A stretch of DNA of 64,000 nucleotides, taken from the NCBI GenBank assembly GCA_977016875.1, contig CDRNST010000165.1:372001-436000 (forward strand), given 5' to 3'. The notes beneath the pieces were generated by a model. The model was not told the DNA's origin, did not search any database, and saw only the letters and a program-made list of their open reading frames with translations. The stretch comes from Pavona decussata. Its lineage: Eukaryota. Position numbers and translations under genes: made by a program. Positions 1-64,000 of the stretch are shown here, in pieces (the stretch's first letter is position 1; each line of letters starts with the position of its first letter).

Positions 1-12910: not shown

Positions 12911-15900
12911 TCATCTCATCATGTCATCTAAAAACTAAGAAAACAACAGGACGGAAGAGGCAAGGCCTCGAAGACAAACCTTCAAATTTGCGCTCGAATG
13001 CAAAACTCCCAGTAATGCCTGAAATTACCTCGAGGCTTAAAAGCGGGACAGGGCACCGCAAGTTACAACGGAAATTTAATTGATGTCAACAGATTCAAAA
13101 TATTTCATTAGTACGGGTCTGCATGAAATATTTGTTTTTACTTTAGTGAGGCTAAAGTTCACCGTGCACCCTGCGAGCAGAGGCCCTCGATCTTCCTAGA
13201 TAAGAGTATTCACCGTGTAGAGAGAGCTGAAAAAAAGTTTCTCTATCTTTCCGGCCTCTTGTTTGTATTATCACGGCTTGAGAACTAAACTAATCATTTC
13301 ATAAACTAAGCAAGGACCACAAAATAATACAAATATTTCTTGTTGTTACTTGCGGAGCAAATCCATGTGAACTTAATGATAGTTTTGAAAACTTCTCAAA
13401 ACAAATAACAGAAGGTAAACTAATTTGGAACCTAAGACGCAGCGGCGGCCATATTTGCGGTGAGGGTGGTAGGCCTTAATGACAAAAACAGACGTTTTTC
13501 TGTAAAAATCACGAATGTTTTCGATGTATTTTTATCCAGCGGGAACCAACAATAAAAGGAATGAAAGCAAGGTCGACACTTAGAAGATAAGCAACAATCT
13601 GAGAGAACTAAAAGAATGTCAGCGATTTTCAAACAACTGTTTTCAGTCCTCAGACTTTTTGCAGGGCTGTAAGATCGATCGGCTGAAAAATCGCCCCCTC
13701 TGGCAGCGATAAAAAGAAATTTTCAGAAAATTTGGTCATAGCATAACGATTCATTCATTTTAAGTTGTTTTTAGTGTGTTTGAAGGAAATGTCGACTGAC
13801 AATGCGTTCACGCCAATCACCATAGACTTGTAATCCTGCCAGCTTTCTGCGGGCTCCGCTATTTCTACTACTAAACAGCTTTAAAAGTCAGGAGCCCATA
13901 CCTTCATCCAAGCTTTTTGTTGGTGGGAAGCTAATTAACATGTCGAAACGGCGCTTATTACTGCTTGTGGTAAATATGACCGCAGAAGAACCATTGGAAC
14001 CGCTGAGAACTTTCAAGTGGAAATTAATATCCCGAAGAACATTGTTTGTTCGACTAACTGCTTGGAAACAGTGATTAGTCATAATTAGTCCGTACCAAAA
14101 GTAAACCAAACATAAAATGACACATTCTTTCAGGACAAGCGACAATTTTGGCACTGAACTATTTGGAAACGCAGTGCTTGTTTTCGTTTTGTCTAAGTCT
14201 GTCTTGGTCCTGTTTCATCCCGGTTTGGTCAAAGATGCAAAAAAACCTTTGATGTTAGATATTGAAATCCCGGGATTGAAATATGCCTTTGTCTGCTTTT
14301 AATCTATGGCGATTTGGTTTAATTCCTGACTGAAGAATTGTTTGACTTACCTGGGAACCGCAAACGTCGCATGTAGGCTTTATAACAGCGTCTTAACAAA
14401 CAAAGGTTTCCGCCTCAGAAGTGTTGCAGTTTCAAGGGCGTTATAATGACAAATATACAGCTTGTTTCCTTCCTTCTATCCAGCTCGAGGTTGATCTGTT
14501 GATAAGATCAATATTTCCATTATCGGTATTGTATCAGTGCTACTATACTTGGATGAACTCAATAAAGATACCGAAAATTTAAAGTTATGAAAGGTTAGTC
14601 ATAACGGAGTTTAGAAGCTGACGTCTATAAACAACACCGCGCGCTGAGGACATTTTCGTCCAGTTTTGTCTTTCAAACACCTCATGCTGTTTTAATTTCC
14701 TCTGACAAGAAAAATGAAAATACCTCAATCGAAACAGAGATAAATGTGCTGCTTAAAGTTACACAGGCATATACAAAAATTTCAGGTCGTGAACATATGT
14801 TGGATGTCGAGGGATCGCGACGCGAGGCGGCTAAAATTTGTGGCGAGCGATAAATAAAAACACTCTACACCGAGCTAGTCTTGTTTCATGTCTAAGGATA
14901 TTCACTTTAAGCCTTTACAGGGATAATGACTTTTAAATCGAAATTTAATTTGTTTTAGAGGTGAAAATAGCACTCAAGTTAATGAAAATATAACTGAGCC
15001 AGAAAATTTTCAACTAAAAACCTGAAAAACGTGTTGTCCATAAGCGTTTAAGAATGTTGCCACGGGTTCCTGCTCGGCTGGTGGACTGATAACCCAAACG
15101 TTATCAGTTAGAGATATCGGTTGAATTAGATCAGATTAACCTCATAAACGATTCGAATAGCTACCGTTTTAACGACGTGATGAGCACCAGAGACTGAAGG
15201 TTGAAGCGTCGTTTTAAGGCTGATACACATATTTCAATTCATCGAGCGCCTCTTCGCCATGTAGTAGCGTTAACTAAACCATGACTCAATAATCAAAGCT
15301 TATGAACTTTTCAACTCTGTTATTAGTGTCATGAAGGGAGCTTAAGACCTATTGTTTATGAAATTCGAAATGAATAAAAAAGTGTTTGCGCCAAGGCTGT
15401 TCAGGTCATTATACACGGATTTGTTAAGATAGGTGGCGCCGAGAAAACATTTGTTCTCATTCAATTGGGGGCATTAACATTAGCTTTGCATGATGACGGT
15501 TAGCTGTGTCATTGTAAAATCAAAATTGACAATCATGTTAGGTTTATAGCGCTTTTAAGCTCTAATTTTTGCTTGTGTTTGCAGATTATCTTGGCGGAAT
15601 TGTCAGATAAAAAAAACAAATCCAGTTTCAATCGTTTAATTCGAACCCAGAGTTGTAATGATATGACATAAATTGCTATTAACACGCTGGCCAAAGAAAA
15701 CCAAAAACAACCCACGGTAAGTAATGGACTCTTCACTCTAAAGTGAGTGCAAATAAAACTCAACTCAAATTGACGTTGCTAGAGTTATTTGTTTTGTTAT
15801 GGCGAGAGGGTGACAAATGAATGCATTTTTGAAATATTTTAATCATTTTAATCGTCTTCGAACCTAAGTTCAAAGCCGAAAACTGAGGGTACACTTGAAG

Positions 15901-16514
15901 CTCGTAACCGCTTGTGTGTTATTATGCAAACTGACAACACTAATGGACGAAATGATGATCGTCTGGGATTATGGAATTTGAATACCTGTCCCGAGGTACC
16001 TCTGATTGCTAGCAGACTGAAACCTCAAAAACTATGCACCGCTTTAAGTCAAATTTCAACGTCTTCGTTTCAATTAATTTTCGGTCAGGCTCATTGTACA
16101 AGGGCTTTTTCTCGCCTTCTCAATGGATTACACGTGGAGCTAACTAAGAAGAGATTATCATTTTATCAAGGCATTTCCCGAACAATTTGTAGGATTATTG
16201 AACTGAATTACCACACCTCCTTAGCTGGATATAAATAAAATTAAAATCATCACCCACAAAAACAGATTTTAGGGGTGTGGTTGGGTTCAAGAAGCAGTTC
16301 AAATGCCACGGGCCGCCTTTGATTTGTTCGGTCAGTGTTCTGTGCAATTTGCTTGGAGTTGTGAAAATTGGCCCACTTCCGCGGCCCTGCTTTCCTCATA
16401 GCTTCAATAATTTTCCGCATCTCGTGTACCAAAGCAAAAAGATCTACTGGCAAAATTGAATCCATTCGCCAAGGTATTGTCATCTCATAGTTTACCCTTC
16501 CCGCATCAAAAGCG

Positions 16515-16705
16515 ACTACATCCCGCTTCCCGCCATCGTATTTTCATCCCGCTTTCCGTACTATCCCGCTTGCTGCATGTGCGTCAAAATAAAGTACATC
16601 TCGCTTCCCACCCATGGTACTATTATCCCGTATCCCGTACTCGACATTCACAGTATCCCGCTTCCTGCATACAAAAAAAGAACACATTCAGCTTCCCGTC
16701 ATGGT
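16515..16705. repeat. Degenerate ATCCCGCTTCC/ATCCCGTA subrepeat cluster, probably part of a non-autonomous element
   Basis: About six TCCCG(C/T)-type units in ~190 bp. Confidence 0.5.
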
Positions 16706-17271
16706 ATTTTCAACCCGTATACCGGCAAACCTATCCGACCCAAAACAAATGGTCCAGCGATGTCATAAATAACTGTACCATGCTGCAGATAGCAGATAGC
16801 GCCCACTTAACTCGATTACAGTTATGTCAGGCTAGTCCAACAAAAGTAATGTCATCAATCGGCCTTTTAAAACGATCTTGTCCAATTTCGGGCAAAGGAA
16901 ATTCATGCCCCGCCTTACGGAAACTCACTCGGTTATGCACAGTTGTATTTTTCCCAACGAAAAGCTCATATATTTTCTCTTACGTTATCCCGATTAATGA
17001 GGACACTGGTTCATACGTACGGACAACGGACACTTATTTTGCAGTGAACCAACCGACACGCTCTCATACAATTGAAGTTAACCTCACTTTACGGAAACTG
17101 GTTATCTGCACACTTTATGAATTGTCTAATATCCAGTCCAAAACCAAAACTAAAAAGTAAACCAAAACTAAAACTGAAAAACCAAACTAAAACCAAACTA
17201 AAACTGAAAAATGTCATTGCAGAGCAATGTCACGGGCTATTTTTAATGATTACGTAAGCACTGAGAGAACA

Positions 17272-17358
17272 TACTTTACTTTACTTTACTTTACTTTACT
17301 TTACTTTACTTTACTTTACTTTACTTTACTTTACTTTACTTTACTTTACTTTACTTTA
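17272..17358. repeat. (TTTAC)n microsatellite, ~17 units
   Basis: Directly visible; produces the FTLLY repeat in spurious ORF 17227-17580. Confidence 0.97.
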
Positions 17359-18749
17359 ATAGTTTGGCAATACACATGCTCGACCGGCCATAGCTCTTTC
17401 CTTTTGCGCATGACTGACGGCGGGAAGGTGTATGACGTAGACAAAGCCGAGCGGCTTTGGGGTCAAGAATGGGCAATACCAAGCGGAGGTCTCTTGGCAA
17501 TACAAAGACAGGAAAACTCTAAACAGGAACTACGTCTCTTACTGAAGGGTTACCTAAAGCCTACACTAACTAAAACTTAAACAGCTACTAAAGTAAAAAA
17601 TACGTACATACATACGTAATCAAGTGGAAAATATGTGCAGTATTAAATTAGAAATATAATAAAAGAAGAAGAATAAATCAGGAGAATGTAGTAATACTTT
17701 TTAGGTGTAAAAAGGATTTTTGTGCGAAGCGCTGATCTGAATGAGTGTGATATAGTCAGATTCAGTTGAGCAGTTAAGTTACAGTTAGGACATTAAATGT
17801 CGTTCTGTTGCCGTTTTAAATTGTATGCTTCAGTCTTTGCCTATTGATAAAACACGCGTCTGTGACGTTTAATTTAATATGGAAACTTATTCCCTTTCCG
17901 GTCCGTATTAACTGTACTATATCCGTTTACCGGTTTTCAGAAGTCAACACACATAACTTGGAGGTTATAGCGTGCTGTCATTCTGAACGGAAGAGCGAGT
18001 TATTTGAAAGGCACAAGTTAAAGTCTAATAAAAACTGAACATGGAAACATCTACTGGCAATCTTTGTTTTGCAAATCACAAACTGATCACAATTAAAAGA
18101 AGTAATCGGATAGAGGACCATTTGAAATTAAACAGCTTAAGACTTATGTACGCACAAGCTCGTGTCTTCTTACTCCAAATTCCCAAATTCCTGTGATCAG
18201 AAATACGACTTTTGACGCCCACACTCGCTTGTGCGTTCTAGTAAGCCTGAGTTATTGATCAGGTCGTATACAAGACCAGCAGCTTTCTATGAGGTGCAGT
18301 TGAAAGAAGGGGTTTTTCTTGTGACAAGTTATTTGGCAATCCAACATAAATTGTACACCCCACCCCCCCTCCCCCCCTCCCCCCACGAGATGAAAGAAAG
18401 ATAGCAACCTCTTCTTCACCTAAGTAACAGGTTGTTATATAACTGGGAAAATCATTGTCAAGCGTGACAGTGTGGCTCGAATCAAACACAGGATATACGA
18501 AAAGTAGACGAGGAAGCGATAGCTTAATTGGACCCAACATTTTGAGTGTGTGTGTACCTTCTCACTGGTTGAGGCGATGATGTGGCACACGCGGAATGTC
18601 TCATTTAGTATCTGATAGCTCCTACACGACAACACACGAAATGAAAAAGAATATTTATTTTAATTTATTAATCGAAAGCACCCTAATAATTTCCGACATG
18701 TCGCCTATAAATGGGATGAACATGAAATAAAGAGTCACGTTTAACTAAA

Positions 18750-18900
18750 AATATCAGAGTTGATTTAACTAAAGGTAAATTGGGCACCGTAAAGAGATTC
18801 GAGTGCTGAGGGTTTGAGCGTTAGCCCTTCGTCAGAGTGACGCACCATCTGACTCCCTACCGAAGCAGCGCCAATTCAGCTTTGAACTAACCCTCTTATC
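18750..18900 (-). mobile_element. Penelope-like/non-autonomous retroelement remnant with degenerate minimal hammerhead motif
   Basis: Minus strand 18837-18805 reads CTCTGACGAAGGGCTAACGCTCAAACCCTCAGC. The CTGACGA box and short stem II are intact, but the expected GAAAC..GTC is mutated. Confidence 0.55.
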
Positions 18901-19220
18901 TATCAGTGAACAATAAATTTCTTAAAACTCTTCACGGGAAGTTAACTACAACTACTCGTTAACATGATAGTATATTGCTACCTGCATAAGTTGCTTATAT
19001 ACTCTGATAATCAGGCGTTTTTCTTACAATCACTCACCTTGCTACCTCAGTCTTCCTGCAGTTTTAAGTTAATTTACACTGATTTTCTTCACCTTGAAAC
19101 CAACAATGCACAGCCGATTTACAGTGTACAAATATTTATACAGGCTAAAAATACAATCCTTGCTGCATGACCCATAAACGGAACGATTAGTTTACACTTT
19201 ACAACATAAACAAAAACAGT

Positions 19221-19544
19221 TTAAAGGGGATGCGTCACGGGGAGTTTGACCTCTTTTGGTGAAAATGAACAGAACCTTCACTTAGTCGCAAAACTCATGA
19301 GCTGGTCAAGCGCGTTTTGAAAAGGAAAATGCAAGAACTTCTAAAACTGAGTTAGCTAACTTTTTTCAAGTTAGAATCCATTCCAGAATAGTAAATCTAT
19401 GGCCAGAGACACTCATCGACACGGTTTTAGTACAATTCAGTAGTACAATGGGGAGGTGATTCTCTCCCAAATTTGGACCAGAAAACAGAAAAATGTTGTT
19501 GGGTTTTTGAAATGACGCAAATTCCCGTGACAAATCCTCTTTAA
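19221..19544. mobile_element. TTAA-flanked non-autonomous element (Kolobok/piggyBac-type)
   Basis: TTAA-AGGGGATGCGTCACGGG ... CCCGTGACAAATCCTCT-TTAA. Confidence 0.75.
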
Positions 19545-21870
19545 GAAGCTGTTAAAAAGACATCTAAAAGGATTAACGACAGCCTGCATTAATGGGTCAG
19601 CCTAAAAATATCCCCAGTTTTATTGTCATTTCTAATACTGATGAAATATCACGAAAAGATTTCAAATGTTTGGCGAGTAGAGATGAAGTGAAGTACATAT
19701 CAGTCTTTTACTTCAGTAACGGACGTTCGCACTAATTATTGTATCAGTTCCTTTTTCTCAGTTTGACTATTGTAGAACTTTCAAAGAAAAGTTGAGTACA
19801 AGAATTGAAATCCTTACTGAGATTTCCGTTGGGTTGAGTGCTCTGTGGTGAACCTCATACAAGTCCAAAACAATGAGTTTTTTGATCTGGTTTTCGCTGT
19901 TTTTGGTCTTCACTACAGAATTGGTCTCCGAGTGATGTCGCATCGTTTGGAGATTCAGTGTCCCACCATTGTCGTGTGGTACACTTCTCAGCGGAATTGA
20001 TATCCTTTGCCAATAAAATGGGCTAAGATCTTTATCCTTTGTTTGTCTTTACAGAATACTGTGGAAGACAAAAAATAATAACAAAAATATTAGTAAAAAT
20101 GAAGAAGTAACCAGGATTATTCATATTAAAAGCAAAAAAAAAAAAGTTCTCTTTTTAACAAAAAAAGATATTATCGGCAGATTTCCTGTTATTAGTTTAG
20201 ACCGAGAAATCATCTTTTAGATAGATCGATGCATGTGTGGTGACGCGTGATCTTCTAGCTTCTGATTACCGCCAGGAGCCTAATGGGCTCCTGTTACGGC
20301 CGTGCCTGGTCTCGTACAGGGTGCTCATAGTTGAAAAGAGGAATAACCAATCACTGTGAAGACGTTTAATGACGTATATGACTCATCCCATCACTCTCAC
20401 GAACCCCTCTCCCCTTTTCGTTCCCAGGTCCTCTATCTTCCTCCCTCATCCCTCAAGAAAGGAGGTTGAGAGAGGACCCTGGGAACGAGGTTGGTCTCCC
20501 GCTTGTGCCTGAAGAGGCACAGTTTTGGTACTTTTCGTTTTTGAAAATCATATGAATTGGTTTGCTTGATTTACGAAACATTCTTTATATAGGATGGCCC
20601 AGGCACTGCGTTACGCCGTTCTTTATTCCAAGGTCTTCAAAGAAAACGAAGGGTGAACTTTGACGTCTATAAAGACTGTAGGAAAATTGAAATTTAATCA
20701 CGCATGACCATGTCTAAGGTAACTGTGCAAGCGAAATGAAAAATCACAAAGCTCAAAGCTCATCGTTATATTTTGCGTGACACCAGCAACTTGCGTTTGC
20801 AGACGTTGTTATGACTGCCATGAACATGTTTGGTCTGCTTTTGTACCATTCGAAAACGAACACTTGGTTCACTGCACGCTAGCCTGCGAACAGGCTTCAG
20901 GGGCGCGGAGCTCACGTCTAGACTGAGCACGCCAGGGAGGCCTGTTCGCAGTAGCTTCACGCACGGTGTTCTCGTTGTTCTAGCGGTTTTTACTTGCAAA
21001 AACTACAAACTAAACAGTGGAAATCTAAGTATTGAAGTTTTTGGTTTTCTGCGGTAATAAATCGAAAACAAGATTAATCCAATGGTCACGTCCCTTCAGT
21101 TGGACAACAGCTTGTGTTTGTCTCGGTAAAAGCGTGATACAAGTACCAATGCATTGGAACATCAGTGAATGACGTAAGTCATGGAAAGTGCGTTGTTTAT
21201 ACTTGAAGTGCATGAAGCTGTTCCATGAAAAAAAGTTTCGTTCTTCTTCTTTGTCAAAATGAAGTTGTTATTATTATTGTTATTGTCAAGTACGTTTTTT
21301 GAGAACAGCGCGAAATGAAATAAATCTTACGGATGATTGGTTCATCCCAGCCCCCTACTCTACCCATTTCACACCCTTTCCGGCATGCCCACGTTTTAAC
21401 GGACATCCCTTTCAAGTACACAAAATCGTCTCTTTTGTTTGATTTCTCGTCTCCGAAGAATCACAGAAGTTTTTATTCATGAAATCATGTTAGAATTACA
21501 GTTAACTATAAAAAACTAGCGAAAAAAGATGAAACAACTATTGTTTTTCAATCGTGCGTGCATAAACGCACATTCATAAACGACTACTGACCCCCTCCGA
21601 CAAAGTACGAAAATGTCACTTGTCCACGTGATATGAACGAACTTTGGATGAATGAAAGTGAAGGATGTGCATGTAGAGCACGTGGAAATAATTGAATGAC
21701 CAATCAAATTAAAGTTATCAGTTTTGTCGTGCAGAGCGGGAACGTGAGTAAACAGAGAGTACAAGGTTCGTGTTGTAAACAGACTACATCCAGTGGCAAT
21801 ATTTTCCATGAGTTGGGAGTTGAGTTGTGGGACAAACGAAGCTTCCTTTCAGAACGAAATCCAACAGAAA

Positions 21871-24800
21871 ATGCCCAGTGGAAAGTCTTCGTATGTCCAT
21901 TTGGTGGCTGGAGGGTACGTTTGATCCAAAGAGTGTTTTTCTTTCGGGTTCTGGCGTTTCGTTTCGTCGTTAAGAGCACATGTTCGAGTGTGATGGCGTC
22001 GGTCCGTTTTGTGTTTGCTCTATTTAAACGATTTTCAGTGTGCCTAGAGAAAAATCAAACGTTAGAGTGTTCTTGTGAGTATAAAGGCATTTGAAAATTT
22101 CAATTAAGGCGCGTAATCATCAGAATAAACCTTGTCAAGTTTATCCTTGCGCTGAATTTCCGCGGCCAAGCTACAAGTTGTTGCTTGGAAGTTCATGAAA
22201 TGGCTTATTCATGGGTTATTTAGGTGGAAACCTTCTCTGTTTCACTATACAAGCCTCTTGATTGCTTTAACTTTTTAAGTGTTCTTTCGAAACACGAAGT
22301 TGTTATGGTATTAAACTATTAATTATTTTCACAGTCTCTGTGCATGTTTGTTGTGACGACATTGCGTTAAGAAAACTTTACTTAAACTTATGTAAGACCA
22401 TGATTCTAATGTTATTATCCTGAAACCTTTTGCAGGGTTGGAGGAACTGTAGGTGCTACATTGACTTGCCCTCTGGAAGTTGTAAAAACCAGATTACAGG
22501 TAGGACTTTACGCCTAAATAAACAACGCGCTCCGTGACTCACGTGTCATGACCCAAACGTAGTCCCTTCTCACGCTTGGCTCCCAACTTGCGTGAATAAA
22601 TACGATCAAAACATAAATTACATTGTTTGTAAGGGAATCCGATGGTCAAATAATTTCCTTATGAATCATTTCCTGAAAAGGGCCCTTGATTAAAGTTCCT
22701 TGTCGACAAACCGTACAAAGTTGAGGCCCTCAGAATGGTTGTATACACTTTAGTGCCAAGTTTACAATCTCAACTAACACTAAAGAAGTGTCGTTCATTT
22801 AGTCATCAGATATATGTTTTGTTGTGTTTTCCCCATTTCCCTTGTTCAACTAGTAGTTTAATTTCTTACATCGTTGTTACTGTTGCGAAACGTTTAGTTC
22901 TTGAGGGTGAAGATCGAATTAGGGCACAATTGATTGATGGGGTCAAATTGCTGCAGAATGTTTGATTTTTTTGCTAGGGTTTGTTGCATTCGAAAGTCAA
23001 CTGGTTGTTAAAATTAATAAAGAACTGTTTTTTAAAGGCCTGTTAATTTTTGATGCTATTTGAAACAGAGGAAATACGTGGTAACCTATGTTTCTGTCCA
23101 TCCACGTAGCTTAAATAGAATGTACAGAAAACAAAAAAGAAACATAAGTTTGTATTGTTGTAAAATAAATACTTTCATGATTATCTGACTGTTGTGTTCA
23201 GGTATAGTTAATAGACACATAAGGGACAGTTAAGACAAGAACACAAAAGTTAGGATAGCGAATTTTGGACACTTGGTCAGATGCGCTAGAAGTTGATAAG
23301 GAGGTTACGTCTCTAAAGAAACTGTGATGTAGCATTGGTGGGGAGTGGAAAACGAATATTTGATTTTCTTGGTTTTCTCACCGAGTTGATAGAGTAAATT
23401 GACCATTGTAAAGGGATTCAAGAGCTGAGGTTGTAGCCCTTTGACAGAGCAAATCCAGCTTCCCAATCTGATGATTGGGCTAATGCTCATATTGTTGGCT
23501 GTAGAAGTTGGATTGCCTTACTAAACCACATCTGTTCTTTCTTACACAGTCGTCAGTGCCAACATTCAGACATGTGCTATGCCCAGCAGGAACTGGCTCT
23601 GGAGTTTGGGGTATACCTGTGGAGATTTCAGTCACAAGACCTGTTGGTATCCTGTCATGTTTGAGACACATTGTGCAGACAGAAGGAGTTGTTGCATTAT
23701 TCAAAGGCCTTGGCCCCACTTTAGTGGGTGTTGCTCCGTCAAGAGCTTTGTACTTCTCAGTGTATGCCACAGCTAAACGTGTGTTCAACAGGAGTGGCGT
23801 GGTGTCACCTGAAAGCAAGTTGGTGCATGTTGGTTCAGCATGTTCTGCAGGTACAGAGTACAGACTTGCCTTTTCTTTATACATGTAGGTTCAGGTTGCT
23901 GTTCAATATGAGTGATATGGCAATTCAGTAGACAACATGTGGCTGGAGAAATCAAAGGTGTTTACAGAAATGTTGCTGTGATAGATTTTATTAACATTCA
24001 ATTTTGAATCAACAAAAACTTTAAATTTTTTTTGCTTAAAACCTTGTAGATCTGCTGCAAAAACTTGAACAGTGGCAGGTACTCAAACTTTTGCCACATT
24101 TTAAAGGAAGCACAAGGAAACATTGCATTTGTTAGTCTGAGAGATGAAGTGGCATTGGATATCCTATAGTCCTATTAACTGACTTTTGATGATGCAACTG
24201 TTGCAAAAATTTGGTCATCTTGGCATGAGTTAACTTTTCATTTCTGGGTTCAAGTGGAGACTGGGGAGTTTTTAAGATGCGTTTTAAGATGCGTTATTCA
24301 GAAATTAGAGTCCATCACAAGATAGATTGCATTAAAATTAAGCAGTTTACCAAGTTTGAGGTTATGTTGCTAGATTGCTTCTATGCAGAAGGCTTTCAAA
24401 AATTGGAAAAATTAGAGACTGTGTGGATTCGTGGCACGCCATTTCAGAATAAGAGACATTTGTATGGAATTTGGGCGACCTTTGACAGGTCACAGCCTGG
24501 TTACTACGCAATGAAGCATAACCAAACTTAGTAAACTTGCTAATTTATATGTGATCTTTCTGGTGATGGGGTTCATTTCTTCATATGACGCATATGATGC
24601 TGCCCACAGCCAGAAGTAAATTGCCGTACACCATAGAGAAAATGGGTTTCTGTTCATGTTTCCATTTTAGTTACATGTAGTAATCCCCTGATAGTACATT
24701 TTCTTATAGAGTTTTCTTGTCTTTTAGGTATTGTTACATCAACATTATCAAGTCCTCTTTGGGTGGTAAAAACAAGGCTCCAGCTTGATAACAGGTATGT

Positions 24801-25551
24801 TTTGCATGGTTTTGTAGAGTGTTGCTTAACATAGGAAACCTCTAGGGGTGGACAAATCCCTGCTTCATAGATTTTGGTTAACATCATTGTTGACAAACAC
24901 TGGAAATACTGTAAAAGGTGTCAAAGATCATCACACTTGGCAGCTACTAAAATTGAATATTTCGGCATTAGAGCTCTACCAAGCTACCTTCTACTAAAAC
25001 ACTGTTAGGGATGTTCAATTGCTGAAATAGTCCTAAAATATGTTGTTTGTTACCATTTCAGGACTGCAACTAGAGGTCAGATAACAAAACTTATTTTCAA
25101 TATCTGGAAGACTGATGGATTTAAGGGCTTTTATCGAGGACTAACAGCGACATATGTTGGTATAACAGAGACTGTGATTCACTTTGTGATTTATGAACAT
25201 ATTAAGGCCAAGGTTCAGAGACATCACTTCAAAGTGCGTGGCACCAATGAAAAGAATGTTGTGGACTTTTTTCAATTTATGATGGCAGCAGCAACATCAA
25301 AATGTATAGCAGCTGTCACAGCATATCCACACGAGGTTATCAGGACCAGACTGCGACAGCAGGAAGTAGATGGAAAGAGAAAATACCACTCCTTCATGCA
25401 GGCCTTTAGAAAAATCCTTCATGAAGAAGGTAGAGTCGGACTTTATGGAGGACTTGGAACTCACCTTCTTCGACAAGTTCCAAACACTGCAATCATGTTT
25501 CTGACATATGAAACTGTGGTGCATTGCCTGTGTGAGGAAGATGTGTCGTGA
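21871..25551 (+). CDS. SLC25A36: Mitochondrial pyrimidine nucleotide carrier (SLC25A36/SLC25A33, Rim2 family), 321 aa. Exons 21871-21914, 22436-22499, 23550-23850, 24728-24794, 25062-25551
   Basis: All GT-AG with consistent phases (966 nt). Motifs [70 protein letters not shown] and [14 protein letters not shown]. Confidence 0.93.
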
Positions 25552-26416
25552 ATCAGCCTATTTGATGCCATGAATTGAAAAATTGTGGTTGCATTTTAAT
25601 TTTAGGAACAACAAGTTTTGAGGAAGAAGTGAAGGGAAATGATAATTTAATATGTAGATGCTATGTTAGGTGACATATAATGCTGGAAAAGTGACTGGTG
25701 TTTTTCAAAGACATCTGGCTTGTTGCTTGACATATTAGCAAAATTTTTCAATCCTTTTCTTGAATTTTAAAAGTTGTTCTATTTCAGTGTTTCAGTTCGA
25801 ATATGTAAATATTAATTTTACACATTTTGTACATAAAAGATCTGAAAGTGTATAGTAATATTGTTCATACCAAAAGATAATTTTTATATTTGTAAAGTTT
25901 TATTTAATAAGAATATCATTGACCAAGATTAAATTAAAAAGTACACTTTTAAAGAGCAAACAATTTGGGGTTTATGAAAAAATGTTGTTGGCATTAGAGT
26001 TCTTTGTTTGCTAAAACAAGAGGATAAGATAATCTCGGTTTGTTTTTTGAAACAACTTTACCATAAACCAGAAAGGTAAATTAATGGCATGTGTCATCTT
26101 ACAAAGATCTGTCCCTATTTTAGCTTGAAGCATTAGGCAAGTTTACTGTTTACTAAAAAGTAGTGAAGTTTGGTTAGGTTCTTAGTTTTGAGAACCTTGA
26201 TGTTACCATCTGGGCAGTCTGTTTTAATGAATAAAGTACAAATTTGTTGAGTTTGGCTTTCCAATTTCATTTGACCTTCTCTTGATGTGGGGAATAGAGT
26301 ATGTGAAAACCAGTGCATGTTGGGTTTACATTTTTTTATGCACCCCATTCCCACTACAGAGTCTGGTTACAGATTAAAAACCCACTTGGGAAATCTTCCT
26401 GTAAGCTGCAATCTTA

Positions 26417-26610
26417 GACCCCGTCCACACGTATCAGGATATTTTTGAATCCGTAACTTTTTCTTTCCCGATACGGCTATCGTCCACACGCATCCGGCGA
26501 ATTCGGAAGCAAATCCGGAAATTTTTGAATCCGCTCTCCAGCATGGAAATTTTTGAATCCGATAACATTGTTCCGGATTAAAAAATATCCGGATACGTGT
26601 GGACGGGGTC
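26417..26610. mobile_element. PIF/Harbinger (Tourist-like) MITE
   Basis: TIRs GACCCCGTCCACACGTATC / GATACGTGTGGACGGGGTC with TTA TSD on both sides. Confidence 0.9.
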
Positions 26611-27759
26611 TTAGTGTGTTGTTTTTGTGGCTAAACAATCTCTTTGGCAGACTTCTTGTAGTTCAGCAGGTAACCTTTTCTCAACTTCAAGCTATTTTGT
26701 TTCCTTTTTATGCATTCCAAATAAAAATGGGCTGCTTCAGAGGGATCGAAGTTACTAAAGTATTTCTTGGAAACAGCTCCAATTACTAGCTTTCCACATT
26801 CCTTTATTAAGTTTGTCCAAGAAAAGGCCCAAATGTTTTGTCTTGACATAGAGGTACCAAGGTGGTAAACGGCACAGGGGTGGGGTGAGGCAGGGCACAT
26901 CCAGGGGATTTAACAGCAATGTTAATTGCTTGTTATGAGGACTTTTGGCCATTTAGTGGACTTGCTAACAAATTTTCAATGACGCTGAGTCTTGATGATC
27001 TTTTGGCTTGTTGTGCAATCCTTCCTTCTCAAAAAGACATCTGCTAAAACAATGGGTGATTGGCATAGTCTAATCAGTGTGCACTTCCAAATCCTGGAAG
27101 TGCACTTTGGACTTGGCCAATAACACTTTGTACAGACAAACACTTCGCTTGAGGAAAGAGCATCTAAATCTGTATCCAAGACATTTTTGATCTGGCCTGG
27201 TATTTTCACAGAACTCTAGCTGAATACTTGTGCTCTTGCAGTAACAGAGGAAACAAATTTATTTGGGAGTTAAAATTATCCATATATAAAGTAAGGATTT
27301 CTATTTAAATAAGGAATTTGTGAGGAAATTAATTGCCTGGTGAGCCAAAGGCATGTGCAAGGGAGAGGCTACAAATGCCCTGCACTGGTGTATTTGAACG
27401 GTTAATCTCTTGTTATGCCCAGGCCCGTTCCCACTTCTGCGATTAACAGTGACAGGTGCAAAATGTGATCCATAATAAACAAGCTGCCTGGTTAAATATA
27501 AAACCTTTAATGAGGTTCACTAACTTAACATATTAATATCACAAACACTGATGATTTGGAGTTGTACAAACACCTGAACAAAAAAATCTGTCATTTTCCC
27601 CAGAATGAAAAATACTCTTTTTGATTAAGACACCTCAACAATAATTATTATTGTAAGCATTTCTTGTTCAATTTATCTTGTTGCATCTATGAAAAATGCC
27701 TTGGGATCAACCTTGTTCCCAACGTCTCTTACAAACTGGAGTGAACCTTGCCCCAGTCT

Positions 27760-30700
27760 TTAGCTGCCACGGTATGTGGAGTAGGAGAATGGACTTAGCA
27801 GGAGTGGTACATGGTAGTGTTGAGATGGATCACTGATCAGAAATACGATCTGAAAAGTGACAAATAAAACAATAAATAAGTAAATAAATAGGTAAAAAAT
27901 AAAAGGTAAGGTTGCACTTGGGGTCAAGGCAGCACATACGGCGGGAGTCTGGTTTATGTTACAGAGAGCAACTAAGAGTATTCCTACTCCCCTTGGGGTG
28001 CTAGTCCATTGCAGGGTTACCCTCGGCATTATGTCACAAGTAGTCATTTTATACACCTGGATGGGGTAAGACAAAGTGGAGAAAGACAACAGCAATTCCA
28101 TCATTTTTCAAGACATCTATTTCTTTTTGGGCAGACTTGCATATTTGCGAAGTGCTCCAGTTATTAGCAGATTAGATGCATGTGAGATCCAATGGACAAA
28201 GGTTCATGTCCTGGCATATGGTTCTCAATGGCAAACAATTTGAGCTCAAGAATTTTTCTATAATCAGTTTGCATTTAAGTGGTGGAACTTTGATCCAGAA
28301 AATTAATAGGAGTTGCAAGTTACTTTTCAAGGTAATCAACAAGAAAATCGCTATTGATAAACATGTACATAACACAGATTTCTGAGCTCCTAATGAATTG
28401 GTCAACATGCTAGCTCGCACAGTGCTGTATTAGACTCTGCAACATCTATTTATAAATGGGTGCCAGCAAATTTGTGGTAAGGCTAATAAAATATTCTAAA
28501 GGAAGGGGTTGGACTTAGATCCCTTGATGGATGGATAGGTAAATGATTATCCTCTTAGTAGCATTAGTTTGAAACTACCATTGATATTACACTACTATAA
28601 TCACTATACACACAAAAAAAGTGAAAATTTTTGGTGAAAAAGTCTATCCAAAAAAATTCTCTTACATTGTAAGGCAGGACAATTTAATCAACAGTGGAAA
28701 GGAGACACAAGTCAAAGTGTTAATTAATTTTTTATTTTCAGAGAGTAATTTACAACAACATAATTACCTCAACATAGGGGTAAAAGAATGAAGAAACTCC
28801 AGTCTCCTTGAAATAAGCTTCAGTCTCAAATCTGATCATGTATTTACCAGGTATAAACTGCTCTTGAGTCAGTAGGTCAGGAATTCTACCATCAACATTG
28901 GTGACTCTACACAAATCAATTATACAAAGATTCTATTCAACAAAGTGAAATTCTACCAGTTTGAAATTGAAGTTCTTCTTAGAGCGGTTTTCAATCGAGT
29001 ATCGAAAGTAATTTTGCATTTGCTTTGGTTTTGCTTTACTAGACTCTATGATCGGTTGGTAAAGTTCGCGCCAGTTTCTCAACCAACGGGAAGCCAAACC
29101 AAAACCAGTTGTGCTTGGTCGCAAGTGTTTTCCTCTCTTGACGCAGGTTACATGTATTTGCTTCGATTTCTGATTGGCTGATTGTGCTGTTTTCATCTGT
29201 TGTGATTGGCCAGAGAAATTACTTTGGTTTTGGTTTTACAACACTCAATTGAAAACCGCTCTATCAAGTGCATTACATAACATATCTTAAATCACGTTAG
29301 TTTACAGATAAACACAAACTTTGTTCATAGTACAGTTCTATATTGGTTGCTGCTATAATTATGATTCATAGAAGTAAAAGTTAAGTATTAGTTCAGTGCT
29401 GAGGTTCAGAACTTGCATGTTATTTAAAAACAATGCGGTAAATAAGACTGGATATTGTCAAAATATTTCTGGTGTGTTGATTGTAGCCAATGACATGTGA
29501 GATCTTGTAGCAAAAACAAACTGTAAAGTATCTCTGTCAACAGTTTTATTGAACCCAGACAAGCAGGATATTGATTACAATTGATTGCAAGACTATCGTA
29601 ATCCCAGGCATGTGTTCTATTTTGAAGAATCTGCAAGAATATTAGAATAACTTGACTAACAAAACAGAATTTCAATCTTACCCTGATGTGATATGTTTCC
29701 ACATGCGACTGTCAGGTCGCATTTCTTCAAAGTACAGCTGTATCTGCAGGTTCCTGGCTGGTATACCACGTGCTGTGTCCAGCACATGAGTAGTGAGGGG
29801 GCTTCCAGGCATTGGGCTTTTATCAGCGGCACTGTGCTGTCGATAGTAGAAAGTAAGTTAATTCTCACTGTGAGCCTTGCTAGATGTGATCAATCATAAA
29901 CAAACTGTTTAATAGAAGATGTTGGAGTAACTGACTGGTGAACTCTATTGTTACGACCAAAGAAAAAGTTACCAACAAGGACGTCCACCGATGTCAATGT
30001 TTTCATTTGACATGGGATGGTATCATCGTTGCCATATAATCACATGTGCTGATCTTGTTCCTGACTAACAAGTCTTGCATGAATTTACTAAATTATGCAG
30101 CATTGGGCAATCATAGGTTTAGAAAACACATGGTGCTGTTGCATTTCTATGAAAGATTGCATGCAATGGTGAAATGAACTACCAAAGGCAGTTCTTAAGT
30201 TGTGTTTACCGGTAACTTGTTTCAAGTGTCCTCTACAATTTTGAAATAAAATAAATAAATAAATAAATAAATAACTATTTAAATTAAGTATCAATGTAAT
30301 TAAGCACGGAGCACTAATTGGGGACACTTTCCAGATTGAAATGGAATTTGGAAATGTTGGTTTTTGGGGAGAGGGGAAAACCTGAGGTCAGGACCCAGAG
30401 AAAAACCTCTTGGAGCAAGGACGAGATTACCAACAACAAACTCAACCCACATATGACGCCAAGTCCAGGAATTGAACCAAGATGGTTGGCTTTTAATTAC
30501 TCAGCAATAAAATAACTAACTGAAACAAAAAAAACATCAACAACAACAGGATGCAATGTCTGGTGTCTTCTTTACTCCTAGATTCAGTGAATTTTGAGAA
30601 AAATCAGCCCTATCATCTTTGCTTGAGCTTACCATGGGGTGCGATGACGAAGAAGCCATGGTTGGTGCTGTTTGACAATAAACAACTCTTGAACTGGTGT

Positions 30701-33700
30701 GCCCTGGATAGTTCATTCCGGCGCGGCCTGCTGATGATGTATGAGGCAAGCTGTAATTACCATCAGTAGTTTTAAATGATGATTGAAGTGGACTACGTAA
30801 ATTATTTGGAGGTGCTTGAAGCTGACTTAACCTGTAGGCTGCAAGGGGTGACTGCAGTCCCCTCTGGCTAGAATAGTATTGCATTCCAAGCAAAGAGAAT
30901 TCTGTTGGACTTGATGGCTTTAGCTCTGTTTGCTTCTCACTGAAGGCATGGTTGTTCCCTTGCGAAGAAGAGGTTCTGATACTGCTTAGATTTAAAGCCT
31001 GAGACTGAGAATGGCTTGAATTAATAATGATCTTTGAGAGATGAGCTTGTTCTCTGCTCTGAACTGCGCTGAATGCCGATGAGCCTAGTTGGATGTCACT
31101 GCATCTTGAGGTTACTGTTTCCTCTGGACTTGATGCCCGATACTTTCCATTAACTGACACCATGGTAGGACGCTCGTCGCAAGGCTCTCGAGGGAGGATG
31201 GGTTGATATCTCTGGGGAGCTGGCTGAGATACTAGAGTAGTAATGAGTGGATAATCGTCCACAAGGCTGTCAAGAATTGCCACGTATGTGCCTCTAATGC
31301 AGTTATTGGTATAAATCCTGGACAGACGTGCAAGTTTAGACATGTTAGTCATCATCTCTCCCAGTGAATTGTGACCAACCGCTGCGTTTTCATACCAGAT
31401 AGGATCATCTTCACAAGCATGATGTTTGAAGGAAGCTTTGGGTCTCTGCCACAGGTACAGATTCATGGGATTCAGCTTAGAAAGGTACTTGAGAAATGAG
31501 GCAACGGGACATCTTGGATTACCTGATGAGGAAGGGGTCAAATAATTATTGCCAATGACAAGGAAATGTGCAGTTTTTCTAATCTTGAATATTTTTCTAT
31601 GAAGTATTTTTGTGTCAAAAGATCTTTAGTAAGGTTCTTTGTTCTGATTTTCTGAATTTTCCTTCTCCAAGTTGACACTCAAAAATAAAGGAGAAGTATG
31701 CAAGTACTGCTGCAAGTAACTGACTACGACACAACTGACAATAAAATATATCCGTCAGCCTCGAAAAACAGATCAAATATAAGTCTTAAGATTAAGCTCC
31801 AACTTTCGCGTATTTAATTCTTGGACTAGGAAATCCACTCGACAAAACGCCGGCCTTTTTGGATTTGTAAAAAGAAACTGAACAAATTTGAAGATCAAGC
31901 TTATCCTTTCTTCCCACTTTGGTAAAAGAAAAAAACTAAAAAAAAAAACCCAGCAACTTCAACTATCACTTGAAAAACTATTGAAGTAAAAGCCCGTCCA
32001 TTTACCTAGTTCCTTCACGTTGTAAATAACATCGGATGATTTCTTGAAAAGTCATTTTTCCTTTCAATTTCAAATTGTCGCTGTTCACAATAGATGACAA
32101 AATATTTCGCGCGCTTTCTAAAATATACGTACATAATTTACCTGGTTTTTCGTACATCCGCGGGCATTTTCCTTCGGCAAAAACGTTTTCACAGTGCGAG
32201 GGGTTCGGATAAATGTATTTCAAACCAGTGCTTGAGTTATATCCGATGAGAAAAGTGTCCCGAGTTTGTTCTCTCACATTGCTCCGGTTACGCTTTCCTG
32301 GTAAGTACATGAGAAGGTCGAAAAACACTTTTCGTTGAAGACCATCGGCGCTGAATGGCGAGAGCACATCACAGAGATACAGCTTCTTCAAATCATCAGG
32401 CCCGATGTCGGAACGGTTTACTTCGCCTTTCCCCTGTTTGTTCAGTTTTATGACCTGGGCTTTGAATATTTTGTTGGACTCGGTAAATTCAGGGTCGTTT
32501 CTGATGTCTATATTCCTCTGTTGTGACTGTAAGTACCGATGAATTCCAAAACGTATGCTCCCCAAGGCAGAGGATTTGTAATAATCTCCATTCTTTTTAC
32601 GCGCTTCGACGTAAAATTTACGCAAAAGGTCATTCAACGCTTGCTTGTCCAGGTTCTCAAAGTTAACATCCATACTTTTCTCTTCCATGTAGTCTCGGAG
32701 AATTTTCACGGCATTTTTAGTCGCTCGCCATGTGTTTTCACTGCATGAACGGTGCTCCAACAATCGTTGAATATCTTCCTCCGAGGTTTCGCCAAAACGC
32801 GGCAATGAATTTTCATCTGTTGGACTTCCAAGCGAACTTCCTTCGCTATCGGGATGGTTTTCAGAGTTTTCAAAAGTTTCAACCTTAACCTCGGGCATAA
32901 GAACAACTGAACTTGCTTCTTCGTCCATTGTCGTGTAAAGACTGGAGTCAACGATTCGTGCTCGTTATAAGACTTCAACACACTTTGAAACCAGGCAATA
33001 TCGTATGATGTCACTGTGCACTGGTTCTTTCGTGCGTTATTTATAGGACAGACAACTTACCACAAACCAAACCATGCAACATGTACACTGATGTACCGCT
33101 TTAAAGATCTCTTAAGGAGAGAAAAGAAAGTTTGTGTGTATGGCTTAAAATACATTTAGCCCATTTTTTTAGAAGGTTAAACCAAAAAACCAGTGAAAGT
33201 TGCCTGTCGTAAGAATCGACAAATTACATTAGTTACCAACTGGTCCGATATCGCCAAATACTTGAAAAACTTATTTTTGTGGTGGACGAATACAGAAGCT
33301 GACATCAAACGCTTACTTTTTAAGTCGAGTGCAAATTGATATGGGTCGTTTTCCGGAGTATATCTCCATAGGGTGAGCTCATTTGATTACGACATTGGTT
33401 TCATAAATTTTCGTACGGACTGATTTTACAGCAAAGTGATGTACATAACCAACAAACTTTACAATGGTTGACCAGTTATCACACACCATCAAGCAACGGC
33501 AAGTTGTCAGTATTTGGCAAAGAAGAACCTTTCAAAACGATAACATTCTATAATATATTGTATTCCGTTATTATCGCCTATTATGTCTCCATCGGTTATA
33601 TTACTGCACATAGAACTGTCGTATCATATCTTTCTGTAATTAAATAGAAAAGTAGACAAGCGACTGTGGATGCAGTGTATTAGCATATACAACACTTAAA

Positions 33701-36700
33701 CAGTATGGCAAAGGTTTTCAGAAAACCGATATTGGCTTCAAGAAATCACAGTAAGGCTTTGCCGGGCAATTTGTTCAATATAATAAACGATATATTTTTA
33801 ACGAAATGATAAAACCCTCTATTGTAGTCACAGTAAGTTCCAAACGTATTCTAAATGTTGCGTTTACAATTCAACGCCTTCAGTTTCTGACAATCAAGAG
33901 TTTCCATTTTTAAGTGAACGTTTGAACAAATACGGGTTTTTGACGGTTTACGGACATGGGGGTCAAATAATGTTATTGTCCAAAAGCAATTAAAAGCTAA
34001 TACAGTGTGTGTGATATATTATACTTTCCAAGGGATAAGAGTACTGATATTGCATTTGAAAAAAATACGCTGTTATACACAAAGAGATGAACGGAAAATC
34101 TCTGAAGAAAAATGCTTTTTGGATTTTGCCCGTCCGCCGTTTACTACAAGATTGGAACAGATGCATTTCTGTACAAAACTTGGATATCCAGTGATCAGAG
34201 TAATATCTGCTACAGGGATCTCTTCAGTATCGTTTCAAATACCCTTGAAACAGCACTGGAAGCGAATTTAAATGATGCCATTCTGACCAACTTGCAGGCG
34301 CCCCTGTTTCACAGAAAAAGAAAGAAAGCCAATACTTGCACAGCTGCCATGCCTTTTTCAAATATCATTCCAGAATTTGTAAAGAATTTTCTGCGGAGGT
34401 AGAATAAATCCCTCCCAATTTAAATATATTGCTCTCACATATATCTGCCCCTGGCTAAAAACAGTGATCTGCAATATTTTTAAGGGAGTCAGCAGATCTA
34501 GACATGAAGAGCTAAATGAAGTGGAACAGCATTAGTTTATTGAGAGATATTTTTGGCAAAGGAACGGGGTAATACTGCTACGTTCGCTAAAGGTTACCAA
34601 CATGAGCCACAGAACGTCCAAGTTATGCGTTTACAACACATTAGCGGATAAGAAATGAGTGTTCATTAAAAACAAATCAAGTCATTGAGTATTTAAATGT
34701 TTTTTGTCAGAGCGGTACAGATGACTTCATAGAATCGAAGCTAGAAGCATTTAATTGTGATTTAATTTTTCAGGGCCCGCCTCTTGCACATGATAGTTAC
34801 ACCTCTGTATGGTCTGTTAACACATTTCACCCAAGTGTGACTTAAGGTCACCATTATTGTGACATGAAAAACAAACTAATAACGTTTTTTCTCTAATCTG
34901 CATAAAGTTAATCGTAGTTTACATGTAATATTCTTTTCCACTCTTCAGTACTACGCCAGTTACAAAATTCTTTATCAAACAATATTAAAAATATATTTTG
35001 CCTCTAACTCTGCATTTCCCATGGCACGTAACGCTTGAAGGCTATAAAAATACACCGTTTATCCTTCACGCTTCCCTTGTTTTGGCCACGTTTCAACATC
35101 TTTTTTGATCACAAATTCTCTGCTCTGTAGGTTATTTATAAACGATATTATAAATAATGGGAACAAACTTTGGACCTTAATAAATATTCCGATATCACTG
35201 GAGTTTCAGTTGTATTGCATGCTTCCTTTTGACTTATCTTGATCAAACTCTTTTCTAGTTATTGATTTTCAACTTTTCTCTTGGACATACATTGTTTTGT
35301 GGCATATGACGCTTTGCTGAGTAAAATTCGCTCATCCGTACGTATGGTCTACCGCTTTCATTTTAAGGGATAACGACACAGCTCTAAATGTGATCTCCTG
35401 AGTCATCGTGATAATTTTATGTGCAGTGAGTTGACCCCTAAATAAGGGACACTTCATTTACCAGTTGGGGTGGGCTGGTGTATTTTTTTGGAGGGGGAGG
35501 GGGTATGCAAAAAATGGCTTTAAGGCTAGGGGATGCGGGAGTCACCTAAAAATAAAGGAGCCTACTATTAATAATTCAATGTAAAGTACAGCCCATATTT
35601 CTGTTCTTTTCCTTTTTCTTTGGGATGGGGATGAGGAAATCATCTTAAAAATAATGGAATTCTAAGGGAGGGAGGTGGGGGGGGGGGGTGAGTAAAAATT
35701 GTTTTGGATGGACAAGAATAAATAAAACCATAAAGTAAGCGGATTATGTTTACATAATGGGGAGCAGGGGAGAGGTGGGTGGGAGGGGGGTTTCAGGGGA
35801 ACAGGGGGAGAGAAAAATATTCTTTTTTCTCTGAGACCTACTTTCTCTAACAAAAAAGGGTTGGTCCTCTGTATTCCCATGGATTTTTATTTTTATAGGG
35901 AAGGATACTTTCCCCCATACCCATTAAATTCCAGTTTTTGGCCTGCATAATCGCCAAATGATTCTAGTAACAAACTATATTCTTCCAATCTCTTGCAGTG
36001 ATTAATTTAGTGCATACAATGCATTTTTATAAAGAAATTTTTTTCAAAGATTCTTGTATTTCATGAGTAGATATTTTAAATCTTACTCAAAATTTCAAAG
36101 TCAGGGACTCAATAAGGCATTTTGCGGGGGTTGATGGGTGTAGTTCTCACCAAATCTTCTTAAATTTCCTATTCAGTGTGTTTGGTTAGGAAGCCAGCCT
36201 TCTTGGGTGTTTGACCTGAAACCCCTCTCTTAACTGGAACAGTGACTGAATACTGTAAAAGCCCTATTGAGTGCCCTCTCTAACAACTTCCCCATTTGAA
36301 AATCAGATTTTTTAGTTACCGCCCTGTCTCTTTCTTTAATCCCCACCTTTCCATGTTAGAAAGCACACACAGAAAAACAAACTTCAAAACTCAGGTGGTC
36401 AGCTTGTCTATATGAAACTGGGTCATCAATCTGCAGAAGTGTCGAGGTAAGAATGACTTTGTGATACACTAACTTTATGCCAAAAATCAGTACCTTGTTG
36501 CAATTTGGGGATGAGATACTGTTAAATGCTCCAATGACTCCATAGAAATCCTTCTCGCTTTGCCATAGTTCCAAAATATGTTTAAAACTTAGGCAAAATC
36601 ATTTTTGAGTCATTGGAGCATAACAGTGCTAATATCTTGCAACAAGACACTGACTTTTGGCAAGTAGGCATTTTTCATTGTGCTCTTTCCGAACATCTTA

Positions 36701-38254
36701 ACAAATCCCATAATTTTCAAAAATTAAAAGATTTATGATGTCACACTTTAGGATGATCCTATTACTACAATAACATGTAGGGGAAGACTGGATTACATTT
36801 TACTTGCCAGGAATCTTGTTACTCTCTTTTGTTCAATTCCAGATGGAAAGGTGGACAGGGATCATAAATACAAGCTGTATGTGTATGCAGGTAGTGTGGC
36901 AATACCCAAACTCACTTCACACCAATGGGACCAGAAAGAGTCACCGTCCAGTGTCCAATAATTATAACAGTAGTTACCTCTTTTCTACAGTGAATTTAAT
37001 GGCAGTGTTAGCATCTGGTTTTACATAAAAGTACTTAACAGAGGGTAGCTATGGTTGCCAAGCTGATTTTGTTTTGAGTTCTTTGAACATAGAGCATACT
37101 GGTGAGAGCACTCGCCTCTCACCAAATGATGTGGCCTGGGTTTGATTCTTGGACTCCATATCTTATGTGGGTTGAGTTTTTTGTTGGCTCTCACCCTTGC
37201 TAGGAGAGGTTTTGCTCCAGGTATTCTGGTTTCCCCTCTCCTCAAAAACCAACATCTCCCAATTCCAATTCAATCTGGATGATTGTCAAACACTTTATCA
37301 TGAGCCTCCGGCTCAGAAGGTTGTACAAGCATTCCCAGTGTTATTGACATTTAATCATTTACTTACTTATATACCCAAAAAGACAGAGTAGTATATAAAC
37401 AATGAAACTCGACTAGCAACTCAAATTATCTACAAATTAATACCATGTGACCAGAGTTCCCTTTGATCCCCCTAGAAAAATGGAGAAGAGGAAGGAAAAG
37501 AGTCTCTTCCTCTTCCTAATTTTCTAGGAAGGTTGAAAGAAACTCTGCCTGCTGGGTAAAAAATTAATGGACAGGATAATTAAACAAGATTTTGGTAATA
37601 AGCTTGATGTGTTAAACACACCTACCTACCACTACAAATGGCAAGTGTTCCTCAGGCATAACAATAGTTATTTATTCATTGACTTTGTGGGGCTGGTGTG
37701 AACGCGGGCAGGGGGTACTCCCTTACATAAGCTCTAAGCCACCCCAAGGGGTATGGTTTTTGATCTGTTTTGGTCTGAAAATGGATATTGATTTTAACAA
37801 TTTTGGTCTGAAGTCTGAAAGCAGGTATGTATTTTTTTTAGGCCAGGATTTGGTCTGAAATAGGGTCAAGGGTTGGAGGATCGCACACCCCCACCTTGTC
37901 CTTCCAGGTTGACTTTCAAGGAGAACCCCACCCCACCCCCCTTCCTCAGCTCCCCTGCAAGCTGCTCAACCACCTAGCAGATAAAATTATCATCTTTCTT
38001 CAAAGATTGGCAGTGGATCAAACGAGCCAGCTCGATTATTATATGGATGAAAGTGGCCCTGTATTCTGTAGTTTAGCCGAAATGTCGTTTATGCTGACGT
38101 TTTAGTTGCAATCGATTGCGCTTTTTCCATCAGGGTATAGAGTTTACAACTCAGATGTAATGGCAGTCGCGTGTCAATGATCTAAATGATATGGGTCACT
38201 AACCTTCTCAGGAGTTATATGGTTACGTATACTTGATAACCTTGCGTTACTCAT
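27760..38254 (-). CDS. URAH: 5-hydroxyisourate hydrolase (transthyretin-related protein), 144 aa with N-terminal PTS2. Exons 38254-38204, 29836-29682, 28906-28768, 27849-27760
   Basis: Spliced translation: [17 protein letters not shown]|[52 protein letters not shown]|[46 protein letters not shown]|[29 protein letters not shown]. Family signatures [17 protein letters not shown] and terminal YRGS are all present; introns are GT-AG with phases 0/2/0. Exons 2-4 are near certain. Exon 1 is assigned from its RLxxIRxHI PTS2 motif and phase-0 donor. Confidence 0.9.
27900..28090 (-). mobile_element. SINE fragment in URAH intron 3
   Basis: GTGCTAGTCCATTGCAGGGTTACCC..ATTTTATACACCTGG is shared with the 12345-12910 and 63248-64000 copies. 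Confidence 0.65.
28980..29263. mobile_element. MITE in URAH intron 2 (partial copies at ~53445-53718, ~53880-54020, ~49975-50130)
   Basis: TIRs TAGAGCGGTTTTCAAT / ATTGAAAACCGCTCTA, probable TA TSD. Internal GATTGG and TTTTCCCGCGCT motifs recur in the other copies. Confidence 0.85.
30246..30480 (-). mobile_element. tRNA-derived SINE (second family)
   Basis: Reverse complement of 37100-37370. B-box-like GGTTCAATTCC, ATGTGGGTTGAGTTTGTTGTTGG core, TTCCCCTCTCCCCAAAAACCAACATTTCCAAATTCC and a (TTTA)n tail. Confidence 0.8.
30537..32928 (-). CDS. DUF3504 / Crypton tyrosine-recombinase-derived protein (KCTD1/KIAA1958/ZMYM/QRICH1-like domain), 590 aa. Exons 32928-32142, 31522-30537
   Basis: Two long ORFs joined by a phase-1 GT-AG intron (RMYEKPG|[18 protein letters not shown]). 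Motifs [73 protein letters not shown] and YTNNCIRGT are typical of this family. Confidence 0.85.
33012..33045 (-). promoter_or_regulatory. Putative TATA/Inr core promoter of the nested DUF3504 gene
   Basis: TATAAAT begins at 33045 (minus). An Inr-like ACAGT has its A at 33015, 30 nt downstream and 87 nt before the ATG. Confidence 0.5.
37100..37370 (+). mobile_element. tRNA-derived SINE
   Basis: TGGTGAGAGCACTCGCCTCTCACCA (tRNA-like head), degenerate B box GGTTTGATTC, conserved core shared with 30246-30480, (TTAC)n tail. Confidence 0.8.
37708..37942. mobile_element. Degenerate copy of the CCCGGG/GGGGTACTCC MITE family
   Basis: GGGGGTACTCCCT..CCCCAAGGGGTATGGTTTTTGA..TTTTGGTCTGAAA matches 12369-12815; termini eroded. 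Confidence 0.7.
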
Positions 38255-38459
38255 ATAAACAATTCGTTATTTCCTGGGGCACTTAATCACAAAACAAGAG
38301 TAAATCTGAACCACCTTTCCGAAGACCAACGACCGTCCAGGAAAAAATGCGAATTTTCTGAATTTTCTAATTTCTAATGTTACACATTGATCAGCGGTCT
38401 ACTTAAAAAAGTTACGAGACAGCGAACATTGGGTGTGCGGTTTCTGCCTTAAAATAAAG
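38255..38459. promoter_or_regulatory. Bidirectional promoter between URAH (-) and ALKBH8 (+)
   Basis: Only 205 bp separate the two divergent start codons (38254 and 38460). Depends on the URAH exon-1 assignment. Confidence 0.75.
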
Positions 38460-41400
38460 ATGGCGACTTCGAATGCGATGAAATCTTGTGCCACGAAATT
38501 GACCAAAACAGAGAAGAAGGCCTTAAGAAAACAAACGAAACTTGTGAACAGTCTTCGTAGAAATAACGCCGATCCAGCCACGGTCTCAGAAACTCCAACT
38601 CGGCACTTGATGATTGGAAATGGAGGATTGATGTGTGGCGTGGAGCGGAGTCAAATAATGAGTTTGTTTCAGAAATTTGGCAACATCGAACGCATTTTAA
38701 TGTTTCCCGGAAGATCGTTTTCGTTCATTTCGTTTGAAGACGTCAATGAATCAGTGAGAGCCATGGATAAGGTCAATGGACGTGTTTTGGATTGTCCTTC
38801 AGAATTCCCCAGATCGGATGTTAGGTTTTATCTTTCCTTCCTCGCAAGTGTACCAGATGAGGTTACTGTTGAGAATCTGGATAAACCGGCCGGCCTTATT
38901 CTGGTGGAAGAGTTTGTGAGTGAAGCAGAAGAGGAAGAACTGATCCAAGCTCTAGGATGGGGCAATTATGACAATGAGAATGAAATTCAAGGGACAGGTA
39001 TTGAATCATGACCATACAGCCGAAGCATCCAGCACAGAAGTTTACAGAAATATAAAATGGGCCCTTTGCAGCTAACAGTCACATGGTACAAAAAATCTAT
39101 CATGCTGGAGAACAAGCTATGTGCTGGGACATCCAAAACAAAGAAAATTCAAGTTTGACTGGATGAAGTTGCTTTATTTTGGATGTACATGTCCCAGCAT
39201 GCAATTTGCTCTCCAGGATGGTAGATTCTGTATGATGTGACCGTTAGCTCCAAAGGGCTCATTATATAATAAAGTTAACCAGCTGCAATAAATATATGCC
39301 TAACAGGAAAATCTAAGTGATAATTTGTGATAGTGCACTATGACAAATAGGCGAAATTTTGGTCTGGACATTTCCCCAGAATGTCATTTTCTGTCTGTCC
39401 AGCTTGTTTTAGAGTCTATCAAATGGGCTGTTTAGACCAGCTGGTGCATTTAGATTTCCAAACTGAATAATTAAGTCACAGAAAATTTCAGCAAACCAAT
39501 AATATTGTATCTCCCAAATTTCTGAGATGCTGGTGGCTGTCTGAAAATCTTCGCATTTGAAACATCATTTTTGTCCCTCTGGGCCGAGTTGTTCAAAACC
39601 TGATTAAGCTAATCCTGGGTTAACGTGAGCTTTGATCTGAGTATATTTACTAATCCATAAGGTTTTCTCCAAAAGATTTTGCCCCTCAGTTTTGCCTTAG
39701 ACATTCCTTTACCATTGGATTAAAATGAGCCTTTAAAATCATCTTTAATAAGTGAGTTGAAAACCTCGGTTAACTTTTAATCGTGGATTAGCGTTAATCA
39801 ACTTTCGAACAAACGGGCCCTGGAGACAAAAGGAATTATGATTTCCAGTGTTATGACACTTTGTGGTGACATTTCGCAAAATAAAACACATGTGTCGCCA
39901 CAATATTAAATTTGAAAATCTGAGGTGATTCAGGCCTTTGGGAGAGATATTACTGAAAGAAACTACTGGGTTCCACTAATATATATATAGGTGACCTTTT
40001 TGTTCGCTTAGACAATTTCTTTCCAGGAAATCTGCTACATTGTATGGAAACATTTGCATGTGCATACCTGCCAAGTTGCCCAGATTATTTGGGAGCCTTC
40101 TGGATTTGGACTGCAACTCCTGGTTTTCCAGACATAACCCAATCTCCTTAAGTCTCTCTTAAGTCGTTTTTTTTTTCATTAAAAAAAAAATGTAAATTTG
40201 TGCTAAGTGGCCCTCTTATTTCAGTGAAATGGGACTATACCAAATGTCTGAATCCCACTTTAAAGAGTTCATCATGTCCAAATGTTATTTTTGATTAAAG
40301 ATTTAAGTACATTTTGTCTTCCTTGCAGCCAATCAGCAGCTTCGCCACAGGAGAGTCAAACATTTTGGCTATGAGTTTTTGTATGGAACAAACAATGTGG
40401 ACAAATCAAATCCCTTACAAGATGGCATCCCCAGTGTTTGTGACACATTGTTGGAATGGATCCTAATGCATGTGTCATTCAAACCTGATCAAATGACTGT
40501 TAATGAGTACAAACCAGGCCAGGGTATGTTCTAATGACAGTTTGGGATTTTTCATACAGCAGTACAGAAGTTGGGATACATGTATATGGTGTGGTGTATT
40601 GTATTATAATCAAATTGCACTGCGTTGTATTGTATAACATAGTGCTGTATTATATTTATTTATTTATTTATTTATAAACATTATTTAAACAGAAATTCCA
40701 ATTCAGCGTAGCTGGTTTAAATGGAGATCTGTATAAAATAATAAGAATAAATAATCAAATATAGAAATAAAAGCAAAAGTCATTCAAAGAGTTCATGAAG
40801 GTGAGAAATTAACTAACTAAAGGTGATTTAGATGTTTCTTGACTCTCAGTTTAAAACTAGTGAGAGACAGATCGTGACGTAAGTTACGAGGAAGAGTGTT
40901 CCAGGATTTGGCGGCATTGTACTTAAAAGATGTTTGTGTTTTATTTTGTTGTATGTAACAATAACAAAATGCCTAAGTCTCTTTTTTCTCATAAAGAAAG
41001 CACAGACAAAAAAACAACAACATTCTTTTGGTAAACTGCTATTGTTGTTGGTTTTTTTCTGAAGGCATTCCTCCTCATGTGGACACTCACTCAGCTTTTG
41101 AGGATGGGATTGCTTCAGTCAGCCTTGGATCACAGGTATAAGTCATTTATTACTAAATAAATCATTGTTTCTTTTTCCATCTTCTACAAACTCAGTAGGT
41201 GCTGGCGTGGGGTGTATGTTGTTGTTCTATGTGTTTGTAATCAAGTCACCGCTTTTCCTGGCCACTGTTTTCTGATCTTGTTCTCCTCAATCTACTTTTG
41301 TGCCTTTTTATTCTGAAAAATCTTTCTCGTCCAGCAGGCCTGCTCAATCATTCTTTTCGTTTGTGTCATGCTCAGGTTACCATGGAATTCCGTCATCCTG

Positions 41401-43723
41401 ATGGCCGTCATGTGCCAATTGTTTTACCCAGGAGAAGTCTGCTTGTAATGACAGGAGAGAGTAGATATCTTTGGAGTCATGGGTAAGCTGCATGAAGCTC
41501 TCCTGAGTCAATTTTTAAATATTAAAACTATTTATTTTTCCACGAGTGTGCATTAGAAAAAAGATGATTGATAGCCAACGAGGTGCTAAGCACTGAGTTT
41601 GCTTATGATAATGATCCCATACCATATTCACACAAGTGTGGGTGGAAGATTTTTTTTAATGATGAACAACCAAGAAATATTGCTAGATCTGATTTCATTT
41701 TGCAAGAAAGACCAGAAGACGATATAATGGTCTCTGTTTCTTGGGCATGGTGTAATGGCTGATATCCAATGCCGCTAAGCCAATCAAAACTCTGGATTTC
41801 CGCATTATCCAATGATCCAACTTATAATAACCTATTTCCAGGTTAAGAAACAATACTTAGAGCCCTATAGATACTCTTTCATAATTTATGCATAATTTAA
41901 TTTAATTTGCTTTGATTTCAGTATAACGCCTCGAAAATTTGATATCGTACAGAACATCAACAGCACATCAAACAAGAGGGCCAGTGGCGCTAAATGCTCC
42001 AAGGTACATGAACCTGACAGTGAAGAGAGCACCTCAATAAAAGGAGCCGGACTGGGCACAACACTGTTTGAAAGACAAACCAGGATATCGCTTACACTGC
42101 GCAGGATTCGCCATGCTCCATGTAACTGTGCTTTTCCATCTCAATGCGATTCCCGAAAGGGTAACAAAAGTAAATCTCAAGTACCACCGTCATCTGATGT
42201 TCCGGAGTCTGAAGAAGAAGCTGAAAAACTGGAAAAACTTCACGTACATGAAGTATATGAGAAGATAGCCCCACATTTTAGCGGTACACGCCACAGCCCG
42301 TGGCCGAGGATCGCAGAGTTTTTGCGGGACCAGCCCGTGGGTAGCCTCATGGCTGATGTCGGATGCGGGAACGGAAAATATCTCGGGATAAACAACAGTG
42401 TATTCAGTACTGGCTCCGACAGAAGTTTCAACCTTGCTGCTATCTGTAGAGAACGAGGATTTTCTGTGATTGTTTGCGATATCTTGTCTCTACCATACAG
42501 GTAATGAGAGCGAAAGTACGCTGAAGTTAACAAGACACCAGACAACGCACAGTTTTCTAATGACTAGTGTGAAACTAAGAGTGAACCCTTCAGTTAAATG
42601 TACCATTCGGAATTTAAAGGGAACCTTCACTCTTACAGCAAATTGAAGTTTTTTCGAAACGTCTAAATTCTAAATTTGATTTCAAAAAGTGAAATAACGT
42701 AACAAGTTTACACATTTGTATGTGATTATCGCCCGTTTTCGGCCTAAAATTTCCGAGGTCCAACATTTTTATGACGTCAAATGGTGCCGCTTTTGTCAGG
42801 AAGCAAAGTTTTTTTTGTGAAATGGAACTAAGTGCGGGAAGACTTTTGTAAGCAGCCACGGTTGGGTTTGGTTTTGTTCCCGATTTTTACCCAGTTATTG
42901 TTCACCAAGGCTAACCTGCTAGCAGAGCGTTTCTTTCTTGCAAGTTTTTTAGCATTTACAAAGTTGTTTGCGTCTCTGGTATTTCGAGTAGTTGGCTTGT
43001 TTAGCGTATACAAACAGAAAAGCCTCTGTTAGCAGGGTACACCAAAGCAAGCACTGAAGATTAGTGTCGACAGTTGGTAGCAAACTTAAATTGTTTATTT
43101 GTTTCAGATCCGATGCATTTGACGTCTGTCTTTGTATTGCCGTCCTTCACCATCTCTCAACGGCCGAGCGACGTCTGGCAGGTCTGAGGGAGCTGGTTCG
43201 AGTTACGCGGCCGGGTGGACTGGTGCTAGTGTATGTGTGGGCCTTGGAGCAAGAAATCGAAAAAGTCAAAAAGAAAAATTTGAAAGAAGTTGACTTCACG
43301 GGAACTAATGAAGATGACAGTGTAACAGACGGAAATATCGAAGACGAGTCCTTGAAAAATATTAAAGAGACTAAAGAGACTTTTCCAAGCAAATCTGAAA
43401 ACCCGAGTGATCACAGTAAGCCAAGGTTGCGTGTGAATGCCAGCAGGGAATCCTTTGAGCAACAAGACTTGTTTGTACCTTGGAAATACAGCGGACCAGG
43501 AAAACAACAGGAGAAACAGAGAAAAGTAAACGGACAAAAGGGTGACGTCACTGAAGGTCTCGTGTTTCATAGGTATTATCACGTGTTTCAAGATGGCGAA
43601 CTTGTGGAACTTTGCAGCCAGCTCAGTGACGTAACAGTCGAGAAACAGTATTACGATAAAGGAAACTGGTGTGTTATACTCAGGAAAAAACCTGTGATGG
43701 CAGGGAATTGGACGTACAACTGA
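38460..43723 (+). CDS. ALKBH8: tRNA wobble-uridine methyltransferase/dioxygenase ALKBH8, 701 aa. Exons 38460-38997, 40329-40523, 41065-41135, 41376-41482, 41922-42500, 43108-43723
   Basis: RRM ([16 protein letters not shown]), AlkB domain ([56 protein letters not shown]), Zn motif [11 protein letters not shown] and Trm9-type MTase ([46 protein letters not shown]). Phases consistent (2106 nt). Confidence 0.96.
39059..39260. mobile_element. Palindromic MITE in ALKBH8 intron 1
   Basis: GCCCTTTGCAGCTAACAGTCACAT..GGGACATCCAAAA / TTTTGGATG..GTCCC..ATGTGACCGTTAGCTCCAAAGGGC form imperfect inverted arms. Confidence 0.75.
39582..39819. mobile_element. Harbinger-like MITE with CTG TSD
   Basis: CTG|GGCCGAGTTGTTCAAAA..GATTAAGCTAATCC / GGATTAGCGTTAATC..TTTCGAACAAACGGGCC|CTG. 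Confidence 0.75.
40655..40933 (-). mobile_element. 5'-truncated LINE (CR1/L2-group) 3' end
   Basis: Minus-strand translation [38 protein letters not shown] matches the WNxLP...FK C-terminus of CR1/L2-type ORF2, followed by a 3'UTR and (TAAA)n tail. Confidence 0.75.
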
Positions 43724-43973
43724 ACATTCACTCATCTCCAGCCTAGAAGCGTTGAATCTGTAATTCGGGTCATCACGCAACGCTTCGGAGAGCTACTGCA
43801 GCCGGTCACGACCAACGTTAACGGTGCATACCGTTAAGGTAGCGTAAGAATAAATAACCGCTTGCACGTTGTAAATAAAGGTTTGAAACGATTTCTGTGA
43901 CTGGATGTATCAGTGTCCTCTTATCCAGTGTGACCGGGGTAACCGTTCCTTTGACCTGAAGGTAACGCGGCCT

Positions 43974-44427
43974 CCCCGGGGGTTGGAATTACTCCCATAT
44001 ATGGGTTAGATAGGCATGTGCCGCCTGATAGGGTATGGTTTTTGAGGGTTTCGATCGTTAAATAGGGTATCATTTTTGCAAGTGTTGGCAGTGTGTTCCC
44101 GGTGTGATCCTTTGATAGGGTACCAAAGTTGTATCAGCATAACACTGTCAAGGTAGTGAACAAACTTCTCTGAAAGATGTTCCATGGTTATGATGGCATA
44201 TTATTAAACTAGGGTAGGCTCTAGTATTCTACGCTCGATGTTACAGGAACGAAATAAAGCCGTTCACGACATTAAATTCTTAGTTTTTGTTTTTCCCTTG
44301 AATAGGGTGTCATTGTTCGGGTGTGGGCCTTAAATAGGGTATCAATTTTCGTTTGTCTCATCTTTAAATAGGGTGGACGGCACACACCTATCCCAAATTT
44401 AAGGGAGTACCCTTCCGCCCCCCCGGG
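43974..44427. mobile_element. CCCGGG-terminated MITE with 8-bp TSD, just downstream of ALKBH8
   Basis: CCCCGGGGG..TACTCCC / GGGAGTACCC..CCCCGGG, TSD CGCGGCCT at 43966-43973 and 44428-44435, internal TAAATAGGGT subrepeats. Confidence 0.88.
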
Positions 44428-45221
44428 CGCGGCCTATTGAAACGAGAATGTGCGTAGATACGATCCAATAACAGGCTTCGCATTGTCTGGGAAAAACGTT
44501 TTTTTTTTCAAGGATTGGGAAAAGTCAGGAAAATTCTTAATCCCAGTGAAAAATCAGGACACTTTATATTTGGCTAGCCATTAGGTTTGCAAAGGAGTTT
44601 CCACTGCTAAGCTTGTTGGTAAAGGTAATGTCGTTCGAAAAAGTATATTTCTAGGAAGTTGATTTTTGTGGTTTCGTCGCTGGCTTGCAAATGATTTCTC
44701 ATTGGTACTCAGTGAAAATTGGTTTGTGGTTAGTGAATAGTCAGGGAAATGTCGGAATTTTTTCCATTCAGATAAGTGACAACCCTGAATAATGAGCGGA
44801 AAGAAATTTAATTCCATGGTTTAAGACACGCTGAAGTTGGCTGACTAATACATTACGAACACTGTTATCCAACGAAGTATCCACCAGCGCAATGAGCTTG
44901 GATTTAGCATAATAAAGATTGCAAGATCAAATGTCATTAGTTTAACCAGTGTATACTAAATCTACCAACAACAAAGGCAAAAATTTCATTTTAATACATA
45001 TCATTAACAGCTATTTACACTTTCTTACAACGCGCGGATTGATATTATATTTGTTCTGAGGAGACCAGCGTGACGCTGCGAAAAGGTTCAGACTTTGGTC
45101 ACGGAACTCTATTTTATACAGCAGGTTAAACTGTAACGTGATCAACGGATTCAGTCTGATTTTTGCTGGAGATACGCCCAAACCCTGGCAATATTTATTC
45201 GAATAATTATATTTTCGCGAC

Positions 45222-63193
<17,972 letters not shown>

Positions 63194-63247
63194 CTACAAG
63201 TAGGATACTATTGAACATTTTTGATAACACAAGAATTTTTGTGTCAT

Positions 63248-64000
63248 TGGTGGTATAGTTGCTAGCGCACTGGACAACATATTGCAAGGTTGGTGGTTCC
63301 AGGTCTAGCCTCTATCATCATGTTGTTTCGTTAGTCACATTGTCTCTCTTCACCCAGGTGTATGAATGGGTACAAGCAACATACTTCTGGGTTAAAGTGC
63401 CTATGAAGCGAAAATTGCTTTTGTGTAGTTATAAAATTTGCACTTTAACATGTACGATTCTGAAGTTTTAGAGTACTGGGGTAAAACTCGTAGATTTTAC
63501 AAACGCTCAAAGTTGGGCTACTTTGCTTTCAAAAATGGTCAGAGGACTGGGTTGAGTTTTATACTGAATTCCAAGTTGTGACGTCACATTGGTGCCAAAA
63601 GTTTGTTTACTTTCATTCTGTTCTTGCCCCCGAAAAGGATTGTAGAAAGAGAAAAGCATGTCTAGCGTTTCTGTGAACGATCAATTCTGGCAACTCTCTT
63701 TGTTACGGACGCCAACAACACAATATTGCCCTCGCTGTTGCTTACCTTTTTTCTCTTCCGCCATGATGAATTGCAATTCTTGGCACCAACATGACTTCAG
63801 CTGTTATTGTCACCTGGCATTTTGGCCGCGCGATTCAAATACCATTTTGAAGGCAAAATAGCCCTACTTTGAGCGCTCACAAAATCGGCAATTTTTACCC
63901 CAGCAATCTCAAACTTTGAAATCCCGTGTTTGAAAGGGTAAATTTTATAACTACCTAAAGACAATTTTCGCTTCATAGGCACTTTAACCCTGCAATAGAG
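63248..64000 (+). mobile_element. tRNA-derived SINE split by the TTAA element
   Basis: TGGTGGTATAGTTGCTAGCGCACTGGAC (A-box-like)..GGTTCCAGGTC..CACCCAGGTGTATGAATGGGTAC..GGG[insert]TTAACCCTGCAAT; reverse complement of the 27900-28090 family. Confidence 0.7.
63392..63987. mobile_element. TTAA-flanked non-autonomous element (Kolobok-type) inserted in a SINE
   Basis: TTAA-AGTGCCTATGAAGCGAAAATTG..TAGTTATAAAATTT / AAATTTTATAACTA..CAATTTTCGCTTCATAGGCACT-TTAA. Confidence 0.9.

Follow-up and report, generated by a model that had tools for sequence, protein, structure and literature searches.

A probable compound URAH locus in the coral Pavona decussata, with a Crypton-derived DUF3504 module as an alternative 5' end

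Results

Organization of the locus

On the minus strand of a 64,000-nucleotide stretch of Pavona decussata DNA, hereafter the window, a PTS2-like exon, a DUF3504 module and URAH exons 2-4 are found in this order. We consider it probable, at about 0.8, that they make up a single compound URAH locus, in which three common catalytic exons are served by two alternative 5' modules, rather than a host gene with an independent guest. A preliminary description of the region had placed the DUF3504 module on the same strand, between the PTS2-like first exon and the catalytic exons, and this placement stands. Its view of two separate genes found no support: the DUF3504 module has no demonstrated 3' end of its own, and models or assemblies of the fusion with URAH exist for at least six further hexacorallian species or samples.

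In the proposed organization, the first module would be a 51-nt coding exon (38254-38204), back to back with ALKBH8, encoding the PTS2-like nonapeptide RLSSIRNHI; joined over 8.4 kb to the acceptor at 29836, it would produce a HIUase of 144 aa, of the usual animal type. The second, located within URAH intron 1 and having its own 5' UTR, would be transcribed from a promoter upstream of about 33200-33400. Its two exons would encode a catalytically dead, Crypton-derived QRICH1/DUF3504 protein, and an internal phase-0 donor in the second of them (30633) would be spliced to the acceptor used by module 1, producing a DUF3504-linker-HIUase fusion of 686 aa, without an N-terminal targeting signal.

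The catalytic exons

URAH exons 2 (29682-29836), 3 (28768-28906) and 4 (coding part, 27760-27849), all on the minus strand, correspond to positions 1-29, 37-82 and 83-109 of the PF00576 profile, each above the 25.3-bit cut-off. Both introns between them appear as GT..AG joints in RNA contigs (28906/29682 and 27849/28768), and the earlier assignment of the three exons to 27760-29836 is thus confirmed. Exon 2, which begins with HSAADKSP, is the acceptor exon common to both modules and, starting in phase 0, is in frame with both; an in-frame stop (29860-29858) lies just upstream of its acceptor. Exon 3 is the sole match in the whole genome, and URAH is single copy. Exon 4 ends with YSTYRGS and a stop, and the 3' UTR extends to about 27547, the RNA contigs reaching 27547-27626.

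The residues that distinguish HIUase from transthyretin are all found in the window exons, namely the His of SPLTTHVLD, the motif Arg and the C-terminal YRGS. The Met in front of SPLTTH is shared by all species compared. The orthologous coral fusion protein P0306 matches PF00576 over its full length (1-109/109, 130 bits), and its HIUase part can be aligned over the full length of zebrafish HIUase 2H1X. The HIUase domain of the fusion would keep the catalytic motifs and may still be enzymatic; by analogy with solved members of the family, it may form homotetramers. The C-terminal YRGS contributes to the active site (PMC7710942), and additions to the protein must therefore be N-terminal.

The fusion transcript

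The RNA evidence for P. decussata consists of assembled contigs, from runs presumed to be RNA; they represent spliced RNA, because four GT-AG introns have been removed. In the contigs of three studies (X1, X5 and X6), that is, in all three coral RNA data sets covering the genes, position 30633 is joined to 29836, skipping 796 nt (29837-30632) with GT..AG ends on the gene strand. The donor lies inside the DUF3504 ORF, 32 codons (31 residues plus stop) before its end, and both sides of the junction are in phase 0. The complete series is contained in a single 2279-nt contig of X6 (record 19), which aligns with 32963-32138, 31518-30633, 29836-29682, 28906-28768 and 27849-27558, with the reservation that contigs can prove neither that all junctions are on one molecule nor the ratios of isoforms. 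The exons measure 787, 890, 155, 139 and 90 nt, with split codons G/GT and GG/A and no stop in any of them; by frame arithmetic, the product is a protein of 686 aa, with a DUF3504-side N-terminal extension of 559 residues. It had been proposed that the URAH pre-mRNA must skip the splice and poly(A) sites of the nested gene; the contigs instead splice the module in frame onto URAH exon 2.

The preliminary description had reported an intact DUF3504 gene of 590 aa at 30537-32928. The ORF and its intron are present; a self-contained gene is not what the RNA contigs represent, as they exit at 30633. The remainder of the ORF (30537-30632, minus strand), which codes for 31 residues and a stop, belongs to an intron as far as the fusion mRNA is concerned. 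Within the 796-nt intron, contig depth is zero at 29864-30257, and a copy of an interspersed repeat, with repeat arms, is found at about 30258-30481. No terminal exon and poly(A) site of its own was found for the module, whose transcripts splice from 30633 to URAH exon 2, and whose tail after the donor is unconserved beyond a near-identical genome (38% identity to P0140, no match in P0150 or P0312).

These data bear on the possibility that the DUF3504 unit is an independent, self-terminating nested gene of 590 aa, with URAH starting at the PTS2-like exon and the fusion joint being a minor by-product. The ORF does run intact to the stop at 30537, an AATTAAA-like motif follows, a related coral has an intron-retaining contig with DUF3504 only (P0312/L030), and there is good evidence of the PTS2-type isoform from relatives. 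The DUF3504-only contig lacks a poly(A) tail, however, and the presence of the 30633 to 29836 joint in every covering data set, the gap in contig depth, the unconserved tail and the fusion models in five annotated coral or anemone genomes, with the same phase and position, make this explanation very unlikely.

The DUF3504 module

Exon A of the module (32142-32928, minus strand; ATG at 32928, 262 codons plus 1 nt) encodes a QRICH1-type N-terminal domain and the first half of the recombinase-derived domain, and is covered by RNA contigs at 32138-33105, 32767-33199 and 32138-32963. The phase-1 intron that follows (31523-32141, codon split G/GT) is seen as a joint in X5 and X6; the joint is placed at 31518/32138, and fits equally well four places to the right, at 31522/32142, where CT..AC on the plus strand gives GT..AG on the minus strand. 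The 32142 to 31522 junction, which the preliminary description had proposed to look for, is present in RNA contigs. An intron at the same position is found in Nematostella (EKKG/NPRCP). Exon B (30633-31522, minus strand) encodes the end of the DUF3504 domain and a Ser/Gln-rich linker, up to the donor CCCATG/gtaagc, where it ends in phase 0.

In-frame stops are found upstream of the module ATG. From there the 5' UTR continues without a break to about 33200-33400 and is not joined to the PTS2-like exon; the 5' UTR of a relative's fusion transcript (L029) is colinear with 33400-32929. As far as contigs can tell, this points to a separate transcription start for the module.

By Pfam analysis, PF25561 (QRICH1) reaches 32 bits on the window exon, above the cut-off. 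PF12012 (DUF3504) stays below its cut-off, with 23 bits, when the window exon is taken by itself, and passes it in the Nematostella orthologue, with 35.8 bits. The genome also contains intact Crypton-like ORFs to which the module is homologous (39-40% identity over 215 residues, 53% over 84 residues, E about 1e-37). The catalytic His is lost and the Arg kept (YTNNCIRGT, as compared to YTNHSIRAT in the intact ORFs), and the GH..Y segment, with the catalytic Tyr, is absent, the linker being in its place. The origin from a Crypton tyrosine recombinase, already proposed, is borne out by the homology, and the module is, as judged from its sequence, domesticated and catalytically dead, not an active transposase.

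A check of copy number found the module to be single copy, its next best match in the genome being only 39-40% identical. Exon A shares 95-96% identity with P0306, P0329 and P0330, from other coral genera, and is at least as conserved as the enzyme exons; for exon B, as far as the donor at 30633, identity with other corals is 66-82%. The module thus has the features expected of a single-copy, syntenic gene under apparent purifying selection, rather than of a mobile copy.

The fusion in other hexacorals

The fusion is found, as QRICH1, DUF3504 and Transthyretin domains in one protein of 690 aa, in P0306, from a contig of a JGI coral metatranscriptome, and, in another coral, in P0122, from a Logan RNA contig. 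NCBI fusion models are available for Montipora foliosa, Acropora muricata, Actinia tenebrosa, Actinostola sp. and Nematostella vectensis. The Nematostella gene has the same five-exon plan, with the same phase-0/phase-0 junction 8 codons before the conserved Met. The phase of the junction and its place relative to the HIUase Met are constant in corals, Nematostella and Actinia, and the linker varies in length and sequence. The fusion is a hexacorallian event, independent of that in vertebrate KCTD1.

As regards annotation, the Actinia fusion protein is named 'TTL-like' by NCBI, a misnomer, the pipelines otherwise using 'uncharacterized'. Several vertebrate models combining cadherin-1-like and HIUase sequences look like annotation artefacts, of the chimeric-transcript kind.

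Neighbouring genes on the same strand often yield chimeric transcripts. The coral fusion mRNA might accordingly be real yet functionless, a transcription-induced chimera from read-through splicing, the actual products being the short HIUase and perhaps a DUF3504 protein in truncated form; that some vertebrate HIUase models appear to be artefacts of this type agrees with such a view. We regard it as most improbable, as the phase-0/phase-0 junction site is kept from corals to anemones while the linker changes, the module lacks both a conserved stop and a terminal exon that it does not share with URAH, and exon A is at least as well conserved among coral genera as the enzyme exons.

The PTS2-like first exon

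The alternative first coding exon of URAH (38204-38254, minus strand) has 17 codons, including RLx5HI, and a phase-0 donor, AAG/gttagt; in agreement with the preliminary description, no other PTS2-like motif occurs on this strand in the interval searched (29837-38600). The first coding exon of an ALKBH8-like gene (38460-39011, plus strand), with an RRM_1 match, lies on its other side, and 205 bp separate the ATGs of the two divergent genes; Nematostella ALKBH8 exons match 38436-43258 of the window, on the plus strand. A bidirectional promoter, shared by URAH exon 1 and ALKBH8, is likely. ALKBH8 is the head-to-head neighbour also in Nematostella and Actinia, and the order ALKBH8, PTS2-like exon, DUF3504 module, URAH is kept in both, so that the nesting is syntenic in two sea anemones. 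At the corresponding place, Actinia has MQSGISGSGKRLAKISSHLEKK/gtaggt, at most 90 nt from the ALKBH8 ATG, with the canonical nonapeptide RLAKISSHL, and Nematostella has MIRRTEKFSQHLASK/gtgaga, with RTEKFSQHL, which is non-canonical and has T at position 2.

The PTS2 consensus, reportedly that of Petriv et al. 2004, is R-[LVIQ]-x-x-[LVIH]-[LSGA]-x-[HQ]-[LA]; the form RLx5HL is given in PMC7710942. RLSSIRNHI fits it at positions 1, 2, 5 and 8, and departs from it at positions 6 (R) and 9 (I). A motif of this kind alone is no proof of import, because the PTS2 of zebrafish Uraha failed to target a reporter to peroxisomes in COS-7 cells (PMC8919083).

The 38204 to 29836 junction was not seen in P. 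decussata, where placement of contigs could not span the 8.4-kb intron; its support comes from transcripts of related corals. Contigs of these (L023-L028) align with 38268/38250-38204 and then with 29838/29836, and the exon is therefore orthologous to one that is used; by this cross-species alignment, its 5' UTR reaches at least 38268. Proteins of related corals (P0003, P0008, P0121 and P0126) begin with the corresponding short-form N-terminus, M(Q)...EK. The encoded peptide is 80-88% identical to the exons used by relatives, and ATG, open frame, motif and consensus donor are all kept, which suggests that exon 1 is used in P. decussata as well.

Alternatively, the exon could be a relic in this species, with the fusion mRNA, or a start at the internal Met at 29812, as the sole source of URAH protein. 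No P. decussata transcript containing the exon was seen among contigs whose placement could not span the intron, no 144-aa P. decussata product was found among matches of 63-200 aa, and the Met before SPLTTH is conserved in all species. Furthermore, the X1 and X6 contigs pass the acceptor at 29836 unbranched, so that transcripts of the PTS2 type may be scarce or missing in these two data sets. The X5 contig, on the other hand, breaks exactly at this acceptor, with an overlap of k-1, as it should if there is a second upstream form. Such a branch in the contig graph, the intact features of the exon, its identity to the exons of relatives and its conserved position beside ALKBH8 in anemones make a relic unlikely.

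Discussion

If the locus is compound, as we favour, a seemingly complete intron-nested gene would have to be re-annotated as an alternative 5' module of its host gene. The route of capture is still readable: a Crypton-type module inserted into URAH intron 1, gained a donor and uses the acceptor of the host. Our literature search found no paper on a DUF3504-URAH compound locus.

The preliminary description had suggested a switch of enzyme localisation, and the idea may be kept in an altered form, the choice of the 5' module yielding either a 144-aa enzyme with a PTS2-like tag or an untagged 686-aa fusion. Promoter choice would then determine whether a small enzyme, possibly peroxisomal, or a large fusion, not peroxisomal, is made. 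Since URAH is single copy, the locus is a clean test of alternative promoters splitting an enzyme between compartments or functions. The question is also raised of what role a urate-pathway enzyme, fused to a chromatin-type module, may have where purine and nitrogen handling are tied to symbiosis.

By analogy with the BTB domain of KCTD1b, the HIUase domain may form a C-terminal, oligomerising part of the fusion, at the head of which the recombinase-derived module would bind DNA or chromatin. A bolder proposal, of low probability, is that hexacoral HIUase has been partly re-purposed as a tetramer scaffold for the dead tyrosine-recombinase head, with a promoter toggle between a peroxisomal enzyme and a nuclear chromatin or transcription factor. 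Were this true, the HIUase tetramer would mimic the tetrameric synapse of active recombinases, and short form and fusion might co-assemble into mixed tetramers. Urate and nitrogen metabolism would be coupled to gene regulation, which is relevant in symbiotic cnidarians, and the HIUase fold would have a second independent non-enzymatic role, besides vertebrate transthyretin.

Several known systems resemble parts of the locus. Animal HIUase (URAH) carries an N-terminal PTS2, according to Ramazzina et al. 2006, as cited in PMC8919083. The coral short isoform likewise has an N-terminal nonapeptide of the RLx5H[LI] type, followed by a complete domain ending with YRGS; it differs in that the nonapeptide is a putative signal, non-canonical at two positions, and that the catalytic exons also serve a recombinase-derived extension of 559 residues. 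In plant and algal TTL (allantoin synthase, OHCU decarboxylase plus HIUase), HIUase is also the C-terminal domain of a longer protein, but the coral N-terminal partner is a recombinase-derived module, and PF09349 (OHCU decarboxylase) is absent.

As in the domesticated Crypton genes QRICH1, ZMYM2-4 and WOC of vertebrates, a PF25561 domain is followed by DUF3504 and the catalytic Tyr and His are lost, in agreement with the loss described for DUF3504 genes. Unlike these, the coral protein has an enzyme domain at its C-terminus, and the second conserved Arg (IRG) seems to be kept; neither MYM zinc fingers nor CARD were detected in the coral fusion. For bird ATF7IP, splicing of an intronic Crypton-like ORF into the mRNA of the host gene has been predicted (PMC3212892). 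The coral ORF is similarly located inside a host-gene intron; no fusion transcript is known for ATF7IP and its recombinase site is intact, whereas in the coral the fusion is found in RNA and the site is dead.

The closest parallel is isoform b of vertebrate KCTD1, which goes back to a Crypton that inserted upstream of a BTB gene (Kojima & Jurka 2011, PMC3212892). The coral locus extends the short list of Crypton domestications by an independent case from cnidarians. In both, a dead Crypton-derived DUF3504 lies upstream of a pre-existing gene body, a longer isoform with N-terminal DUF3504 exists beside a short one without it, and the host part (BTB/POZ in one case, HIUase in the other) belongs to a family known to oligomerise. 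The coral host differs in being a metabolic enzyme rather than a BTB protein, and the coral module in having its own intron and a QRICH1-type N-terminal domain. Moreover, the module is located in intron 1, downstream of the targeting-signal exon, so that the two coral isoforms, unlike those of KCTD1, would also differ in their signal.

Gene layout of the URAH locus

The three catalytic exons of URAH, the gene for 5-hydroxyisourate hydrolase (HIUase), are found on the minus strand at 29836-29682 (exon 2), 28906-28768 (exon 3) and 27849-27760 (exon 4, ending in ...YSTYRGS and a stop codon), and each of them individually scores above the cut-off of PF00576, the HIUase/transthyretin profile. Within intron 1, on the same strand, lies a Crypton-derived DUF3504 unit of two exons, delimited from the sequence by an ATG at 32928, a donor (CCAG|gtaaat) at 32142, an acceptor at 31522 and a stop at 30537; according to Pfam, its first exon holds a QRICH1 domain (PF25561), and its second the end of DUF3504 (PF12012). 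Exon 1, at 38254-38204 on the minus strand, is followed by the donor |gttagt and holds the single PTS2-like motif that this strand has in the interval 29837-38600. Its ATG is separated by 205 bp from that of an ALKBH8-like gene, located on the plus strand (ATG at 38460). The coordinates of URAH exons, DUF3504 unit and PTS2-like exon in the preliminary description proved accurate, each feature being recovered from sequence and Pfam matches. An Rfam search of the region 27000-39000 gave no match.

Splicing of the DUF3504 unit to URAH

Assembled contigs from four sequencing runs, produced by four studies, were aligned to the region 27500-33400, outside which the exon at 38254-38204 lies. The three coral runs (X1, X5 and X6) span the genes, and the fourth, a metatranscriptome, matches repeats only. 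The RNA label of the runs is a guess; the contigs are recognized as spliced RNA because they lack four introns, each bounded by GT..AG when read along the gene strand. Both URAH introns are removed, and the predicted intron of the DUF3504 unit (32142->31522) was confirmed, its joint being found in contigs of X5 and X6.

A further joint, 30633/29836, is present in all three coral runs. Its donor (CCCATG|gtaagc) falls within the DUF3504 ORF, of which 32 codons (31 residues plus the stop) are left beyond it. A 2279-nt contig (X6 record 19) is composed of 32963-32138, 31518-30633, 29836-29682, 28906-28768 and 27849-27558, and one contig cannot establish that every junction sits on one molecule. 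The fusion exons measure 787, 890, 155, 139 and 90 nt. Since the 30633/29836 junction is phase 0 on either side, and the codons divided by introns are G|GT and GG|A, the frame is open from the ATG at 32928 to the URAH stop, for a total of 686 aa, as verified by arithmetic and by exon-wise translation. Contig depth is zero at 29864-30257. Isoform ratios are not readable from contigs.

The DUF3504 unit had been regarded as an independent gene of 590 aa, nested in URAH intron 1. This view is very unlikely to hold at its core, as URAH exon 2 is spliced to an exon from within that unit; an exon inside the supposed nested gene feeding URAH is, in spirit, the outcome that the preliminary description had set against its own proposal.

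In X1 alone, low-depth contigs are found over the DUF3504 intron (31507-32167) and upstream of the 5' UTR (33180-33400), and none over the URAH introns; they could come from retained intron, from a 5' UTR that extends further, or from nascent RNA begun at the upstream promoter. Very high depth is found in all four RNA data sets at 29030-29265, within URAH intron 2. The region has no Rfam match and was rejected as an RNA gene, its depth coming from an interspersed repeat of about 235 bp, of which there are more than 2000 candidate copies, about 90% identical.

The fusion in other corals and sea anemones

A 690-aa protein (P0306), encoded by a contig from a JGI coral metatranscriptome, contains QRICH1, DUF3504 and Transthyretin domains, and its contig matches the window exon by exon; an RNA contig of another coral (P0122/L021) has the identical fusion junction. 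Two-domain NCBI models, recovered by a length-aware word search only, are present in Montipora foliosa (685 aa), Acropora muricata (683 aa), Actinia tenebrosa (586 aa), Actinostola sp. (619 aa) and Nematostella vectensis (591 aa, XP_032228739.1; older model A7SSH4). Public databases already list the fusion, either under the name "uncharacterized protein" or under a misleading "TTL-like" one: the Actinia protein (P0331) is annotated "uric acid degradation bifunctional protein TTL-like", though it is devoid of an OHCU decarboxylase domain. When a representative library was searched with the Nematostella fusion, 150 DUF3504-family proteins were retrieved; an HIUase domain was found in none of the ten, mainly two-stretch matches, scanned with Pfam, and no fusion beyond Hexacorallia was added. 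Among vertebrate models P0334-P0341, several named "cadherin-1-like" include an HIUase domain; these may join neighbouring genes by read-through.

The Nematostella fusion gene has five exons, as in the window, and shares the intron of the DUF3504 module (EKKG|NPRCP). Its junction, ...FPSL|SSQAPSPMAKSPLTTH, is phase 0/phase 0, with a conserved Met eight codons on, and that of the window (...SHPM|) is alike. Among corals, identity is 66-82% up to the donor, and 95-96% for exon A. The 31 residues past the donor are unconserved, so this end of the "590-aa ORF" behaves like intron sequence. A DUF3504-only contig of a relative (P0312/L030) retains the intron and carries no poly(A) tail.

Copy number and state of the recombinase module

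Both URAH and the DUF3504 unit occur once in the 602-Mb genome. The sequences nearest to the latter after itself, 39-40% identical, belong to a family of several dozen intronless ORFs of 421/442 aa, in which the recombinase motifs YTNHSIRAT...SGHRNESSIRSY are kept. The window unit reads YTNNCIRGT in place of YTNHSIRAT, with the His gone and the Arg retained, and the GH..Y segment is wholly missing. Because of these two losses, the unit is, on sequence grounds, a domesticated, catalytically dead derivative; vertebrate DUF3504 genes are likewise domesticated and catalytically dead (PMC3212892).

These intronless ORFs (e.g. L002:907-2172, minus strand) lie elsewhere in this genome, on contigs L002-L010. 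They keep the HxxR, GH and Y motifs, most of them without internal stops, and have the look of a Crypton-type family that is young and possibly active.

The PTS2-like exon and its ALKBH8 neighbour

Transcript proteins of relatives (P0003, P0008, P0121 and P0126, the last found on 13 contigs) start with M(Q)...EK, after which come H... and the enzyme. The corresponding contigs align to window positions 38268/38250-38204 and resume at 29838/29836; exon 1 and its junction are therefore orthologous to an exon and a junction in use. In the contigs of this coral, aligned over 27500-33400, no 38204->29836 joint was seen. A search for a URAH product of 63-200 aa returned PTS2-type proteins of relatives only, none identical to this coral. 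At the acceptor (29836), X1 and X6 contigs cross without branching, and X5 contigs stop exactly, with a k-1 overlap; the X5 break fits a second upstream form. In related corals, P0127 has one Gln more than P0126 where exons 1 and 2 meet (..LEKQHCS.. vs ..LEKHCS..), which points to a tandem NAGNAG acceptor of URAH exon 2 in one of them.

In Actinia, an exon MQSGISGSGKRLAKISSHLEKK|gtaggt, whose motif is the canonical RLx5HL, lies head to head with ALKBH8, and the DUF3504-HIUase gene is located 3.1 kb downstream of it. The homologous Nematostella exon, MIRRTEKFSQHLASK|gtgaga (L022:3555-3599), and the ATG of ALKBH8 are separated by about 100 bp; exon and donor persist, and the nonapeptide, RTEKFSQHL, has Thr at position 2, so that its signal may be weakened or lost. 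Another Nematostella candidate, at L022:6015, was dropped, as no in-phase donor follows it. The ALKBH8 exons of Nematostella match window 38436-43258. From this match and the exon positions in both anemones, it follows that the order ALKBH8 / PTS2-like exon / DUF3504 module / URAH is common to this coral and the two sea anemones. The back-to-back ATGs of ALKBH8 and the PTS2-like exon are about 90-205 bp apart (window 38254-38460; Actinia, L031:6701-6789; Nematostella, L022:3449-3555), and the two form a conserved head-to-head pair that probably shares one bidirectional promoter.

The sixth and ninth residues of the window nonapeptide are R and I, and in COS-7 cells a reporter was not targeted by the PTS2 of zebrafish Uraha (PMC8919083); for both reasons, the window nonapeptide is a putative targeting signal only.

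Proposed working of the locus

Most likely, a single locus has two 5' modules, the PTS2-like exon (module 1) and the DUF3504 unit (module 2), with a common acceptor. In a relative's fusion transcript, the 5' UTR is colinear with window 33400-32929; the first 93 nt of that transcript gave no match above shuffled controls within 29837-38460, and thus no sign of a PTS2-like exon spliced onto the DUF3504 module. The ATG at 32928 is preceded by in-frame stops. Because of the colinear 5' UTR, the unlinked PTS2-like exon and these stops, module 2 most likely has a promoter of its own within intron 1.

Inverted copies of another repeat, 79-92% complementary, lie on both sides of module 2 in intron 1 (30330-30481 and 37136-37279). 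Their pairing could loop the module out of a pre-mRNA begun at the PTS2-like exon; the arrangement may also be due to chance, since the repeat is common.

The short form would bear the nonapeptide at its N-terminus, and the fusion would bear none. The fusion preserves the HIUase motifs. In HIUase, the C-terminal YRGS belongs to the active site (PMC7710942); signals or domains can therefore be added at the N-terminus only, and the architecture found here matches such addition. By analogy with solved HIUase and transthyretin family members, the fusion would tetramerise, displaying four recombinase-derived heads.

Comparison with known fusions

In a literature search, no paper was found to contain "DUF3504" and "transthyretin" together, and the Crypton paper (PMC3212892) names neither HIUase nor transthyretin. 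The closest precedent for the coral DUF3504-URAH fusion is isoform b of vertebrate KCTD1, where the insertion of a Crypton upstream of the gene for a BTB protein added a longer DUF3504-BTB isoform to the existing short one (PMC3212892). The URAH case is independent of KCTD1 and hexacorallian, its host is an enzyme, and the module has the putative targeting exon on one side and the catalytic exons on the other.
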